A DNA stretch of 64,000 bases from a virus (lineage: Duplodnaviria > Heunggongvirae > Uroviricota > Caudoviricetes). This document shows, in pieces, positions 1 to 64,000 of this stretch; the stretch's first letter is position 1, and each line of letters opens with the position of its first letter. The translations under genes and the position numbers were made by a program. The stretch lies in IMG/VR virus record IMGVR_UViG_2851955134_000009; one strand, given 5' to 3'. Under the pieces are notes generated by a model. It was not told where the DNA came from. It saw nothing but the letters and a program-made list of their open reading frames with translations, and ran no database searches.

Positions 1-1053
1 TTACGGGGTAATGCCAACCGCTGCCGCCACTTTGTCGCCACTTGGCAGCGTTGCCAGAGGATTGAAACGGAGCGCCGTTTCTAGATGATCCGGTGCCAGA
101 TGTGCGTAACGCATAGTCATTTTTATATCGTGGTGTCCGAGAATTTTTTGTAAGGCCAGAATGTTTCCACCCGACATCATGAAGTGCGCCGCAAACGTAT
201 GGCGCAGAACGTGTGTGAGTTGACCGCGAGGGAGCACGATAGACGTTTTTTCCATCACGGATAAAAATTGAAAATAGCAGTCTGTGAAGAAATTGAACCC
301 ATCAAGCGCCATGATCTCTTCGTAAAGCTCTTTACTGATAGGGATGCTTCTGTTTTTCTTCCCCTTCGTTCTGACAAAGGTAATTCGGTATTTGGTCACC
401 TGTGAGCGGGTAAGATTTACGGCTTCACGCCAGCGTGCGCCTGTGCTTAAGCATATCTTAACTACCAGTGCCAGAATTGGGTCCTGACGTTTGCAATCAG
501 CCAGCAATTCAACAATCTGCTCATGGGTAAGCCATGCCATCTCTTTTTCTGCGATGGTGAATTTTCGCATGTTCTCCAGTGGGTTCGGATACGACCATTC
601 GCCCAGACGGGATAGTTCGCTAAAAACACTACTTAGATAGCTTTGCTCCAGGTTAATGGTGACCGGGCTTGCTCCTTTCTTCCATTTCTCGCTGAAGTAG
701 ATCTCGCCTGTCAGGCGTTTATCTCGATAGTGGGCAAACATTTTAGAGGTGAGATCGGTTGCAAGAGGATTGCCCAGAGCGTCAACCATCAACAGCAATT
801 TGTCATAGACATGCTGCCCAGCTGTCAGAGATTTACCATGTAGTTTGAACCATAGCTCAACCACGTCTTTCAGTGTTCGACGATCCACTGATTCACCCAG
901 CCAGGGCTTTGCTTCGGTTTCTTCCATCGTGTGGCGCTCAAAAGCCAGTGCTTCGCCTTTGGTGGCGAATTGTTTACGCACACGACGCCCACTTCGTCCG
1001 GCGGGGTAACATTCGCAAAGCCATTTCCCTGTGGTTAGTTTTCGTACTGCCAT
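1..1053 (-). CDS. int: Tyrosine integrase (P2/186-type)
   Basis: 350-aa ORF with C-terminal HxxR...Y catalytic region (LRHTFAAHF ... MRYAHL); stop codon at window position 1-3, so the attachment site lies outside the window. Confidence 0.9.
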   Translation of the reverse strand: MAVRKLTTGKWLCECYPAGRSGRRVRKQFATKGEALAFERHTMEETEAKPWLGESVDRRTLKDVVELWFKLHGKSLTAGQHVYDKLLLMVDALGNPLATDLTSKMFAHYRDKRLTGEIYFSEKWKKGASPVTINLEQSYLSSVFSELSRLGEWSYPNPLENMRKFTIAEKEMAWLTHEQIVELLADCKRQDPILALVVKICLSTGARWREAVNLTRSQVTKYRITFVRTKGKKNRSIPISKELYEEIMALDGFNFFTDCYFQFLSVMEKTSIVLPRGQLTHVLRHTFAAHFMMSGGNILALQKILGHHDIKMTMRYAHLAPDHLETALRFNPLATLPSGDKVAAAVGITP

Positions 1054-1135
1054 AAAAAGCCCTCATATCAGAGGGCTAAATTTAACTGTATATGTAACCA
1101 GTAATCAATGTGTGATTACTATGAAACATACATTG

Positions 1136-2812
1136 CTAAGCAACATGTAGTTCATCGTTGGCGGAAGTGGCTGCTTTGCGCTCCTGCTCAATAGCTAGAG
1201 ACTCTCTATATTCTTTCGCCTCTGCAAACATTGTCCAGTGGGCGTTGATGTTCATGTCTTCAATAACTGATTTGATTTCTTTTAAATTTACGTTAAAAAA
1301 CTCTTTTCGTGAGTTAATTTTATTGACCTGCTTTTCGTTGAAAACTTTATGCAGATGGTTTTCTAATGATGGTGCATCATCACTATAAATCATCGCATGA
1401 ACATCGAACGAAAAAGGAACACTAGCATCTCCGAGTTCACGAACACGATCAAGTGGTTCAAGGCGGCGTGTCATTCCAATTTTATATACATCTTCGCCAA
1501 ATGAACCAATATTACTAATGATATAGACGTGGCCTGATCTGGTTTGTTGAGCCATAGAAATAGCTCGTTGATTTTTAGCTTCAGCTTCTTCATATTTTAA
1601 CTGTAGTTCAGCTATTTTTTGCTCTAAAGCTAAGCGTTGTTCTTCATTTGCAAGCATAAGTTCTTTCGTTGCTTTATTTATAGCTTGCTGAATAGCTTTT
1701 TCTTCTTTTTCAGCTTCTTTTATCGCTTTTTCATATTCTCTACGAGCTCTTTCCTCTTCACGAAGCTGTTCTTTAATCCTTCTTTGCTCTTCTTTTTCTT
1801 CGAGCATAATTTCATTAACTGCTACACCCCATTTTAGCTCGTTGAGTCTTGCCTGAAGATAGATGTCACTTATTTTTGCGGACCTAAAGGCAGAGCCATT
1901 GTAATTTACTAGTTGAAATGCATCTTTTATTTCTTGGGAAAGTTTTCCAAAATTGTTGTGTTTGACTTTTGATAAAATACTGTCAACTCTTCCATTGAAG
2001 GCATCCAAAACAAAGTTTATGGCAGTATTACGCCTGTTTTGCTCAACATAATCACACGAAGCAGCTTTATTAGTTTTTATTAATGATTTGGTTAACTCTC
2101 TGGCTTTTTGTAATTCCTTGCCTGCATCTGTAAATTCATAATTTTCTGCCAGCTCATCAAGTACACTACGGTTAGGGATGATCCATTCATCACCATAACC
2201 TTCAATTTTATTTTTCATTGATTTTGCAACTGCTTCATATTTTTCTGCAAACTCTTTAGCTTCATATGCTGAACCAGCAATCTCCTTTGCTCTTTCTTCT
2301 GCATCAGAAATAATTTTTACTGCATTGTCATTAGCATTTGAGATTAGCTCATTTGCTTTATTATTAGCATTATCAAGACGTTCTTTGGCTTTCAGGCGTG
2401 CATCGCGAGCGTCTTTGGTGATTGCTATAGCTTCGCTATTAGCGTTGCTTATTGTCATCTGAGCTTGATAATTTGCTTCGTTTACTGTTTTAGCCGCCTT
2501 AATTTGGGCTTCATCTATTTTTTGCTTGGCTATTGAGTCCGCATTTTTTATCTTATTCTCTGCATCCATTACTGCGCTGTGCAATTCTTCGTATTGCCAC
2601 AATGGTGCTGCTCGCCCTTCAAGCTCTGATAATTCTCGTACGGTCTGTGCTAGTTTTTCTTGATTTTCAATCAGTTGGTTAGAAAGGGCTATGTTGTTAG
2701 CTGTCAGGTTATCTATAGCCGCTTTGTGTTTTTTACTTTGTTTAAATAATATTACAGCTAGAACAGGGGCGAGAAATGCTAATAAGAGTATAACGATGGC
2801 AAATGAATTCAT
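1136..2812 (-). CDS. Membrane-anchored coiled-coil protein with C-terminal T5orf172/GIY-YIG-like domain (cargo)
   Basis: 558 aa; N-terminal TM helix, long K/E/A-rich coiled coil, C-terminal YIISNIGSFGEDVYKIGMTRR...HxxxF block; ATG with AAGGA RBS; visibly lower GC than flanks. Confidence 0.7.
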   Translation of the reverse strand: MNSFAIVILLLAFLAPVLAVILFKQSKKHKAAIDNLTANNIALSNQLIENQEKLAQTVRELSELEGRAAPLWQYEELHSAVMDAENKIKNADSIAKQKIDEAQIKAAKTVNEANYQAQMTISNANSEAIAITKDARDARLKAKERLDNANNKANELISNANDNAVKIISDAEERAKEIAGSAYEAKEFAEKYEAVAKSMKNKIEGYGDEWIIPNRSVLDELAENYEFTDAGKELQKARELTKSLIKTNKAASCDYVEQNRRNTAINFVLDAFNGRVDSILSKVKHNNFGKLSQEIKDAFQLVNYNGSAFRSAKISDIYLQARLNELKWGVAVNEIMLEEKEEQRRIKEQLREEERARREYEKAIKEAEKEEKAIQQAINKATKELMLANEEQRLALEQKIAELQLKYEEAEAKNQRAISMAQQTRSGHVYIISNIGSFGEDVYKIGMTRRLEPLDRVRELGDASVPFSFDVHAMIYSDDAPSLENHLHKVFNEKQVNKINSRKEFFNVNLKEIKSVIEDMNINAHWTMFAEAKEYRESLAIEQERKAATSANDELHVA

Positions 2813-2832
2813 TTTAAAATCCTTTTACTATA

Positions 2833-3429
2833 TTAATTCGAGACTATTGTACTTCTTATACAAGCAACCACTTCAATATCAGAAAATGCACATTCAAAGC
2901 TATTCTCTGCTGTTGTAATTTTAATCATTCCTTTAGGAAGCCTTGTGATTTTTCGAATGGAATAGGTTCCGTCGATATTGATTAACCAGTTTCCATCAAG
3001 TACTTCAGAAAATTTTTGATCACAAATGTATGTGACGAGTCCATCCTGAACAACAATTGGTGATGAAAGGTTTGCAGGAAGAAATGATGAATCGAAGACA
3101 TATGAACCGTCTTCAATCATTTTGCCTGCGGCAAGGCGAAACTTAACAAGCTCTTCTGTAGCTGCTGTCAGCGAGCTTTGCTTAAGGCCTTGTCCGGTAG
3201 TTAACCATTTGAGGGAGGTTCCTGTTTCAAGAGCACATTGGATTATCCAGTCAGCAGGAAATGTATCCCGCAAATACCTGTTCGCTAGTGTGCTTTTTGA
3301 TACTTCCAAGTGATCAGCTAAAGCCTGTCGTGTCGTAAAGCCATAGGCTTCGACTAATCGCTCAATCGCAGCCTTACCACCTTTATTGGGATTTATTTTG
3401 ATCTCACTTGGGTACTTTGATTTTGACAT
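2833..3429 (-). CDS. cI: CI-type lysogeny repressor (phage 186 CI-like)
   Basis: 198 aa; N-terminal HTH (AIERLVEAYGFTTRQALADHLEVSKSTLANR); divergent from apl/cII as in the 186 switch. Confidence 0.8.
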   Translation of the reverse strand: MSKSKYPSEIKINPNKGGKAAIERLVEAYGFTTRQALADHLEVSKSTLANRYLRDTFPADWIIQCALETGTSLKWLTTGQGLKQSSLTAATEELVKFRLAAGKMIEDGSYVFDSSFLPANLSSPIVVQDGLVTYICDQKFSEVLDGNWLINIDGTYSIRKITRLPKGMIKITTAENSFECAFSDIEVVACIRSTIVSN

Positions 3430-3524
3430 ATCTCTTTTGCGATCCTAGTATCAGTTTTGTACCCAATTGGGTACTTGTCACGATTACTACAGGCTCACCA
3501 CAAGCCAATAGGAGATGTTGCATC

Positions 3525-3746
3525 ATGACCCCTAACATTTCAATAACTCTGAATACGCCACACGTCACAATCGAGCGTTATAGCGAACTTACTGGTCTTT
3601 CAATCGACACAATCAACGATATGTTGGCGGATGGTCGCATTCCTCGGCATCGTCTTCGTAAAGACAAGAAAAGAGAAAAGGTAATGATCAACCTTGCTGC
3701 TCTTACCGTTGATGCACTTACTGATTGCAATGTTGTATTCAACTAG
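3525..3746 (+). CDS. apl: Apl/Cox-like excisionase and transcriptional regulator
   Basis: 73-aa ORF from internal ATG ([14 protein letters not shown]...), first gene of the rightward lytic operon opposite cI. Confidence 0.6.
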
Positions 3747-3778
3747 TTCCATTTTGGGATACATCAGAGGTGTCGACC

Positions 3779-4288
3779 ATGTTTGATTACCAAGTTTCCA
3801 AACATCCACATTTTGATGAAGCCTGTCGTGCATTCGCACTGCGCCACAATCTGGTGCAACTGGCAGAACGTGCGGGCATGAATGTGCAGATTCTGCGGAA
3901 CAAGCTGAACCCAGCTCAACCTCATTTATTAACCGCACCAGAAATCTGGCTGCTTACCGATCTGACTGAAGATTCAACGTTGGTAGATGGTTTTCTGGCA
4001 CAGATTCATTGTCTGCCATGTGTACCGATTAATGAGGTAGCAAAAGAGAAACTGCCGCATTACGTCATGAGCGCAACTGCAGAGATCGGGCGTGTTGCAG
4101 CAGGTGCGGTATCTGGTGATGTAAAAACTAGTGCCGGTCGTCGTGATGCTATCAGCAGCATTAACTCTGTAACACGACTGATGGCGCTGGCTGCTGTTTC
4201 ATTGCAAGCCCGTTTACAGGCTAATCCTGCGATGGCGAGTGCAGTTGATACCATGACTGGCCTTGGTGCTTCATTCGGTTTGCTGTGA
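3779..4288 (+). CDS. cII: CII-like lysogeny establishment regulator (186 CII-like)
   Basis: Internal ATG with AGAGG RBS; [20 protein letters not shown]...GASFGLL closely resembles 186 CII as recalled. Confidence 0.75.
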
Positions 4289-4295
4289 GGTGTTT

Positions 4296-4592
4296 ATGCT
4301 GACGAAAGAACCATCATTTGCATCGCTGCTGGTAAAACAAAGCCCGGCAATGCACTACGGTCACGGCTGGATCACGGGTGAGGATGGAAAACGCTGGCAT
4401 CCATGTCATTCACAAGATGAATTGCTGTCTGAATTGACCACGAGGAAACGGAGAAAGTCCAAATGTATGCGGCAGAAAGTGAAGTGGTTTATCAGTTTCG
4501 TTACAGAGGGGAGAGTTATTCAGTACCTGAAGATGATTTGCTCTGTTGCTATCCGTCATTGTCGGGCGATGGCAGTTACTTTTTCACGTTAA
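4296..4592 (+). CDS. Hypothetical protein (fil-position ORF); 3' end uncertain
   Basis: ATG with GAGG RBS; overlaps 4463..4687 in another frame, so one of the two may be mis-framed. Confidence 0.3.
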   Translation: MLTKEPSFASLLVKQSPAMHYGHGWITGEDGKRWHPCHSQDELLSELTTRKRRKSKCMRQKVKWFISFVTEGRVIQYLKMICSVAIRHCRAMAVTFSR

Positions 4593-4687
4593 AGGATGGG
4601 ACGTTTTTACGGGGAGAGCAGGTTAAAGAGACGATACGAAAAAATGTATCTCCTCTTGAGCGTTACCGTAAGAACAAAGAACGATAG
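4463..4687 (+). CDS. Hypothetical protein
   Basis: 74-aa ORF with GGAGAAAG RBS 7 nt upstream of ATG. Confidence 0.45.
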   Translation: MYAAESEVVYQFRYRGESYSVPEDDLLCCYPSLSGDGSYFFTLKDGTFLRGEQVKETIRKNVSPLERYRKNKER

Positions 4688-4709
4688 CTGCGTTTGGGGG
4701 ATATGAAGT

Positions 4710-5051
4710 ATGGCAATTAATGGCGCTGCAGCAACTGTTCCATTAAGCCCCGGTGAACGCCTGAATGGACTTAATCACATTGCGGAGTTAAGGGCGAAAG
4801 TTTTTGGCCTGAATATTGAGTCAGAGCTTGAGCGGTTTATTAAAGATATGCGTGATCCACGGGATATCAATAATGAACAAAATAAACGGGCACTGGCTGC
4901 CATATTCTTTATGGCAAAAATTCCAGCTGAACGTCATAGCATCAGCATTAATGAGCTGACCACTGACGAAAAGCGGGAGCTGATTAAAGCAATGAATCAT
5001 TTTCGTGCAGTGGTGAGCTTATTTCCCAGACGGCTAACCATGCCGAATTAA
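4710..5051 (+). CDS. Hypothetical protein
   Basis: 113-aa ORF, G-rich RBS upstream of ATG, within early operon. Confidence 0.5.
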   Translation: MAINGAAATVPLSPGERLNGLNHIAELRAKVFGLNIESELERFIKDMRDPRDINNEQNKRALAAIFFMAKIPAERHSISINELTTDEKRELIKAMNHFRAVVSLFPRRLTMPN

Positions 5052-5118
5052 CCAACTAATGAAATTAATGGCGTAAACCCGCCGGGCATCCCTTTATCTA
5101 AATTCAGGAGAATTGATT

Positions 5119-5352
5119 ATGCGTAATATTGAAACCCTCACGACTAAAACCGGACCGGATGACGCAGGGCTTAATATTTTACTGACAGAGGCTCGTCTGG
5201 AAGAACGCCGGGCAAGGGCTGAAGCAATGGCTGCTCGCCTTGATAGCCTGGCGTGTCATATCTCATCCCACCAGCTAAACCACGTGGAAGCGGCAGAACT
5301 GCTGCGCGTGACTGCTGAAGCAATCCAGAACGAAGCGCAGGAGATCCACTAA
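5119..5352 (+). CDS. Hypothetical protein
   Basis: ATG at 5119 with AGGAG RBS (track start at 5113 is TTG); 77 aa. Confidence 0.5.
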   Translation: MRNIETLTTKTGPDDAGLNILLTEARLEERRARAEAMAARLDSLACHISSHQLNHVEAAELLRVTAEAIQNEAQEIH

Positions 5353-5579
5353 TGGCTGATGCAATGGATCTCGTACAGCAGCGCGTTGAAGAAGAACGCC
5401 AGCGCCATATCCGTGCAGCCCGTGCCAAATCACCGGGCGTGTCACGCGTACTTTGCATTGAATGTGAAGCGCCAATTCCGCCAGCACGACGCCGCGCCAT
5501 TCCGGGAGTGCAGCTTTGCATTACCTGTCAGGAAATCGCAGAACTGAAAGGCAAACATTACAACGGAGGTGCTGTATGA
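5352..5579 (+). CDS. TraR/DksA-family C4 zinc-finger protein
   Basis: 75 aa with CxxC-x17-CxxC (CIECEAP...CITCQEI) at C-terminus; start overlaps upstream stop (TAATG). Confidence 0.7.
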   Translation: MADAMDLVQQRVEEERQRHIRAARAKSPGVSRVLCIECEAPIPPARRRAIPGVQLCITCQEIAELKGKHYNGGAV

Positions 5580-6433
5580 GCACCATCCTGAAATGGGCGG
5601 GAAATAAAACCGCCATTATGCCAGAACTGAAAAAATACCTTCCTGCTGGCCCGCGACTGGTTGAACCTTTCGCGGGTTCCTGTGCTGTGATGATGGAAAC
5701 GGATTATCCCAGCTATCTGGTTGCGGATATTAATCCTGATTTAATCAACCTCTATAAAAAGGTTGCCGCTGATTGTGAATCGTTTATATCTCGCGCCAGA
5801 GTTTTATTTGAGATCGCAAACAGGGAGGTGGCTTATTACAACATAAGGCAGGAGTTTAACTGCTCAACTGAAATTACTGATTTCATGAAAGCGGTATATT
5901 TCCTGTATCTCAATCGTCACGGTTACCGTGGTTTATGTCGCTATAACAAGAGCGGGCATTTCAACATTCCCTACGGTAATTATAAAAATCCGTATTTCCC
6001 TGAAAAAGAACTTCGCACATTTGCAGAAAAAGCCCAGCGAGCAACGTTTATCTGCGCCAGCTTTGATGAAACGCTGGCGATGTTGAAGGCGGGAGATGTG
6101 GTGTATTGCGATCCGCCATATGACGGTACGTTTTCCGGCTATCACACTGATGGTTTCACTGAAGATGACCAGTATCACCTGGCATCCGTTCTTGAACATC
6201 GGTCATCAGAAGGACATCCGGTCATTGTTTCTAACAGTGACACATCCCTGATCCGTTCGCTGTATCGCAATTTTACTCACCACTATATCAAGGTAAAACG
6301 CAGCATCGGTGTGGCAGCTGGCGAGGGTAAATCAGCAACAGAAATCATTGCTGTTTCCGGGCCGCGCTGCTGGATGGGATTTGATTATTCGCGTGGCGTG
6401 GATAGTTCTGCCGTGTACGGAGTACGTGCATGA
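5576..6433 (+). CDS. dam: DNA N6-adenine methyltransferase (Dam family, orphan)
   Basis: ILKWAGNK N-terminal motif and DPPY catalytic motif ([10 protein letters not shown]); GGAGG RBS; no adjacent restriction gene. Confidence 0.85.
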
Positions 6434-8844
6434 GTCATGCCGATATGAACAACTGCTGCGGCTTTAACGAGGCTGCCGCAGCATTCTCATGGAACAGCCC
6501 GAAAAAGGCCATTAACCCTTATCTGGACCCGGCGGAAGTTGCGCCGGTTTCTACGCTTTCAAACCTGATCACTCTGTACGCTGCCGATAACGAGCAGGAA
6601 CAGTTGCGCCGCGAGGCACTGAGTGATCAGGTCTGGGAGCGTTATTTCTTTAATGAATCACGTGATCCTGTCCAGCGCGAAATGGAGCAGGATAAGCTCA
6701 TTAGCCGGGCAAAGCTGGCGCATGAGCAGCAGCGTTTTAATTCAGACATGGTCATTCTGGCGGACGTCAACGCCCAGCCTTCCCATATCAGCAAGCCGCT
6801 GATGCAACGTATTGAATACTTCAGCAGCCTGGGCAGGCCAAAGGCTTATTCCCGCTATTTACGTGAGACGATTAAGCCATGTCTGGAACGACTGGAGCAT
6901 GTACGCGACAGTCAGCTATCTGCATCTTTTCGCTTTATGGCAAGCAATGAAGGGCTGGACGGCCTGCTGATCCTGCCTGAAATGAGTCAGGATCAGGTGA
7001 AACGCCTGTCCACCCTGGTAGCTGCGCATATGAGTATGTGCCTTGATGCAGCTTGTGGTGATTTGTATGCCACCGATGACGTTAAGCCAGAAGAAATCCG
7101 CAAGACATGGGAAAAGGTGGCAGCGGAAACCCTGCGTCTGGATGTCATCCCACCTGCGTTTGAGCAACTCCGTCGGAAAAGAAACCGCCGTAAACCCGTG
7201 CCCTATGAACTCATTCCGGGTTCGCTGGCGCGTATGTTGTGCGCCGACTGGTGGTATCGGAAATTATGGAAGATGCGTTGCGAATGGCGGGAAGAGCAGT
7301 TGCGCGCTGTTTGCCTGGTCAGCAAAAAAGCATCTCCTTATGTCAGCTATGAAGCCGTGATGCATAAACGTGAGCAGCGCCGTAAGTCGCTGGAGTTTTT
7401 CCGTTCTCATGAACTGGTGAACGAAGACGGCGACACGCTGGACATGGAGGATGTGGTAAACGCCAGCAGCAGCAACCCTGCGCATCGCCGCAATGAGATG
7501 ATGGCCTGTGTTAAAGGTCTGGAGCTTATCGCGGAAATGCGCGGTGACTGCGCCGTTTTCTACACTATCACCTGTCCGTCGCGTTTCCATTCCACGCTAA
7601 ATAACGGCAGACCAAACCCGACCTGGACAAACGCGACGGTAAGACAAAGCAGCGATTATCTGGTCGGCATGTTTGCTGCATTTCGTAAGGCGATGCACAA
7701 AGCCGGGTTGCGCTGGTATGGCGTGCGGGTGGCTGAGCCGCATCATGATGGCACAGTTCACTGGCACCTGTTGTGTTTCATGCGCAAAAAAGACCGCCGT
7801 GCCATCACTGCATTACTGCGTAAGTTTGCCATCCGTGAAGACCGCGAGGAGCTGGGCAATAACACTGGGCCGCGCTTTAAGTCTGAGTTGATTAACCCGC
7901 GCAAAGGAACGCCGACAAGCTACATCGCGAAATATATCAGTAAGAACATTGACGGTCGTGGTCTGGCTGGCGAGATCAGCAAGGAAACGGGTAAATCTCT
8001 GCGTGATAACGCTGAATACGTGAATGCCTGGGCGTCTCTGCATCGTGTTCAGCAATTCCGCTTCTTTGGTATTCCGGGGCGTCAGGCTTACCGTGAACTT
8101 CGCTTGCTGGCTGGTCAGGCGGCAAGGCAACAGGGTGACAAAAAAGCAGGTGCGCCGGTACTGGATAACCCGCGTCTTGATGCCATTCTGGCTGCTGCTG
8201 ATGCTGGTTGTTTTGCCACCTACATCATGAAGCAGGGCGGCGTACTGGTTCCCCGTAAATATCACCTCATCAGAACCGCTTATGAAATCAACGAAGAGCC
8301 GACCGCCTATGGCGATCACGGCATTCGTATTTATGGCATCTGGTCACCCATTGCAGAGGGCAAGATCTGCACTCATGCAGTGAAGTGGAAAATGGTTCGT
8401 AAAGCCGTTGACGTTCAGGAGGCGGCAGCCGACCAGGGCGCTTGCGCCCCTTGGACTCGTGGCAATAACTGTCCCCTTGCTGAAAATTTGAACCAACAAG
8501 GGAAAGACAAATCAGCTGATGGGGATACCAGGACGGACATTACCCGCATGGATGACAAGGAGTTGCACGATTACCTGCACAGTATGAGCAAAAAAGAGCG
8601 CCGGGAACTGGCTGCAAGGTTACGCCTGGTGAAACCGAAACGGCGTAAAGACTACAAACAGCGAATTACAGACCATCAGCGACAGCAGCTCGTCTATGAA
8701 CTGAAGTCCAGAGGATTTAATGGCAGCGAGAAAGAGGTCGATTTACTCCTTCGCGGCGGCAGTATTCCGTCAGGAGCAGGCCTGCGTATCTTCTATCGGA
8801 ACCAGCGTTTGCAGGAAGATGATAAGTGGCGAAACCTGTATTAA
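6430..8844 (+). CDS. A: Replication initiation endonuclease (P2 gpA family, rolling-circle)
   Basis: 804 aa; active-site tyrosine region [15 protein letters not shown]; ATGA overlap with dam. Confidence 0.85.
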
Positions 8845-8997
8845 TTACGCGGGTTAACAATTCGTGCTCTTAATAATACCAGGCATATCAGGCTAATGAA
8901 CGTAAAAAAACGTTTTACATCAGTAAGATTATTATATACTGTAAATATAAACAGTGGTTATGTATACAGTATTGCTTGTGGTGTCATAGGAGGAAAG

Positions 8998-9186
8998 ATG
9001 CAGGACTATTTTTTGGAGTCTTTGAAGCTCCAGCGCATTGATTTTTTTCTTAAGCTTGTAGCGGCTAGTGAGTGTAGTGATGAAGAGAAGGGGCTGGCTT
9101 TGCAGTGGGTTTCTGAACTGACAGATGAACTCATGGCAAAAATCAGAACCCACGAATACAACCGCTCAATGGATGTCATCAGCTGA
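8998..9186 (+). CDS. Hypothetical small protein
   Basis: 62-aa ORF from ATG with AGGAGG RBS. Confidence 0.45.
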   Translation: MQDYFLESLKLQRIDFFLKLVAASECSDEEKGLALQWVSELTDELMAKIRTHEYNRSMDVIS

Positions 9187-9196
9187 GGTGACCTTT

Positions 9197-9430
9197 ATGC
9201 GCATTGAAATAATGATCGATAAAGAGCAGAAGATTAGCCAGTCTACCTTGGACGCCCTTGAATCCGAGCTTTACCGCAATCTGCGCCCCCTGTATCCCAA
9301 AACGGTAATTCGCATCCGCAAAGGTAGCTCTAACGGTGTGGAACTGACCGGACTGCAACTGGACGAAGAAAGAAAACAAGTGATGAAGATTATGCAGAAG
9401 GTGTGGGAAGACGACAGCTGGCTGCATTAA
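9197..9430 (+). CDS. DinI-like SOS-response modulator
   Basis: 77 aa, MRIEIMIDKE...VWEDDSWLH matches the DinI pattern (MRIEV...W.ES..W); GAGGTG RBS. Confidence 0.7.
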   Translation: MRIEIMIDKEQKISQSTLDALESELYRNLRPLYPKTVIRIRKGSSNGVELTGLQLDEERKQVMKIMQKVWEDDSWLH

Positions 9431-9589
9431 GAAAAGTTGCTGGCGTCTGAACTTGGTTCTGGCGTCAGCAAGGTTGAACAACGAGTACAGTGAGGCGTTA
9501 GGTGTGGCGTTTATTTGATGAGTGAACGCCCGTTCTGCGACAGGTTCGGAGATTAAGGTTGAAACTACGGGCAAAATACCATCTTTTTC

Positions 9590-10015
9590 CTACTTAATTG
9601 AGTCCAGTAACAAGTTACAGTTACTCTCATTGTAGAGAGAACGAGCAATTAGTGTTACCTGCTTTCCATTCATTCCCGGCTTATCCCATAACACAGCTTC
9701 TTGCGACGCCACAAATTCAGCATAATCAATTATGCGTTGTTCGTGATCTGGTTCCTCATAGCCAAAGTATGAGAGCGCATCGTTGTAAGCGTGGTAAGCT
9801 GCTTTCTGTAATATCTTGATATCGGCTGTAGGTACTTGCTCCGTGTAGCTAGGATCTAATTGTGTGCTACTGCCATAGAATGCACATGAAAGGTAAGATA
9901 TTGATTTCTGTTGAGCTTTAGTTCCTTTCTCATAGTTTTTAGCTGTTACCGCCTGAACAGGGACGCTAACAAAGCTTGCAACCAGAATTAAAATTAATAC
10001 GTAAAAGCTTTTCAT
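9590..10015 (-). CDS. Secreted protein of unknown function (cargo)
   Basis: 141 aa with N-terminal signal peptide (MKSFYVLILILVASFVSVPVQA); low GC; GAGGT RBS. Confidence 0.6.
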   Translation of the reverse strand: MKSFYVLILILVASFVSVPVQAVTAKNYEKGTKAQQKSISYLSCAFYGSSTQLDPSYTEQVPTADIKILQKAAYHAYNDALSYFGYEEPDHEQRIIDYAEFVASQEAVLWDKPGMNGKQVTLIARSLYNESNCNLLLDSIK

Positions 10016-10288
10016 TTTGACCTCAGCCGAAACGTTAGAGAGACTATCGAAATTTGTAAAACCCGTGGCGATTCAGTTTGAGATCCTCCCCCTTACATGA
10101 TTTTTAATCAAATATATGCTTTTGTAAGCATACCTGTTAACCGAATTATTTATTTTTAGAGATCTTCCGACATACTGATTATGCCCGCTGAGGAGTTCAC
10201 CTTGCGTAAAGTCCGATTCGCTTTACTCGTCTGTGCATGTCTATGCTGCATGAGATTGCATGATCGTTTGAGGATCGTTTTTGCTAAG

Positions 10289-10312
10289 GCCCGCCAGAAC
10301 TGGCGGGCTTTT
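10289..10312 (+). terminator. Rho-independent terminator
   Basis: GCCCGCC-AGAACT-GGCGGGC hairpin followed by TTTT. Confidence 0.6.
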
Positions 10313-10357
10313 GCGTAGATCATGCTCCTGCATGAAAACCACTACATAAAGCGGGCA

Positions 10358-10376
10358 GGCGTGGCGGGGATACGAG
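10358..10376. other. Candidate cos (cohesive end) site of the P2-like phage
   Basis: GGCGTGGCGGGGA matches the start of the P2/186 19-nt cos sequence as recalled (GGCG[A/T]GGCGGGGAAAGCA.); lies between replication and head genes as expected. Confidence 0.4.
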
Positions 10377-10462
10377 CGCGCGTATTAGGTTTTATTTGAG
10401 AGCTTGTTAAATATGATGTTTCACAATTAGAATTGTCCGTAAATCATTCTGTTGGAGGCATT

Positions 10463-10645
10463 ATGGAATACTTAAGCGAAATCATTAGTTTTTTGGCAGG
10501 GGCGGGTATCAGTTGGGCTATTACTTTCAATGTGTATAATTACAAAGTAAAGCAAATTTGTATGAACCAAAGTTCTCCCATTCAAAATGGAAATACAGTG
10601 ACAAACGGAAGCATTGTCGGTAGAGATCAGACTAATTCTCACTAA
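10463..10645 (+). CDS. Small membrane protein, first gene of candidate cassette
   Basis: 60 aa from ATG with GGAGG RBS; one TM helix (IISFLAGAGISWAITF); C-terminal NGSIVGRDQTN motif repeated in the next ORF. Confidence 0.5.
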   Translation: MEYLSEIISFLAGAGISWAITFNVYNYKVKQICMNQSSPIQNGNTVTNGSIVGRDQTNSH

Positions 10646-10658
10646 GGGAGTGATTGGT

Positions 10659-11225
10659 GTGTTTAGTAAACAGGAGCAATCAGGTAATAGAGTAAGAAAT
10701 GGGAGTATTGTTGGAGGGAGTCAAACAAACCACATTACCAATATAGTTCGTAGTAGTAATCGAACTTTAGAGCGTTTGTACCAAAAGTTCTCTCAAGAAG
10801 ATGGAACTATGGGGGGGCAGGATTTTTGTGATAAGTTAAAGCACTATTTAGCCTCGGATACCAATCCAGATATAAGAGATTTAGCTACAAAGCTAACTGA
10901 TAGTGATAGAACTGAATTAATTTACTTTGCAACTGCTCTTAAAGAGCAAGCCCTCAAGGCGATAATGAAGTGCCAATCTTCCAAAACCGCACAAGAAATA
11001 TATGCGTTTATTCTTGATAAAATTCATGCTGATTTTATGCTCAAAATTACACCTCTTATTCAGAAGGATGAGGACCGAGTAATTGTTGATGAAAAAATTT
11101 CATTGGTATTAGAAAATATTAGTGAAATGTTGGGCGATAATTTGTTAAACTTATCCGAAAAGGATCTTTTGGGACTGTTGTATTTTTTAGGCGGAAATTG
11201 TTATATAAGGTGGGATAAATGTTAG
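10659..11225 (+). CDS. Hypothetical protein, candidate cassette component
   Basis: About 188 aa from GTG at 10659 (GTG at 10650 also possible); low GC; N-terminal NGSIVGGSQTN repeat; ends overlapping next start. Confidence 0.55.
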   Translation: MFSKQEQSGNRVRNGSIVGGSQTNHITNIVRSSNRTLERLYQKFSQEDGTMGGQDFCDKLKHYLASDTNPDIRDLATKLTDSDRTELIYFATALKEQALKAIMKCQSSKTAQEIYAFILDKIHADFMLKITPLIQKDEDRVIVDEKISLVLENISEMLGDNLLNLSEKDLLGLLYFLGGNCYIRWDKC

Positions 11226-11719
11226 TTTATCATCCAGCATATGATGCCTATCATTGTCTATTTAGAATGATGGCAATTATGGAAAATACAAATCGGCTTG
11301 AGATTGATAAGCTTAAAATATTGGATTTTTACATTTTATTTCCTGCGTTATTAAGTGAAGTGAAAATGCCGAGAGAATTTATTAAAATTAAAAAAACAGC
11401 AAAACTACATCATAATGAATATCATGATCCATTGAGTCCAAGGATTATTTTCAAGGAAATGCGTCAAATACAGGATGCAGCACTAAAATGTATGCTTGCG
11501 ACTGGTTATATTGATTCTGATGATTTCAGCAATGGTTTTGTCTCAAGAACAAATAAACAATTACCACTGAACCTAGCCTTAGAAATGGGCGTTTTTTTAG
11601 AGCGCAAAGAACCGTTTTCATCTTTCATTACACAAAAGATGGCTAAATTTGATCTGACTGGACCTGATGGATTGAAGGCTAGAACTAAACTTATGGAGTA
11701 TAGATATGACACTTATTAA
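11219..11719 (+). CDS. Hypothetical protein, candidate cassette component
   Basis: 166 aa; ATG with AAGGTGGG RBS; 7-nt overlap with upstream gene and 14-nt overlap with the ATPase gene. Confidence 0.6.
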   Translation: MLVYHPAYDAYHCLFRMMAIMENTNRLEIDKLKILDFYILFPALLSEVKMPREFIKIKKTAKLHHNEYHDPLSPRIIFKEMRQIQDAALKCMLATGYIDSDDFSNGFVSRTNKQLPLNLALEMGVFLERKEPFSSFITQKMAKFDLTGPDGLKARTKLMEYRYDTY

Positions 11720-13610
11720 GCCTACTCTTATTGTAACCAGATTAACAGTTTTTCAACACGGACATCGTGCATTTGATTGTGAATTCCACAAAGGTGTTAA
11801 CATTATTCGTGGGCGAAATAGTTCTGGTAAAACTACAATAATGGATATGCTGGCATTTTCATTGGGAGCTGAAAATATCAGGTGGAAACCACAGGCTTTG
11901 AAATGCACTAGAACAATCGTTGAAGTGCTTCTCAATAATGAGAAAGCATGCTTTAAACGAGAGATATCTATTGAGCAAATGCGACCTCTTTATATTTATT
12001 GGGGAGCGATGGATAAGGCTTTGAATGCTGGGGAACACGAATGGGATTTATACCCATTCAAGAGAACTGAGAGTAAAATTAGCTTCACCCAAGCTATTTT
12101 CAATGCATTATCAATGCCCTTGGCACAAGGTGCTGGTTCTTCTAATTTGACATTGCATCAGATTTTACGTGTCTTGTATGCAGATCAGCCGTCGTTACAT
12201 AGTCCAATTTTTCGATTTGACAGATTTGATAATGCTCTTACCCGTGAGACGGTAGGTGGATACTTATGTGGTGTTTATAATGATGAGTTGTACAATGCAC
12301 AACTTTCTTTAAGAGATGTTGAGACCGAACTAACAAAGAAAGTTACTGAATTAAAAAGTATCTTTACTGTATTAGGTAGATCTGGACAGGCTCCAGATTT
12401 ACAAGGTATTGATGAGAAAATAAAGCATCTAAATAAATTGAGAGCTATTGAGAATGTAAAACTAACAAATAGAGCTATTATAACTAATGAAGAAGGGGCT
12501 GATTCTGAAAAACGAATGGGTACTATCAGGGAGGAACTCAATGAAGCTAAAAGGAAATTATCTTCCCTAAAAGATAAAATCCAATCTTTGGATTTTGAAA
12601 TTTCAGATTCTGATATGTTTATATCAGAATTAAATGAGCGGCTAAAAAACTTAGAACAGTCTCGAGAAACGCGTGCTATATTTGATAGTATGAATTTTGA
12701 TTTTTGCCCTAGTTGTCTTTCCAAAATAGATAAGGCTCATAATGATCATGTTTGTCATCTATGTAAAGTGGAACAATTAGATGATAAAGCTGAAAATCAG
12801 TTATTAAGAATGAAAAATGAATTAACTCTTCAAATCAAAGAATCTCTTCAATTAATGGATAGAAGAAAAGAAGAGTTGGTAAGATTAAAGCGAGATGTTC
12901 CTTTAGCTGAGAGTGAATTAAAAAGGCTTGAACAGGATTATTTCAAAGAGTCACACTATTGGTCTTCACCGCAAGAGTTAGCTGTAGGTAAAATATATAG
13001 GGAAATTGGACGGCTTGATGAAGAAATAAAAAGAGCTTATGAAGATAAGAAGCTTATTGTTGTTATTAATGAACTTCAAGAGCGTCGCGATGAACTTCAG
13101 GCGGAAAAAAATAGACTTGATGATCTTATTGAACTTTATGAAGAAAAAGAGGAAGTTCTTAAAGATAAAATTTATGCTTCAGTGAGCTCAATAGCACAAG
13201 AGCTTTTACAAGAAGATTTGCCTTTGCAAAAAGAGTTTATGTCTCCTGAAAGTGTGGAGTTTAGTTTTACTGATAATAGCGTTTATGTGAATGGTAGTAA
13301 GAACTTTTCTGAAAGTTCAGCTGTAGTATTAAGGCATATATTCCATTTGGCACTACTTTCAGCAAGTATAGAGAACCACTCAATGCGACTTCCAAGATTT
13401 ATGATGTTAGATGGGATCGACGATGGTGGAATGGAAAAAGAACGGAGTCACAATTTACAGGAAATAATAATTGATGAGTGCTCACGTTATGAACATGATT
13501 ATCAGTTGATATTTGCAACATCTGAAATAAATCCCAAATACAGTGAGAGTGAATATATTGTTGGTGAGTATTATTCGCCAGATAATTATTCATTGAAAAT
13601 AATTGAGTAA
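11706..13610 (+). CDS. SMC/Rad50-like ABC ATPase with long coiled-coil insert and CxxC...CxxC hook-like motif
   Basis: 634 aa; Walker A GRNSSGKTT near N-terminus, about 300-aa K/E-rich coiled coil with CPSC-x10-CHLC, C-terminal Walker-B-like FMMLDGIDD; no TOPRIM or nuclease domain visible. Confidence 0.75.
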   Translation: MTLIKPTLIVTRLTVFQHGHRAFDCEFHKGVNIIRGRNSSGKTTIMDMLAFSLGAENIRWKPQALKCTRTIVEVLLNNEKACFKREISIEQMRPLYIYWGAMDKALNAGEHEWDLYPFKRTESKISFTQAIFNALSMPLAQGAGSSNLTLHQILRVLYADQPSLHSPIFRFDRFDNALTRETVGGYLCGVYNDELYNAQLSLRDVETELTKKVTELKSIFTVLGRSGQAPDLQGIDEKIKHLNKLRAIENVKLTNRAIITNEEGADSEKRMGTIREELNEAKRKLSSLKDKIQSLDFEISDSDMFISELNERLKNLEQSRETRAIFDSMNFDFCPSCLSKIDKAHNDHVCHLCKVEQLDDKAENQLLRMKNELTLQIKESLQLMDRRKEELVRLKRDVPLAESELKRLEQDYFKESHYWSSPQELAVGKIYREIGRLDEEIKRAYEDKKLIVVINELQERRDELQAEKNRLDDLIELYEEKEEVLKDKIYASVSSIAQELLQEDLPLQKEFMSPESVEFSFTDNSVYVNGSKNFSESSAVVLRHIFHLALLSASIENHSMRLPRFMMLDGIDDGGMEKERSHNLQEIIIDECSRYEHDYQLIFATSEINPKYSESEYIVGEYYSPDNYSLKIIE

Positions 13611-13614
13611 TTGT

Positions 13615-13645
13615 ATATGTGGCTGCTATTTTTGTAGCCACATAT
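13615..13645. terminator. Perfect 10-bp hairpin between convergent ATPase and Q genes (possible bidirectional terminator)
   Basis: ATATGTGGCT-(11 nt loop)-AGCCACATAT immediately after the ATPase stop; no clean U-tract. Confidence 0.35.
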
Positions 13646-13675
13646 AAATTACTGTCTGAACTTTATTGTTTTTGT

Positions 13676-14704
13676 TCAAAGTACGTATGGTCTAAACCTA
13701 ATTATTTCTATTTCAAGCCAGTCGTTTAATTGATCAAATCTTTTCTGCATGGGCACCAATTCATTGCGCATAAATACCTTACTAGCCTTCTCCACATCCC
13801 CAAACCCCCCAACATTATTCGGCAAAATTCCCATCATCTGAGGCGGTACGCGGTGTGCAGCCATCATGTCGTCCCGGCTCACGTTCTTGATGTTCAGAAA
13901 TTCATCTTTCGCTGCGACTTCTGACAACGGGATAATCTGAAGTCCGTCCTTTTTGCCGTTAGGCGAGTACATAAACAGATTGCGGAAGTTGCCTGGACCT
14001 TTGGCGCTTTTCATCGCGTTGCGGAGGTTGTTCACATCCTCCTGATTCTGCGCGGCGTCGGTCATGTACATGATGAAGCCTGCATGACTACCGTTGATGT
14101 AATACTTACGGCGGAACAGCGTGGCGGATTCGTTGAGCAGGGCGGATGGAATGGCAGAAAGATAGCCGGGCAGGCCGTAGATCTCCTGGTTGATGTCCGG
14201 TTCCATCAGATGAAAAATGCTGCCTTTCGTGAACTGATACGGCTGGGTTGTCATACCGTATTGCACAAACCAGTAGGTATCCAGGTCTAACCCGCGTCGG
14301 GTGTATTTTGCCAGCGCAGGCTCAAGGGCGATAACTTCACCGAATCGGTTCGTGCGTTTCTCCAGGTAGGCGTTACCAAATACCAGATAGTCCTGCACAA
14401 AACGCGAAAAAGCCTGTTGGCTGAGCAGCGGATGAGGGATATAGGTACTGGTCAGAATGTTGCACTTTACTGCAATCGGGGAACTGTGATGCACGGCAGC
14501 GCGGAAGGTGCGCGCCAGTCCGTCAAAGCTGACGGGAGGCTCATACCAGCGATCTGTCTGAACACATTCCACATAGTCCAGCAGTTCGCGGCGGTCAAGT
14601 ACTGGAACGGGATCACCGAAGCTGAATGCTTCGGCTGAAGTCTGGTTTTTATGCTGGATCTGATTCGTCGCCGCAGCGCGGTTTTTCTTACTCTTTCCCA
14701 TCAA
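13676..14704 (-). CDS. Q: Portal protein (P2 gpQ-like)
   Basis: 342 aa; size and position match P2 Q next to the terminase ATPase. Confidence 0.85.
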   Translation of the reverse strand: MMGKSKKNRAAATNQIQHKNQTSAEAFSFGDPVPVLDRRELLDYVECVQTDRWYEPPVSFDGLARTFRAAVHHSSPIAVKCNILTSTYIPHPLLSQQAFSRFVQDYLVFGNAYLEKRTNRFGEVIALEPALAKYTRRGLDLDTYWFVQYGMTTQPYQFTKGSIFHLMEPDINQEIYGLPGYLSAIPSALLNESATLFRRKYYINGSHAGFIMYMTDAAQNQEDVNNLRNAMKSAKGPGNFRNLFMYSPNGKKDGLQIIPLSEVAAKDEFLNIKNVSRDDMMAAHRVPPQMMGILPNNVGGFGDVEKASKVFMRNELVPMQKRFDQLNDWLEIEIIRFRPYVL

Positions 14705-16467
14705 AAAATCTCCACAATATTGCTGGTATTGGCGGACTCGCCCTGCAGCGGTTCGTTAAACAGTGCGTGCATTGTTGCCCAGGCCAGATCGGCGTGGCTG
14801 GCTTCTTCGCTGCGGCTGGCTTCATAGGTTGGGCGGTTGCCACTGGCGGTGGTGGCACGACGGATTGCCATGAATGACTGCGCAATGTCGGTGTGCCCGG
14901 CGTCAAACTCCAGACGGCGGTGGCTGATAATGTCGTAGGCCTTGAGTACCAGGGCATTTTTAACGTTGGGGTTGTAGACAAACTCCCGGACGGCAGGAAA
15001 GAACGCTTTCACGTTCTCGTAAACTCCGTGACCGACACCTGTCGAGTCGATACCGATATAGGTCACGTTGTACTGTTCGGTCAGTTTTTTGATGGCGTCA
15101 GCCTGGGCGCGGAAGTCCATCCCGCGCCACTGGTGACGCTCAAGAATGCGAAACTTACCGCCTGGCACGGCTGGCGGTGCCACCACCACGCATCCGGCGC
15201 TGTCGCCGTTCTGCGTACCTTTTGCCGGGTCATAACCGATCCACACTTCTCGCCAGCCAAACGGGCGCAGGGCCAGTGCATGAAAGTCGGTCCAGACTTC
15301 CCAACTGTCCACCATGCATGCCTGCAGCTCGCTGAGCGGAAATACGGACGCGAGATCGTCCACGAATTCACACATCAGCAGGTTCTGGTATTCGTCCGGG
15401 CTGTATTCCATGCGCAACTGGTCAAGGTCGAACAGGTTACAGCCGCCGCGCACCGCATCTTCCACGGTGACTATCTGGCGGTATTGCCCGTCTGCACACA
15501 GCAGGCCTGGAGCCAGATTGCTGTGGGACAGGTCGATGTCCACCTTGTCGGCTTTATTGCGCCCACGGTTGAATAGCGCACCGGACCAGAACGGATAAGC
15601 ACTGTGTGTCAGGCTGGATGGCGTGGAAAAATAGGTTTGTCGCCATTTTTTGTGAATAGCCATACCGGAAGCCACTTTGCGCAGCTCCTGGAATTTCGGT
15701 ATCCAGAAATATTCATCCAGATACAGGTTGCCGTGGTAACTCTGGGCCGTGCGGGCATTGGTGCCGAGGAAATACAGTGTGGCCCCGTTGGGAAGCACCA
15801 TCGGATCGCCTTTCAGCTCCACTTCCACTTCTTTGGCGAAGTCGATGATGTACTGCTTAAAGACGTGGGCCTGTGCCTTGCTGGCGGAAAGGAAAATCTG
15901 GTTACGTCCGGTAAGCAGAGCGTCAATCAGGGCTTCACGGGCAAAGTAAAAGGTCGCGCCGATCTGGCGTGACTTCAGCAGGTTGCGGATGCGGTTGGTT
16001 TTTCCGGCTTCCCACCAGTGGCGCTGGTAGTTGAACATGGAGGAATGGAAAATTTCTTCCAGCTTCTCAATCTGTTCATCGGTGAAAACATTCTTTTCAG
16101 GCTGACGGCGTGGGCCTTTGTTGCGGTTGGCGACGTTAGGGTTTAAGTCGGCTTCGTTGCCGCCATTGTTAAACTTGCCGATCCGCGCGTGGCGCTCCGA
16201 CTGGCGCGCCAGCAGGTCAATTTCTTTAAAGTCTTTCCCTTCTTTGTGCTCCTTCATAATGAGCTGGCAGTAGCGTGCGGCGGTAGTGAGCTGCATCTGA
16301 TCCAGCGGCCCATAGTCACCCCACTTGTCGCGTTTTTTCCAGCTGTGAACGGTTGCAACTTTCTCGCCCAGCATTTCAGCAATGCGGGCGACGCGGTATC
16401 CCTGAAAGTACAGCAGCATGGCCTGCCGACGGGGATCGAGATCTGCGGGTGTCAGTGTGGTGTTCAT
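14701..16467 (-). CDS. P: Terminase large (ATPase) subunit (P2 gpP-like)
   Basis: 588 aa; overlaps Q by 4 nt; divergent from O-N-M as in P2. Confidence 0.85.
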   Translation of the reverse strand: MNTTLTPADLDPRRQAMLLYFQGYRVARIAEMLGEKVATVHSWKKRDKWGDYGPLDQMQLTTAARYCQLIMKEHKEGKDFKEIDLLARQSERHARIGKFNNGGNEADLNPNVANRNKGPRRQPEKNVFTDEQIEKLEEIFHSSMFNYQRHWWEAGKTNRIRNLLKSRQIGATFYFAREALIDALLTGRNQIFLSASKAQAHVFKQYIIDFAKEVEVELKGDPMVLPNGATLYFLGTNARTAQSYHGNLYLDEYFWIPKFQELRKVASGMAIHKKWRQTYFSTPSSLTHSAYPFWSGALFNRGRNKADKVDIDLSHSNLAPGLLCADGQYRQIVTVEDAVRGGCNLFDLDQLRMEYSPDEYQNLLMCEFVDDLASVFPLSELQACMVDSWEVWTDFHALALRPFGWREVWIGYDPAKGTQNGDSAGCVVVAPPAVPGGKFRILERHQWRGMDFRAQADAIKKLTEQYNVTYIGIDSTGVGHGVYENVKAFFPAVREFVYNPNVKNALVLKAYDIISHRRLEFDAGHTDIAQSFMAIRRATTASGNRPTYEASRSEEASHADLAWATMHALFNEPLQGESANTSNIVEIF

Positions 16468-16609
16468 GGCACAAACCTACAGCCTTGAATGACGGCTTTC
16501 CCCGCCTGCGGTTTGTGTGGTTGTCGGTACAAATACCGCGCATTGTTTCACTGCCCCCATCACCGCAACCATAAGGCTCCAGTAAGTTTTTTCTAACGGA
16601 GCACGGCTC

Positions 16610-17443
16610 ATGACAGTGAAAGCAAAGCGTTTTCGCATCGGGGTGGAAGGTGCCACCACCGACGGACGCGAAATCCAGCGTGAATGGCTGGAACAGATGG
16701 CAGCCAGCTACAACCCGGCGGTGTATACCGCGCTGATTAACCTTGAGCACATCAAGTCTTATCTGCCGGACAGCACCTTTAACCGCTACGGCAAGGTGAC
16801 GGCGCTGTTTGCTGAAGAAATCACGGAAGGCCCGCTGGCAGGCAAGATGGCGCTGTATGCCGATGTTGAGCCAACGGAGTCCCTGGTGGAACTGGTGAAA
16901 AAAGGCCAGAAATTATTCACCTCTATGGAAGTCAGCCCGAAGTTCGCTGATACGGGCAAAGCCTACCTGGTTGGCCTGGCTGCCACTGATGACCCTGCCA
17001 GTCTGGGTACGGAAATGCTGACATTCAGCGCCAGTGCAGCCCATAACCCGCTGGCAAACCGCAAGCAGAATCCTGCCAATCTTTTTACCGCTGCAGAGGA
17101 AACGGTGATCGAACTGGAAGAAATCCAGGAGGACAAGCCGTCCCTGTTTACCCGTGTCACGGCGCTGTTCACCAAAAAAGAGCAGTCCGACGATGCCCGG
17201 TTCTCTGATGTGCATAAGGCCGTGGAACTGGTCGCCACTGAGCAGCAAAACCTGAGTGCGCGCACCGAAAAATCCCTGTCTGAACAGCAAGAACGCCTGT
17301 CTGAGCTGGAGACAGCCATGCAGGCACAGCTGACCGCCTTTAACGAACTGGTGGACAAGCTGAGCCATGAAGACAGCCGCCAGGACTACCGCCAGCGTGC
17401 AACAGGCGGTAACGCCCACGCTGACACTCTGACCAATTGCTGA
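16610..17443 (+). CDS. O: Capsid scaffolding protein (P2 gpO-like)
   Basis: 277 aa, first gene of rightward head operon. Confidence 0.8.
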   Translation: MTVKAKRFRIGVEGATTDGREIQREWLEQMAASYNPAVYTALINLEHIKSYLPDSTFNRYGKVTALFAEEITEGPLAGKMALYADVEPTESLVELVKKGQKLFTSMEVSPKFADTGKAYLVGLAATDDPASLGTEMLTFSASAAHNPLANRKQNPANLFTAAEETVIELEEIQEDKPSLFTRVTALFTKKEQSDDARFSDVHKAVELVATEQQNLSARTEKSLSEQQERLSELETAMQAQLTAFNELVDKLSHEDSRQDYRQRATGGNAHADTLTNC

Positions 17444-17459
17444 TGGAGCACAAAACCTG

Positions 17460-18518
17460 ATGAAGAAGAATACCCGCTTTGCTTTTAACGCTTACCTGCA
17501 GCAGCTGGCGCGTCTGAACGGTGTGGCAGTTGAAGAACTGTCCAGCAAGTTCACCGTGGAGCCGTCCGTGCAGCAGACGCTGGAAGACCAGATCCAGCAG
17601 TCCGCCGCTTTCCTGACGCTGATTAATGTCACCCCGGTGACTGAACAGTCCGGTCAACTGCTGGGGCTGGGTGTTGGTAGTACCATTGCCGGAACCACTG
17701 ATACCACCGCGAAAGAGCGTGAACCCGTCGATCCGACGCTGATGGTCGATGTGGAATACAAATGCGAGCAGACCAACTTTGACACGGTGCTGACCTACGC
17801 GAAGCTGGATCTGTGGGCGAAGTTTCAGGATTTCCAGGTGCGTATCCGTGACGCCATCGTGAAACGTCAGGCACTGGACCGCATCATGATCGGCTTTAAC
17901 GGCGTGAAGCGTGCGAAAACCTCCAACCGTAGCGAAAACCCGCTGCTGCAGGATGTGAATAAAGGTTGGCTGCAGAAAATCCGTGAGGATGCACCGGATC
18001 ACGTCATGGGCAGCACCACCACGGGCGGTGAAACCACACCGGGCGCGGTGAAAGTCGGTAAAGGTGGCGAATATGCCAACCTGGACGCCGTGGTGATGGA
18101 TGCCGTTAATGAGCTTATCGACGTGGTCTACCAGGACGATGACGATCTGGTGGTGATTTGCGGTCGTGAACTGTTGTCTGATAAGTATTTCCCGCTGGTC
18201 AACAAAGAGCAGGAAAACAGTGAAAAACTGGCTGCCGATATGATCATCAGCCAGAAACGCATGGGTGGCCTGCAGGCCGTGCGTGCGCCGTTCTTCCCGC
18301 CGAATGCGCTGCTGATCACCCGTCTGGATAACCTGTCCATCTACTGGCAGGAAGACACCCGCCGCCGTTCAGTTATCGACAACCCGAAACGTGATCGGAT
18401 TGAAAACTTTGAATCCGTTAACGAAGCCTATGTGGTTGAGGACTACCGCTGCGCCGCACTGGTGGAAAACATCCAGATTGGCGACTTCAGCGCCGCCGCA
18501 GCAGAAGCCGGAGCGTAA
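17460..18518 (+). CDS. N: Major capsid protein (P2 gpN-like)
   Basis: 352 aa, follows scaffold gene. Confidence 0.85.
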   Translation: MKKNTRFAFNAYLQQLARLNGVAVEELSSKFTVEPSVQQTLEDQIQQSAAFLTLINVTPVTEQSGQLLGLGVGSTIAGTTDTTAKEREPVDPTLMVDVEYKCEQTNFDTVLTYAKLDLWAKFQDFQVRIRDAIVKRQALDRIMIGFNGVKRAKTSNRSENPLLQDVNKGWLQKIREDAPDHVMGSTTTGGETTPGAVKVGKGGEYANLDAVVMDAVNELIDVVYQDDDDLVVICGRELLSDKYFPLVNKEQENSEKLAADMIISQKRMGGLQAVRAPFFPPNALLITRLDNLSIYWQEDTRRRSVIDNPKRDRIENFESVNEAYVVEDYRCAALVENIQIGDFSAAAAEAGA

Positions 18519-18521
18519 CCT

Positions 18522-19172
18522 ATGAACCTGAGTCCCGCACGGCAGCATCGCCTGCGCGTTCAGGCTGAACAGGCCGCCCGCGAGGGCGGCAGTGTTCGCC
18601 ACGCGTCGGGCTATGACCTGATGTTGCTGCAACTGGCGGAAGATCGCCGCCGTCTCAAGGGCGTTCAGTCCACGGTCAAAAAAGCGGAAATCAAAGTGGA
18701 GCTGCTGCCGAAGTACGCCGCCTGGGCGGAGGGTGTCCTGGCTGCCGGAGGCACTCAACAGGATGACGTGCTGATGTACGTGATGCTGTGGCGCATTGAT
18801 GCCGGAGATTATGCCGGGGCGCTGGAGATCGGGCGTCATGCCCTGCGTCATGGCTGGGTGATGCCGCTGGGTAACCGCAACGTGCAGACCGTGCTGGCAG
18901 AGGAAATGGCAGACGCAGCGCAGAGCGCAATGCTTGCCGCCACCGGCTTTGATGCCGATCTGTTACTGCAGACACTGGAACTAACAGACGGTCTGGATAT
19001 GCCGGACCAGTCACGGGCGCGTCTGCATAAAGCGATTGGCGCTGTCCTGAGTGAAAGCAATCCGGCTTCCGCCCTTAATCATCTCAACCATGCGTTACAG
19101 CTCGATCCCCGCTGTGGCGTGAAAAAAGACAAACAGCAGCTGGAGCGCAGACTGCGCAATGACAGCCGCTGA
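18522..19172 (+). CDS. M: Terminase small (endonuclease) subunit (P2 gpM-like)
   Basis: 216 aa, P2 order N-M-L. Confidence 0.75.
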   Translation: MNLSPARQHRLRVQAEQAAREGGSVRHASGYDLMLLQLAEDRRRLKGVQSTVKKAEIKVELLPKYAAWAEGVLAAGGTQQDDVLMYVMLWRIDAGDYAGALEIGRHALRHGWVMPLGNRNVQTVLAEEMADAAQSAMLAATGFDADLLLQTLELTDGLDMPDQSRARLHKAIGAVLSESNPASALNHLNHALQLDPRCGVKKDKQQLERRLRNDSR

Positions 19173-19267
19173 CAGAACGTGCCCCCGCGCACGGGCGGCA
19201 CGGGGTGGCGAAAGGCACTGCCACATCAAAACCCCGTCCACCGCCCTTTATTTCAGGAGAAAGCAGC

Positions 19268-19732
19268 ATGAAGTTTGTTGCGCCAGAACAGGCACCGGAA
19301 CAGGCGGAAATCATCAGAAATACGCCGTTCTGGCCTGATGTGGACCTGTCGGAGTTTCGCAGTGTCATGCGCACTGACGGTACGGTGACGCCGCCGCGTT
19401 TAAAGCAGGTTGCGCTGTCGGCAATTTCGGAGGTCAACGCAGAGCTGTATGAGTTTCGCAGACGTCAGCAGATGCTGGGGTATGTGTCGCTGGCTGAGGT
19501 TCCGGCGGAACAGTTGGACGGCAAAAGTGAGCGCATTCAGCACTATTTCAACGCGGTTTACTGCTGGGCACGCGCCATGCTCAACGAACGATACCAGGAC
19601 TATGACGCTACGGCATCCGGTGTGAAGCGAGGCGAGGAACTGGCGGAATCCTGCGGTGATTTGTGGCGTGACGCCCGCTGGGCCATCAGCCGGGTGCAGG
19701 ATGCGCCGCACTGCACAGTGGAGCTTATCTGA
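19268..19732 (+). CDS. L: Head completion/stabilisation protein (P2 gpL-like)
   Basis: ATG at 19268 with AGGAG RBS; 154 aa. Confidence 0.7.
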   Translation: MKFVAPEQAPEQAEIIRNTPFWPDVDLSEFRSVMRTDGTVTPPRLKQVALSAISEVNAELYEFRRRQQMLGYVSLAEVPAEQLDGKSERIQHYFNAVYCWARAMLNERYQDYDATASGVKRGEELAESCGDLWRDARWAISRVQDAPHCTVELI

Positions 19733-19935
19733 TGAAAGTGCGTGCGCATCAGTATGACACGGTGGACGCGCTTTGCTGGCGTCATTACGGGCGCACGCAG
19801 GGTGTCACGGAGCAGGTACTGAAGGCAAATCCGGGGCTTGCCGAATATGGCCCCTTTTTACCTCACGGGCTGCAGGTGGAGCTGCCGGACATTCCGACCA
19901 CCACCACCGTGCAGACCGTCCAGCTATGGGACTGA
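19732..19935 (+). CDS. X: Tail protein X (P2 gpX-like)
   Basis: 67 aa; MKVRAHQYDTVDALCWRHYGRT...GLAEYGPFLPHG resembles P2 gpX as recalled. Confidence 0.8.
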   Translation: MKVRAHQYDTVDALCWRHYGRTQGVTEQVLKANPGLAEYGPFLPHGLQVELPDIPTTTTVQTVQLWD

Positions 19936-19938
19936 ATT

Positions 19939-20154
19939 ATGACGCTTGAGCGAATCAGCGCCTTTATCACGTATTGCATCGCCGTTGTGCTGGCCTGGCT
20001 GGGGGATTTGTCCATCAAGGATGCTTCAACGCTGGGCGGCCTGATGATCGGTGTGCTGATGCTGGCTATCAACTGGTACTACAAACACAAAGCCTACCAG
20101 CTTCTGCGCGACGGGCAGATCTCGCGGGAGGACTATGAATCCATCAATCGTTAA
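19939..20154 (+). CDS. Holin
   Basis: 71 aa with two hydrophobic helices and charged C-terminus, immediately upstream of the lysozyme. Confidence 0.65.
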   Translation: MTLERISAFITYCIAVVLAWLGDLSIKDASTLGGLMIGVLMLAINWYYKHKAYQLLRDGQISREDYESINR

Positions 20155-20650
20155 ACGCTGCCTTGTCGGGGCTGTGCTGGCTATTGCTGCCACGCTGCCG
20201 GGTTTTCAGCAGCTTCACACCTCCGTGGAGGGACTGAAACTGATCGCCGATTACGAAGGCTGTCGTCTGCAGCCGTATCAGTGCAGCGCGGGTGTCTGGA
20301 CCGACGGCATTGGTAATACATCGGGCGTCATTCCCGGCAAAACAATCACGGAACGACAGGCAGCAGAAGGGCTGATCTCCAACGTGCTGCGTGTGGAGCG
20401 GGCGCTGGAAAGGTGTGTGAAGCAACAGCCACCGCAGAAGGTGTATGACGCTACGGTGTCGTTTGCCTTCAACGTGGGGACGGGCAATGCCTGTAGTTCC
20501 ACGCTGGTGAAATTGCTCAATCAGCGGCGCTGGGCGGATGCGTGCCGACAGTTGCCGCGCTGGGTGTATGTAAAAGGTGTGTTTAATCAGGGGCTAGATA
20601 ACCGCCGAGCGCGGGAGATGGCCTGGTGCCTTAAAGGAGCTGGACTATGA
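20135..20650 (+). CDS. Lysozyme/endolysin with N-terminal signal-anchor (SAR-type)
   Basis: 171 aa; hydrophobic N-terminus (LVGAVLAIAATLPG) followed by a lysozyme-like E...D...T region (YEGCRLQPYQCSAGVWTDGIGNT). Confidence 0.75.
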   Translation: MNPSIVKRCLVGAVLAIAATLPGFQQLHTSVEGLKLIADYEGCRLQPYQCSAGVWTDGIGNTSGVIPGKTITERQAAEGLISNVLRVERALERCVKQQPPQKVYDATVSFAFNVGTGNACSSTLVKLLNQRRWADACRQLPRWVYVKGVFNQGLDNRRAREMAWCLKGAGL

Positions 20651-21075
20651 TACGTGCGCTGGCGGTAGTGGCGGCGCTGGCACTCGTTGCGCTGGGCTGG
20701 CAGTCGTGGCGGCTTAACAGCGCCAGCCATACCATCGAAACGCAGCGCGCGGCGCTGAAAAGTAAAGCGCACGAACTAACGAAGAAAAATAGCCAGCTGA
20801 TCAGTCTGTCCATTCTGGCTGAAACCAACAACCGGGAGCAGGCGCGGCTCTACGCCGAAGCAGAACAGACCAGCGCACAGCTGAGACAACGACAACGCCG
20901 GATCGAGGAACTGAAACGTGAGAACGAGGATTTACGCCACTGGGCTGATACTCCTTTGCCTGCTGACATTATCCGGCTGCGGGAACGTCCGGCACTCACC
21001 GGAGGTGCAGCTTACCGTCAGTGGTTGTCCGCGAGTGACGCCGTGTCGGCTGGAGCAGGCAGCACCGCGCACTAA
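20647..21075 (+). CDS. lysB: i-spanin (Rz-like, LysB)
   Basis: 142 aa, N-terminal TM then charged coiled coil; contains embedded lysC in +1 frame. Confidence 0.75.
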   Translation: MIRALAVVAALALVALGWQSWRLNSASHTIETQRAALKSKAHELTKKNSQLISLSILAETNNREQARLYAEAEQTSAQLRQRQRRIEELKRENEDLRHWADTPLPADIIRLRERPALTGGAAYRQWLSASDAVSAGAGSTAH

Positions 21076-21154
21076 CGGTGATCTGAATGCGTTGCTGGAT
21101 GAAACGGAGGCCGCCTGGGCGGTCTGTGCAGACAAAGTGGACATGATTATTTGA
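20918..21154 (+). CDS. lysC: o-spanin lipoprotein (Rz1-like, LysC), 3' end replaced by Mu-like insertion
   Basis: Lipobox LTLSGC; 78 aa; stop codon TGA is the first 3 nt of the inserted element; reconstructed empty site gives a 96-codon ORF. Confidence 0.7.
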   Translation: MRTRIYATGLILLCLLTLSGCGNVRHSPEVQLTVSGCPRVTPCRLEQAAPRTNGDLNALLDETEAAWAVCADKVDMII

Positions 21155-21200
21155 TGCGCCGCGCGATAAATGCGCTCTATCTTGTGCGATAAATGGCATC
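21152..21200. repeat. Right-end terminal repeat region (transposase binding sites)
   Basis: TGATGCGCCGCGCGATAAATGCG...GTGCGATAAATGG, two GATAAAT motifs 22 bp apart; resembles the Mu R-end as recalled. Confidence 0.7.
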
Positions 21201-21229
21201 CACGCGGCGTTTCATTATTTGAAAAAGAA

Positions 21230-21802
21230 TTACATTTCAGGTTCCGTTATGACAGTCCCAACAGGGTGATAGCGGTAGATCGTTGACAGTCCAATATCAT
21301 AGATAATTGCCAGCCGCTTTCTGTCATACCCTTTCTGGAGCAATCTTGCGATCTGCTCATGCTGCTCCTTCGTCAGTTTCGGGCGACGTCCTCCAACTCT
21401 CCCTTGTGCTCGCGCAGCAGCCAGTCCTGCCAGCGTGCGCTCAACTATCAGTTCACGCTCCATTTCTGCCAGTGCACCCATCATATGAAAAAAGAACCTT
21501 CCCATCGGAGTGCTGGTATCGATTGAATCCGTCAGACTGCGAAAATTGACACCTTTTGCGCGTAGCTCTTCTGTGAGAGCAATGAGGTGTTTCATTCTTC
21601 TACCCAACCGATCCAGCTTCCAGACCACCAATGTATCCCCTCTTTTAAGGCACTTTAAAGCGCGTTTCAGGCCTGGTCGTTCCGACTTGGTTCCGCTCAT
21701 TTTGTCCTCAAAAATCTGTTCACATCCTGCGCACATTAATGCATTGCGTTGCAAATCTGTGTTTTGGTCATTTGTTGACACACGTATGTAGCCAATCAGC
21801 AT
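21230..21802 (-). CDS. gin: Serine DNA invertase (Gin/Hin/Cin family)
   Basis: 190 aa from ATG at 21802 (MLIGYIRVSTNDQ...); resolvase catalytic N-terminus and C-terminal HTH; adjacent to invertible tail-fibre segment. Confidence 0.9.
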   Translation of the reverse strand: MLIGYIRVSTNDQNTDLQRNALMCAGCEQIFEDKMSGTKSERPGLKRALKCLKRGDTLVVWKLDRLGRRMKHLIALTEELRAKGVNFRSLTDSIDTSTPMGRFFFHMMGALAEMERELIVERTLAGLAAARAQGRVGGRRPKLTKEQHEQIARLLQKGYDRKRLAIIYDIGLSTIYRYHPVGTVITEPEM

Positions 21803-21915
21803 TAAAAATACTCCCTTTTGAGTGGTTAAAGTACTGAGATAATGTGAGGAGGATTTGAGAGATAAACGTTGGTTTGGGGGAAGGCTCTGCATTGCCTGTT
21901 GGTGTACCGGTTCCA

Positions 21916-21948
21916 TGGCCCACCGCCACACCGCCAGCAGGCTGGTTA
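21916..21948. repeat. Inverted repeat, left crossover site of invertible segment
   Basis: 33-bp TGGCCCACCGCCACACCGCCAGCAGGCTGGTTA, perfect inverted copy at 23394..23426. Confidence 0.8.
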
Positions 21949-22335
21949 CAGTGCAACGGAGCTACGTTCACCAAAGAACAATATCCTGTTCTGGCCAGAG
22001 TCTACCCGACCCTCCGTCTTCCCGATTTGCGCGGTGAGTTTATCCGTGGATGGGACGGTGGTCGCAAGGTTGATACCGGGCGTGCGCTACTTTCATTTCA
22101 GGAAGGGACTATCGTATCCGGTTTTGATGATAATGATACCGGAGATATCAGTTCGCTCGGCTCTACACAATACGGATTTGGTGACGCTTTAACCTCTAAT
22201 CAACTGGGGGTCATAAATGGCAAAAAGTGGATATTTGATGCATCCTCTAAAGGTGCACAAAGATATGACTGGTGGGCTTATGTATCAGCTCGCCCCCGCA
22301 ATATCGCATTTAACTATATCGTGAGGGCGGCGTGA
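21949..22335 (+). other. Silent alternative tail-fibre C-terminal cassette (Sv'-like)
   Basis: Shares the GEGSALPVGVPVPWPTATPPAGWL junction and the C-terminal NYIVRA with the expressed fibre; no own ATG (track start is TTG inside the repeat). Confidence 0.7.
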
Positions 22336-22341
22336 TACCGT

Positions 22342-22956
22342 TCAGCCGGCAAGCGCCAGTGGCGCTTCCGGCCAGCTGATTTCAGGTGCCTTGCTGATAT
22401 CCAGTGCGTTCAGCTCGTCGATATAATCCAGCACGGCGTTCAGTTTTGCCGTTTCTTCTGGTTTCAGACTGCGACCTGCCCGCAGTTTGAGGTTGATGAG
22501 GTCGATGGACTTCATCGCCTGATCCACCCGTTCCTGGCGTTGCAGTCTGGCAACCTCCAGCTCTGCGGCTCGCTGCCGTTCAGTATCGGTTACCCACGCC
22601 TCACCGTTCCAGGTATCCCATGGCGTGGCCGGCTGTTTTGTGGTGGTGTCCGCCGGGTAATCACCCGGCTGGGTAATCTGAACGGGAGTACCGTTCTCCG
22701 TGCTGTATACCGTCTCGCCGCGGTGATCAGGCACATGTTCCCACCCGTTCAGCGTGGCAGTCCGGCAAACCACGTAACCCGAAATTGCCTCCGGCGGTGC
22801 ATCGGCGCACGAATGTGCCGGAGTACCCACCCCAAGGGCGAGATACTCCACAGAGGATGAGGTGTATTCCCGGGTTTCCTCGTCATAGTGATATACAGTG
22901 ATATCGCCCGCTACAGTGGCGATACCGTTTTCATCCAGAACTGCAGTGTTACTCAT
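22342..22956 (-). CDS. Tail fibre assembly protein (Mu U-like chaperone)
   Basis: 204 aa, immediately downstream of the fibre gene, inside the invertible segment. Confidence 0.8.
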   Translation of the reverse strand: MSNTAVLDENGIATVAGDITVYHYDEETREYTSSSVEYLALGVGTPAHSCADAPPEAISGYVVCRTATLNGWEHVPDHRGETVYSTENGTPVQITQPGDYPADTTTKQPATPWDTWNGEAWVTDTERQRAAELEVARLQRQERVDQAMKSIDLINLKLRAGRSLKPEETAKLNAVLDYIDELNALDISKAPEISWPEAPLALAG

Positions 22957-24725
22957 TAAACTGCCCTCACAATGTAATTAAGTGCAATGCTACGGGGTCT
23001 GACAGTGATACCCTTCGCATACCCGCTTCTGATAGAGGTCAGAATAGTAGCCTGCATACCATTGTCTGACATTGCCACGACAGGATCGCTGAATGTTGTC
23101 CCGTCCGGCATTTTAAAGCTGCCCTCACGAAGGTCTGTAATGGAATCTTCATTGTTGAATCCCATGCCGACTATCCCCGAGGTTCCCGTAGTGTCCTGGT
23201 TATAATAATCCAGCATTGCTGTTCTTAACAGCGTTGCCCCTTGTGCGGACAGCAACTTACGTCCTGTATCAACTTTGCGCCCGTCGTCCCATCCACGGAT
23301 AAACTCACCGCGCAAATCGGGAAGACGGAGGGTCGGGTAGGCTCTGGCCAGAACAGGATATTGTTCTTTTGTAAAGGCGCGCCCGTCGCACTTTAACCAG
23401 CCTGCTGGCGGTGTGGCGGTGGGCCACGGAACAGGCACACCAACGGGTAGCGCCGAGCCTTCTCCTAAACCAAGGTAATTGAGGACATCTTTTATACTGC
23501 CCTTAGCGATAATAGCGCGACCAATAGCTGTAAGGGTTGCCAGCGCTGCGCGGTCTGCTCCGGTAAAATAAGGCAACCGATCTGCTGCAGTGGCAAGTCC
23601 TGCCAGAGCAGTGAGCGTGGCATCTGCCGGTTGTTTTCCGTTTGCCAGATCGTATGCAGCCTTGACCGCTTTCGGTGTGGCGGCCAGTATTTCAGACGTG
23701 CTGTTGATGGCACTGCTCAGTTGTACGGTGCCTTTTGCCGTCAGCGAGGCCGCAGGCACTCCCGTTATCTGACTCCACGGGTGAGTGTGGCTGGCAGGCG
23801 CCTTGCCGGCTGCCAGGTCGTATGCAGCCTTGACCGCTTTCGGTGTGGCGGCCAGCGTTTCAGACGTGCTGTTGATGGCACTGCTCAGTTGTACGATCCC
23901 TTTACGGGTCGTTGTTGCATCCTGGGCTGTGTATTTTCCCCGGGCCAGATCATACGCGATTTTCACAGCCTTCGGCGTGGCAGCCTCAGTTTCTGATTGA
24001 CTGTCCGTGGCGCTGCTCAGTTGTACGGTGCCTTTTGCCGTCAGTGAAGCCGCAGGCACTCCCGTTATCTGACTCCACGGGTGAGTGTGGCTGGCAGGCG
24101 CCTTGCCGGCTGCCAGGTCGTATGCAGCCTTGACCGCTTTCGGTGTGGCGGCCAGCGTTTCAGACGTGCTGTTGATGGCACTGCTCAGTTGTACGATCCC
24201 TTTACGGGTCGTTGTTGCATCCTGGGCTGTGTATTTTCCCCGGGCCAGATCATACGCGATTTTCACAGCCTTCGGCGTGGCAGCCTCAGTTTCTGATTGA
24301 CTGTCCGTGGCGCTGCTCAGTTGTACGGTGCCTTTTGCCGTCAGTGAAGCCGCAGGCACTCCCGTTATCTGACTCCACGGGTGAGTGTGGCTGGCAGGCG
24401 CCTTGCCGGCTGCCAGGTCGTATGCAGCCTTGACCGCTTTTGGTGTGGCGGCCAGCGTTTCAGAGGTGCTGTTGGTGGCACTGCTCAGTTGGGTGAACCC
24501 CTTAGCTGTCAGTGTCGCGTCCGGGTGGTTACGGGAACGTACGTGTTCAGCCAGTGACTGTGCGGCTTCCTCCGTTTTCTTCTTCAGCCATTTCGTCCTG
24601 TTTGCCAGTTGCCGGGGGGCTCGATTTGATATCCCGTCTGCACCACCCAGAACCGGATCTGATGTCTCCAGTTGATAGATATTTTCTTCCCACTTTTCTG
24701 TTTCATTCAGGTTTCCCATAATCAA
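22956..24725 (-). CDS. Tail fibre protein (Mu S-like) with repetitive shaft
   Basis: 589 aa; about 100-aa repeats (GTVQLSSA..S.SET.AATPKAVK.AYDLA); C-terminal 145 aa lies inside the invertible segment. Confidence 0.85.
   Translation of the reverse strand: MIMGNLNETEKWEENIYQLETSDPVLGGADGISNRAPRQLANRTKWLKKKTEEAAQSLAEHVRSRNHPDATLTAKGFTQLSSATNSTSETLAATPKAVKAAYDLAAGKAPASHTHPWSQITGVPAASLTAKGTVQLSSATDSQSETEAATPKAVKIAYDLARGKYTAQDATTTRKGIVQLSSAINSTSETLAATPKAVKAAYDLAAGKAPASHTHPWSQITGVPAASLTAKGTVQLSSATDSQSETEAATPKAVKIAYDLARGKYTAQDATTTRKGIVQLSSAINSTSETLAATPKAVKAAYDLAAGKAPASHTHPWSQITGVPAASLTAKGTVQLSSAINSTSEILAATPKAVKAAYDLANGKQPADATLTALAGLATAADRLPYFTGADRAALATLTAIGRAIIAKGSIKDVLNYLGLGEGSALPVGVPVPWPTATPPAGWLKCDGRAFTKEQYPVLARAYPTLRLPDLRGEFIRGWDDGRKVDTGRKLLSAQGATLLRTAMLDYYNQDTTGTSGIVGMGFNNEDSITDLREGSFKMPDGTTFSDPVVAMSDNGMQATILTSIRSGYAKGITVRPRSIALNYIVRAV
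23394..23426. repeat. Inverted repeat, right crossover site of invertible segment
   Basis: Reverse complement of 21916..21948, located inside the fibre gene at the constant/variable junction. Confidence 0.8.
23640..24480. repeat. 300-bp tandem repeats within the tail-fibre gene
   Basis: 23761..24060 and 24061..24360 are identical, with diverged partial copies on both sides. Confidence 0.85.
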
Positions 24726-25312
24726 CTGCTCCCGTGGTTATAACTGCCATCATGGATGGCGGTATTGTTATAGCGAATGGCCACAGACTGATACTCCAGG
24801 CTGGCCAGATGGCAGCGGGCCGGTGCAAATGCAGCCAGCGTCTGACGCAGCATCGCGGCCTGATCGTTAGTAATGGGCTGTTTCAGAATAACGCGATAAA
24901 CTGCCCAGGCGGCTGCATCTCCATGAACAAACAGTCCGTTATAGCTGCGATTGCCGTCGTAACTGAGACGACCTGTGCCTTCAATCAGATCCACTTCACC
25001 AAAGCCAAAACGGCGGATAACTTCCCGGATTGACCACGGCGTCCCTTTATACCGGTGCAGTTCGATGGCTGCTTTTATAAGCATGCGGCGAACATCGTCC
25101 GATTCCGCCAGCTCCCAGCCATCGCCAGACAGTGAGAACTGCTCGCCCAGCCATGGCAGCGCGGAACTGTCGACGATATCGACGAGAAAGACCATCAGTA
25201 CGCTCAGGTCGATGTTATCCAGCCGTCCTGCCAGTCTTCCCAGCGTCCTGAGACTGATATCACCCTCAAGCGGTGGCGGGAGTTGTAATGGCTCAGTCAT
25301 CAGACACTCCAC
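24722..25312 (-). CDS. Baseplate/tail protein (P2 gpI-like, Mu gp48 position)
   Basis: 196 aa, between J-like baseplate gene and tail fibre. Confidence 0.7.
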   Translation of the reverse strand: MECLMTEPLQLPPPLEGDISLRTLGRLAGRLDNIDLSVLMVFLVDIVDSSALPWLGEQFSLSGDGWELAESDDVRRMLIKAAIELHRYKGTPWSIREVIRRFGFGEVDLIEGTGRLSYDGNRSYNGLFVHGDAAAWAVYRVILKQPITNDQAAMLRQTLAAFAPARCHLASLEYQSVAIRYNNTAIHDGSYNHGSS

Positions 25313-26396
25313 TCATGTTAAGAGTGATTGCCGTACAGTTTGCCCATTCGTTTTCTGCCACCACCCGCAGTGCCGGTGTCACCAGTTCAACCTGGTACAC
25401 CCCGGAAACGGACAATGCACTGATAATCTGGCTGGGGACAATATCACGCCCCAGCGTGGCGGCACGTGATGCCACCCAGTTCTGTATGGCGCTGTTAGCG
25501 GCATCTTTTACAGACCTGGCATCCTGATCACGATAGATCGTAATCCTGGCTTCAATGGTGTAATCCACCTTCACTGGTGTTTTAGCCCGCACTGTATCAG
25601 TGAGTGGCCTGACTTTCTCATCAGAGCAGAAACTCTCTACCAGCGTGAGAACACCGCCGTCCGGCAGACCGGTACTGAGCAGCGGATACAGATCTACGGT
25701 CCCGGGAACCGGGGAAAGCACAGCAACATCGACAATGTTGGGATGGGCCTGCATGGCATGAAAGCGGTATGCGCCACGGCTTCCGGCATTGGTGAATGAC
25801 TCCGGGGCCAGCCTGATACGCTCCCGGAGCCTGTCATCGTCTTCCTGTTCTGAACCGCCGGAACTGGCCGTCAGATTGCTCACCAGCAGGTCGACGTTAT
25901 CAATCTCATCGAGTAACTGACTGACCTGCGCAGGTTGCCAGCCGTTACCAGCGGTACCGGGTTCGGTACAGGTGGACGTGACATTGACCAGCAGCAATCC
26001 GGCCTTCAGTACCACATCTGTATCGGTGGCAAAAATAACGCTGTCGGAAGCGCTGACGCGGGTGCCTGCCGGGATCAGCACATCAATGGCCAGTGCCTCA
26101 TCTACGGAGAACTGGAGCGTGGTGGTGGCAGGCTGCGCGGCAAGACGGTATACACCGACCAGTTCACCGAGGTAATCAATCATCGGCTCACGGGCAAAGG
26201 CGACCAGATTCTGCTTTGCTGCCTCCTGTACCGCAACCCTGACCAGCATTTCGCGATAGGCCCACAGATCAATCAGCAGACGTTCTGCCTGTGCCGGGTA
26301 CAGCGTTTTGCCGGTATCCGCTTCATACTTCGCAATCATTTCTGCCGTGATTTTGTCGGCATCGCGTTCAATAAAATCGGGTTCTGTCAGCGCCAT
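25293..26396 (-). CDS. Baseplate protein J-like
   Basis: 367 aa in W-J-I order. Confidence 0.75.
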   Translation of the reverse strand: MALTEPDFIERDADKITAEMIAKYEADTGKTLYPAQAERLLIDLWAYREMLVRVAVQEAAKQNLVAFAREPMIDYLGELVGVYRLAAQPATTTLQFSVDEALAIDVLIPAGTRVSASDSVIFATDTDVVLKAGLLLVNVTSTCTEPGTAGNGWQPAQVSQLLDEIDNVDLLVSNLTASSGGSEQEDDDRLRERIRLAPESFTNAGSRGAYRFHAMQAHPNIVDVAVLSPVPGTVDLYPLLSTGLPDGGVLTLVESFCSDEKVRPLTDTVRAKTPVKVDYTIEARITIYRDQDARSVKDAANSAIQNWVASRAATLGRDIVPSQIISALSVSGVYQVELVTPALRVVAENEWANCTAITLNMSGVSDD

Positions 26397-26734
26397 AGCA
26401 GCTCCTGAGTCCGGGTCTGTCCGTCTGAGCCTTTCCAGCTCACCCGGAGCGTAAGATGTTCGCCGTCGACGGCGGGTTTAACTGACATAAGCTGGCAGCG
26501 GGGCTCCCAGCGCCGGATGGCATCGACGGATTCGCGCACCACATGCGGAATGGCCCGGTCTACAGGCCAGTCGATATAAAGATGCAGATTGCTGCCGAAC
26601 TCCGGGCGATGCGGGTCGCTGCCGCGGGGAGTCCGCAGGATAATTTGAATCGCCTGCCGGATATCATCCAGCCCCCGGACAATTTCGCCGGGAGCCTGCA
26701 GGGCTGGTTGCCAGAATACTGAGGTCGTTTTCAT
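26387..26734 (-). CDS. Baseplate wedge protein (GPW/gp25-like)
   Basis: 115 aa, conserved position between V-like and J-like. Confidence 0.7.
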   Translation of the reverse strand: MKTTSVFWQPALQAPGEIVRGLDDIRQAIQIILRTPRGSDPHRPEFGSNLHLYIDWPVDRAIPHVVRESVDAIRRWEPRCQLMSVKPAVDGEHLTLRVSWKGSDGQTRTQELLWR

Positions 26735-26788
26735 GGGGGCAGTATTGCCCCCGTGCGGGAACGCTGATATTAAAGGCGTTTAAGAAGC

Positions 26789-27385
26789 TCAGTGGGAGTG
26801 GTGGCTGGAGTTTTCGCCATCAGACAGCATACTGCCCGTGGCATGGGCATTCCCTTTAATCTCGATATTGCCATGGATGGTCGCGGTAACACCTTTACCA
26901 CCAGAACCCGCCATGCCTCCTTCGTAAATCAGCTTTCCCCTGACACGCAGATCTCCGGTAAGTTCGGTTTCCGGTGCGTCAATCGTGGCTTTCTGTGTTT
27001 TCAATACCACATCAGCACCACACTCAATGACAATATGCTCAATGCCGCCCCGGATGGTCAGAGTGTGCGTCTTCCGGTTGTAGCTGTACTCTGCACCATC
27101 AGCAAACCGGGTTCCCCGGATATTTTTGTCACTGAACGGTGGTTTATCGACGTCTGAATACACCGCGCCCAGAATAACACCATCCTCGCCGTTGGCATCG
27201 AGCAGCACCTCAACCTGCTCCCCCACGTCAGGGAGCCAGTAATCTTTGTTATCCTGGGTATTGCGCTGCAGCACGTTAAGCCAGTTTGTGCGCAGGTTAT
27301 CGCATTCAGGCAGACGAACGCGGGCCTGAACCCTGTCGGCATCAACGGCACTGACCGTACCGACCTGACGAGTGACACCAGTCAT
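26789..27385 (-). CDS. Baseplate spike/hub protein (gpV-like)
   Basis: 198 aa with Gly-rich C-terminus. Confidence 0.7.
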   Translation of the reverse strand: MTGVTRQVGTVSAVDADRVQARVRLPECDNLRTNWLNVLQRNTQDNKDYWLPDVGEQVEVLLDANGEDGVILGAVYSDVDKPPFSDKNIRGTRFADGAEYSYNRKTHTLTIRGGIEHIVIECGADVVLKTQKATIDAPETELTGDLRVRGKLIYEGGMAGSGGKGVTATIHGNIEIKGNAHATGSMLSDGENSSHHSH

Positions 27386-28536
27386 TTTTTCTTCTCCTTA
27401 ATCACCGTCGATGTACTGCCATCCGGGTGATAAACCGTGAGTTTCTGAGTTTTTTGTTTTTTCCCTCTTGTGACTGGCCCCCGTGCCACTTCCAGCTCTG
27501 TGGTGTAGCCGCTGTTACGGTCAAACGCATGGCGGGCAGTGGTTATGAGCCATGGCCCGGATAACTGCCCAAAACCCACCAGTTCAATTTTGTTGCCTGC
27601 TGTCAGTTGAGGTGTTCCCGTCAGCGTCAGGGAGCCGTTCTGCTGGTATTCGTTATGTCTGGCCAGTGCTGAATCCGCTTTAATCCGGGCACTGTCCGGG
27701 TCGCTGACGCGGCTGTTAACTTTAAGTGAGTCAGCGCTGGTAACCTTACCACCTTTGAGCTTTTTGTCGCTTTCACGGGTACCACCATCAGCTTCGTAGA
27801 CGATCAGTTTTTTACTGCTGCTTTTCTGGTGTTTTACCTTTGCAGATTTATAGACCCGGTTGATGGTGTCACGCAGGGAAAAGCGGGCCACATCCTGCGG
27901 TTTTAACTGCCTGACCGGCTCCTGACTGCGCAGTGTGGCCAGATGAGAAAAAATCAGCTGGTCACTGACCACTTTCACTGCATAACCATACTCGCTGGCC
28001 AGCCGGCGCAGAAAACCCACGTCGGTTTCAGCATACTGGGTCACCCGGTCGATTCTGATGGACTCAATGCTGCCCACCAGTTTCAGTCGGTGCTTTCTGG
28101 CAATCCGCCCCGCAACAGCTGCCAGCGTGGTGTTCTCAAAACCACGACTGGTTTTAGTCCGCAGAGCACTGTTAACCGAGGTGGCCACCCCACGGATAGA
28201 AACAACGGAAGCGGGCGAACTCACTTCGATCTCGTCTATAGAGAACGTACCGCAGGACAGCAGCTTCTCGCCCTGATAGCCCATTTTCAGCGTCAGCGTG
28301 TCACCCTTGCCCGGATACCACTTATCCAGCCAGCGGCCATCGGTGTCGTCCAGCTCCACCTCAATGGTATCGGACTCATTTTTGATGTTATCGCTCCAGG
28401 TCACACGGGTGACATAAGGCGCGATATCAGAGGTGATGTTTTTCTGCAGATACCACAGAGTGAACACCGGTGTCAGCACATCGCTGACGCTGGTTAACGC
28501 TGATGTGACTTGCGCAGTGCTGTTTATCTCAGCCAT
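27382..28536 (-). CDS. Tail protein (P2 gpD-like, Mu P position)
   Basis: 384 aa, downstream of tape measure in Mu order. Confidence 0.7.
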   Translation of the reverse strand: MAEINSTAQVTSALTSVSDVLTPVFTLWYLQKNITSDIAPYVTRVTWSDNIKNESDTIEVELDDTDGRWLDKWYPGKGDTLTLKMGYQGEKLLSCGTFSIDEIEVSSPASVVSIRGVATSVNSALRTKTSRGFENTTLAAVAGRIARKHRLKLVGSIESIRIDRVTQYAETDVGFLRRLASEYGYAVKVVSDQLIFSHLATLRSQEPVRQLKPQDVARFSLRDTINRVYKSAKVKHQKSSSKKLIVYEADGGTRESDKKLKGGKVTSADSLKVNSRVSDPDSARIKADSALARHNEYQQNGSLTLTGTPQLTAGNKIELVGFGQLSGPWLITTARHAFDRNSGYTTELEVARGPVTRGKKQKTQKLTVYHPDGSTSTVIKEKKK

Positions 28537-28739
28537 GGGGCAATATCCTCTTCTGTACGGGCTTCTTCAGCCTCAATCACCGGGATCAGTAACAACAGCC
28601 CGGAGGGCAGCACCGGCGTGATGGCCACGTGCGGATTGGCGGCAATAATCCGGGGATAGCCCAGCGGGTCACCGTAGTACTGCCATGCCAGCGAATCCCA
28701 GCGCTCTCCGTCACGGGTAACATGTTCAAGAAACATCAC
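28524..28739 (-). CDS. Tail protein X-like
   Basis: 71 aa; WDSLAWQYYGDP...PSGLLLLIP pattern resembles gpX family. Confidence 0.6.
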   Translation of the reverse strand: MMFLEHVTRDGERWDSLAWQYYGDPLGYPRIIAANPHVAITPVLPSGLLLLIPVIEAEEARTEEDIAPWLR

Positions 28740-29620
28740 ACACTCCTCGTCAGTATTCTGGCGGCCATTGCACTTAATCCCGGAGACATGCGGTTGAATG
28801 CTGTGCTGGCGGCGTTAAGCTGCCCGGAAACGGTATCCAGAGCACCTGCAATATTTCTTTTGTCCACACCACTCAGCGCAGACTGTGCCTGCTGTACATA
28901 CGTGGCTGCTTCGCTGGCTGTTCTGGCCAGACTGATGGCATCGGGCATGGATTCAGAGAGTGCGTTAAACGCCGGAACACTTTTCCCCAGAGCCCCGGAG
29001 ATATTACCCAGTCCGCTCATCAGCCCCGGCACACGGGTCAGTGCGACAACGGGGTTATCCTTCATTTTCTGTGTCACCCGAACGGCGCTGATAGTGGTCT
29101 GGAGTACAGACTGCGCCTGTTTCGCATAGTTGACGCCGTTGCGGATGAACTGCGCCACCCCTGAAGGTGAAGGAATGGCACCGGAGACCGCCCCGACACC
29201 CGGGAGCTTCGTGCGTATTGCCGGTGGTTGCAGAGGATTTTTCGGATCACCGGTGTATTCCCGGAGAGACACGGTGGCACTGACAGCCAGCACGTTACCG
29301 GTGCTGTCTGTCTGCTCGCTGGTTGCGGTCACATCGGTAATCACGAACCAGCCACGATAGTCACCGTTGCCGAAGACCAGCGCCAGTGCCTGATGGGCTT
29401 TCATGGTTGTTCGCAGTCTCGCCAGCTCCACATCGGGTGCACAATAATGCTGATGGAAGACCAGACTTATCTGGATTTCGTCCAGCCTGTCGCCGACGAA
29501 CTGCAGGCCAGGCTTACCCCCGATGCGGGCATGCTCCGCATAATCGACGCCGAACGTGGCCTCGAAGCCGTCCCAGTAGGTAATCAGATCAAACTCAATA
29601 TCACCCAGTACGGCAAACAT
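28736..29620 (-). CDS. Tail protein (P2 gpU-like N-domain, Mu N position)
   Basis: 294 aa, directly downstream of tape measure. Confidence 0.65.
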   Translation of the reverse strand: MFAVLGDIEFDLITYWDGFEATFGVDYAEHARIGGKPGLQFVGDRLDEIQISLVFHQHYCAPDVELARLRTTMKAHQALALVFGNGDYRGWFVITDVTATSEQTDSTGNVLAVSATVSLREYTGDPKNPLQPPAIRTKLPGVGAVSGAIPSPSGVAQFIRNGVNYAKQAQSVLQTTISAVRVTQKMKDNPVVALTRVPGLMSGLGNISGALGKSVPAFNALSESMPDAISLARTASEAATYVQQAQSALSGVDKRNIAGALDTVSGQLNAASTAFNRMSPGLSAMAARILTRSV

Positions 29621-32571
29621 CAGCGGTACTCCTTACGTTGTTTCTGAGCCAGCAGACGCTCCAGCATTTTTTCCAGCTCATGCAGACTCATATTCAGGGC
29701 ACCAGTCAGTCCTGCAGGCGCTGTGGTTTCCCTGCCATTGAGGAAAAACTGAGGATTAAAGCTGACCTGGATACCACCAGACGTTCCACCGCCGGTTGCA
29801 GCTGCACCACGGCCTGAATATCCGGCAGCCAGGATTTCAGGCGAGGGGATACGGGGAACATCCGGTGTCATCTCATTTGCCAGACGTTGACCTGGTAAAG
29901 TCGATGCCCGGGTGGAGATCGGAATAGCGGGCATGGAAGACAAACTATTGATTACGGATCCGATCGCATTTTTAGCAGACGACATAAACCCGTTGATATC
30001 GGGCAACGGCATACTGAAGCGAACACCTGAAGTGTTATCCCGTATTTCTGGCCCCTGAATGCTCACGGGCATTCTGGGGAGCAGTTCACTGGCCATTCGC
30101 TGCCCGGCCAGAGCTGCAATCGGAGTGCTCCGCTGCAGGCCAATGGCGGCCCCCTGCGCGATATTGTCACCAAAGCCCATAAACACGCGGCTCGGCGAAT
30201 GAATACCCAGCTTTTCACTGAACCAGCCACTGATGCTGTCACCCATTCCGGTTACACTGGATTTGAGCGACTCCCATTTGTTTTTGATACCGTTAATCAG
30301 ACCGTCGACAAGATGGCCACCGAAGTCGGTGAACTTTGCCGGCAGATCAACACCAAGATATTTCAGCGCAGCTGCAAAGGCTTTATAGAGCAGACCTGCC
30401 GGCGACCAGTTAATCAGCAGCTTACCAGTTCCCGCGATACCGCCGTTAAAGGCCTCCTGAATGTCAGACCAGCACTGTTTAAACCAGCTACTGATGCTGT
30501 CACCCATTCCGGTTACACTGGATTTGAGCGACCCCCATTTGTTTTTGATACCGTTAATCAGACCGTCGACAAGATGGCCACCGAAGTCGGTGAACTTTGC
30601 CGGCAGAGCAACGCCGAAATATTTCAGCGCAGCCGCAAAGGCTTTATAGAGCAGCCCTGCCGGCGACCAGTTAATCAGCAGCTTACCAGTTCCCGCGATA
30701 CCGCCGTTAAAGGCTTCCTGAATGTCAGCCCAGCGCTGTTTAAACCAGCCACTGACTGTCCCCCAGTTGCGGTAGATAAGGTAAGCTGCTGCCGCGACAG
30801 CGGTGATAACGAGACCGATGGGATTCATCATCAGCGCTCGCCCAATCCAGAGAACGGCACGTGCAGCGCTCATAAAACCGCGAACGAGGCTGCCCGCCAG
30901 AACTTTGCTGAGTTTCAGTCCTCCGCTGGTCAGTCGGCTAAATCCAGTGACAAGCCAGCGTAATTTGCCACCTTCTCCTAGTGCGGTAGTCAGTCGATGC
31001 CAGTTGGTCCGGAGTAAAACAGCAGTTTTCCAGACGTTCACAAAGGGGGAAATAAGGAGATTCAGCCCCAGTTTGAGACCAACAGTCGCTATCTTAATCG
31101 CAAGGAGCGCACTGATGAGCTTAAAAGCCCCACTGACAAATTGCGGGTGAGTCGCCACCCAGTGTTTTGCCCCCTGAATGAGTGGGATCAGCTCCTGAGT
31201 CAGAGAAATAAAAGAGGGGGCGAGCTGATCGCCCAGCGTAATAGCCAGATCGCGACTGCTGACCATAAGCGCTTTAGTGGCTTCAAGGGGAGATTTCAGC
31301 CGCTGATCGTAAGCACTGGCAAGCAAATCGTTATCCGCAGCCCTGAGAGCACCGGCACGGATCTCGCGATATCTGTCCATGTTGGCCAGCATCGGGCGGA
31401 TAAATGCCATGACCTGCATATCCGCGAACATATCGCCCAGACCAAAGTTTTTCGCCAGAGCCTGAAGTGCCTCATCTCTTGCCGTATCATTCTTTATTTT
31501 CATGGCGGATTTGAAGCCGGCCAGCGCTTCGGGGCTTTTGGCATTGAGGTAACGTTCTATAACACTCAACATCCCTTCAATCGGAGAGATCCCCGCAGCC
31601 TTATAACTCGCAACAGAACCCTGCAAATCAATACCCAGATCAGCAAACTGTTTCTGAGTATCGCGGGCAAAAATTTTGGTAAGAAAGTTTTTAAAATTAT
31701 TGGCTGCTTCGTCGGTGGAGCCCGCACCGATTTTTGCTATCTGGAGACTGGCCCCGATTTCAGCAACAGCCTCTTTTCCACTGGCAATACCCGCCATCAT
31801 TGGGGCCAGGGACTGCATCCACTTGACCTGATCCGGGATTTCAAATGACCCCTGGTCACCGGCATAAGCCATAATATTCTGGACGGCACTAAAATCTCTG
31901 GCCGCACCTTTCAGGGAGTTTTGCCAGACTGCGGCCACTTTTGCCCAGTCCTGAGATGACGTGCGTGTTGCCGTTGCCGCGCGGGCAATATCCGGCATCA
32001 GAAAACCGATATCTGACAAGTTATCAATATTGTCGCTGATGAGCGAACCCACCGCCTCCTGCAGTTCATCCTGATACTGATTGTATTTTTGCGCCCAGCC
32101 TTTTATCTGTCCGGCAAGTGCATCCCGCGTTTTATTGTCATATTTTGCGGTGATCGACATATCAATCATTTTGTCCTGAAAAGACATGGACTGCTGAACG
32201 GCAGGGGAAACCGTATGATAAACAGTCTGTGCCATGCCATACGCTTCAATCCCCTGACCATACAGCGCCATGCGGTTAGCTTTCAGCGCATCACTGGTGG
32301 CTGATGCCGCTGACAGACGGCGCTGCTGGCGCTCAATTTGCTCCATGGTGCGGCTTACCCGCAGCAGCTCGCTGTTGAGATGCTGCATCCGGGAAGAGCC
32401 CAGTTGACCATAACGTTCTGTTGCACGGGTTAAAGCGTTCTGACGTTCCTGCAGGCGGCGTGAGGTATCGCTCAGGGAATCAAGCGCACGGCGGGTACCG
32501 CTCATTGCAGAACGGAATGTGCTGCCAATCATCCCGCCGATAACAACGCCGACTGAAAACTGTCCCGACAT
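29620..32571 (-). CDS. Tail tape measure protein
   Basis: 983 aa, helical and Gly/Ala-rich, internal 87-aa tandem duplication. Confidence 0.85.
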   Translation of the reverse strand: MSGQFSVGVVIGGMIGSTFRSAMSGTRRALDSLSDTSRRLQERQNALTRATERYGQLGSSRMQHLNSELLRVSRTMEQIERQQRRLSAASATSDALKANRMALYGQGIEAYGMAQTVYHTVSPAVQQSMSFQDKMIDMSITAKYDNKTRDALAGQIKGWAQKYNQYQDELQEAVGSLISDNIDNLSDIGFLMPDIARAATATRTSSQDWAKVAAVWQNSLKGAARDFSAVQNIMAYAGDQGSFEIPDQVKWMQSLAPMMAGIASGKEAVAEIGASLQIAKIGAGSTDEAANNFKNFLTKIFARDTQKQFADLGIDLQGSVASYKAAGISPIEGMLSVIERYLNAKSPEALAGFKSAMKIKNDTARDEALQALAKNFGLGDMFADMQVMAFIRPMLANMDRYREIRAGALRAADNDLLASAYDQRLKSPLEATKALMVSSRDLAITLGDQLAPSFISLTQELIPLIQGAKHWVATHPQFVSGAFKLISALLAIKIATVGLKLGLNLLISPFVNVWKTAVLLRTNWHRLTTALGEGGKLRWLVTGFSRLTSGGLKLSKVLAGSLVRGFMSAARAVLWIGRALMMNPIGLVITAVAAAAYLIYRNWGTVSGWFKQRWADIQEAFNGGIAGTGKLLINWSPAGLLYKAFAAALKYFGVALPAKFTDFGGHLVDGLINGIKNKWGSLKSSVTGMGDSISSWFKQCWSDIQEAFNGGIAGTGKLLINWSPAGLLYKAFAAALKYLGVDLPAKFTDFGGHLVDGLINGIKNKWESLKSSVTGMGDSISGWFSEKLGIHSPSRVFMGFGDNIAQGAAIGLQRSTPIAALAGQRMASELLPRMPVSIQGPEIRDNTSGVRFSMPLPDINGFMSSAKNAIGSVINSLSSMPAIPISTRASTLPGQRLANEMTPDVPRIPSPEILAAGYSGRGAAATGGGTSGGIQVSFNPQFFLNGRETTAPAGLTGALNMSLHELEKMLERLLAQKQRKEYR

Positions 32572-32646
32572 AGTGGTTAACCTCCGGGGAAGGTGAAAAG
32601 ACGTGAGGGGATAACGCAGAACAGCCGCTACTGGCGGCTGTCTGTA

Positions 32647-32904
32647 CTATGATTTGTCGCCGTACTCGCTTTTTATTTGCTCTTCAGCCTGCTCCAGCCA
32701 CATCTCCAGATCGTCAGTATCGAGGGCATCAATCTCCCCCGGCTGAAACCGGAACCATCTCGCCAGCAGCCCCTGCGCCTGCGTCAGCGCCTTTGTCGCT
32801 CTCACCCATCCCCGTGATGAGCTGAAATCGTTTCTGTAACTGCAGGTAATCAGCCAGATCCATATTGTCGAGATCTTCCGGGAGAAGACCAGTACTGCGG
32901 GCAA
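32647..32904 (-). CDS. Frameshift extension of tail assembly chaperone (E'/T-like), expressed only as a fusion
   Basis: ORF in +1 (= -2) frame relative to the chaperone, overlapping its 3' end; no own start (track start is TTG). Confidence 0.6.
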   Translation of the reverse strand: MPAVLVFSRKISTIWIWLITCSYRNDFSSSRGWVRATKALTQAQGLLARWFRFQPGEIDALDTDDLEMWLEQAEEQIKSEYGDKS

Positions 32905-33064
32905 TCAGCGGTTCGTCCCAGTCTGCCGGGTTTTTGCTGATTTTGCGCACCTGCTTCAGGTCTTTTACCGTCAGGCGTTTCAGTTCAACCAGCTCAATTC
33001 TGGTGCCTGCAGCAGTGGTGAAGGGATAAGACAATTTAAAAGTATCGGATGGGGTCTGTGACAT
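32729..33064 (-). CDS. Tail assembly chaperone (gpE/G-like)
   Basis: 111 aa, upstream of tape measure; G5 run 2 codons before stop. Confidence 0.75.
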   Translation of the reverse strand: MSQTPSDTFKLSYPFTTAAGTRIELVELKRLTVKDLKQVRKISKNPADWDEPLIARSTGLLPEDLDNMDLADYLQLQKRFQLITGMGESDKGADAGAGAAGEMVPVSAGGD

Positions 33065-33161
33065 GATTGTGCTCCTGTGTAAGTTCAGGGCAGTATGTCG
33101 GGAGAAGCGCGTGACGGATATTAAAGGAGATTAAGAAGAAGGGGCCGGAGCCCCTGTGATG

Positions 33162-33443
33162 TCAGCAAGTGCGAAACCCCTTGCAGTTACGCAGGAAAGC
33201 GATGAGAAGCGTCTTTCCCTCAGATTTGCCGGTGCCGGAGAACCAGTGGTCGGGAGGCTCCCATGCTTCAATCAAATCCGCCAGTCTGCGGGCCTTTGAA
33301 CGTGTGCAGTCAATCGGGTCATTGGTTTTACGGGTATTAAAAAGGGTTTCCACCCCCGGAATATCAAGGAGGGTAAACCACGTACCATTTGACATGCCCA
33401 GTGCCGCACATCGTCCTCCTTTATCCGTCAGTTCAACACTCAC
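33162..33443 (-). CDS. Hypothetical protein between tail tube and chaperone genes
   Basis: 93-aa ORF, same strand as tail operon. Confidence 0.4.
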   Translation of the reverse strand: MSVELTDKGGRCAALGMSNGTWFTLLDIPGVETLFNTRKTNDPIDCTRSKARRLADLIEAWEPPDHWFSGTGKSEGKTLLIAFLRNCKGFRTC

Positions 33444-33445
33444 CG

Positions 33446-33967
33446 TCAGCCCCCGATATTGATACGGTAGTCAGTCAGTTGATCAACACCGCCGACCCGG
33501 AAGATGTTGGCCAGATAGTCCAGTTGCAGCAGCTCTTCACCATCCAGTACCTGTCTGATATACGTGCATGTGAAGCTACTGGAGAACTCGGCGTTCTCGT
33601 GCTGTTTGAACGTCCCCAGCGGGTTCTTCTTGAACATAATCGTCAGGAAGGTGACCAGCGGGATTTCGTCAATCAGCCCCTGCGAGCTGTAGCGCTGGAC
33701 GCTGGAACGACACTGCAGTGCCAGCGACCTGTACGGGTTCGCGGCAGACAGCATCGCATCGCGGTAAAAGCTGTTCCATTTGATTTCGCCTTCCAGTTTG
33801 TCAAAACCAGCCGGGAGTTCCACCTTACCCACCATCCCCAGCGCCTTGTGTTCCTGCATAATCATGGAGACATCGGGGAGTTTAACTTCCTCAGCCCGTC
33901 CCAGCAGGTTAGTACCATCCAGATAGATGTTGGCATTCGTGATGCGGTTTATCTCAATCTTTGACAT
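33446..33967 (-). CDS. Tail tube protein
   Basis: 173 aa, immediately after sheath gene. Confidence 0.8.
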   Translation of the reverse strand: MSKIEINRITNANIYLDGTNLLGRAEEVKLPDVSMIMQEHKALGMVGKVELPAGFDKLEGEIKWNSFYRDAMLSAANPYRSLALQCRSSVQRYSSQGLIDEIPLVTFLTIMFKKNPLGTFKQHENAEFSSSFTCTYIRQVLDGEELLQLDYLANIFRVGGVDQLTDYRINIGG

Positions 33968-35394
33968 CAGTTGCCCCCTTTCAGGGTTAACAGGTATTCC
34001 GAGGTGATCTCAGTCTCAAACGTCAGTCGCTCCAGCGGCGGTGGTGGCGTATATTTGTAGCTCAGCAACAGGTGCCCGGCGGCCAGCTCCGTCTCCGGAT
34101 TGCGGGCCGGATCAAACCAGCAACGGAAGCCCAGTACCGCACCATCACCAGTCATTTTGCGACCGTAGGCGTTGACCGACTCCGTCAGTGCATCAATCAG
34201 CGCCTGAGTAATCGGCATGTCGATGTACTGCTGGCTGAAATAACGAATGGACTCGTTGATCACATCACCGGTGCGGCGAACGTTCTCAAAGTTACGCATA
34301 TGGGTGACCGTTGGCCATGCTGCCGTCCGGTTACCCCACAGACGAAGGCCGCTGCCGTAACTGCTGAATACCGTGGTGATCCCCTGTTCGTTAAGCAGGT
34401 TCACCTCACTCTGCGGGTCATCAATCATCGCGGACAGCTGGCGCTCCACGCCGGTGATCCCCAGAATCTCCTGATTGGAGGATGACCACCAGTAGCCCTT
34501 GTCCAGATCGACTCTGGCACGCAGACCTGCTGCACGCTGGCTGAGCGGCTCCAGACGCTCCGTGTTTGTCACCGGGTCATATACCTTCACATGCGGATAG
34601 CACAGACGGACGCGGTCGGAGCTGGTATTGAAGTTAATGGTGCCTTCCGGGCCACGACCTGCCAGAGCCTGTGCAAAGGTGGTACCGACAGGCGCATCAA
34701 TGTAGGTTACCGCGCCCAGCTTCTCTGTCATGGCGATAAGCTCAACTGCTACACTCTTCTGGGTGCAGAACACCGGCGCAATCAGAATTTTGGCAAAATA
34801 GCCGTACAGGTTGAAGCTGTCGTTAAGCAGCTTCATGCCGGTTCGGTTTCCGGCGCTGTTCACCCCGCCGATGATGTCCGCCGCAGTCACCTTCGACGGG
34901 TCCGCGTACTCATAGCTCACCTTCACGCTGCCACCGGCCTCAATAGCCTTGCCCAGGTTCGTGAGCACACCCGCCTGCGCATCAACACGGTAGTCCGTGT
35001 TCGCCGTGTGGGTGGTGCTGCCTTCACTGTTTTTCACCACCACATTAGCGACAACCGGATGCGCAAGTCTGGCCTGCCCTGTCGATTTGTCAAAGGTAAC
35101 CACTTCACCCTGGATCGCCGTTTTATGTTTCGCCGGGTCGAGGACGTTAATGACCAGAACGGTGCCTGCACCATGGTCATAAATCGCATCCAGCGCCTGC
35201 GGAATGGTAAAGCCGGTGAACTGGCTGCCAAATGCCGCTGCGTCTTTCTCAGACAGGCACTGTACCAGCGTATTGACGTCCCCCATCGGGGCGGTACCAA
35301 TCAGGCCAATAACGGCAGATTTCACCGTTTTAACCGGGCGGGCACCGTTTTCCACCTCAATGGTTTCGGGACCATGCAGATAGTTAGCTGCCAT
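33967..35394 (-). CDS. Contractile tail sheath protein
   Basis: 475 aa, sheath-tube-chaperone-tape measure order. Confidence 0.85.
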   Translation of the reverse strand: MAANYLHGPETIEVENGARPVKTVKSAVIGLIGTAPMGDVNTLVQCLSEKDAAAFGSQFTGFTIPQALDAIYDHGAGTVLVINVLDPAKHKTAIQGEVVTFDKSTGQARLAHPVVANVVVKNSEGSTTHTANTDYRVDAQAGVLTNLGKAIEAGGSVKVSYEYADPSKVTAADIIGGVNSAGNRTGMKLLNDSFNLYGYFAKILIAPVFCTQKSVAVELIAMTEKLGAVTYIDAPVGTTFAQALAGRGPEGTINFNTSSDRVRLCYPHVKVYDPVTNTERLEPLSQRAAGLRARVDLDKGYWWSSSNQEILGITGVERQLSAMIDDPQSEVNLLNEQGITTVFSSYGSGLRLWGNRTAAWPTVTHMRNFENVRRTGDVINESIRYFSQQYIDMPITQALIDALTESVNAYGRKMTGDGAVLGFRCWFDPARNPETELAAGHLLLSYKYTPPPPLERLTFETEITSEYLLTLKGGN

Positions 35395-35638
35395 GGGTGT
35401 CCTCCGTTTTCACTTCGCTGTCACTGCTGCTTCTGCGCTTTGGTGACTGCACAGCCGGTGTGCCGGCGAGTTTAGTCTCTTCAGGTACCGGCGTCAGATG
35501 TTTCAGCGCCACCAGTACCTTCACGTAGTCATGCTCCTCCGGCAGGGAAAACGTCTTCCCCGGCCAGAGCAGGATTTCGGTTCCGTCCGACAGCGTGACG
35601 CCGCTGGCCGGGCCGGAATAGCGGTATGCTTTCATCAC
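35384..35638 (-). CDS. Hypothetical protein (Mu gp38 position)
   Basis: 84-aa ORF in morphogenesis operon. Confidence 0.5.
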   Translation of the reverse strand: MMKAYRYSGPASGVTLSDGTEILLWPGKTFSLPEEHDYVKVLVALKHLTPVPEETKLAGTPAVQSPKRRSSSDSEVKTEDTHGS

Positions 35639-36099
35639 TCGCTTTCCTCATAGTTCACTTCGGTTAACAGCGGGCCGGACGGTAAATCGCTGTCTTCGAT
35701 AAAGACGCTTTCAGTCGCGAAGTCGAGGGCGTATTGCCACAGCCCCCTGACTTCACCGATAAACACCTCGCGGGTCAGCCAGATACGACGGCGGCAGCCG
35801 GGCGGGGTGTAGCCACCGAGAATGCGGCGGACAGCATCCAGGACATTAATCGCCCCTTTTTTACCGTTGAGCTGGCGGAAGACCACCGTGACGCAGAGCT
35901 GGATAGTCTGAGGCTGGATCACCGCACCGGTATCATCCGGCCTGTCAAAGCGCGAACCGGCATAGCTCAGCAGCAACGCGCCAACCGGATGGTTCAGGCG
36001 ATATTCAGCCGGTTTCTCCGGGAAGTACTCCACCTGCAGTTGCGGCAGGTTCTCGCGTAACCGGGCCAGTACCGCATCAAGGACGGGCAGAACGTTCAT
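35635..36099 (-). CDS. Virion morphogenesis protein (Mu gp37 position)
   Basis: 154 aa, overlapping neighbours. Confidence 0.55.
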   Translation of the reverse strand: MNVLPVLDAVLARLRENLPQLQVEYFPEKPAEYRLNHPVGALLLSYAGSRFDRPDDTGAVIQPQTIQLCVTVVFRQLNGKKGAINVLDAVRRILGGYTPPGCRRRIWLTREVFIGEVRGLWQYALDFATESVFIEDSDLPSGPLLTEVNYEESE

Positions 36100-36545
36100 C
36101 AGTATTTCTCCAGTAAACCGTCACGACCGCCGAAAGTGGCCGGGCGACTGCGTACACGAAACTCTCCTGGCTCAGGCACATCTTTCTGAGTGGACGGCAG
36201 CCCCAGCGTGAGCCTGTTATCACGTAACTCCCTGAGTTGCCGCAGCGCTTCTTTGTGGTCATCCTTCACCGTATCCGGGAGGTCACCTTCCGGGCGGCGG
36301 GCGTAGAGCCGGTAACGGACCAGCGTGATGGCAATGTCCCGCAGAACGGTCGGTATCTCCGCCAGCGGCAGGATATAGCGTCCGCGCAGATGGGCATCAA
36401 TCAGCTCGTCGGCATAGCGGATACAGCTGTCCACCACACGGGTATTCACTGTTGCAGGCGAGTCGAAGTCCATATCTTCACTGGTGAGCTCGATCAGCGT
36501 TCGTTCCGGCACCTGCGCAAGCAAATCCTCCAGGGTGCAGTACAT
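36099..36545 (-). CDS. Head-tail connector-like protein (Mu gp36 position)
   Basis: Start reassigned to internal ATG (MYCTLEDLLAQ...) 1 nt after upstream stop; 148 aa. Confidence 0.55.
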   Translation of the reverse strand: MYCTLEDLLAQVPERTLIELTSEDMDFDSPATVNTRVVDSCIRYADELIDAHLRGRYILPLAEIPTVLRDIAITLVRYRLYARRPEGDLPDTVKDDHKEALRQLRELRDNRLTLGLPSTQKDVPEPGEFRVRSRPATFGGRDGLLEKY

Positions 36546-36546
36546 C

Positions 36547-36882
36547 TCACACCCCGCGCAGGATACGGATGATGTCGCCTTCGGCCTTTGCCTCATCCAG
36601 TGCAATGCCACAGGATTTACCACTGTCAGCCTGAGGAACAGCCCTTGATTTGGCATCAGACTGTACCAGTGCCCCTCTGGAAACTGCCGCTCCCGTTTCA
36701 ACTGCAAGGATCCCGGTCACACTCACCGGGGTCAGATCACCTGCACGGGCATCCACCTGGGCGACACCGACGGCAACGGCACCCTGCTTACATGCGCCGT
36801 TATCTGCTCCCACAAACCTCTGCTGAGTAAGTGCAGTACTGGCTGTGACTGTCATGGTCAGAGTGACCTGCTGTGTAGTCAT
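36547..36882 (-). CDS. Hypothetical protein downstream of major capsid
   Basis: 111 aa, Ala/Gly/Val/Thr-rich. Confidence 0.5.
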   Translation of the reverse strand: MTTQQVTLTMTVTASTALTQQRFVGADNGACKQGAVAVGVAQVDARAGDLTPVSVTGILAVETGAAVSRGALVQSDAKSRAVPQADSGKSCGIALDEAKAEGDIIRILRGV

Positions 36883-36892
36883 AGACTTCTCC

Positions 36893-37846
36893 TTACTTCA
36901 CTATATTTGTAACGAGATAACCGGCATCCCCGCCCACGACCGCCACCTTATAGATGTCGGTATAACGGCAGTACTTCACCTTTCCGCCCACTCCATCGTA
37001 TTTATCTGCCACCGGCATCCCCTTACGTCGCAGGGTATACCCGAACGATGGTTCATTTTCGTCGGCACTTTCGGCACCTTCTCGCGGTGGAGTGACATAG
37101 AAGAGCATGAGATTATCTCCCCAGATGTCCACCGGATATTTGTTCCGGTTGCCTGCATCAGTCATGGATGCCATGGAAACAGGCTCACCCACAATGACCT
37201 TGTCCAGACCAAAAAGCTCCCTGAGGATTTGCGGGGTGATCCGTTTTCTCTCATTAAGTCCCAGAGCAGTGGTGATGGCTGGATGATATCTCAGCAGGGG
37301 CATCACACTGGCTCCCATGACCATCAGATTGGGTCTGACCCCGATCTTACTTCGCACAGCTTCAATGCCTCCCTCAATGACCTCAACAGGATCACCATGG
37401 CCTCCTTCCCAGCGTTCAACAGACGTCATCGTCTTTACCGAAGATGCCGGGTACACTTTTTTGTCCTGCGCAAGACGGGCAGCAATAAGCTCACGGCGAA
37501 GATGAATGCCATTTGTCACCCGCCGGATTGCCTTGGCCTCTTCGTTGAACATTGACTCCGTCTGTTCACGGTAGTCCACAGGTGCAGCAAGATCGTGCTC
37601 ATGCAACACCAGATCCAGCGTACTGCTCTTTTCCCTGATCAGAACATTACTGTCTGCCCCCACAGCACGGACGGTATCAACTTCCACAAACGCTGATCTC
37701 CCGAAAACGGGGACCGTTACCGCTTCTCTGTCCGTATACACAACCGGAAATATATGTTCTCCGATGAAGGCTGCATTCCTGTAGCCACGCGCGATGCTGG
37801 TCATAACAGGATCAACAACGCGTTTATTTTTTAAGTAATCAGACAT
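36893..37846 (-). CDS. Major head protein (Mu T-like)
   Basis: 317 aa, after protease/scaffold gene. Confidence 0.8.
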   Translation of the reverse strand: MSDYLKNKRVVDPVMTSIARGYRNAAFIGEHIFPVVYTDREAVTVPVFGRSAFVEVDTVRAVGADSNVLIREKSSTLDLVLHEHDLAAPVDYREQTESMFNEEAKAIRRVTNGIHLRRELIAARLAQDKKVYPASSVKTMTSVERWEGGHGDPVEVIEGGIEAVRSKIGVRPNLMVMGASVMPLLRYHPAITTALGLNERKRITPQILRELFGLDKVIVGEPVSMASMTDAGNRNKYPVDIWGDNLMLFYVTPPREGAESADENEPSFGYTLRRKGMPVADKYDGVGGKVKYCRYTDIYKVAVVGGDAGYLVTNIVK

Positions 37847-37855
37847 GCTTTCTCC

Positions 37856-38971
37856 TTACAGGCAGCGTGTGACAGCAGCCTCATAGCTGATGCCTTCTTT
37901 TTTCGACAGTTCCACAGCCTTCTGGTGCAGTGCCAGACGGTCAGGGTCGGCTTCTGCAAACTCCGTCACATCCACTTTCACCGTGTCGCCGACACGCTCC
38001 TTCGTGGCCTGTTCGGCGAAGTTCATCACCGGCTCCCCGTCGGAGAGCAGCGAACGGAAGGCGGTGGCCAGCGGTGTGCGGCTTTCCCCCTCAGCAAACT
38101 CCACCGGCTTGTCGCCACCGGCGACGGCATCCAGCAGGGCAACCACCACGGAGGAGGCGCGGGGAGCCAGACGGCCCTCTGCGACCAGTTTTTCTGCAAA
38201 GGCCACATTGTCCTTATGCAGTTGCTCCTGTCTGACCTGTGCATCACGCGCATCGCGATCAGCAGCCTGCTGCTTCAGGCGGCGGTTCTCCGCCTGAAGG
38301 GCTTCAATCTCTTCTTTTGTCATCGATGATTCCTCGTTACTTGCGGAAGACGGCACCTGGCCTGTCTCACTGAATTGCGCACCTGCTGCATCCTGCGACG
38401 GTGTGTCGCGGTACGCCTCTTCGCGCAGACTGTTGAGCTGCCATTCCGGCAGAACTTTTTCTGCTTCGTCCAGACTGAAGCGGGCGATCAGAAAATCGCG
38501 CAGCTTTCCCCACAGTGAGGCATTCGTGATGGCCTGCCAGTCGGCGAACTCCACCACACCTTCTTCCTGCTCACTGAAGGACACCTGTTTCAGTCCTTTG
38601 ACGGAAGGTGGCTGTGCCCCAAGAAAGCCCACATGGCGCAGGTAGAGCACGCCGGGCTTCGGATTGGACGGTGAATCCGGGAGGTAGAAAGAGGCAGACA
38701 CTTTTTTGAATCGTCCGTCGGTGACCATCTCAGCAAACTGCGGGTCCAGCTGGGCAGGCTCTGCCATCAGATCGACGCCGCTGAGCGACAGGGCTTTCAC
38801 CCAGCCCCACGCCGGGTCTTCCGTTCTGGGATGACCAATCACGAGTGGTGCTTCATGGACGGACGGGTCATAGGCTTTCACGCAGGCGGCAAGATCGTCT
38901 GGCGTGAACGGCAGTTTTTTGCCGTGCATATCGGTATGAGTACCGGCTTTAAAAATGTGAATGGCTGACAT
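37856..38971 (-). CDS. Head maturation protease/scaffold (Mu I-like)
   Basis: 371 aa with acidic coiled-coil C-terminal half. Confidence 0.75.
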   Translation of the reverse strand: MSAIHIFKAGTHTDMHGKKLPFTPDDLAACVKAYDPSVHEAPLVIGHPRTEDPAWGWVKALSLSGVDLMAEPAQLDPQFAEMVTDGRFKKVSASFYLPDSPSNPKPGVLYLRHVGFLGAQPPSVKGLKQVSFSEQEEGVVEFADWQAITNASLWGKLRDFLIARFSLDEAEKVLPEWQLNSLREEAYRDTPSQDAAGAQFSETGQVPSSASNEESSMTKEEIEALQAENRRLKQQAADRDARDAQVRQEQLHKDNVAFAEKLVAEGRLAPRASSVVVALLDAVAGGDKPVEFAEGESRTPLATAFRSLLSDGEPVMNFAEQATKERVGDTVKVDVTEFAEADPDRLALHQKAVELSKKEGISYEAAVTRCL

Positions 38972-39185
38972 TTTGCTGTCCCGCGTTATGTTGTCGGAGA
39001 CAGTTTGTGAGAAATGCGGGCCCGGCGATTTTAATCTGCTTTAGAAAACATCAGGGGAGAAGGACAGGGAAAGCAATGTGGTGAACCGGAGGCAGTTATA
39101 AAACAGAGGCTGTAAAGCCTTTATAAAGGTAATACAGCCCCTCATTCGCTGGCAATGATAAATCACCCGCCTGAAGAGAGAAAAC

Positions 39186-39644
39186 TCAGCGACGGGCCGC
39201 TGCTTCAAGATGGCGGACAATGGTATCGAGGATGGGGACTACCACTTCAGGCTGTAGCTCTCCATCCTCCGTCACCGGCAGGAACGGGCGGGCCGGAAGT
39301 TCAACAGACTCATTACGCCCCGTTTTACCCCCGAACTGGTGAATGGCACCGTAAACAACGTTGGTCCCCACAACAGCCTGCCGGTCGTCATGCTCGGTTG
39401 ATACTGACCCCATCAGACGCCCGGTATCCTGCAGTGTCTGTCCGTTACGTTCTTCCGCTGCCAGCGAGGGCATCCACCCCGGACGCCCCTCATCAAGAAA
39501 GTTAAACTGTGTTTCCGCCAGCAGGGTTCCGGCGATTTTGCGCATCGCAGGCTCCATGTCTGTGGCAGCCAGATCCAGCGCACGGAGGCTCCGGCGCAGG
39601 GATTTATCATTAATGGTGACACTGACCAGGTTATCGGAAGCCAT
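39186..39644 (-). CDS. Virion morphogenesis protein (Mu G-like)
   Basis: 152 aa between F-like and protease. Confidence 0.65.
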   Translation of the reverse strand: MASDNLVSVTINDKSLRRSLRALDLAATDMEPAMRKIAGTLLAETQFNFLDEGRPGWMPSLAAEERNGQTLQDTGRLMGSVSTEHDDRQAVVGTNVVYGAIHQFGGKTGRNESVELPARPFLPVTEDGELQPEVVVPILDTIVRHLEAAARR

Positions 39645-39646
39645 TG

Positions 39647-40468
39647 TTATCCTCTCAGTTCCTGTTGTGCCAGTGGCTGAAGCGTACCCTGATAGCGGGC
39701 CAGGTCGGGACGGTATGCTGCCCCCGGTGCATAAGACCAGCCGACGTCGGTGGTCACCTTCGTGGTGCCGGTATTAAAGGTGGCCACGTTCCACATTTCG
39801 CCGGTTTTCTCTGAGACCAGTTTCAGTTCCTGGCCCATGGCAGAGCCGGAGCTGATAACCTTCAGGCCACGGGCACGTACATCCGCCGCACTCAGGGCAA
39901 TCACACTACAGCGGCAGCGCCAGCCGTTCGGCGGGTAAAATGCCTGCCAGAACGGGTCATCCCAGCGCAGCACCAGACCATGCAGCGCCAGATGGCTCCT
40001 GCGGGTATGGCTGTCGTTGATGCCGGTATACATCCAGTACGGCCTGTCGTCGACGTTTTCCATCTGCTCCGCCCAACGACCGGCGCTGTAGAGTACGGAC
40101 ATATTGGTGCGAAAGATGGTATCGAGCCGCCACGGACTGCCCTGCTGAATGGTGACCGGCTCACCCGTTACCGGGTCAGTCGTGTCACGCGGTCCCCACC
40201 ATCCCCTGCGCTTCAGCGCCGGCTCCAGCTCCTGCCGGAACCAGCGATCGGTTTTTCCTTCATCAACAGCCTGCTGCAGTGTCCCGCGAATATCTTCCAG
40301 AATATCCAGGCGGGTCACTTTAGCGACGGTAAAGGCGCGGGCATGGGCGTCCTGCCACATTTCTTCCTGGTCCCAGGTAATCTGATACCCTTTGGACTTC
40401 AGGTAGCTGACTGCCCGCTTCGGGGGAAGCGTCATGCAGTACGCCAGTTCAGCCGTTGTCACGCTCAT
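39647..40468 (-). CDS. Minor head protein (Mu F-like)
   Basis: Start set to ATG at 40468 (GGGGG RBS); about 273 aa; follows portal. Confidence 0.7.
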   Translation of the reverse strand: MSVTTAELAYCMTLPPKRAVSYLKSKGYQITWDQEEMWQDAHARAFTVAKVTRLDILEDIRGTLQQAVDEGKTDRWFRQELEPALKRRGWWGPRDTTDPVTGEPVTIQQGSPWRLDTIFRTNMSVLYSAGRWAEQMENVDDRPYWMYTGINDSHTRRSHLALHGLVLRWDDPFWQAFYPPNGWRCRCSVIALSAADVRARGLKVISSGSAMGQELKLVSEKTGEMWNVATFNTGTTKVTTDVGWSYAPGAAYRPDLARYQGTLQPLAQQELRG

Positions 40469-41945
40469 GCAGCTGCCCCCAGATATTTGCCACAAAGAGA
40501 ATACGGGCCAGCCGCTCCTGCAGATCGTCCGTGTTCATCTGAGGGTAGAGCTCCGCCAGTTCGCCCAGCAGCTCAGTCGGGTTAACCCCGTTTTCGACCC
40601 GTCTGAACAGAGGTGCCAGGACGGGTTCCAGCGTGCCATTTAACACACCTCCGTTCATCAGAATGTCCAGCGCGTCGTCAAGCTGCTGCTGAGCCTGAAT
40701 ATCGGCATCAATCGCCTCGGCAAATGACAGCGGCAGCATGTTCTTCTCGCATTCTGACGGTGGTGTCTCGTCAATATCGCCGTCCTGCAGCTGGTACTCA
40801 CGCTTGAAGTATTGCGGGGTCAGACGCAGACCCGCCCGGGTGAGTTTTTCATCGCGGGTGGCACGGGTGTCATCAATGGCCTCCTGTTCCCACATGGCCC
40901 AGACCGGACACGGCACATCGCCGAAGTTCAGGGTGACCACCGTTCTTATGACCTGATTCACTGCCGCCTGAATGATGTCCGCATCCGCATCGCGGATATC
41001 AGCCGTCACCTCCAGCCCGGCCTGTGCAGAGGCCTTGTTACTGTTCGCTTCCGTGGTCTGATTCTGACCGAGTAATGCAATGGAGATCTCACTGCGTGAC
41101 AGTGTGATCAGCTCGCGGAATACCTCGCTGCTGTCCGCCTTGCCATCCGCTGCTTTGAGTTCGATGCTGCTGTCATCAGGGATGGCGGCCACCGCGTCCT
41201 CCACCATCTGCTCCATGGAGTCCAGCAGTTTTTCAATCTCTGCATCATTTGCACCCCTCGGGTGCTTACCGATGACCCAGGGGGAGCCAAACTTTTCGGC
41301 AAAGCGGAGCCAGAATTTCATCCCGCCTTTCTTGAAGGCGACCGGCCAGAAGCACATGGACAGGTCCGGGAAACCGTAAGGATTGTCATACGAGGCATCC
41401 TGTGCCGGCACCACGAATTTTGACGGTGACAGCAGCTCACCCTCCACACCCGCATCACGAGCCCGGAAGCGCAGGCAGTTGTCCGTATCAAACTGAAACC
41501 ACTCAGGCGGTTTGCCGACAATATCCGTCACCGCCCACGCCCTGACCGAACGGCCCCACATGATTTCACAGGGCTGATACCCGTAGAGCACGGCATCGCT
41601 CATCTCACCGATGATGCGGGACAGATCCAGATCGTCGAGCATGTCGCGGATGAAACGGAAGACCCGGGCAGAAGCGTGACCGCGCTCCAGTCCACGTTCC
41701 AGCGATTTGACCGCTGCTTTACGTCTGCGGATACAGCCCCCGACCAGCGGGTCGGTGCGCAGTTCGCGGTAGATACGGATATCCCGTCCCTGAGCCTTGA
41801 GAATGGGATCAGGGTTGGGCAGGTACATTCCCAGAGCGTAAAAGTCGATGGCGCGGCTGCGGGAGGCAATCTGCGCGGTCAGTGACTTTTTGGGTTCGGC
41901 AAACGCCACGAACTCATCGGGTGAAACCCAGATACCTTTTGCCAT
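40449..41945 (-). CDS. Portal protein (Mu gp29-like)
   Basis: 498 aa, ATGA overlap with terminase large subunit. Confidence 0.8.
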   Translation of the reverse strand: MAKGIWVSPDEFVAFAEPKKSLTAQIASRSRAIDFYALGMYLPNPDPILKAQGRDIRIYRELRTDPLVGGCIRRRKAAVKSLERGLERGHASARVFRFIRDMLDDLDLSRIIGEMSDAVLYGYQPCEIMWGRSVRAWAVTDIVGKPPEWFQFDTDNCLRFRARDAGVEGELLSPSKFVVPAQDASYDNPYGFPDLSMCFWPVAFKKGGMKFWLRFAEKFGSPWVIGKHPRGANDAEIEKLLDSMEQMVEDAVAAIPDDSSIELKAADGKADSSEVFRELITLSRSEISIALLGQNQTTEANSNKASAQAGLEVTADIRDADADIIQAAVNQVIRTVVTLNFGDVPCPVWAMWEQEAIDDTRATRDEKLTRAGLRLTPQYFKREYQLQDGDIDETPPSECEKNMLPLSFAEAIDADIQAQQQLDDALDILMNGGVLNGTLEPVLAPLFRRVENGVNPTELLGELAELYPQMNTDDLQERLARILFVANIWGQLHERDNG

Positions 41946-43468
41946 CAGAATCCCTCCAGCATACGGGCCGCCTGACGACGACGTCGTGAGCTTGCCTTCA
42001 CCGGCCCTTTGTTAATTTCACGGCTGGCGAAATACGCCAGCGCCAGTGCGATGGCTGAATCCCCGTGGCGTTTACCACCATCAGCCTTTGCTTTTGAGCG
42101 TTGTTCCGGCACGCGGGGGACACCGTTCACCACCTGAACGGCCCGCAGGTCATCCAGTGTGTCTTCATCTTTTGGTAAGTCCAGCAGGTTACCGTCTTCC
42201 AGTGCAGCTTTGACCGGAGGCATATGCTCCCGGTACCAGCCTTCGGTTGGCATCACCTGCTGAACCCGGCTGGAGCCGTAGCGCTGCATGGCGTATTCAG
42301 CCAGATAGGCACCATTACCACGGGCATCAAATGCTGCACCCAGCAGACCGGGCAGGCCATCCATCAGATACCAGGTGATTTGCTCCTGCTGTCTGAACGG
42401 CACGTTACGCAGCTCCAGTACGAATGGCACGCGTCGTACCAGGTTCTTCTCCTGCAGCAGGGGATAGTCCACCGACAAATCACCGCTGCGACCAAAGTCG
42501 CGCCCCAGGAAAGAGCGGGCATCAGTGGGGAGTGCCTCCAGCAAGGGTTTCAGATGCTCATCAAGCCAGTCCTGTGTCTCGTGGAAGCGAACCTCATCAG
42601 ACAGCAGTTCATAACCTTCCTTGCAGGTCAGACGCAATACTGGCGTATCAGCGGACATTCGGGACTCTATCAGGGCACGGGACAGCCAGGCACCGCCACC
42701 GTTGGCCGGAATACAGTCAAGCTCTTCGGATGCGCCGGCACCGTAGAATTTGTACACCGACGCCATCCAGGCCAGCTCGGATGCCTCCGACCATTCCTTC
42801 CCGGTGCGCAGACAAACGCGCTGGAACAGCCCCTCAGATACGGCTTCCCGGAAAGTGATGCGATGTACGCTGCCTCCCTGACGTCCGGCACGGATATCTC
42901 CGATAAGCGTACTGAATGGATTGTCGTCACCGTCATGGGTGGAGATAACGCGTACCTTGCCCCCCCAGATAAGCATCGCCAGCGCCGCTTTCAGCAGTTC
43001 GTCCAGTTGCTCATGGAACGCCGCTTCGTCGATAACAATAATACCCTGACGGCCACGCAGGTTAGACGGGCGGCTGGAGAGCGCGACAATGCGAAAGCCG
43101 GAGTCAGGAAATTTGATGGTGTAAGTCCTGATGTGTTTGTCGTCGTCGTCCTCTTCCCAGAATCCTTCTTCAATTTCACTGGCCGCATAGTTGAATGCCC
43201 GTGCCCACATCGCACACGCCTGAATGTATTCGACGGTCATGTCCTGGTTATAAGCGATGTAATACACATTCATCCCGCCTGCTGGCGCAGAAGAGGCGGC
43301 GGTCAGTACGTTATCGGATGCCTCAGCCCATGTAATACCGGTACGACGGCTCTTTTCTATCACCTTAAGCGGAGAGGCATCTGCCACCCAGCGCTGCTGG
43401 TAGGGCAACAGAACGGGAGGGGCATCATAACCGGAAGTGTCTGGTATTACCGGCGTGAACTGGCTCAT
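41945..43468 (-). CDS. Terminase large subunit
   Basis: 507 aa, position upstream of portal. Confidence 0.8.
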   Translation of the reverse strand: MSQFTPVIPDTSGYDAPPVLLPYQQRWVADASPLKVIEKSRRTGITWAEASDNVLTAASSAPAGGMNVYYIAYNQDMTVEYIQACAMWARAFNYAASEIEEGFWEEDDDDKHIRTYTIKFPDSGFRIVALSSRPSNLRGRQGIIVIDEAAFHEQLDELLKAALAMLIWGGKVRVISTHDGDDNPFSTLIGDIRAGRQGGSVHRITFREAVSEGLFQRVCLRTGKEWSEASELAWMASVYKFYGAGASEELDCIPANGGGAWLSRALIESRMSADTPVLRLTCKEGYELLSDEVRFHETQDWLDEHLKPLLEALPTDARSFLGRDFGRSGDLSVDYPLLQEKNLVRRVPFVLELRNVPFRQQEQITWYLMDGLPGLLGAAFDARGNGAYLAEYAMQRYGSSRVQQVMPTEGWYREHMPPVKAALEDGNLLDLPKDEDTLDDLRAVQVVNGVPRVPEQRSKAKADGGKRHGDSAIALALAYFASREINKGPVKASSRRRRQAARMLEGF

Positions 43469-44013
43469 GTGGCAATCCCCAGAATCTCGCGACGAAGTGC
43501 CTGTACTGCGTCGCTTGACAATCCGCCCTTACGGGCAATTTTCTCGGCCGCATTCGCTGCAAGTTCTGCTTTTTCCTTGACCTCACTCTGAAAACGCTTG
43601 AGATTGACAGAGGCGCGGGTCAGGGTCGCAATATTGCGGGAAGCGGTGGCCAGCAATTTCGCCCGATCAGTCGGATCATTCTCGTCACTGACTTGTTGCA
43701 GACGCATCAGGATGTCGATCATCTCCGTCTGGATCAACGTCATCAGTCCCGCAGAACGGTCATCCGCATCATCCCCCGCTTCACGAGCCATCAGCCTGGC
43801 TGCTTCAGTTGCCGCACGAACACGGGCCAGTTGCTGCTCCATTTTGTAGCCGAACCGCTGCAGGGAGGAGCGGGTTATCACATATCCCCTCTCTTTTAAC
43901 AAACTTTCAAGTTCAGCATAGCCGGTGAAATTATTCTCCGTCAGCGCCCGCTCCAGCCAGCGGCGGACATCCGTCGGCAGAGAATCAATGCTGCTGCGAC
44001 GTCCCATAATCAC
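43465..44013 (-). CDS. Terminase small subunit-like protein (Mu gp27 position)
   Basis: 182 aa helical protein directly upstream of terminase large subunit. Confidence 0.55.
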   Translation of the reverse strand: MIMGRRSSIDSLPTDVRRWLERALTENNFTGYAELESLLKERGYVITRSSLQRFGYKMEQQLARVRAATEAARLMAREAGDDADDRSAGLMTLIQTEMIDILMRLQQVSDENDPTDRAKLLATASRNIATLTRASVNLKRFQSEVKEKAELAANAAEKIARKGGLSSDAVQALRREILGIAT

Positions 44014-44321
44014 TCACTCCAGTATTTTTCCGGTCGGGCAATACCCGGGCCGCATTCCACGGTGTATTCCACAATATCCACACCAAGGCGACTCAGATCG
44101 GCAAACCAGTCACCGGACGGTCTCTTCTCCAGCTCCACCATTTTGCGATCTGCCAGATAATCAAGCTCCCGGCGCAGCTCCAGTTGCGTGGTGTCCGGGT
44201 AGATGGCGCGGGACACGTCCAGCAGCAGCGTCTCGCTGGCGGTGTAAGGGCGGGTTTTGTTCAGGGCAACCAGCAGACTCCAGCGCAGGGATTCACGGCG
44301 TACCCGGGTAATATCGACCAT
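44010..44321 (-). CDS. Hypothetical protein
   Basis: 103-aa ORF coupled to neighbours. Confidence 0.45.
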   Translation of the reverse strand: MVDITRVRRESLRWSLLVALNKTRPYTASETLLLDVSRAIYPDTTQLELRRELDYLADRKMVELEKRPSGDWFADLSRLGVDIVEYTVECGPGIARPEKYWSE

Positions 44322-44647
44322 TATTGACCTCCGGTATTGCGGTACTGCTGTACCACTTCCAGTTTGTTGTAAAGCGCGTCCAGTTTGGCCTCGATGACTG
44401 TCTGGCCACGGATATAATCCTCGCGACGGACATAATTCAGCGGTAAATCCGCTTTAAATCGCATAAATTCTTTTTCCAGCTCGCCCCAGTTGGATGCAGA
44501 CTGTTGCAGGGCCTGTTCAAGAGAGGCGAATCGTGCCGCCTGGCGTTCTTCTGTTTTACTGAACAACCATTTGGCGAGCCCTCCCACAAACCCCATGAAG
44601 GTGAGCAAAAAACTCACCACCGTCCAGAATTCAACCTGCAGTGTCAT
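44321..44647 (-). CDS. Membrane protein, lysis-region
   Basis: 108 aa with N-terminal TM helix. Confidence 0.5.
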   Translation of the reverse strand: MTLQVEFWTVVSFLLTFMGFVGGLAKWLFSKTEERQAARFASLEQALQQSASNWGELEKEFMRFKADLPLNYVRREDYIRGQTVIEAKLDALYNKLEVVQQYRNTGGQ

Positions 44648-45294
44648 TTCTGTAATCCTTCCCGTTCATCCAGTAGCGCGTTTATCTGGTTCCGCCAGCG
44701 ACGACATTGCCCTGCGTTGTCGATGATGTTGGCGAGAACGTCACGCTGGGAGACGCCTGAGTCGCGTAGCCAGGCGTCAGCGGTTTCAGGTTGCCCGGTC
44801 GCTGTGCCAGAGCGGGTGCCAGTGGCGGCAACTGAGTCTGAATGACCGCTGTCGACGGATGCGTTGTCATATCCGAGTGCGGCGTTGTACTGGCGCACGA
44901 AACCGCGAGTAAACACGCACTCAATGGGATGGCTCTTACCTTTTTCATCAATCCAGCGCTGTGTGACATCGTTAATTTGCCCCTGTAGTTGTTTATTCCG
45001 GCTCTCCAGTTGAGCAATCTGCTCAAGGTAACTGGCTTCAGCCTGCTGCCCGGCGGCCACCTGCTCCTGATACCGTTTTGCCCAGGCCCGCAACGCAGCG
45101 TTCTCAAGCGTTGCCTGCTCCGTTTTGTATTTGTCGAATGCTGACTGCAACTGACTGAGCGCGGTATTACCGTCACGCTTTGCAGAGTCATGACCACTGC
45201 TGTATCCCATGGCATACAGGCCGACCAGAAAGGCATTGATAAGAATGGCCAGCAGAATGCCGCGCCACGGCAGCTTTTTAACCAGATGCCACAC
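44644..45294 (-). CDS. Spanin-like lysis protein (TM plus coiled coil)
   Basis: Start set to GTG at 45294 with GGGAGG RBS; TM GILLAILINAFLVGLYAMGY then coiled coil. Confidence 0.55.
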   Translation of the reverse strand: MWHLVKKLPWRGILLAILINAFLVGLYAMGYSSGHDSAKRDGNTALSQLQSAFDKYKTEQATLENAALRAWAKRYQEQVAAGQQAEASYLEQIAQLESRNKQLQGQINDVTQRWIDEKGKSHPIECVFTRGFVRQYNAALGYDNASVDSGHSDSVAATGTRSGTATGQPETADAWLRDSGVSQRDVLANIIDNAGQCRRWRNQINALLDEREGLQK

Positions 45295-46018
45295 AACTGC
45301 TGCCTCCCCATGTGAGATATCGCGGTGCCAGCTCGCGCAGGATGCGTTGTGGATAATGGCGGTTCTCCCGCCAGCTGGCAGCATTGCGTCCGGCATTCAC
45401 CGTGGCGACATGTCCGAACCAGCGCTGACTGTCCAGCCCCAGATATGCGGCGAGCCGCTGGTCACGGCGCACCCAGCCCGGGCCACCGTTATAGCCCGAC
45501 AGTGTCATGGCCATACGCTCGCAGTCGCTGGCGGCACTGATGCGCTGCCACAGCCAGCGGTCATAACTGACCAGCGCCCGGATAGCCCATGCCGGATTAA
45601 ACGGCTCTCGACTGCTCAGCGCCGGCATCAACTGGCTTATCCAGTCGGCAGTGGCAGGCATAAACTGCGCCAGTCCCTGAGCCCCCACCGGCGAGATCGC
45701 ATCAGGTCGCCAGCCGCTTTCCTGATGCAGTTGCGCAGCGAAATCAGCCACCGGCGCAGACAGTCCCCATTCAAGCCGGGCATTACGGATCACATCATCG
45801 CGATACTGCAGGGCAGCCCGCGGGGGCTGTGCTGCGGATGCCTGACTGAAAAAGCCACCACACCAGAGCAACATTGCGACAAAGAATACCCATGCCATAT
45901 GAACCAGAAAGGTCCCGGCGCGGACTGACAGGCGTTCGGTTCTGATGAAGACCCGAAAGGCTTCGAAAGCCAGTTTCAGGGACATGCATACAATCCAGGT
46001 GATCTGCGGCCAGTTCAT
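45278..46018 (-). CDS. Lytic transglycosylase endolysin with N-terminal membrane anchor
   Basis: SLT-type motif (LHQESGWRP...AQGLAQFMPAT) and hydrophobic N-terminus; follows holin-like gene. Confidence 0.75.
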   Translation of the reverse strand: MNWPQITWIVCMSLKLAFEAFRVFIRTERLSVRAGTFLVHMAWVFFVAMLLWCGGFFSQASAAQPPRAALQYRDDVIRNARLEWGLSAPVADFAAQLHQESGWRPDAISPVGAQGLAQFMPATADWISQLMPALSSREPFNPAWAIRALVSYDRWLWQRISAASDCERMAMTLSGYNGGPGWVRRDQRLAAYLGLDSQRWFGHVATVNAGRNAASWRENRHYPQRILRELAPRYLTWGGSSCVASG

Positions 46019-46020
46019 GA

Positions 46021-46371
46021 TTAAAGCCCCATCGCAACAGCCAGACAGACAGCTGCAACAATCAGTGCACGACGAAGCAGGGCGGCAGCAAACACCAGAT
46101 GAAGCCCGGTCTGTACGGGCCAGCGCCCCTCAGCCATGAGGCGCTCGTCATGCTTCAGGTACTGCCCCGGGCGGGCCTTCGGGAAGAGCGAGCGGTCCAG
46201 CCAGTAGCCGAGAACGGAGGCGAGGGAGATGAGAGAGAGCTTGTACACCACCACCGGCAGCTGCTGGGGCGAGACCAGCGCGATGATGAGGAGCAGCAGT
46301 ACGGCGGCAACAAGCCAGCCACGCAGGCGGGTTTTTTGTACGTCTGCGATAAGGGAGGTGAGTTTTTTCAT
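46021..46371 (-). CDS. Holin-like membrane protein
   Basis: 116 aa with 2-3 TM helices, first gene of leftward late/lysis operon. Confidence 0.55.
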   Translation of the reverse strand: MKKLTSLIADVQKTRLRGWLVAAVLLLLIIALVSPQQLPVVVYKLSLISLASVLGYWLDRSLFPKARPGQYLKHDERLMAEGRWPVQTGLHLVFAAALLRRALIVAAVCLAVAMGL

Positions 46372-46503
46372 AAAGATGTCTCCTTGTGTAGTGGAGACAG
46401 CATCACAAATACGGGGCGCGAAGGATTTTAAAGCGCGTTAAGAGAGCCGGGGATACGGGATGCGCAGAATAAACGATGAATTATTCACAGAGGAGAATAC
46501 GAT

Positions 46504-47247
46504 ATGACGCACACACTGAATCCGGTCATCACTGTCACTGTGTCCGGTCCTGTGGGCAGCGGTAAAAGTTACGTACTGGCGCGGATAGAAGAGATGGTGA
46601 AACAGGAACTCGGAAACAGCGTCATTGTCGATGCTGCTGACGTGGAGAATGAGCGCCGTATGAGTGGCGATGATCTGACGACCTGGCAGAAGCCACGGGC
46701 TGGCACAGTGATCAGGCTGGAGGAATACACGGGACAGGGCCTGTTGTCATACGGCGAGGAGCGTATCTGTCGGACGAATGAGCTGCTGGATGTTATATGC
46801 CCCGCGGGCCGGCAACCCTGGATACTGCCCGATGCACTGCATGCCACCATTGCGGCACTGATGACAGTTTACGATCAGGAACTGCTCATGAAGGAGTTAC
46901 GTAAACTCACCGGTCAGCCAACAGAATGTTTTTCGGCCCCGAAGTACGGGAAGCAGGAACACATCCCGGTGAACACAATCCCCGTTAACCAGCCTCCCCG
47001 GTTCTTCGACGAATACATTCTGACACCGGAAAATAAAGCTGAGCATGAAGAGATCAAAGAGGCGTTGTTCCGGGAAATCAGGAAGATTGCTGAAATGCAA
47101 CTGGGGGGCGGGCTGGACAGAGTGATGGCGAGAGGAGAATGGGAGTCGCTGTTTGAAAGAGTTTCCCCGGAATTACTGCCCCTCGCACTGGCTATCGGGA
47201 TTATGCAGACAGCAGATAAACCTCACTTACGTTCATCAAACACGTAG
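46504..47247 (+). CDS. P-loop NTPase of unknown function (accessory)
   Basis: 247 aa; Walker A GPVGSGKS at residues 15-22; lies between lysis genes and repressor. Confidence 0.55.
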   Translation: MTHTLNPVITVTVSGPVGSGKSYVLARIEEMVKQELGNSVIVDAADVENERRMSGDDLTTWQKPRAGTVIRLEEYTGQGLLSYGEERICRTNELLDVICPAGRQPWILPDALHATIAALMTVYDQELLMKELRKLTGQPTECFSAPKYGKQEHIPVNTIPVNQPPRFFDEYILTPENKAEHEEIKEALFREIRKIAEMQLGGGLDRVMARGEWESLFERVSPELLPLALAIGIMQTADKPHLRSSNT

Positions 47248-47300
47248 CGCAGAATATTTTGCCGGTGAGTACATAAAAATCATCATTTAAGGAGTGCATC

Positions 47301-47516
47301 ATGAATCCCCGATTAACGTTAACAGAACATCAGCGCCGTGCTGAAGCAGTGAACAATGTTCTGGAAGATATTATCCGGTTACATCGCGGAGAACTGAGTG
47401 TCTGTCGTGCCGCTTTTCATTTTCAGGGAATACAAAAGCAGTTTGATACTTCTGTTTTTGCAGAAGGTATTACTTATGCCCTGGACCGGATAAGGTCAGA
47501 AAATCGCCCCGGATAA
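47301..47516 (+). CDS. Hypothetical small protein
   Basis: 71 aa; AAGGAG RBS. Confidence 0.5.
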   Translation: MNPRLTLTEHQRRAEAVNNVLEDIIRLHRGELSVCRAAFHFQGIQKQFDTSVFAEGITYALDRIRSENRPG

Positions 47517-47707
47517 TCCCTAAACCACATTAACAGAAATCCCACTATCCCTGCCGCATCATGAAAGAACGACCAGCCCGGTGCTTCGGACCCACCGGGC
47601 TGGCCATCGTCCCACAGAAGTGGCTGTGAGCCGACCGAGGTTCAGTCAGTCTCGCGAGACCAGACTAGCCTGCCATATTTTTAATAATTGTAAAAGGCTT
47701 ACAGATT

Positions 47708-48472
47708 ATGAAAATGCAGACATTACCCATCGTTCCATGGATTGGTGGCAAACGCCGCCTTGCAAAACACATTCTGCCGCTGTTTCCGGCGCATGAATGT
47801 TATGTGGAGCCGTTTTGTGGGGCAGCAGCGCTCTATTTTCTTAAGACACCCGGCAAGATCGAAGTCATCAATGATATCAACGGTGAACTGGTGAATCTGT
47901 ACCGGGTGGTAAAGCATCACCTGGAAGAATTTGTCCGCCAGTTCAAATGGGCGCTGGTCAGCCGTCAGATCTACAAATGGCTGCAGATCACCCCGGAAGA
48001 AACACTGACGGATATCCAGCGTGCGGCACGGTTCTACTACCTTCAGAAGCAGGCGTTTGGCGGCAAGGTGGCAGAGCACAGCTTCGGTACCTCCACCACA
48101 TCCCCGCCACGCTTCAACCTGCTGCGTATTGAAGAAGAACTGTCAGCGGCACACCTGCGGCTTTCCAGAACAGTCATAGAACACATGGACTGGCAACAGT
48201 GCATTGAGCGTTATGATCGTCCGCACACGCTGTTCTACTGCGACCCACCGTACCTGGGTACGGAAGGCTATGGTGTGGATTTTCCTGAAGGGAACTACTC
48301 GCGGCTGGCAGAGCTGGCCCGGTGCATCAGAGGAAAAATGATAATTTCGGTGAACGACATCCCGCAGATGCGCGAGGTGTTCACTGGACTGAACATACAG
48401 ACAGTGAATATCAACTACAGTCTGGCGGGTAAATCCACGCCGCGCCGTGAACTGCTAATCTGCAACTTCTGA
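47708..48472 (+). CDS. DNA N6-adenine methyltransferase (Dam-like, orphan)
   Basis: 254 aa; PWIGGKRRL N-terminal motif and DPPY catalytic motif (LFYCDPPYLGT); no restriction partner. Confidence 0.85.
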   Translation: MKMQTLPIVPWIGGKRRLAKHILPLFPAHECYVEPFCGAAALYFLKTPGKIEVINDINGELVNLYRVVKHHLEEFVRQFKWALVSRQIYKWLQITPEETLTDIQRAARFYYLQKQAFGGKVAEHSFGTSTTSPPRFNLLRIEEELSAAHLRLSRTVIEHMDWQQCIERYDRPHTLFYCDPPYLGTEGYGVDFPEGNYSRLAELARCIRGKMIISVNDIPQMREVFTGLNIQTVNINYSLAGKSTPRRELLICNF

Positions 48473-48588
48473 AACAAAACCGGAAAGCACAATGCTTTCC
48501 GGTAAACCAAACAACTTCCACTATGTCACTGGCGATGTTTTCTGAAATCATCCAGATCAACCACCTGTCTTTTGTGTCCGGGTCAGTA

Positions 48589-48936
48589 TCAGCCTGCGAT
48601 TTTTCCTGGTTTTGGCTGAGTATAGAAGCGCCCAACCTCAAGAAATGAGCGTCGTTGCTCCGGAGTCATTTCATCAAATGCGTCCATTAATTTCTGTTTG
48701 TCTGGTGACATTTTTGGGATAGCGTTGGTAGTTGCATCCCCTCTCTGTCCCGTAACAACGTAAAGCACGTCAAGCCCCAAAGTAGCCCAAATTGCCAAAG
48801 CATCTGCTCCGGGAGCGGATTCATCCTTTTCCCACCGCAATTGGCTTTTATAGGATGCCCCCACCAATTCAGCAAACTCAGACTGACTAAATCCTAGGCG
48901 GTTTCGTTCTTCTTTTAATCGTGAACCAAGTGACAT
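48589..48936 (-). CDS. Repressor-like HTH protein (XRE/Cro-C1 type)
   Basis: 115 aa; HTH (RLGFSQSEFAELVGASYKSQLRWE); divergent from Ner-like early operon. Confidence 0.7.
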   Translation of the reverse strand: MSLGSRLKEERNRLGFSQSEFAELVGASYKSQLRWEKDESAPGADALAIWATLGLDVLYVVTGQRGDATTNAIPKMSPDKQKLMDAFDEMTPEQRRSFLEVGRFYTQPKPGKIAG

Positions 48937-49029
48937 TTTTGTCCCAATATCTATTTACATATCCCATTATTGGGATAATAATCTAACAAATATAAAGCAA
49001 ACATCATTGCACTAAACAAGGAGACAACA
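48937..49029. promoter_or_regulatory. Divergent promoter/operator region between repressor and early operon
   Basis: AT-rich; inverted repeat CCCAATA (48943..48949) / TATTGGG (48968..48974); GGAG RBS before early gene. Confidence 0.45.
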
Positions 49030-49218
49030 ATGACTGCAGACCAGGTCAAAGCTCATTTCCGTCGCAATGGGATCACTTTTACCCAGTGGGCAAAACAGAA
49101 CAACTACACCAGAGCGGAGGTTTACCGCGTACTGAATGGCCAGGTAAAAGCGAACTACGGCAAAGCCCATGAAATCGCTGTCAAGCTGGGATTAAAAACC
49201 ATCACTGACGCCGCTTAA
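49030..49218 (+). CDS. Ner/Cro-like small DNA-binding protein
   Basis: 62 aa, first early gene; HTH-like NYTRAEVYRVLNGQ. Confidence 0.55.
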   Translation: MTADQVKAHFRRNGITFTQWAKQNNYTRAEVYRVLNGQVKANYGKAHEIAVKLGLKTITDAA

Positions 49219-49271
49219 AAAGATACAGCATACGAAAAAGATTATCACATATTGAAAAAAGAGGTGTGCAG

Positions 49272-49580
49272 ATGAGTAAGACGAATGTTTCAAGCTCCGG
49301 CAGTCGCATCCTCCGGGTACTAAAAGCGCTGCGTGGTCATGCTCTGAACGGTATTTCCAACGGTGAACTGGCAGCAGCACTGCACGAGTCACCGGCGAAC
49401 ATCAACCGGGCACTCAACACCCTCATTGAAGAAGGGCTGGCTCTGAAACTGGAGAACGGACGTTTCGCACCGGGCATTCAGTTGCTGCAGATCGCCATGG
49501 CCCACAGTAACGAGATGGCACGTGCACAGGATCGTATTAACGAAATTAACCAACGTGTTATTTCAGGAAGTCGTTTGTAA
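49272..49580 (+). CDS. Hypothetical DNA-binding protein
   Basis: ATG at 49272 with GAGG RBS; 102 aa. Confidence 0.5.
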   Translation: MSKTNVSSSGSRILRVLKALRGHALNGISNGELAAALHESPANINRALNTLIEEGLALKLENGRFAPGIQLLQIAMAHSNEMARAQDRINEINQRVISGSRL

Positions 49581-49590
49581 GGAGTAATCA

Positions 49591-50508
49591 ATGGGACGCA
49601 CCAAATCACCGGTTAGCACTGAACTGAACGTCGAGGTACCGCTGTCGGATGATCTCAATGTCAGTCTGAACGCCATGACACAGCATCGCATGGAAATCAT
49701 GCAACAGTTCGGCGATGGTCTGCCCTATGAGCGCGATCGTGTTGTCCATGAGGCACGCTTTTATATGGCACAGAGCGCTGAGGCCATGCTGGAGGCAGGT
49801 AAACGGCTAATAATCCTTAAGGAAAATGAACCACACGGGGAGTTTATAAAGATTCTTGAAAGTGAGTTGGGGCTGGCATACCGGACATCTGTGAGAATGA
49901 TGCAGGCATCGACAAAATACTTATCCCCGGCGCTGAAACCAAATGTGCCAACGTTGGCACATTTGGGAAAAGCCAAACTTTTCGAATTAATGACAGAAGA
50001 CGACGAAGAGCTTGCCGAACTGGCCGACGGCGGTACGGTTGCCGGCCTGACGCTTGACGATGTTGATCGCATGTCAGTACGTGAACTTCGTCAGGCCCTG
50101 CGCGAAGCGCGCGAAACCAATGCAGCACAACAGCGTGTTCTAGCCGACAAAAATGAAAAAATCGACTCACTCTCCACCAGGCTGGAGAAAAAATCCCGTA
50201 TTCAACCGCCTGAGCCTGATGAAGAGGTGAAGAAGCTGCGGGCGGAAGTGACCGCATTAGCGGTTGAGGCGGAATCTGCCATCGCCGTCCGGCTCTCCGG
50301 TGCCTTTGAAACCCTGTGTGAATACTGCAGTAAAAACATGATTGATACCCCCAGAGATTTCATGGCCGGTCTGGTCTGCCAGATTGAACGCAGTGTTCAT
50401 GCATTGCGTGAGACGTTCGACCTTGATGCCGCACCATCGGGTAACGATGTCCCCGCATGGCTGACCGAACCGGAGCCTGAAATCAACCGACCGGAGGGCA
50501 TGCGTTAA
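49591..50508 (+). CDS. Hypothetical early protein
   Basis: 305 aa, acidic, coiled-coil segment. Confidence 0.55.
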   Translation: MGRTKSPVSTELNVEVPLSDDLNVSLNAMTQHRMEIMQQFGDGLPYERDRVVHEARFYMAQSAEAMLEAGKRLIILKENEPHGEFIKILESELGLAYRTSVRMMQASTKYLSPALKPNVPTLAHLGKAKLFELMTEDDEELAELADGGTVAGLTLDDVDRMSVRELRQALREARETNAAQQRVLADKNEKIDSLSTRLEKKSRIQPPEPDEEVKKLRAEVTALAVEAESAIAVRLSGAFETLCEYCSKNMIDTPRDFMAGLVCQIERSVHALRETFDLDAAPSGNDVPAWLTEPEPEINRPEGMR

Positions 50509-50825
50509 TGAACACGAATAATACACAAAATATCCTGATGGACAGCCCGGAAGCACTGGGGCACGCACTGTGTAATCTGCTGCCGGAGATGGTGCAGGGT
50601 TTCCGCGTGGTGACACCTTCCGGTGAAATCTGCGTACCCGCACAGGAGGCGCATCCGTTTGTACTGACGATGGAAGTGATGCTGATGCAGCAGATAAGAC
50701 GTCTGCAGCATCAGTCAGCATTGCGCCCGGCAGTTGCGCCGCAACCGGTAAATAACGTGGTGAAAACCTGCGATGGCGAAACCCTGCGCGACCGTGCCAG
50801 AAAAATTGCCGCCAGAATCGGATAA
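50508..50825 (+). CDS. Hypothetical protein
   Basis: 105 aa; TAATG overlap. Confidence 0.45.
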   Translation: MNTNNTQNILMDSPEALGHALCNLLPEMVQGFRVVTPSGEICVPAQEAHPFVLTMEVMLMQQIRRLQHQSALRPAVAPQPVNNVVKTCDGETLRDRARKIAARIG

Positions 50826-50840
50826 CAGGGAAGACAAGCT

Positions 50841-52610
50841 ATGACCCCGGCACTGACTGAAAAACTTGTTGAAACAGCCCGCGCGGCACGTAATGCGGGG
50901 CATGGTAAACGCGGTGCAATATACGACGCTGCCTGTGCTGAACTTGGCATGTCCCGCGCCACTCTGCTGCGCAGGCTGAAGGAGGTCTCTGTGACTGATA
51001 AACGCAAAAAACGCGCCGATGCCGGACGCAGCACCCTGACCCGCGACGAAGCCGCGCTGATATCTGCCACACTACGTGAGGCCACCCGCAAGAACGGTAA
51101 GCGTCTCTATTCCATCGCGGATGCAGTGGAAACCCTGCGGGCTAACGGCTTTATCTCCGCAGGCAGAACAGATGAAACCACCGGTGAGTTTTTCCCGTTG
51201 TCCGAAGATGCCATCAGTCGTGCCCTGCGTAACTATGGCCTGCACCCGGAACAACTGGATGCCCCTGCACCGCATACCGAAGTGGCCAGTCTGCACCCCA
51301 ATCATGTCTGGCAGATTGACGCCTCACTCTGCACGCTTTACTACCTGAGCAATGGACATAAAGGGCTGCAGGTGATGGACAGCGCGAAATTCTACAAAAA
51401 CAAGCCCGCTAACCTTGCCCGTATCGCCAGTGACCGCGTGTGGAGTTACGAGATTACCGACCATGCCAGCGGCTGGATTTACGTTGAGTATGTGACGGGT
51501 GCGGAATCCGGTGAGAACCTGTGTTCTGTGCTTATCAACGCCATGCAGGAGCGTGGCGGCGCAGACGTGCTGCACGGCGTGCCAAAAATACTCTATCTCG
51601 ACCCCGGCTCGGCAAACACCGCGGGTATGACGAAAAACATGTGCCGCTCACTGGGCATCGACCTGATAGCGCACAAGCCGCATAACGCCCGCGCCACCGG
51701 ACAGGTGGAAAAGGCGCGTGACATTATCGAACGCAAGCTGGAGCCGGGTCTGAAGTTCCGGCCGGTTCACAGTCTGGAAGAACTCAACGCGCTGGCCGCG
51801 AAATGGCGCAGCCACTTTAACGCCACGGCTGTTCACAGCCGCCACGGTAAAACCCGCACGGATATCTGGCTGAAGATTACTGCTGAGCAGCTGAAAAAAG
51901 CGCCTTCCGTTGAGGTATGTCGTGAACTGGCTGTGGCGGCACCAGAACTCCGCAAAGTCACGCCAAAACTTCGTGTCTCGTTCCGGGGCACTGAATTTGA
52001 CGTATCAACGGTACCGGGCGTACTGGTCGGTGAAAAACTGATGATTACCCGTAACCCGTGGCGCAGCGATGTGGCACAGGTGGTTCTGACCGGTGAGGAC
52101 GGCCACGAGACGTTCTTCCTGGTCGAAGAGGTCAGAAAGAACGAGTTTGGCTTTGCTGAAGGCGCGGCGGTATTTGGCGAAAGTTACAAAGCCCTGCCGG
52201 AAACCCCGGCGCAGATGGCGGCAAAAGAAACCGAAGCGCTGGTCACCGGTACAGACAACGCCGCAGATGCAGCTGCCGCACGCAAGGCGAAGGCGCTGCC
52301 GTTCGGCGGGCGGCTTGACCCGTATAAACATATTGATGACGCCACACTTCCGGCCTGTATACCGAAGCGTGGTCAGGCCTCTGACGTACGCGGACCGCGC
52401 ACTGAACAGCGTCCCATGACTCATGTGGAGGCCGCGAAAGCCCTGCGCGGGAAGTTTAGCGCAAACGGCCTGACCTGGACGCCGGAACATTACCGCCAGT
52501 TAACAGCACAGTACCCGGACGGCGTACCGGAAGCCGCACTGGATGAAGTCATGGCCACGCTGACCACGCCGGCCCGCAGCAGCGTTATCAGCATTGTTAA
52601 CGGCAACTGA
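50841..52610 (+). CDS. DDE transposase (retroviral-integrase-type core), transposable-phage A-like
   Basis: 589 aa; N-terminal HTH; core with HVWQIDAS, YLDPGSANT and downstream E; followed by AAA+ partner. Confidence 0.8.
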   Translation: MTPALTEKLVETARAARNAGHGKRGAIYDAACAELGMSRATLLRRLKEVSVTDKRKKRADAGRSTLTRDEAALISATLREATRKNGKRLYSIADAVETLRANGFISAGRTDETTGEFFPLSEDAISRALRNYGLHPEQLDAPAPHTEVASLHPNHVWQIDASLCTLYYLSNGHKGLQVMDSAKFYKNKPANLARIASDRVWSYEITDHASGWIYVEYVTGAESGENLCSVLINAMQERGGADVLHGVPKILYLDPGSANTAGMTKNMCRSLGIDLIAHKPHNARATGQVEKARDIIERKLEPGLKFRPVHSLEELNALAAKWRSHFNATAVHSRHGKTRTDIWLKITAEQLKKAPSVEVCRELAVAAPELRKVTPKLRVSFRGTEFDVSTVPGVLVGEKLMITRNPWRSDVAQVVLTGEDGHETFFLVEEVRKNEFGFAEGAAVFGESYKALPETPAQMAAKETEALVTGTDNAADAAAARKAKALPFGGRLDPYKHIDDATLPACIPKRGQASDVRGPRTEQRPMTHVEAAKALRGKFSANGLTWTPEHYRQLTAQYPDGVPEAALDEVMATLTTPARSSVISIVNGN

Positions 52611-52620
52611 GGAGGGAAAC

Positions 52621-53787
52621 ATGCTGGTACTGAAGCAGCAACTGAAAGAGGCCCGTATTCCACAGGCGGTGGCGGCGAGAGCTGTCGATGTTTCTGAGGC
52701 CACGCTGGCCCAGATTGTGAATCATAACGCGTGGCCCCGCACCAGCCCCGGAGAAGTGCGCCGGCGTCTTGCGTCCTGGCTGGAAAGTCAGGGGATTGAT
52801 ACAACGAAGAGTTTTGATGCTGTACAGGGCGCGGCCACGCCCCGTACAGCGGGTACCACAGATAAAACGAGCCTCAGTGAGGAAGAGAATATGTTACTCA
52901 AAAAACAGGTGTTATTTCCAGCAACCAAAAAAGCGTTTGGTCTTTTCCGTGACCCGTTCGCCGATGAAGCCATGCAGGGTTCTGATGATGTGTTCACCAC
53001 CCCGGACATTCGCTACGTGCGTGAGGCGCTGTACCAGACAGCCCGTCATGGTGGGTTTATGGCCGTCATCGGTGAGTCCGGTGCGGGTAAATCCACGCTG
53101 CGCCGCGACCTGACTGAACGTATTAACCGCGAGAATGCGCCGGTAATTGTTATCGAGCCATACATCATCGCTATGGAAGACAACGATGTGAAAGGGAAAA
53201 CCCTGAAGGCAGCAGCTATTGCCGAAGCCATTATCAGTACCATCGCACCACTGGAAAGCATCAGACGCAGTCAGGACGCCCGCTTTCGCCAGTTGCATCG
53301 CGTCCTGAAAGACAGCAGCCAGGCGGGGTTCAGCCACGTTCTGGTGATTGAGGAGGCCCACAGTCTGCCCATTCCGACACTGAAACACCTCAAACGCTTT
53401 TTTGAGCTGGAGTCCGGTTTCAAAAAACTGCTGTCCATCGTGCTGATTGGCCAGCCGGAACTGGCGACAAAACTGTCTGAACGCAATATGGAAGTCCGTG
53501 AAGTCGTTCAGCGCTGTGAGGTGGTCGAACTTCTGCCTCTGGACAATAACCTTGAAGAATTTCTGACGTTCAAACTGCAACGGGCCGGTAAACAACTGAC
53601 GGACATTATGGACGCCAGCGCAGTGGATGCCATACGTGCCCGCCTGAGCAATCCGGGAAGTCATCGTAAAAATATGGTCAGCCTGCTGTATCCGCTGGCC
53701 GTCAGTAACCTGGTAATAGCCGCCATGAATCTGGCCGCTGAAATCGGGGTTCCACAGGTCAACGCTGACGTTGTCAAAGGAGTTTAA
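52621..53787 (+). CDS. AAA+ ATPase transposition helper (Mu B-like)
   Basis: 388 aa; N-terminal HTH; Walker A GESGAGKST; Walker B VLVIEEAH. Confidence 0.8.
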   Translation: MLVLKQQLKEARIPQAVAARAVDVSEATLAQIVNHNAWPRTSPGEVRRRLASWLESQGIDTTKSFDAVQGAATPRTAGTTDKTSLSEEENMLLKKQVLFPATKKAFGLFRDPFADEAMQGSDDVFTTPDIRYVREALYQTARHGGFMAVIGESGAGKSTLRRDLTERINRENAPVIVIEPYIIAMEDNDVKGKTLKAAAIAEAIISTIAPLESIRRSQDARFRQLHRVLKDSSQAGFSHVLVIEEAHSLPIPTLKHLKRFFELESGFKKLLSIVLIGQPELATKLSERNMEVREVVQRCEVVELLPLDNNLEEFLTFKLQRAGKQLTDIMDASAVDAIRARLSNPGSHRKNMVSLLYPLAVSNLVIAAMNLAAEIGVPQVNADVVKGV

Positions 53788-53789
53788 TA

Positions 53790-54059
53790 ATGAAATCCAC
53801 CACAGGTATCAACCAGCAAATCAGCAAAGTGCAGTCAGCCATTATGGCGCTTAAGGCGACGAACACGGATGTACAAAGCATCACCATCAGGGGTAACAAA
53901 CCTGTCATCCGCGTTTCCCGGAGTGCGCATTGCATGCGCATGCTTGAGCAGGGAAAGGCCTGTTATCTGTATACCGGACATGACCACAGGGGATATTTCC
54001 GTCAGGGCGTTTTCGAACTGCACGGCTGTCGCGTCGTGTGGCCGGAATCTTTGTGGTAA
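53790..54059 (+). CDS. Hypothetical protein
   Basis: 89-aa ORF directly after the ATPase gene. Confidence 0.45.
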   Translation: MKSTTGINQQISKVQSAIMALKATNTDVQSITIRGNKPVIRVSRSAHCMRMLEQGKACYLYTGHDHRGYFRQGVFELHGCRVVWPESLW

Positions 54060-54086
54060 TCAGCACAACCGGAGAAATCATAAAAT

Positions 54087-54617
54087 ATGGCAAAAAGTAC
54101 AAAAGGGGCAAAACGTATCAAGGCCGCAGCGGCACTCTGGGTACCAGGGACACGCGAAGAGGTCATTGAGGGAATCAGACTACTCGGTGACGCACAACGT
54201 GAACTGGTCAGGGCTGAAACAGAAATGAATGACGCCATTGGCGATATCACCGCACGTTATGCCCCGCTCACCGAGAGCCTGAAAAAACGCATGGCCGAAC
54301 TGCAGTCCGGTATCCAGACATGGTGTGAGGCGCACCGTGATGAACTGACCGGCAACGGGAAGGTGAAGTTCGCTAACCTTACCACCGGCGAGGTGCAGTG
54401 GCGAAACCGTCCGCCATCAGTCAGTATCCGTGGGGCGGATAATGTTATTGAATTACTGAGACGTCTGGGGCTTGAGCGCTTTATTCGTGTAAAAGAGGAA
54501 ATAAATAAAGACGCTATCCTGAATGAAAAAGAGGCCGTGAAAAATATTCCCGGTATTTCCATTAAAAGCGACATTGAGGATTTTTCAATAATTCCTTTTG
54601 AGCAGGATGTGCAGTAA
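54087..54617 (+). CDS. gam: Gam-like host-nuclease inhibitor
   Basis: 176 aa; strong similarity to Mu Gam as recalled (RIKAAAA...TEMNDAI...WCEANRDELT...SIRG...FIR.K.EINK.AIL...SDIEDFSIIPFEQ). Confidence 0.85.
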   Translation: MAKSTKGAKRIKAAAALWVPGTREEVIEGIRLLGDAQRELVRAETEMNDAIGDITARYAPLTESLKKRMAELQSGIQTWCEAHRDELTGNGKVKFANLTTGEVQWRNRPPSVSIRGADNVIELLRRLGLERFIRVKEEINKDAILNEKEAVKNIPGISIKSDIEDFSIIPFEQDVQ

Positions 54618-54714
54618 ACACACCACGTTAATTATTTAATAAAAACATTTTCTTTTTTATTCCGGCGTCAGCGCCGCGGGCTTCTGCACGCCGGAAACAG
54701 AGGAGAATTAAATC

Positions 54715-54909
54715 ATGATATTTAAATGTATTCAGTGCGAGAGGGATATAACAGCCCTGCGTTTTCACAGCGCCATCGCCGTGATGTCCGGTAAATACCA
54801 CATCCCTGCGGTACGCGTCACCCTGGTCTGCCCGTACTGCAGCCAGCATTTTTCGGCGGACGTGCCCGTCATGGAATTCTCCCGCCCTGACAGGGAGGAC
54901 GCGCAATGA
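54715..54909 (+). CDS. Small zinc-ribbon protein
   Basis: 64 aa with CxxC (CIQC) and CxxC (CPYC); GAGGAG RBS. Confidence 0.5.
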   Translation: MIFKCIQCERDITALRFHSAIAVMSGKYHIPAVRVTLVCPYCSQHFSADVPVMEFSRPDREDAQ

Positions 54910-55178
54910 TTACCCCACAGGAAGCACGACAGCGCACCCGAACCCTTGTTGAACACTATGTCAACGAGTGTGAATGCCGCAACCTCACCGATGTGAAGCA
55001 CGTCCTGACGGCACTAATCAGTATGGCCGCTCAGGCCATTGTGGCAACCAACGGAAAGGCGGCTGCCCTGCAGGTACTGGTGAACACACTCACCCACACG
55101 GCAGAGCATGAGGTGCCGTACCGGATGGAAACCACTGCAGAAGGCGGCCTGCACATCACCGTCAGCCGGAAGCACTGA
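54906..55178 (+). CDS. Hypothetical protein
   Basis: 90 aa, ATGA overlap. Confidence 0.45.
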   Translation: MITPQEARQRTRTLVEHYVNECECRNLTDVKHVLTALISMAAQAIVATNGKAAALQVLVNTLTHTAEHEVPYRMETTAEGGLHITVSRKH

Positions 55179-55187
55179 GGGCGCGGC

Positions 55188-55484
55188 ATGACACGGAACA
55201 CCATACTCACCCGCACCGCCCTCTACCGTCTGGCCCTGCAGCGTTTCGGGCCGGACGCACAGGCCCTGAAACTGACAGAAGAGGCCGCTGAACTGGCGGC
55301 CAGTGCTGCCCGCAATCTGAACGGACAGGGCAGCGAAAGTGACCTCGCGGCAGAGCTGGCAGACGTGGAAATCATGACAGAGCAATTGCGCCTTCAGGGA
55401 ATGGACCGGCTGATTGACTTCCACAAACAGAAAAAACTGGAACGTCTGGCTGCACGACTGGGCGTGATTTACACGAACGAGTAA
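55188..55484 (+). CDS. MazG-like nucleotide pyrophosphohydrolase domain protein (tentative)
   Basis: 98 aa with paired acidic helices KLTEEAAELA ... AELADVEIM typical of the MazG/NTP-PPase fold. Confidence 0.45.
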   Translation: MTRNTILTRTALYRLALQRFGPDAQALKLTEEAAELAASAARNLNGQGSESDLAAELADVEIMTEQLRLQGMDRLIDFHKQKKLERLAARLGVIYTNE

Positions 55485-55498
55485 CCGGGAGGCATTCA

Positions 55499-55714
55499 AT
55501 GGCTGACATACTCAGGGAAATCACCGCATGGACACTGATTCTTACTGGCCTGGCGACATGCCTCAGTGCGGGAGCAGCCCTGGCTGCCCTGCTGATGCAC
55601 ATAACAACACAGTGGTTATGGGAAAAGCTTAAAGCAGCATACAGCCTGAAAGAGCTGTCCGACGCTGTCCGGGCATGGAAACGGCAGAAAAATACCGGAG
55701 ATACAGAACAATGA
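55499..55714 (+). CDS. Small membrane protein
   Basis: 71 aa, one TM helix. Confidence 0.45.
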   Translation: MADILREITAWTLILTGLATCLSAGAALAALLMHITTQWLWEKLKAAYSLKELSDAVRAWKRQKNTGDTEQ

Positions 55715-56394
55715 CAGACCAGAATAAACACATTGAGAAACTGAAAAAGTTGCTGGCGCTGGCCGCATCCGGCAACCCGCACGAGGCCGCTCTGGCACTG
55801 CGCCGAGCCCGTAAACTGATGGATGTTCACGGCATCACACATTCCGACATTGCTATGAGTGATATTGATGAAACCATCAGTCATTACTGGCCGACAGGCA
55901 GTCTCCGTCCACCGCGCTACATGCTGGGCCTGATGAACATCATCCGCGAGGCATTTGGTGTTAACTCCATCATTCACCCCGGCACGCATCCGTCTGTGGG
56001 GTTCTACGGTAACCGGGAACGAGCGGCACTGGCTGCGTACACCTGGGAAGTGCTGGTCCGCCAACTGAAAAAGGCGCGTCAGCAGTATATCAGCGCACAG
56101 AACAAAAGAATAAAAAACGCCACCCGTACCAGCCGTGGAGACCAGTTTGCTGAAGGCTGGGTACTGGCCGTTATCAGTGAAATACAGTCCTTTGCCCTGA
56201 CCGATGATGAGCGTGAACTGATGCAACAGTGGCTGGAACATAAATACCCGCAAACGCAAACCACCAGGGCGCGTAAACCGGGAAGAAGCCGCAATGGCGA
56301 CGTCTCGCGCTATGCGGGGTTTCGTGAAGGGCAGAACGTCAGACTGCACCGCCCGGTCAGTGGGCAGGAACAGCAGAAACTGGAGGCCAGATGA
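55711..56394 (+). CDS. Hypothetical protein (DUF2786-like N-terminus)
   Basis: ATG at 55711 (ATGA overlap); N-terminal KLKKLLALAASGNPHEAA motif. Confidence 0.5.
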   Translation: MTDQNKHIEKLKKLLALAASGNPHEAALALRRARKLMDVHGITHSDIAMSDIDETISHYWPTGSLRPPRYMLGLMNIIREAFGVNSIIHPGTHPSVGFYGNRERAALAAYTWEVLVRQLKKARQQYISAQNKRIKNATRTSRGDQFAEGWVLAVISEIQSFALTDDERELMQQWLEHKYPQTQTTRARKPGRSRNGDVSRYAGFREGQNVRLHRPVSGQEQQKLEAR

Positions 56395-56621
56395 TTACGT
56401 TATCAGGTAACAGCCGGAAATTAAAAGCCTGCCGAATATCTCCCAGATACCTTTTTGCCCGCGCCTTTTTTAAGAACGTCAGGCCGGGGATCACAATTGG
56501 TGTTATTGCCGGACGCGAACAGGTTGAAAAATACATGTCAGGTGCATGGTGGAATAAAGACCCTGTCATTGCTGCCCGTAATATTCATATCAGTTGGGGG
56601 GATATTCAGAATGACTGCTGA
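56391..56621 (+). CDS. Hypothetical protein
   Basis: 76 aa, ATGA overlap. Confidence 0.35.
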   Translation: MITLSGNSRKLKACRISPRYLFARAFFKNVRPGITIGVIAGREQVEKYMSGAWWNKDPVIAARNIHISWGDIQNDC

Positions 56622-56826
56622 ATCTGTTGTATGTGCCCTGTTCTGGTATTGTTTTGTCGGTTGGTGTACTGCTGAACTGCACCGCCGTTCAGGGTTTTAT
56701 TCACGTTACAGTGGTGCCGGTTACTGGATTAGCTGGTCGGTGATGTTCCTGTGCTGGCCTGTGGCATTTCCTTTATATGTCTATTATATCAGTGATGCAG
56801 GCAGAAGGAGCAACGATGATGACTAA
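56611..56826 (+). CDS. Small membrane protein
   Basis: Internal ATG at 56611 with G-rich RBS; two TM helices. Confidence 0.4.
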   Translation: MTAESVVCALFWYCFVGWCTAELHRRSGFYSRYSGAGYWISWSVMFLCWPVAFPLYVYYISDAGRRSNDDD

Positions 56827-57268
56827 ACAACGTCTTATCCAGCTTATCCATATTGCCCGTAATGAACTGGGTATGGATGAAGACACCTACCGCCAGATGT
56901 TACAGGGGCTGACCGGTAAAGCCTCAACCAAAGGAATGGATACCACACAACTAAACTGCGTGCTGGAATCCATGAAAAAGAAAGGCTTTCGCGTTAAACC
57001 AGCCAGAAAAGCCAGCTCCGGTTTACCGCTGGATAACCATCCGCAGTCCAGGAAAATTCGTGCGCTATGGCTTGAAATGGCTGCTGCCGGCATTGTTCGT
57101 GACCGTTCAGAAAATGCATTAGCGAGGTGGATCAAGCGGGAAACGGGCATCAGCGCCCTGCGCTGGCTCAGTACTGAACAGGCAGGCAGTGTTATTGAGA
57201 AACTGAAGAAGTGGCAGCACAGAGCTGCGGGAGTAAAACATGAGCGACCTGAATCAGTTTCGAAGTAA
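56816..57268 (+). CDS. gemA: GemA-like regulatory protein (Mu gp16 family)
   Basis: 150 aa; MTKQRLIQLIHIARNELGMDEDTYRQML...; AGGAG RBS. Confidence 0.65.
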   Translation: MMTKQRLIQLIHIARNELGMDEDTYRQMLQGLTGKASTKGMDTTQLNCVLESMKKKGFRVKPARKASSGLPLDNHPQSRKIRALWLEMAAAGIVRDRSENALARWIKRETGISALRWLSTEQAGSVIEKLKKWQHRAAGVKHERPESVSK

Positions 57269-57638
57269 AGGGCCGGAACTCCTGGTGGAACTGGCACAGC
57301 ATACCTCTGAGACCGTTCGCGAGATTATTGATATTGAGCCCGCAATTGCCGACCAGATTGGTCAGGCCGTCGCGAACCGCATGATGCAGGTCTGGGGCGG
57401 GCAAAACGTTTATTTCCCGATGGGCATGGTATGGAAGGTCAGTCAGCGCGACCGGGAAATCTTCAGGGAGTTTAACGGACGTAACCACCATGAACTGGCC
57501 CGCAAATTTGGTGTTTCGCTTCAGTGGGTCTACAGCGTGGTTAAGCGGGTAAGAAAAGAAGAACTGGATCGGATGCAGGGCAGGTTGTTTGATGAAGATC
57601 TGCCAGAGGAGACGAAAGACGTTAACAAATCCAGATAA
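57240..57638 (+). CDS. mor: Mor-like middle-operon transcriptional activator
   Basis: 132 aa; C-terminal HTH (ELARKFGVSLQWVYSVVKR); position after gemA as in Mu. Confidence 0.65.
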   Translation: MSDLNQFRSKGPELLVELAQHTSETVREIIDIEPAIADQIGQAVANRMMQVWGGQNVYFPMGMVWKVSQRDREIFREFNGRNHHELARKFGVSLQWVYSVVKRVRKEELDRMQGRLFDEDLPEETKDVNKSR

Positions 57639-57682
57639 TTCCTGCTTGTTAAAGTCCTTTCAAAAATCTCCTTATTGTATAA

Positions 57683-57714
57683 AAGCACGGTAGACCCCTT
57701 ACCGTGCTTTTTTT
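57683..57714 (+). terminator. Rho-independent terminator ending the early operon
   Basis: Perfect 10-bp stem AAGCACGGTA/TACCGTGCTT, 7-nt loop, followed by T7. Confidence 0.8.
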
Positions 57715-57752
57715 ATGCTCTCTCTTTAGTATTCAGGATGCAGGGAGAAAAT

Positions 57753-58385
57753 ATGTTTGACGTTTCGTTGTTAAATCTGCCATGGGCAACACTGGTGACC
57801 CTGACCAGTGGCTATATTGGGTATTTTATTGCGAATGTGGGACTGAAGGATCACCACAAGCCCATTGAGGTGACTTTTTCTTCGCTGATTTTTGGCCTGA
57901 CAGCAATGATGGCTTACCAGGCTGTTATGTGGGCAGGTCTGAATGCCTGGCTGGCAACACCACCAGCACTTCTGTGTGCCGTTACATGCGGTGCGTGGTG
58001 GCGCAGGTACGGTCGCAAATGGATGTACAGATTACTGTGGAATAATGATATTTCATGGTCTGACGATACCAGCTCAGCATGGCAGGCAATGTTTGATCAA
58101 ACAGGCTTCAGCGTTACCGAGGTCAGAGTGATTCTTCGCGATGGTTCCGGTATGATGTCACGGCTGCCAGGGAACTTTGAAGAGTGGCCTAACGGTCCGT
58201 TTACCCTGGGGAATAAAGGCGATATGGTTCTTTACGTCACGCACAGCAGCCCTTCAGGCAGTAACGAATGGGAAGAGTATAAAGGCGTGGTTGATAAGTA
58301 CTGGGGAGCTCTGGCAACCTATATTCCAGCAGATCAGATTGCCAGAGTGGAGATCAGGCGCGTTCGTGCAACGAACGATGAATGA
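57753..58385 (+). CDS. Membrane protein moron at the element left end
   Basis: ATG at 57753 with GGGAG RBS; 210 aa; 3 predicted TM helices at N-terminus; separated from early operon by a strong terminator. Confidence 0.6.
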   Translation: MFDVSLLNLPWATLVTLTSGYIGYFIANVGLKDHHKPIEVTFSSLIFGLTAMMAYQAVMWAGLNAWLATPPALLCAVTCGAWWRRYGRKWMYRLLWNNDISWSDDTSSAWQAMFDQTGFSVTEVRVILRDGSGMMSRLPGNFEEWPNGPFTLGNKGDMVLYVTHSSPSGSNEWEEYKGVVDKYWGALATYIPADQIARVEIRRVRATNDE

Positions 58386-58689
58386 TGTTTATTTTTTCCC
58401 TGGGGCAGGGGCTGCCGGCATAGTGGTTTTATTGGCAGAGGAAGACGATTCTCCTTTTCTACCGGAATCGCGCTCGAACGTCACGATGTGCTTGCTTTTG
58501 GGCTTTTCTGAGTAATCCAGGCTATCATGCTTATTGTTTTGAGTAGTCATTGGAATCATCCTTTTTGTTGCGGGTCATGTTTCAGCAAACTCGATTCTAA
58601 GTTGCCAGGAAGGATGATTTCAATGCCCGACTTATCTATCGTATAGCGGAAAAGAATTTCAGTTCTGTTCACCAGAACCCATGTTAACC

Positions 58690-58746
58690 CACTCCAATTC
58701 GTTATTTATCTCACGGATCCCCCTTCATTTATCTCATGTCTGATCA
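58690..58746. repeat. Left-end terminal repeat region (transposase binding sites)
   Basis: Reverse complement reads TGATCAGACATGAGATAAATGA...GTGAGATAAATAA, same motif spacing as the right end. Confidence 0.7.
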
Positions 58747-58771
58747 ATTATTGCGTGTCAGGAGCGAAACA

Positions 58772-59203
58772 GTGAACAAACCACAATCCCTGCGCCACGC
58801 CCTCAATAAAGCGGTGCCTTATGTCCGCAATAACCCGGACAAACTGCATCTGTTTGTGGATAACGGTTCGCTGGTTGCCACGGGGGCCAGCTCCATGTCA
58901 TGGGAGTACCGCTACACCCTGAACGTGGTGATTGAGGATTTCAGCGGCGACCAGAATCTGCTGATGGCCCCGGTTTTGCTGTGGCTGCGTGATAACCAGC
59001 CCGATGCCATCAATAACCCGGCGTTACGGGAAAAGCTATTCACCTTTGAGGTGGATATTCTGCGCAACGATGTCTGTGATATCAGCCTCAACCTGCAACT
59101 GACGGAGCGTGTGCTGGTCAGCACTGACGGCAGTGTGTCGAGCGTTGAAGCTATAGCGGAACCTGATGAACCTGAAGAAATGTGGACGGTGAAACGTGGC
59201 TGA
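58772..59203 (+). CDS. R: Tail completion protein (P2 gpR-like)
   Basis: GTG at 58772 with AGGAG RBS; the track start at 58736 lies inside the Mu-like end and is probably not native. Confidence 0.75.
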   Translation: MNKPQSLRHALNKAVPYVRNNPDKLHLFVDNGSLVATGASSMSWEYRYTLNVVIEDFSGDQNLLMAPVLLWLRDNQPDAINNPALREKLFTFEVDILRNDVCDISLNLQLTERVLVSTDGSVSSVEAIAEPDEPEEMWTVKRG

Positions 59204-59642
59204 ACTGCAGAAAGTGGACGACTGGCTGAGTGCCTTGCTGGCGAATCTGGAGCCAGCCGCAAGAAGCCGCATGATGCGCCAGCTGGCGCAGGAACTACGC
59301 CGGACACAGCAGCAAAATATCAGAATGCAGCGCAATCCAGATGGCAGCAGTTATGAACCGCGACGGGTAACAGCACGCAGTAAAAAAGGCCGTATCAAAC
59401 GTCAGATGTTTGCAAAGCTGCGCACCACAAAATACCTGAAAACTTCCGCCAGCGCCGACTCTGCCAGCGTGCAGTTTGAAGGCAAGGTGCAGCGCATTGC
59501 CCGCGTTCACCATTACGGCCTGCGAGATCGCGTCAGTCGTAAGGGACCGGAGGTGCGTTACGCAGAGCGTCGCCTTCTGGGTGTAAATGATGATGTTGAG
59601 GCAATGACCCGCGACATGATTCTGCAATGGCTGGCGGGGTGA
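59196..59642 (+). CDS. S: Tail completion protein (P2 gpS-like)
   Basis: 148 aa, overlapping R stop. Confidence 0.75.
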   Translation: MAELQKVDDWLSALLANLEPAARSRMMRQLAQELRRTQQQNIRMQRNPDGSSYEPRRVTARSKKGRIKRQMFAKLRTTKYLKTSASADSASVQFEGKVQRIARVHHYGLRDRVSRKGPEVRYAERRLLGVNDDVEAMTRDMILQWLAG

Positions 59643-59710
59643 TCTTTGTATCAGCACTGATACAAGTTGCAGCACTGCCGCCTTTCTTCCCCTGATGGCA
59701 ACCTTTCCCT

Positions 59711-60289
59711 ATGAACGCACAATTAACCGAAATCATGCGCCTTATCACCAACCTGATCCGCACAGGGGTAGTCACCGAAGTGGACAGGGAAAACTGGCTT
59801 TGCCGGGTGAAAACGGGCGAGCTTGAAACCAACTGGATCAGCTGGCTGACGCTGCGTGCCGGGAATGCCCGTACATGGTGGCGACCATCGGAAGGTGAGC
59901 AGGTGGTGCTGCTGAGTCTGGGCGGCAATCTGGAAACCGCCTTTGCGCTGCCCGCTGTCTATTCGAATCAGTTCGCACCACCGTCGACGTCGGCGGACGC
60001 CTGCGTGACAGAACATCCTGACGGTGGCTGGTTTGAATACGAACCCGCCACCGGGCGCTGGTATGTCAGGGGCATCAAATCAATGGTCATTGAGGCTGCT
60101 GACAACATCACCATGAAAACCAGTGAGTTTGTACTGGAGGCTGACCGCACGCGCATTAACAGCGAAGTGGTGATCAATGGTGGCGTTACCCAGGGCGGCG
60201 GAGCGATGAGTTCTAACGGGATCGTGGTTGATGCGCATCAGCATACTGGCGTCCTGAAAGGCGGCGATACAACCGGAGGCCCGGTATGA
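59711..60289 (+). CDS. V: Baseplate spike protein (P2 gpV-like)
   Basis: 192 aa, V-W-J-I order. Confidence 0.8.
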   Translation: MNAQLTEIMRLITNLIRTGVVTEVDRENWLCRVKTGELETNWISWLTLRAGNARTWWRPSEGEQVVLLSLGGNLETAFALPAVYSNQFAPPSTSADACVTEHPDGGWFEYEPATGRWYVRGIKSMVIEAADNITMKTSEFVLEADRTRINSEVVINGGVTQGGGAMSSNGIVVDAHQHTGVLKGGDTTGGPV

Positions 60290-60645
60290 CGCTTTATAGC
60301 GGGATGAACAATACCAGCGGCAAAGTCATTACTGATATTGATCATCTGCGCCAGTCGGTGCGGGACATTCTGCTGACACCGCAGGGTAGCCGTATTGCCC
60401 GCCGGGAATATGGTTCCCTGCTGTCGGCACTGATAGATCAGCCACAAAATCCGGCATTACGCCTGCAGGTCATGTCGGCAGTGTATGTGGCGCTGAGTCG
60501 CTGGGAGCCACGGTTGACGCTGGATTCCATCACCATCAACAGCAATTTTGACGGTTCAATGGTGGTGGAGCTGACCGGGCGGCGGAATAACGGTGTGCCT
60601 GTGTCCCTTTCCGTATCAACAGGAGCAGAGAATGGCAGTGATTGA
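60286..60645 (+). CDS. W: Baseplate wedge protein (P2 gpW-like)
   Basis: 119 aa, ATGA overlap with V. Confidence 0.8.
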   Translation: MTLYSGMNNTSGKVITDIDHLRQSVRDILLTPQGSRIARREYGSLLSALIDQPQNPALRLQVMSAVYVALSRWEPRLTLDSITINSNFDGSMVVELTGRRNNGVPVSLSVSTGAENGSD

Positions 60646-61540
60646 CCTTTCGCAGTTGCCTGCACCGCAGATTGTGGATGTGCCGGACTTTGAGACGCTG
60701 CTTGCCGAACGCAAGGCAGAATTTGTGGCGCTTCATCCGAAAGATGAGCAGGAAGCAGTGATCCGCACGCTGGAACTGGAATCTGAACCCGCCACTAAAT
60801 TGTTGCAGGAGAACGCTTACCGTGAGTTGCTTCTGCGCCAGCGCATTAACGAAGCCGCGCAGGCGGTGATGGTGGCTTACGCGATGGGCGGCGATCTTGA
60901 CCAGCTCGCTGCCAACTACAACGTGACACGCCTGACGGTGACGCCTGCTGATAATGATGCTGTGCCGCCCGTTGCAGCTGTGATGGAAAGCGATGAAGCG
61001 TTGCGCCTGCGTGTGCCTGCAGCCTTTGAAGGGCTTTCTGTTGCGGGGCCAACTGCAGCTTATGAATTTCATGCCCGAAGCGCCGACGGTCGGGTGGCGG
61101 ATGCCAGTGCAACCAGCCCGGCACCTGCAGAGGTGGTGCTGACTGTCCTTAGCCGCGAAGGCGATGGAACTGCAGAAAAAGACCTGCTGGACGTGGTGGA
61201 AAAAGCTCTGAACAGTGAGAACGTCCGCCCGGTGGCTGACCGTCTTACGGTTCGCAGCGCAGAAATCATCCCGTATCGCGTGGAAGCCACCATTTTTCTC
61301 TATCCTGGACCGGAAGCAGAGCCGGTAATGGCAGCGGCAAAAGCCAGCCTGCAGAAGTACATCGCCAGTCAGACGCGTCTTGGTCGGGATATTCGCCGTA
61401 GCGCCATCTTTGCCGCCCTGCATGTTGAGGGGGTGCAGCGTGTGGAGCTGGCTTCTCCTCTGGCGGATGTGGTCCTGAACAAAACACAGGCGGCATCATG
61501 TACGCAGTGGAGCGTAACCAACGGAGGAACGGATGAATAG
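60632..61540 (+). CDS. J: Baseplate protein (P2 gpJ-like)
   Basis: ATG at 60632 with AGGAG RBS (MAVIDLSQLPAPQ...); 302 aa. Confidence 0.8.
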   Translation: MAVIDLSQLPAPQIVDVPDFETLLAERKAEFVALHPKDEQEAVIRTLELESEPATKLLQENAYRELLLRQRINEAAQAVMVAYAMGGDLDQLAANYNVTRLTVTPADNDAVPPVAAVMESDEALRLRVPAAFEGLSVAGPTAAYEFHARSADGRVADASATSPAPAEVVLTVLSREGDGTAEKDLLDVVEKALNSENVRPVADRLTVRSAEIIPYRVEATIFLYPGPEAEPVMAAAKASLQKYIASQTRLGRDIRRSAIFAALHVEGVQRVELASPLADVVLNKTQAASCTQWSVTNGGTDE

Positions 61541-62138
61541 TCTGCTGCCACCGGGTTCAACACCACTGGAGCGCCGACTGGCGCAAACCTGCAGCGGGAT
61601 TTCTGATCTGCAGGTGCCGCTTCGTGATTTGTGGAATCCGGCAACCTGTCCGGTCAGTTTCCTGCCTTATCTCGCCTGGGCGTTCTCTGTGGATCGCTGG
61701 GACGAGGGCTGGACAGAAAGCGTCAAGCGCCAGGTGGTGAAGGATGCTTTTTATATTCATCAGCATAAAGGGACCACCAGTGCCGTGCGGCGGGTGGTGG
61801 AGCCGTTCGGATTCCTGATCCGCATTATTGAGTGGTGGCAGACCGGAGAAACACCGGGCACGTTTCGCCTGGATATCGGCGTGCAGGACCAGGGCATCAC
61901 TGAAGATACCTATCTGGAACTTGAGCGACTGATAAGCGATGCCAAACCATGTAGCCGCCACATGATCGGCATGTCCATCAATCTGCAGACCAGCGGCCCG
62001 CATTGGGTGGGAGCCGCCAGCTATCTTGGCGAAGAAATCACGATCTATCCGTATATCAACGAAACGATTATTTCCGGTGGCACCGCGCATGAAGGCGGGG
62101 CGGTCCATGTTATTGACACAATGAGAGTGAATCCATGA
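61533..62138 (+). CDS. I: Baseplate protein (P2 gpI-like)
   Basis: 201 aa, GGAGG RBS. Confidence 0.8.
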   Translation: MNSLLPPGSTPLERRLAQTCSGISDLQVPLRDLWNPATCPVSFLPYLAWAFSVDRWDEGWTESVKRQVVKDAFYIHQHKGTTSAVRRVVEPFGFLIRIIEWWQTGETPGTFRLDIGVQDQGITEDTYLELERLISDAKPCSRHMIGMSINLQTSGPHWVGAASYLGEEITIYPYINETIISGGTAHEGGAVHVIDTMRVNP

Positions 62139-63493
62139 GCACAAAATTTTATACCCTGCTGACGGATATTGGCGCGGCGAAACTTGCCAGCGCCGCCGCG
62201 CTCGGTGTGCCGCTAAAAATTACCCATATGGCGGTGGGCGATGGCGGTGGAGTATTGCCAACGCCGGACGCAAAGCAGACGGCACTGGTAAATGAGAAAC
62301 GCCGGGCTGCGCTGAATATGCTTTATATCGACCCGCAGAACAGCAGCCAGATTATTGCCGAACAGGTGATCCCTGAAAACGAGGGCGGTTGGTGGATACG
62401 TGAAGTGGGCCTGTTTGATGAGTCAGGGGCATTGATTGCCGTGGGCAACTGCCCGGAAAGCTATAAGCCGCAACTGGCTGAAGGTAGCGGGCGCACTCAG
62501 ACCGTGCGCATGGTGCTGATTACCAGCAGCACGGACAATATCACCCTGAAAATCGACCCTGCTGTAGTGCTGGCAACCCGCAAGTATGTGGATGACAAGG
62601 CACTGGAGCTGAAGGTGTACGCGGATGATCAGATGGCAAAACATCTTGCCGCACCGGACCCGCATTCACAGTACGCGCCAAAAGCCAGCCCGACATTTAC
62701 CGGAACCCCCAAAGCGCCAACGCCAGCGGCGGGGAATAATACCACGCAGGTTGCGACCACTGCGTTTGTACAGGCGGCACTGACGGCCCTTATTAATGGT
62801 GCGCCAGCCACGCTGGACACGCTGAAAGAAATAGCCGCAGCCATTAACAATGATCCGAATTTCAGTACCACCATTAACAATGCGCTGGCACTAAAAGCAC
62901 CGTTGTCGAGTCCGGCACTCACCGGAACGCCAACAGCCCCCACGGCGGCGCAGTCGGTCAACAATACACAGATTGCCACTACGGCTTTTGTGAAATCGGC
63001 GATTGCAGGAATGGTGGGTTCTGCACCTGCTGCACTGGATACACTGAACGAACTGGCGGCGGCACTGGGGAATGATCCGAACTTTGCCACGACAATGCTT
63101 AATGCGCTGGCAGGTAAACAACCGCTGGACAATACGCTTACCAATTTGAGTGGAAAGGATGTAGCTGGTCTTCTCACATACCTTGGTTTAAGAGCAAGCG
63201 GGCAGTACACCGATAATTTGTTATTTACAGGTCCTGATGGTCTTAAGATTCAGGTGTTTCGCCGGACGCTCGCAAATTTGACTACTGTCGGTGTAGTAAA
63301 TTCTGTGCCAGTGACTTTCCCTGTCCCGTTCCCTGTTAATTGCTGGGGCGTTTTTTCTACCAAATTAACATGGGTTCAGATAACTAACTCATGCGAGTGG
63401 GTAAGCAATACAGGATTTACCGCTCAGGTCATGATGAATATTGCTGTAAATACAAACACCTCAGACGCTATGTTTTTAGCTATAGGATATTAA
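62135..63493 (+). CDS. H: Tail fibre protein (P2 gpH-like)
   Basis: 452 aa; conserved N-terminus, repeated TTAFV/NDPNF shaft motifs, low-GC C-terminal domain. Confidence 0.8.
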   Translation: MSTKFYTLLTDIGAAKLASAAALGVPLKITHMAVGDGGGVLPTPDAKQTALVNEKRRAALNMLYIDPQNSSQIIAEQVIPENEGGWWIREVGLFDESGALIAVGNCPESYKPQLAEGSGRTQTVRMVLITSSTDNITLKIDPAVVLATRKYVDDKALELKVYADDQMAKHLAAPDPHSQYAPKASPTFTGTPKAPTPAAGNNTTQVATTAFVQAALTALINGAPATLDTLKEIAAAINNDPNFSTTINNALALKAPLSSPALTGTPTAPTAAQSVNNTQIATTAFVKSAIAGMVGSAPAALDTLNELAAALGNDPNFATTMLNALAGKQPLDNTLTNLSGKDVAGLLTYLGLRASGQYTDNLLFTGPDGLKIQVFRRTLANLTTVGVVNSVPVTFPVPFPVNCWGVFSTKLTWVQITNSCEWVSNTGFTAQVMMNIAVNTNTSDAMFLAIGY

Positions 63494-63494
63494 T

Positions 63495-63935
63495 ATGAAT
63501 CGTTTTGTGTTCAGTCCATCTGAGTCCCGTTTTTATGCCATCGAGTGGCAGGCTGATTATGTTGATAATAATTGTTGGCCACATGATGCCATTAACGTTA
63601 GTGACAGCATTTATTATGAGTTTTCCGGCACTCCCCCTACAGGTAAGCAACTTATAACTTTAAATAACATGCCAGCATGGGGTGATATTCCTCCACCTAC
63701 ACGAGAAGAATTAATTGTCGCTGCTGATGTGGAGAAGCAAAAAAGAATAGATTTAGCCAATGATTACATGAACGGTAAGCAATGGCCTGGTAAAGCAGCT
63801 ATTGGTCGTCTGAAAGGTGAGGAACTGGCACAATATAATTTGTGGCTGGATTATCTGGACGCACTGGAGCTGGTCGATACCGCCAGTGCGCCAGATATTG
63901 AATGGCCTACGCCTCCGGCAGTTCAGGCCAGATGA
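63495..63935 (+). CDS. G: Tail fibre assembly protein (P2 gpG-like)
   Basis: 146 aa; C-terminal ...WLDYLDALELVDTASAPDIEWP typical of fibre assembly chaperones. Confidence 0.75.
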   Translation: MNRFVFSPSESRFYAIEWQADYVDNNCWPHDAINVSDSIYYEFSGTPPTGKQLITLNNMPAWGDIPPPTREELIVAADVEKQKRIDLANDYMNGKQWPGKAAIGRLKGEELAQYNLWLDYLDALELVDTASAPDIEWPTPPAVQAR

Positions 63936-64000
63936 CATCTGGCGCGGTGCTGGTATCAGTTGCCGTCACCGCGTCAATGTAATCCAGTACAGCGTTAAGG
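63907..64000 (-). CDS. Partial convergent tail fibre assembly gene (3' end only, rest outside window)
   Basis: Minus-strand frame encodes ...LNAVLDYIDAVTATDTSTAPDVIWPELPEA-stop, a fibre-assembly-chaperone C-terminus overlapping the end of G. Confidence 0.5.
   Translation of the reverse strand, partial: LNAVLDYIDAVTATDTSTAPDVIWPELPEA

Follow-up and report, generated by a model that had tools for sequence, protein, structure and literature searches.

The window analysed here, a 64,000-bp stretch of IMG/VR record IMGVR_UViG_2851955134_000009 from a virus of the Caudoviricetes, ends within a minus-strand reading frame that faces the tail fibre genes of a P2-like phage, which raises the question of what this truncated frame is the end of and what lies beyond the edge. 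An earlier note on this DNA took the last 94 bp of the minus strand to encode the C terminus of a fibre-assembly chaperone, a reading that proves right in both content and coordinates. The minus strand translates from 63999..63910 as LNAVLDYIDAVTATDTSTAPDVIWPELPEA, 30 sense codons followed by TAG at 63909..63907. The codon before these reaches into the window with its third base, 64000, and the frame is open to the window edge; translation of both remaining minus-strand frames gives stops at the window end. By itself, the 30-residue fragment matches the Pfam family Caudo_TAP (PF02413) with an E value of 7.2e-8 and a score of 33.1 bits (cut-off 22.1), aligning to profile positions 103-131 of 131, that is, to the C-terminal end of the domain. 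It is also identical, at 30 of 30 residues, to the C terminus of TfaE from the cryptic prophage e14 of E. coli K-12. We list 63907..64000 (minus strand) as the convergent 3' end of a tail fibre assembly gene of the tfaE type.

In length, thirty open codons carry no significance of their own, and what precedes them lies past the window edge; this would suit a chance antisense frame 3' of gene G or a frame from an unrelated neighbouring element, with no alternative cassette behind it. The final 600 bp of the window, the 94-bp fragment included, are nonetheless those of E. coli ACN001 base for base, and there the frame, which the earlier note had considered might be closed a few codons upstream, runs on into a 200-aa gene named tfaE in RefSeq; in several genomes, identical DNA enters this annotated 200-codon gene. 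The match to Caudo_TAP and TfaE, taken together with this continuation, is far beyond chance. The overlap of the fragment's 3' end with the end of G, also described in the earlier note, amounts to 29 bp (63907..63935) shared by the two convergent tfa genes, and the same 29-bp overlap is found between tfaP and tfaE of K-12 e14 (3518-3546 of locus L026) and between the convergent tfa genes of phage 500465-1 (7718-7746 of locus L003). A frame open by chance is thereby effectively refuted, and we leave it almost no probability. Our preferred reading, held with high confidence, is that the fragment is the 3' end of a tfaE-type chaperone gene lying in the silent half of a Pin/Gin-type (Din-family) invertible segment of a P2-like prophage.

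The genes that the fragment faces are organized as expected for the expressed half of such a segment. The H-like tail fibre gene (62135..63493, plus strand), identified from its ORF, translation and Pfam matches, encodes 452 aa, with a Phage_tail_fib domain at its N terminus (residues 1-150, E 4.6e-65) and a Gp53-like_C domain at its C terminus (residues 387-452, E 2.7e-6). Residues 1-350, encoded up to 63184, form the constant part, and residues 351-452 the currently expressed variable tip; the homology of the fibre region to phage 500465-1 and to Klebsiella P2-like phages ends at ~63190. The G-like/TfaP-like chaperone gene paired with this tip opens one base after the fibre gene (63495..63935, plus strand), and its 146-aa product is a Caudo_TAP protein (E 1.3e-26) with a C terminus resembling that of K-12 TfaP. 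The fibre tip (63185-63493) and this tfa gene (63495-63935) together constitute one of two cassettes.

The second cassette is found in close relatives. Window positions 61500-64000 align over their full length to several complete E. coli genomes at 99.2-99.8% identity. In two of the relatives, ACN001 and APEC E19025, the plus-strand tfa gene is followed on its 3' side by a convergent 603-bp tfa gene (200 aa, RefSeq tfaE), the product of which contains Caudo_TAP_N and Caudo_TAP domains (full-length Caudo_TAP E 7.2e-33). Next comes a convergent 543-bp ORF annotated as "tail fiber protein", which is a promoter-less fibre C terminus with a Collar domain (E 6.5e-16), and after it a plus-strand 567-bp gene annotated as "recombinase family protein". 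In E. coli prophages that share the window's final 600 bp without a difference, the cassette and invertase occupy the next 2.2 kb, and beyond the invertase the relatives resume with the P2 genes for tail sheath, tube, E/E', tape measure, U and D. When the 452-aa fibre protein was looked up by exact sequence, the same picture emerged: all ten contigs shown carry the 146-aa tfa gene facing a 200-aa tfa gene and a Collar fragment (179-180 aa), and in these ten as in ACN001 and APEC E19025 the 200-aa tfa gene lies directly 3' of the Collar fragment on the same strand. A full-length 188-aa Resolvase+HTH_7 invertase followed by the sheath gene is present in nine of the ten. Two of the features that the earlier note had suggested seeking downstream are thus found in relatives, namely an alternative fibre C terminus (the Collar fragment, in genomes identical or 99.2-100% identical) and an invertase between the fibre fragment and the sheath gene.

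The invertase of the relatives belongs to the Din family. Its 188 residues match Resolvase (E 2.4e-53) and HTH_7 (E 1.9e-15), carry the N-terminal motif YVRVSTNDQ and are 86% identical to PinE; among structures, Gin is matched with an E value of 7.7e-93 for 3UJ3 (about 1e-92 for 3UJ3/4M6F). By homology to Gin and PinE, Ser10 is the probable catalytic serine. Near the 5' end of the invertase gene, two 15-mers fit the degenerate Fis consensus, which is a weak one, with centres 48 bp apart (+30/+78). In Hin and Gin systems a recombinational enhancer is expected at such a Fis position, in the 5' part of the invertase gene. The Fis-like pair is kept in P2-like, e14 and Mu-like invertase genes, at positions that are coding, so that its conservation is not independent evidence. 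The pair would fit such an enhancer, with a consensus too loose for proof.

The third feature, a pair of inverted repeats, was recognized by reading the silent fibre fragment, which contains the motif ttcttaaacgTTggtttgggagaa; a consensus scan then returned one pair of sites per locus. The left site, TTCTCACATACC TT GGTTTAAGAGCA, is a 26-bp crossover site of 12-2-12 layout at 63171-63196 (plus strand) within the fibre gene of the window. Its left half is fixed and its right half lies inside the invertible segment. The right, invertase-side site, TTTTCTTAAACG TT GGTTTGGGAGAA, is found in the relatives, at 11499-11524 (minus strand) of the ACN001 locus (L002) and at the same coordinates in locus L001; in the continuation of the window it would be expected to read TTCTCCCAAACC AA CGTTTA(A/T)GAAAA. 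Both sites have the layout of Hin, Gin, Cin and Pin sites, lie in inverted orientation and share an identical central TT, making a 26-bp Din-type pair with one member in the window. Generic inverted-repeat detection missed them, as only about 14 of the 26 positions are shared, and the fibre-side half-site TTCTCACATACC deviates from the consensus AAACC core. The core pattern WACSTTGGTTTRRGRG nevertheless has three matches in the window against none expected (none in 100 shuffles), one of them the P2-like fibre site and the other two in a Mu-like element. Only two sites are present in each of the loci L001-L004, and a shufflon-like arrangement of multiple sites, such as one of the EPEC P2-like prophages has, was therefore rejected.

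The position of the central dinucleotide explains how exchange can leave the reading frame intact. In the window, TT falls at 63183-63184, codon positions 2-3 of Leu350, and in both fibre genes it occupies codon positions 2-3 immediately before Gly-Leu (..TYL|GL.. and ..LNV|GL..). Because the codon phase is equal in the two genes, exchange at the centre keeps the frame, and flipping the fibre gene in silico yields an open 516-aa fusion with a collar-type tip at its end. From the offset to the ACN001 locus (window position = L002 position + 53499) and the limits of the in-silico flip, we assign the last 816 bp of the window (63185..64000) to an invertible segment of ~1825 bp. By the same projection, the segment would end at ~65009, the right site would lie at ~64998-65023 and the invertase gene at ~65079-65645, all outside the window. 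There the collar-type fibre fragment would be expected to end in ...NIAFNYIVRAA and the 188-aa invertase to start with MLIGYVRVSTNDQ. The genome of the window presumably continues as in its relatives, with an invertase that is probably active there.

If the segment is invertible, both orientations should be found among closely related genomes, and this is what we observe. We searched 5,426 complete E. coli genomes with a 2425-bp query spanning the segment in native and flipped form. The native orientation is present at full length in six genomes, among them ZH48, and the flipped query matches at full length and 99.2% identity in ZH49, a sister of ZH48, at the corresponding place in the chromosome (coordinate offset of ~400 bp). 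When the ZH48 locus is flipped over the 1825 bp between the central dinucleotides, it aligns to that of ZH49 with 0 mismatches in 5425 bp, compared with 1323 when left unflipped, and the breakpoint coincides with the crossover site to the base. Opposite orientations at identical coordinates, in a pinE context, are also seen between two further sister strains, Z1323PEC0011 and Z1323PEC0013. Phage 500465-1 and ACN001 are likewise collinear up to the crossover site (99.8%), inverted in the interior and collinear again from the invertase-side site, and the recombinant combination of half-sites, TTCTCACATACC TT GGTTTGGGAGAA, is present in 500465-1 (L003), in locus L004 and in ZH49. The segment has thus undergone natural, clean inversion at these sites in relatives.

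These observations bear out the suggestion of the earlier note that convergent chaperone genes point to an invertible alternative fibre cassette, the parts and both orientations of which are found in relatives. Its placement of an alternative fibre locus just outside the window needs qualification: the second cassette does lie there in relatives, but it forms, together with the cassette in the window, one switch of 1.8 kb rather than a locus of its own, and the segment already starts inside the window, at 63183/63185. We also observe a short leader ORF (MMPVSCYLCIFLNV...) that starts outside the segment beside the invertase gene and reads into the silent tip (11499-11552 of L002, minus strand; 3317-3664 of L027). 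Its product is of the collar type (180 aa) in one orientation and gp53-like (115 aa) in the other, as in ZH49, and by position it corresponds to e14 stfE/StfE2. The chimeric StfE2 protein has been reported to block adsorption of phage T2 (PMC12529663).

We propose the following model for the locus. The segment would be an insertion in a P2-like prophage, with H/G on one side and FI on the other, and the serine invertase would be encoded just past it. The invertase would synapse the inverted pair of 26-bp sites, of which the fibre gene contains one (63171-63196) and the other adjoins the invertase gene itself; cutting at the central TT, rotation of the strands by 180 degrees and religation would then flip ~1.8 kb and fuse the constant shaft (residues 1-350) in frame to either of two tips. 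In the orientation of the window, the gp53-like tip (102 aa) would be co-transcribed with the 146-aa Tfa, and in the other orientation the collar-domain tip (166 aa) with the 200-aa TfaE-like chaperone. Virions of two receptor specificities are predicted to make up the resulting population, and the two tips probably differ in host range. For annotation, the gene at 62135-63493 would then be one version of a fibre gene that has two, and what determines the host range of the prophage would be bistable.

A variant of this reading accepts the tfaE fragment as real and supposes that the invertase or the second site has been deleted or mutated, leaving the fibre locked with its gp53-like tip. Such decay does occur: in one genome with an identical fibre protein (GCA_002243905.1; locus L008, 12945-13503), only 70 aa of the invertase Resolvase domain are left, fused to a C-terminal remnant of the sheath, and L008 is an example of a decayed, locked switch. 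This P2-like prophage is heavily deleted, with further deletions in the head, lysis and tape-measure regions. In the window itself, a Mu-like insertion already disrupts the host prophage, which suggests relaxed selection. Against this, both sites and the intact 188-aa invertase are retained in nine of the ten contigs shown with an identical fibre, and the last 600 bp of the window are those of ACN001. Moreover, the Mu-like invertase in the window, which is 77% identical, or other Pin proteins could act in trans, as PinQ and PinR do on e14 (PMC12529663). We consider a locked fossil very unlikely and retain the reading of a Din-type segment that is probably still active.

The system is a textbook Din-family fibre switch, in which the mechanism of the e14 P segment and the Mu G segment operates within a P2-like tail operon. 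The closest described relative is the P segment of K-12 e14, which has TTGGTTTGGGAGAAGG repeats at its flanks and which PinE, PinQ and PinR can invert (PMC12529663). The architecture, stfP-tfaP / tfaE-stfE'-pinE, is the same, the repeat core TTGGTTTGGGAGAAGG matches the published one (PMC12529663), TfaE and the 200-aa ACN001 protein are identical at 182 of 200 positions, the K-12 pinE-side site, TTTTCATAAACG TT GGTTTGGGAGAA, is identical to that of APEC E19025, and the segments compare in size at 1825 bp here and 1797 bp in e14. The two differ in the fixed half-site on the fibre side (TTCTCACATACC here, CTCTCGAAAACC in e14) and in backbone, e14 being a lambdoid remnant whereas the present segment lies in a P2-like myovirus tail operon, between G and FI. 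The window tip and the N-terminal two thirds of its tfa gene have no DNA similarity to K-12 stfP/tfaP, only 63830-63999 aligning. In other E. coli, e14-type elements linked to pinE and stfP are 97.5-97.9% identical to the segment plus invertase (L002 9686-12146), and this homology sets in at query position 296, that of the crossover site. A start of homology exactly at that point indicates that the switch moves as a module between unrelated prophage backbones, so that Din crossover sites are mosaic boundaries and the cassette pair with its invertase is common to e14-type and P2-like elements.

Among P2-like phages, 500465-1 (Peduoviridae, Wadgaonvirus) is 100% identical to window positions 61500-63190, which cover the baseplate genes and the constant part of the fibre. 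It shares the gene order H-tfa / tfa'-H' fragment - invertase - sheath and has an annotated DNA invertase. Its collar+TfaE cassette is related (91-93% identical) but stands in the expressed orientation, and its second cassette differs, with no match to 63190-63756 of the window. The Mu G segment with Gin (likewise the P1 C segment with Cin, and Salmonella Hin) shares the mechanism: a Din-family serine invertase acts on 26-bp sites, and a constant fibre N terminus is combined with alternative C termini, behind each of which lies a chaperone of its own. In phage backbone and in fibre sequence it differs from what is described here. To our knowledge, canonical P2 has no such switch, although many P2-like (Peduoviridae) prophages carry one. 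Inversions inside two P2-like prophages of EPEC E2348/69 have been confirmed experimentally (PMC4272514), and one EPEC version has three repeats and four states, against the two sites seen here. Salmonella Fels-2 is another P2-like prophage with a DNA invertase, Fin, which is cited as acting in trans (PMC12529663). Mechanism, gene family and exact sequence alike are already described or annotated in public genomes (RefSeq), and nothing about the switch is unexpected.

The prophage that carries the switch is itself interrupted. Annotation and Pfam matches in near-identical loci give the P2 gene order and families O N M L X holin-lysozyme-LysA/B/C R S V W J I H G ... FI FII E T U D ogr, and in the window this order is split between 1-21151 (integrase region to lysC) and 58747-64000 (R S V W J I H G), both of which match near-identical P2-like prophages. 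The intervening 37.6 kb (21152-58746) are a Mu-like transposable prophage with TG...CA ends and a flanking duplication of ATTAT(T). Its junctions lie at 21140-21160 and 58740-58760, and its genes include those for an rve transposase, an AAA ATPase, Gam, Mor and a DUF935 portal. Because of the insertion, the P2-like lysC lacks its last 18 codons and no longer adjoins R. With the P2-like prophage split in this way, the switch may no longer serve a viable phage.

This nested arrangement of a Mu-like element in a P2-like prophage was seen in none of the complete E. coli genomes in our collection, none of which covers at least 80% of window positions 39001-64000. An exact 45-nt pattern across the Mu-like/P2-like junction had 0 matches in genome contigs and 0 in metagenome contigs, and the truncated LysC' protein is not on record. 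The terminal 210-aa protein of the Mu-like element occurs in 10,838 blocks, the ten places shown being ten unrelated insertion sites, and seven P2-like proteins of the window are all very common, each being found in 486 to 1000 or more contigs.

The Mu-like element has a Din-type segment of its own within 21233-24725. It comprises an invertase gene (21233-21802, minus strand), the product of which is 77% identical to the P2-like invertase, a tfa gene (22342..22956, minus strand), a fibre gene of 589 aa (22956..24725, minus strand) and an alternative collar-type tip fragment (21874..22335, plus strand), and the consensus scan places its crossover sites at ~21857-21882 and 23460-23485 (minus strand). 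There is a single tfa gene in this segment, and the alternative collar tip abuts its 3' end with a 6-bp gap, an arrangement in which the tip, once inverted, would be without a co-oriented chaperone.

The presence of two Din systems in one stretch of DNA might allow for interaction between them. The P2-like and Mu-like invertases might act on each other's sites, or the P2-like fibre site (63171-63196, plus strand) might recombine with the Mu-like fibre site (23460-23485, minus strand), although we regard either event as unlikely. If it did occur, such inter-prophage recombination would exchange receptor-binding tips between two phage types that are not related to each other, through an inversion of about 39.7 kb. 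The three Din cores in the window (21865-21880, 23462-23477 and 63179-63194) share the central TT, followed by GGTTTRRGRG, and have nearly the same right halves. The Mu-like fibre also contains near-perfect tandem repeats of ~77 residues (TAKGTVQLSSATDSQSETEAATPKAVKIAYDLARGKYTAQDATTTRKGIVQLSSAINSTSETLAATPKAVKAAYDLAAGKAPASHTHPWSQITGVPAASL), in more than two copies, which suggests variation in shaft length.
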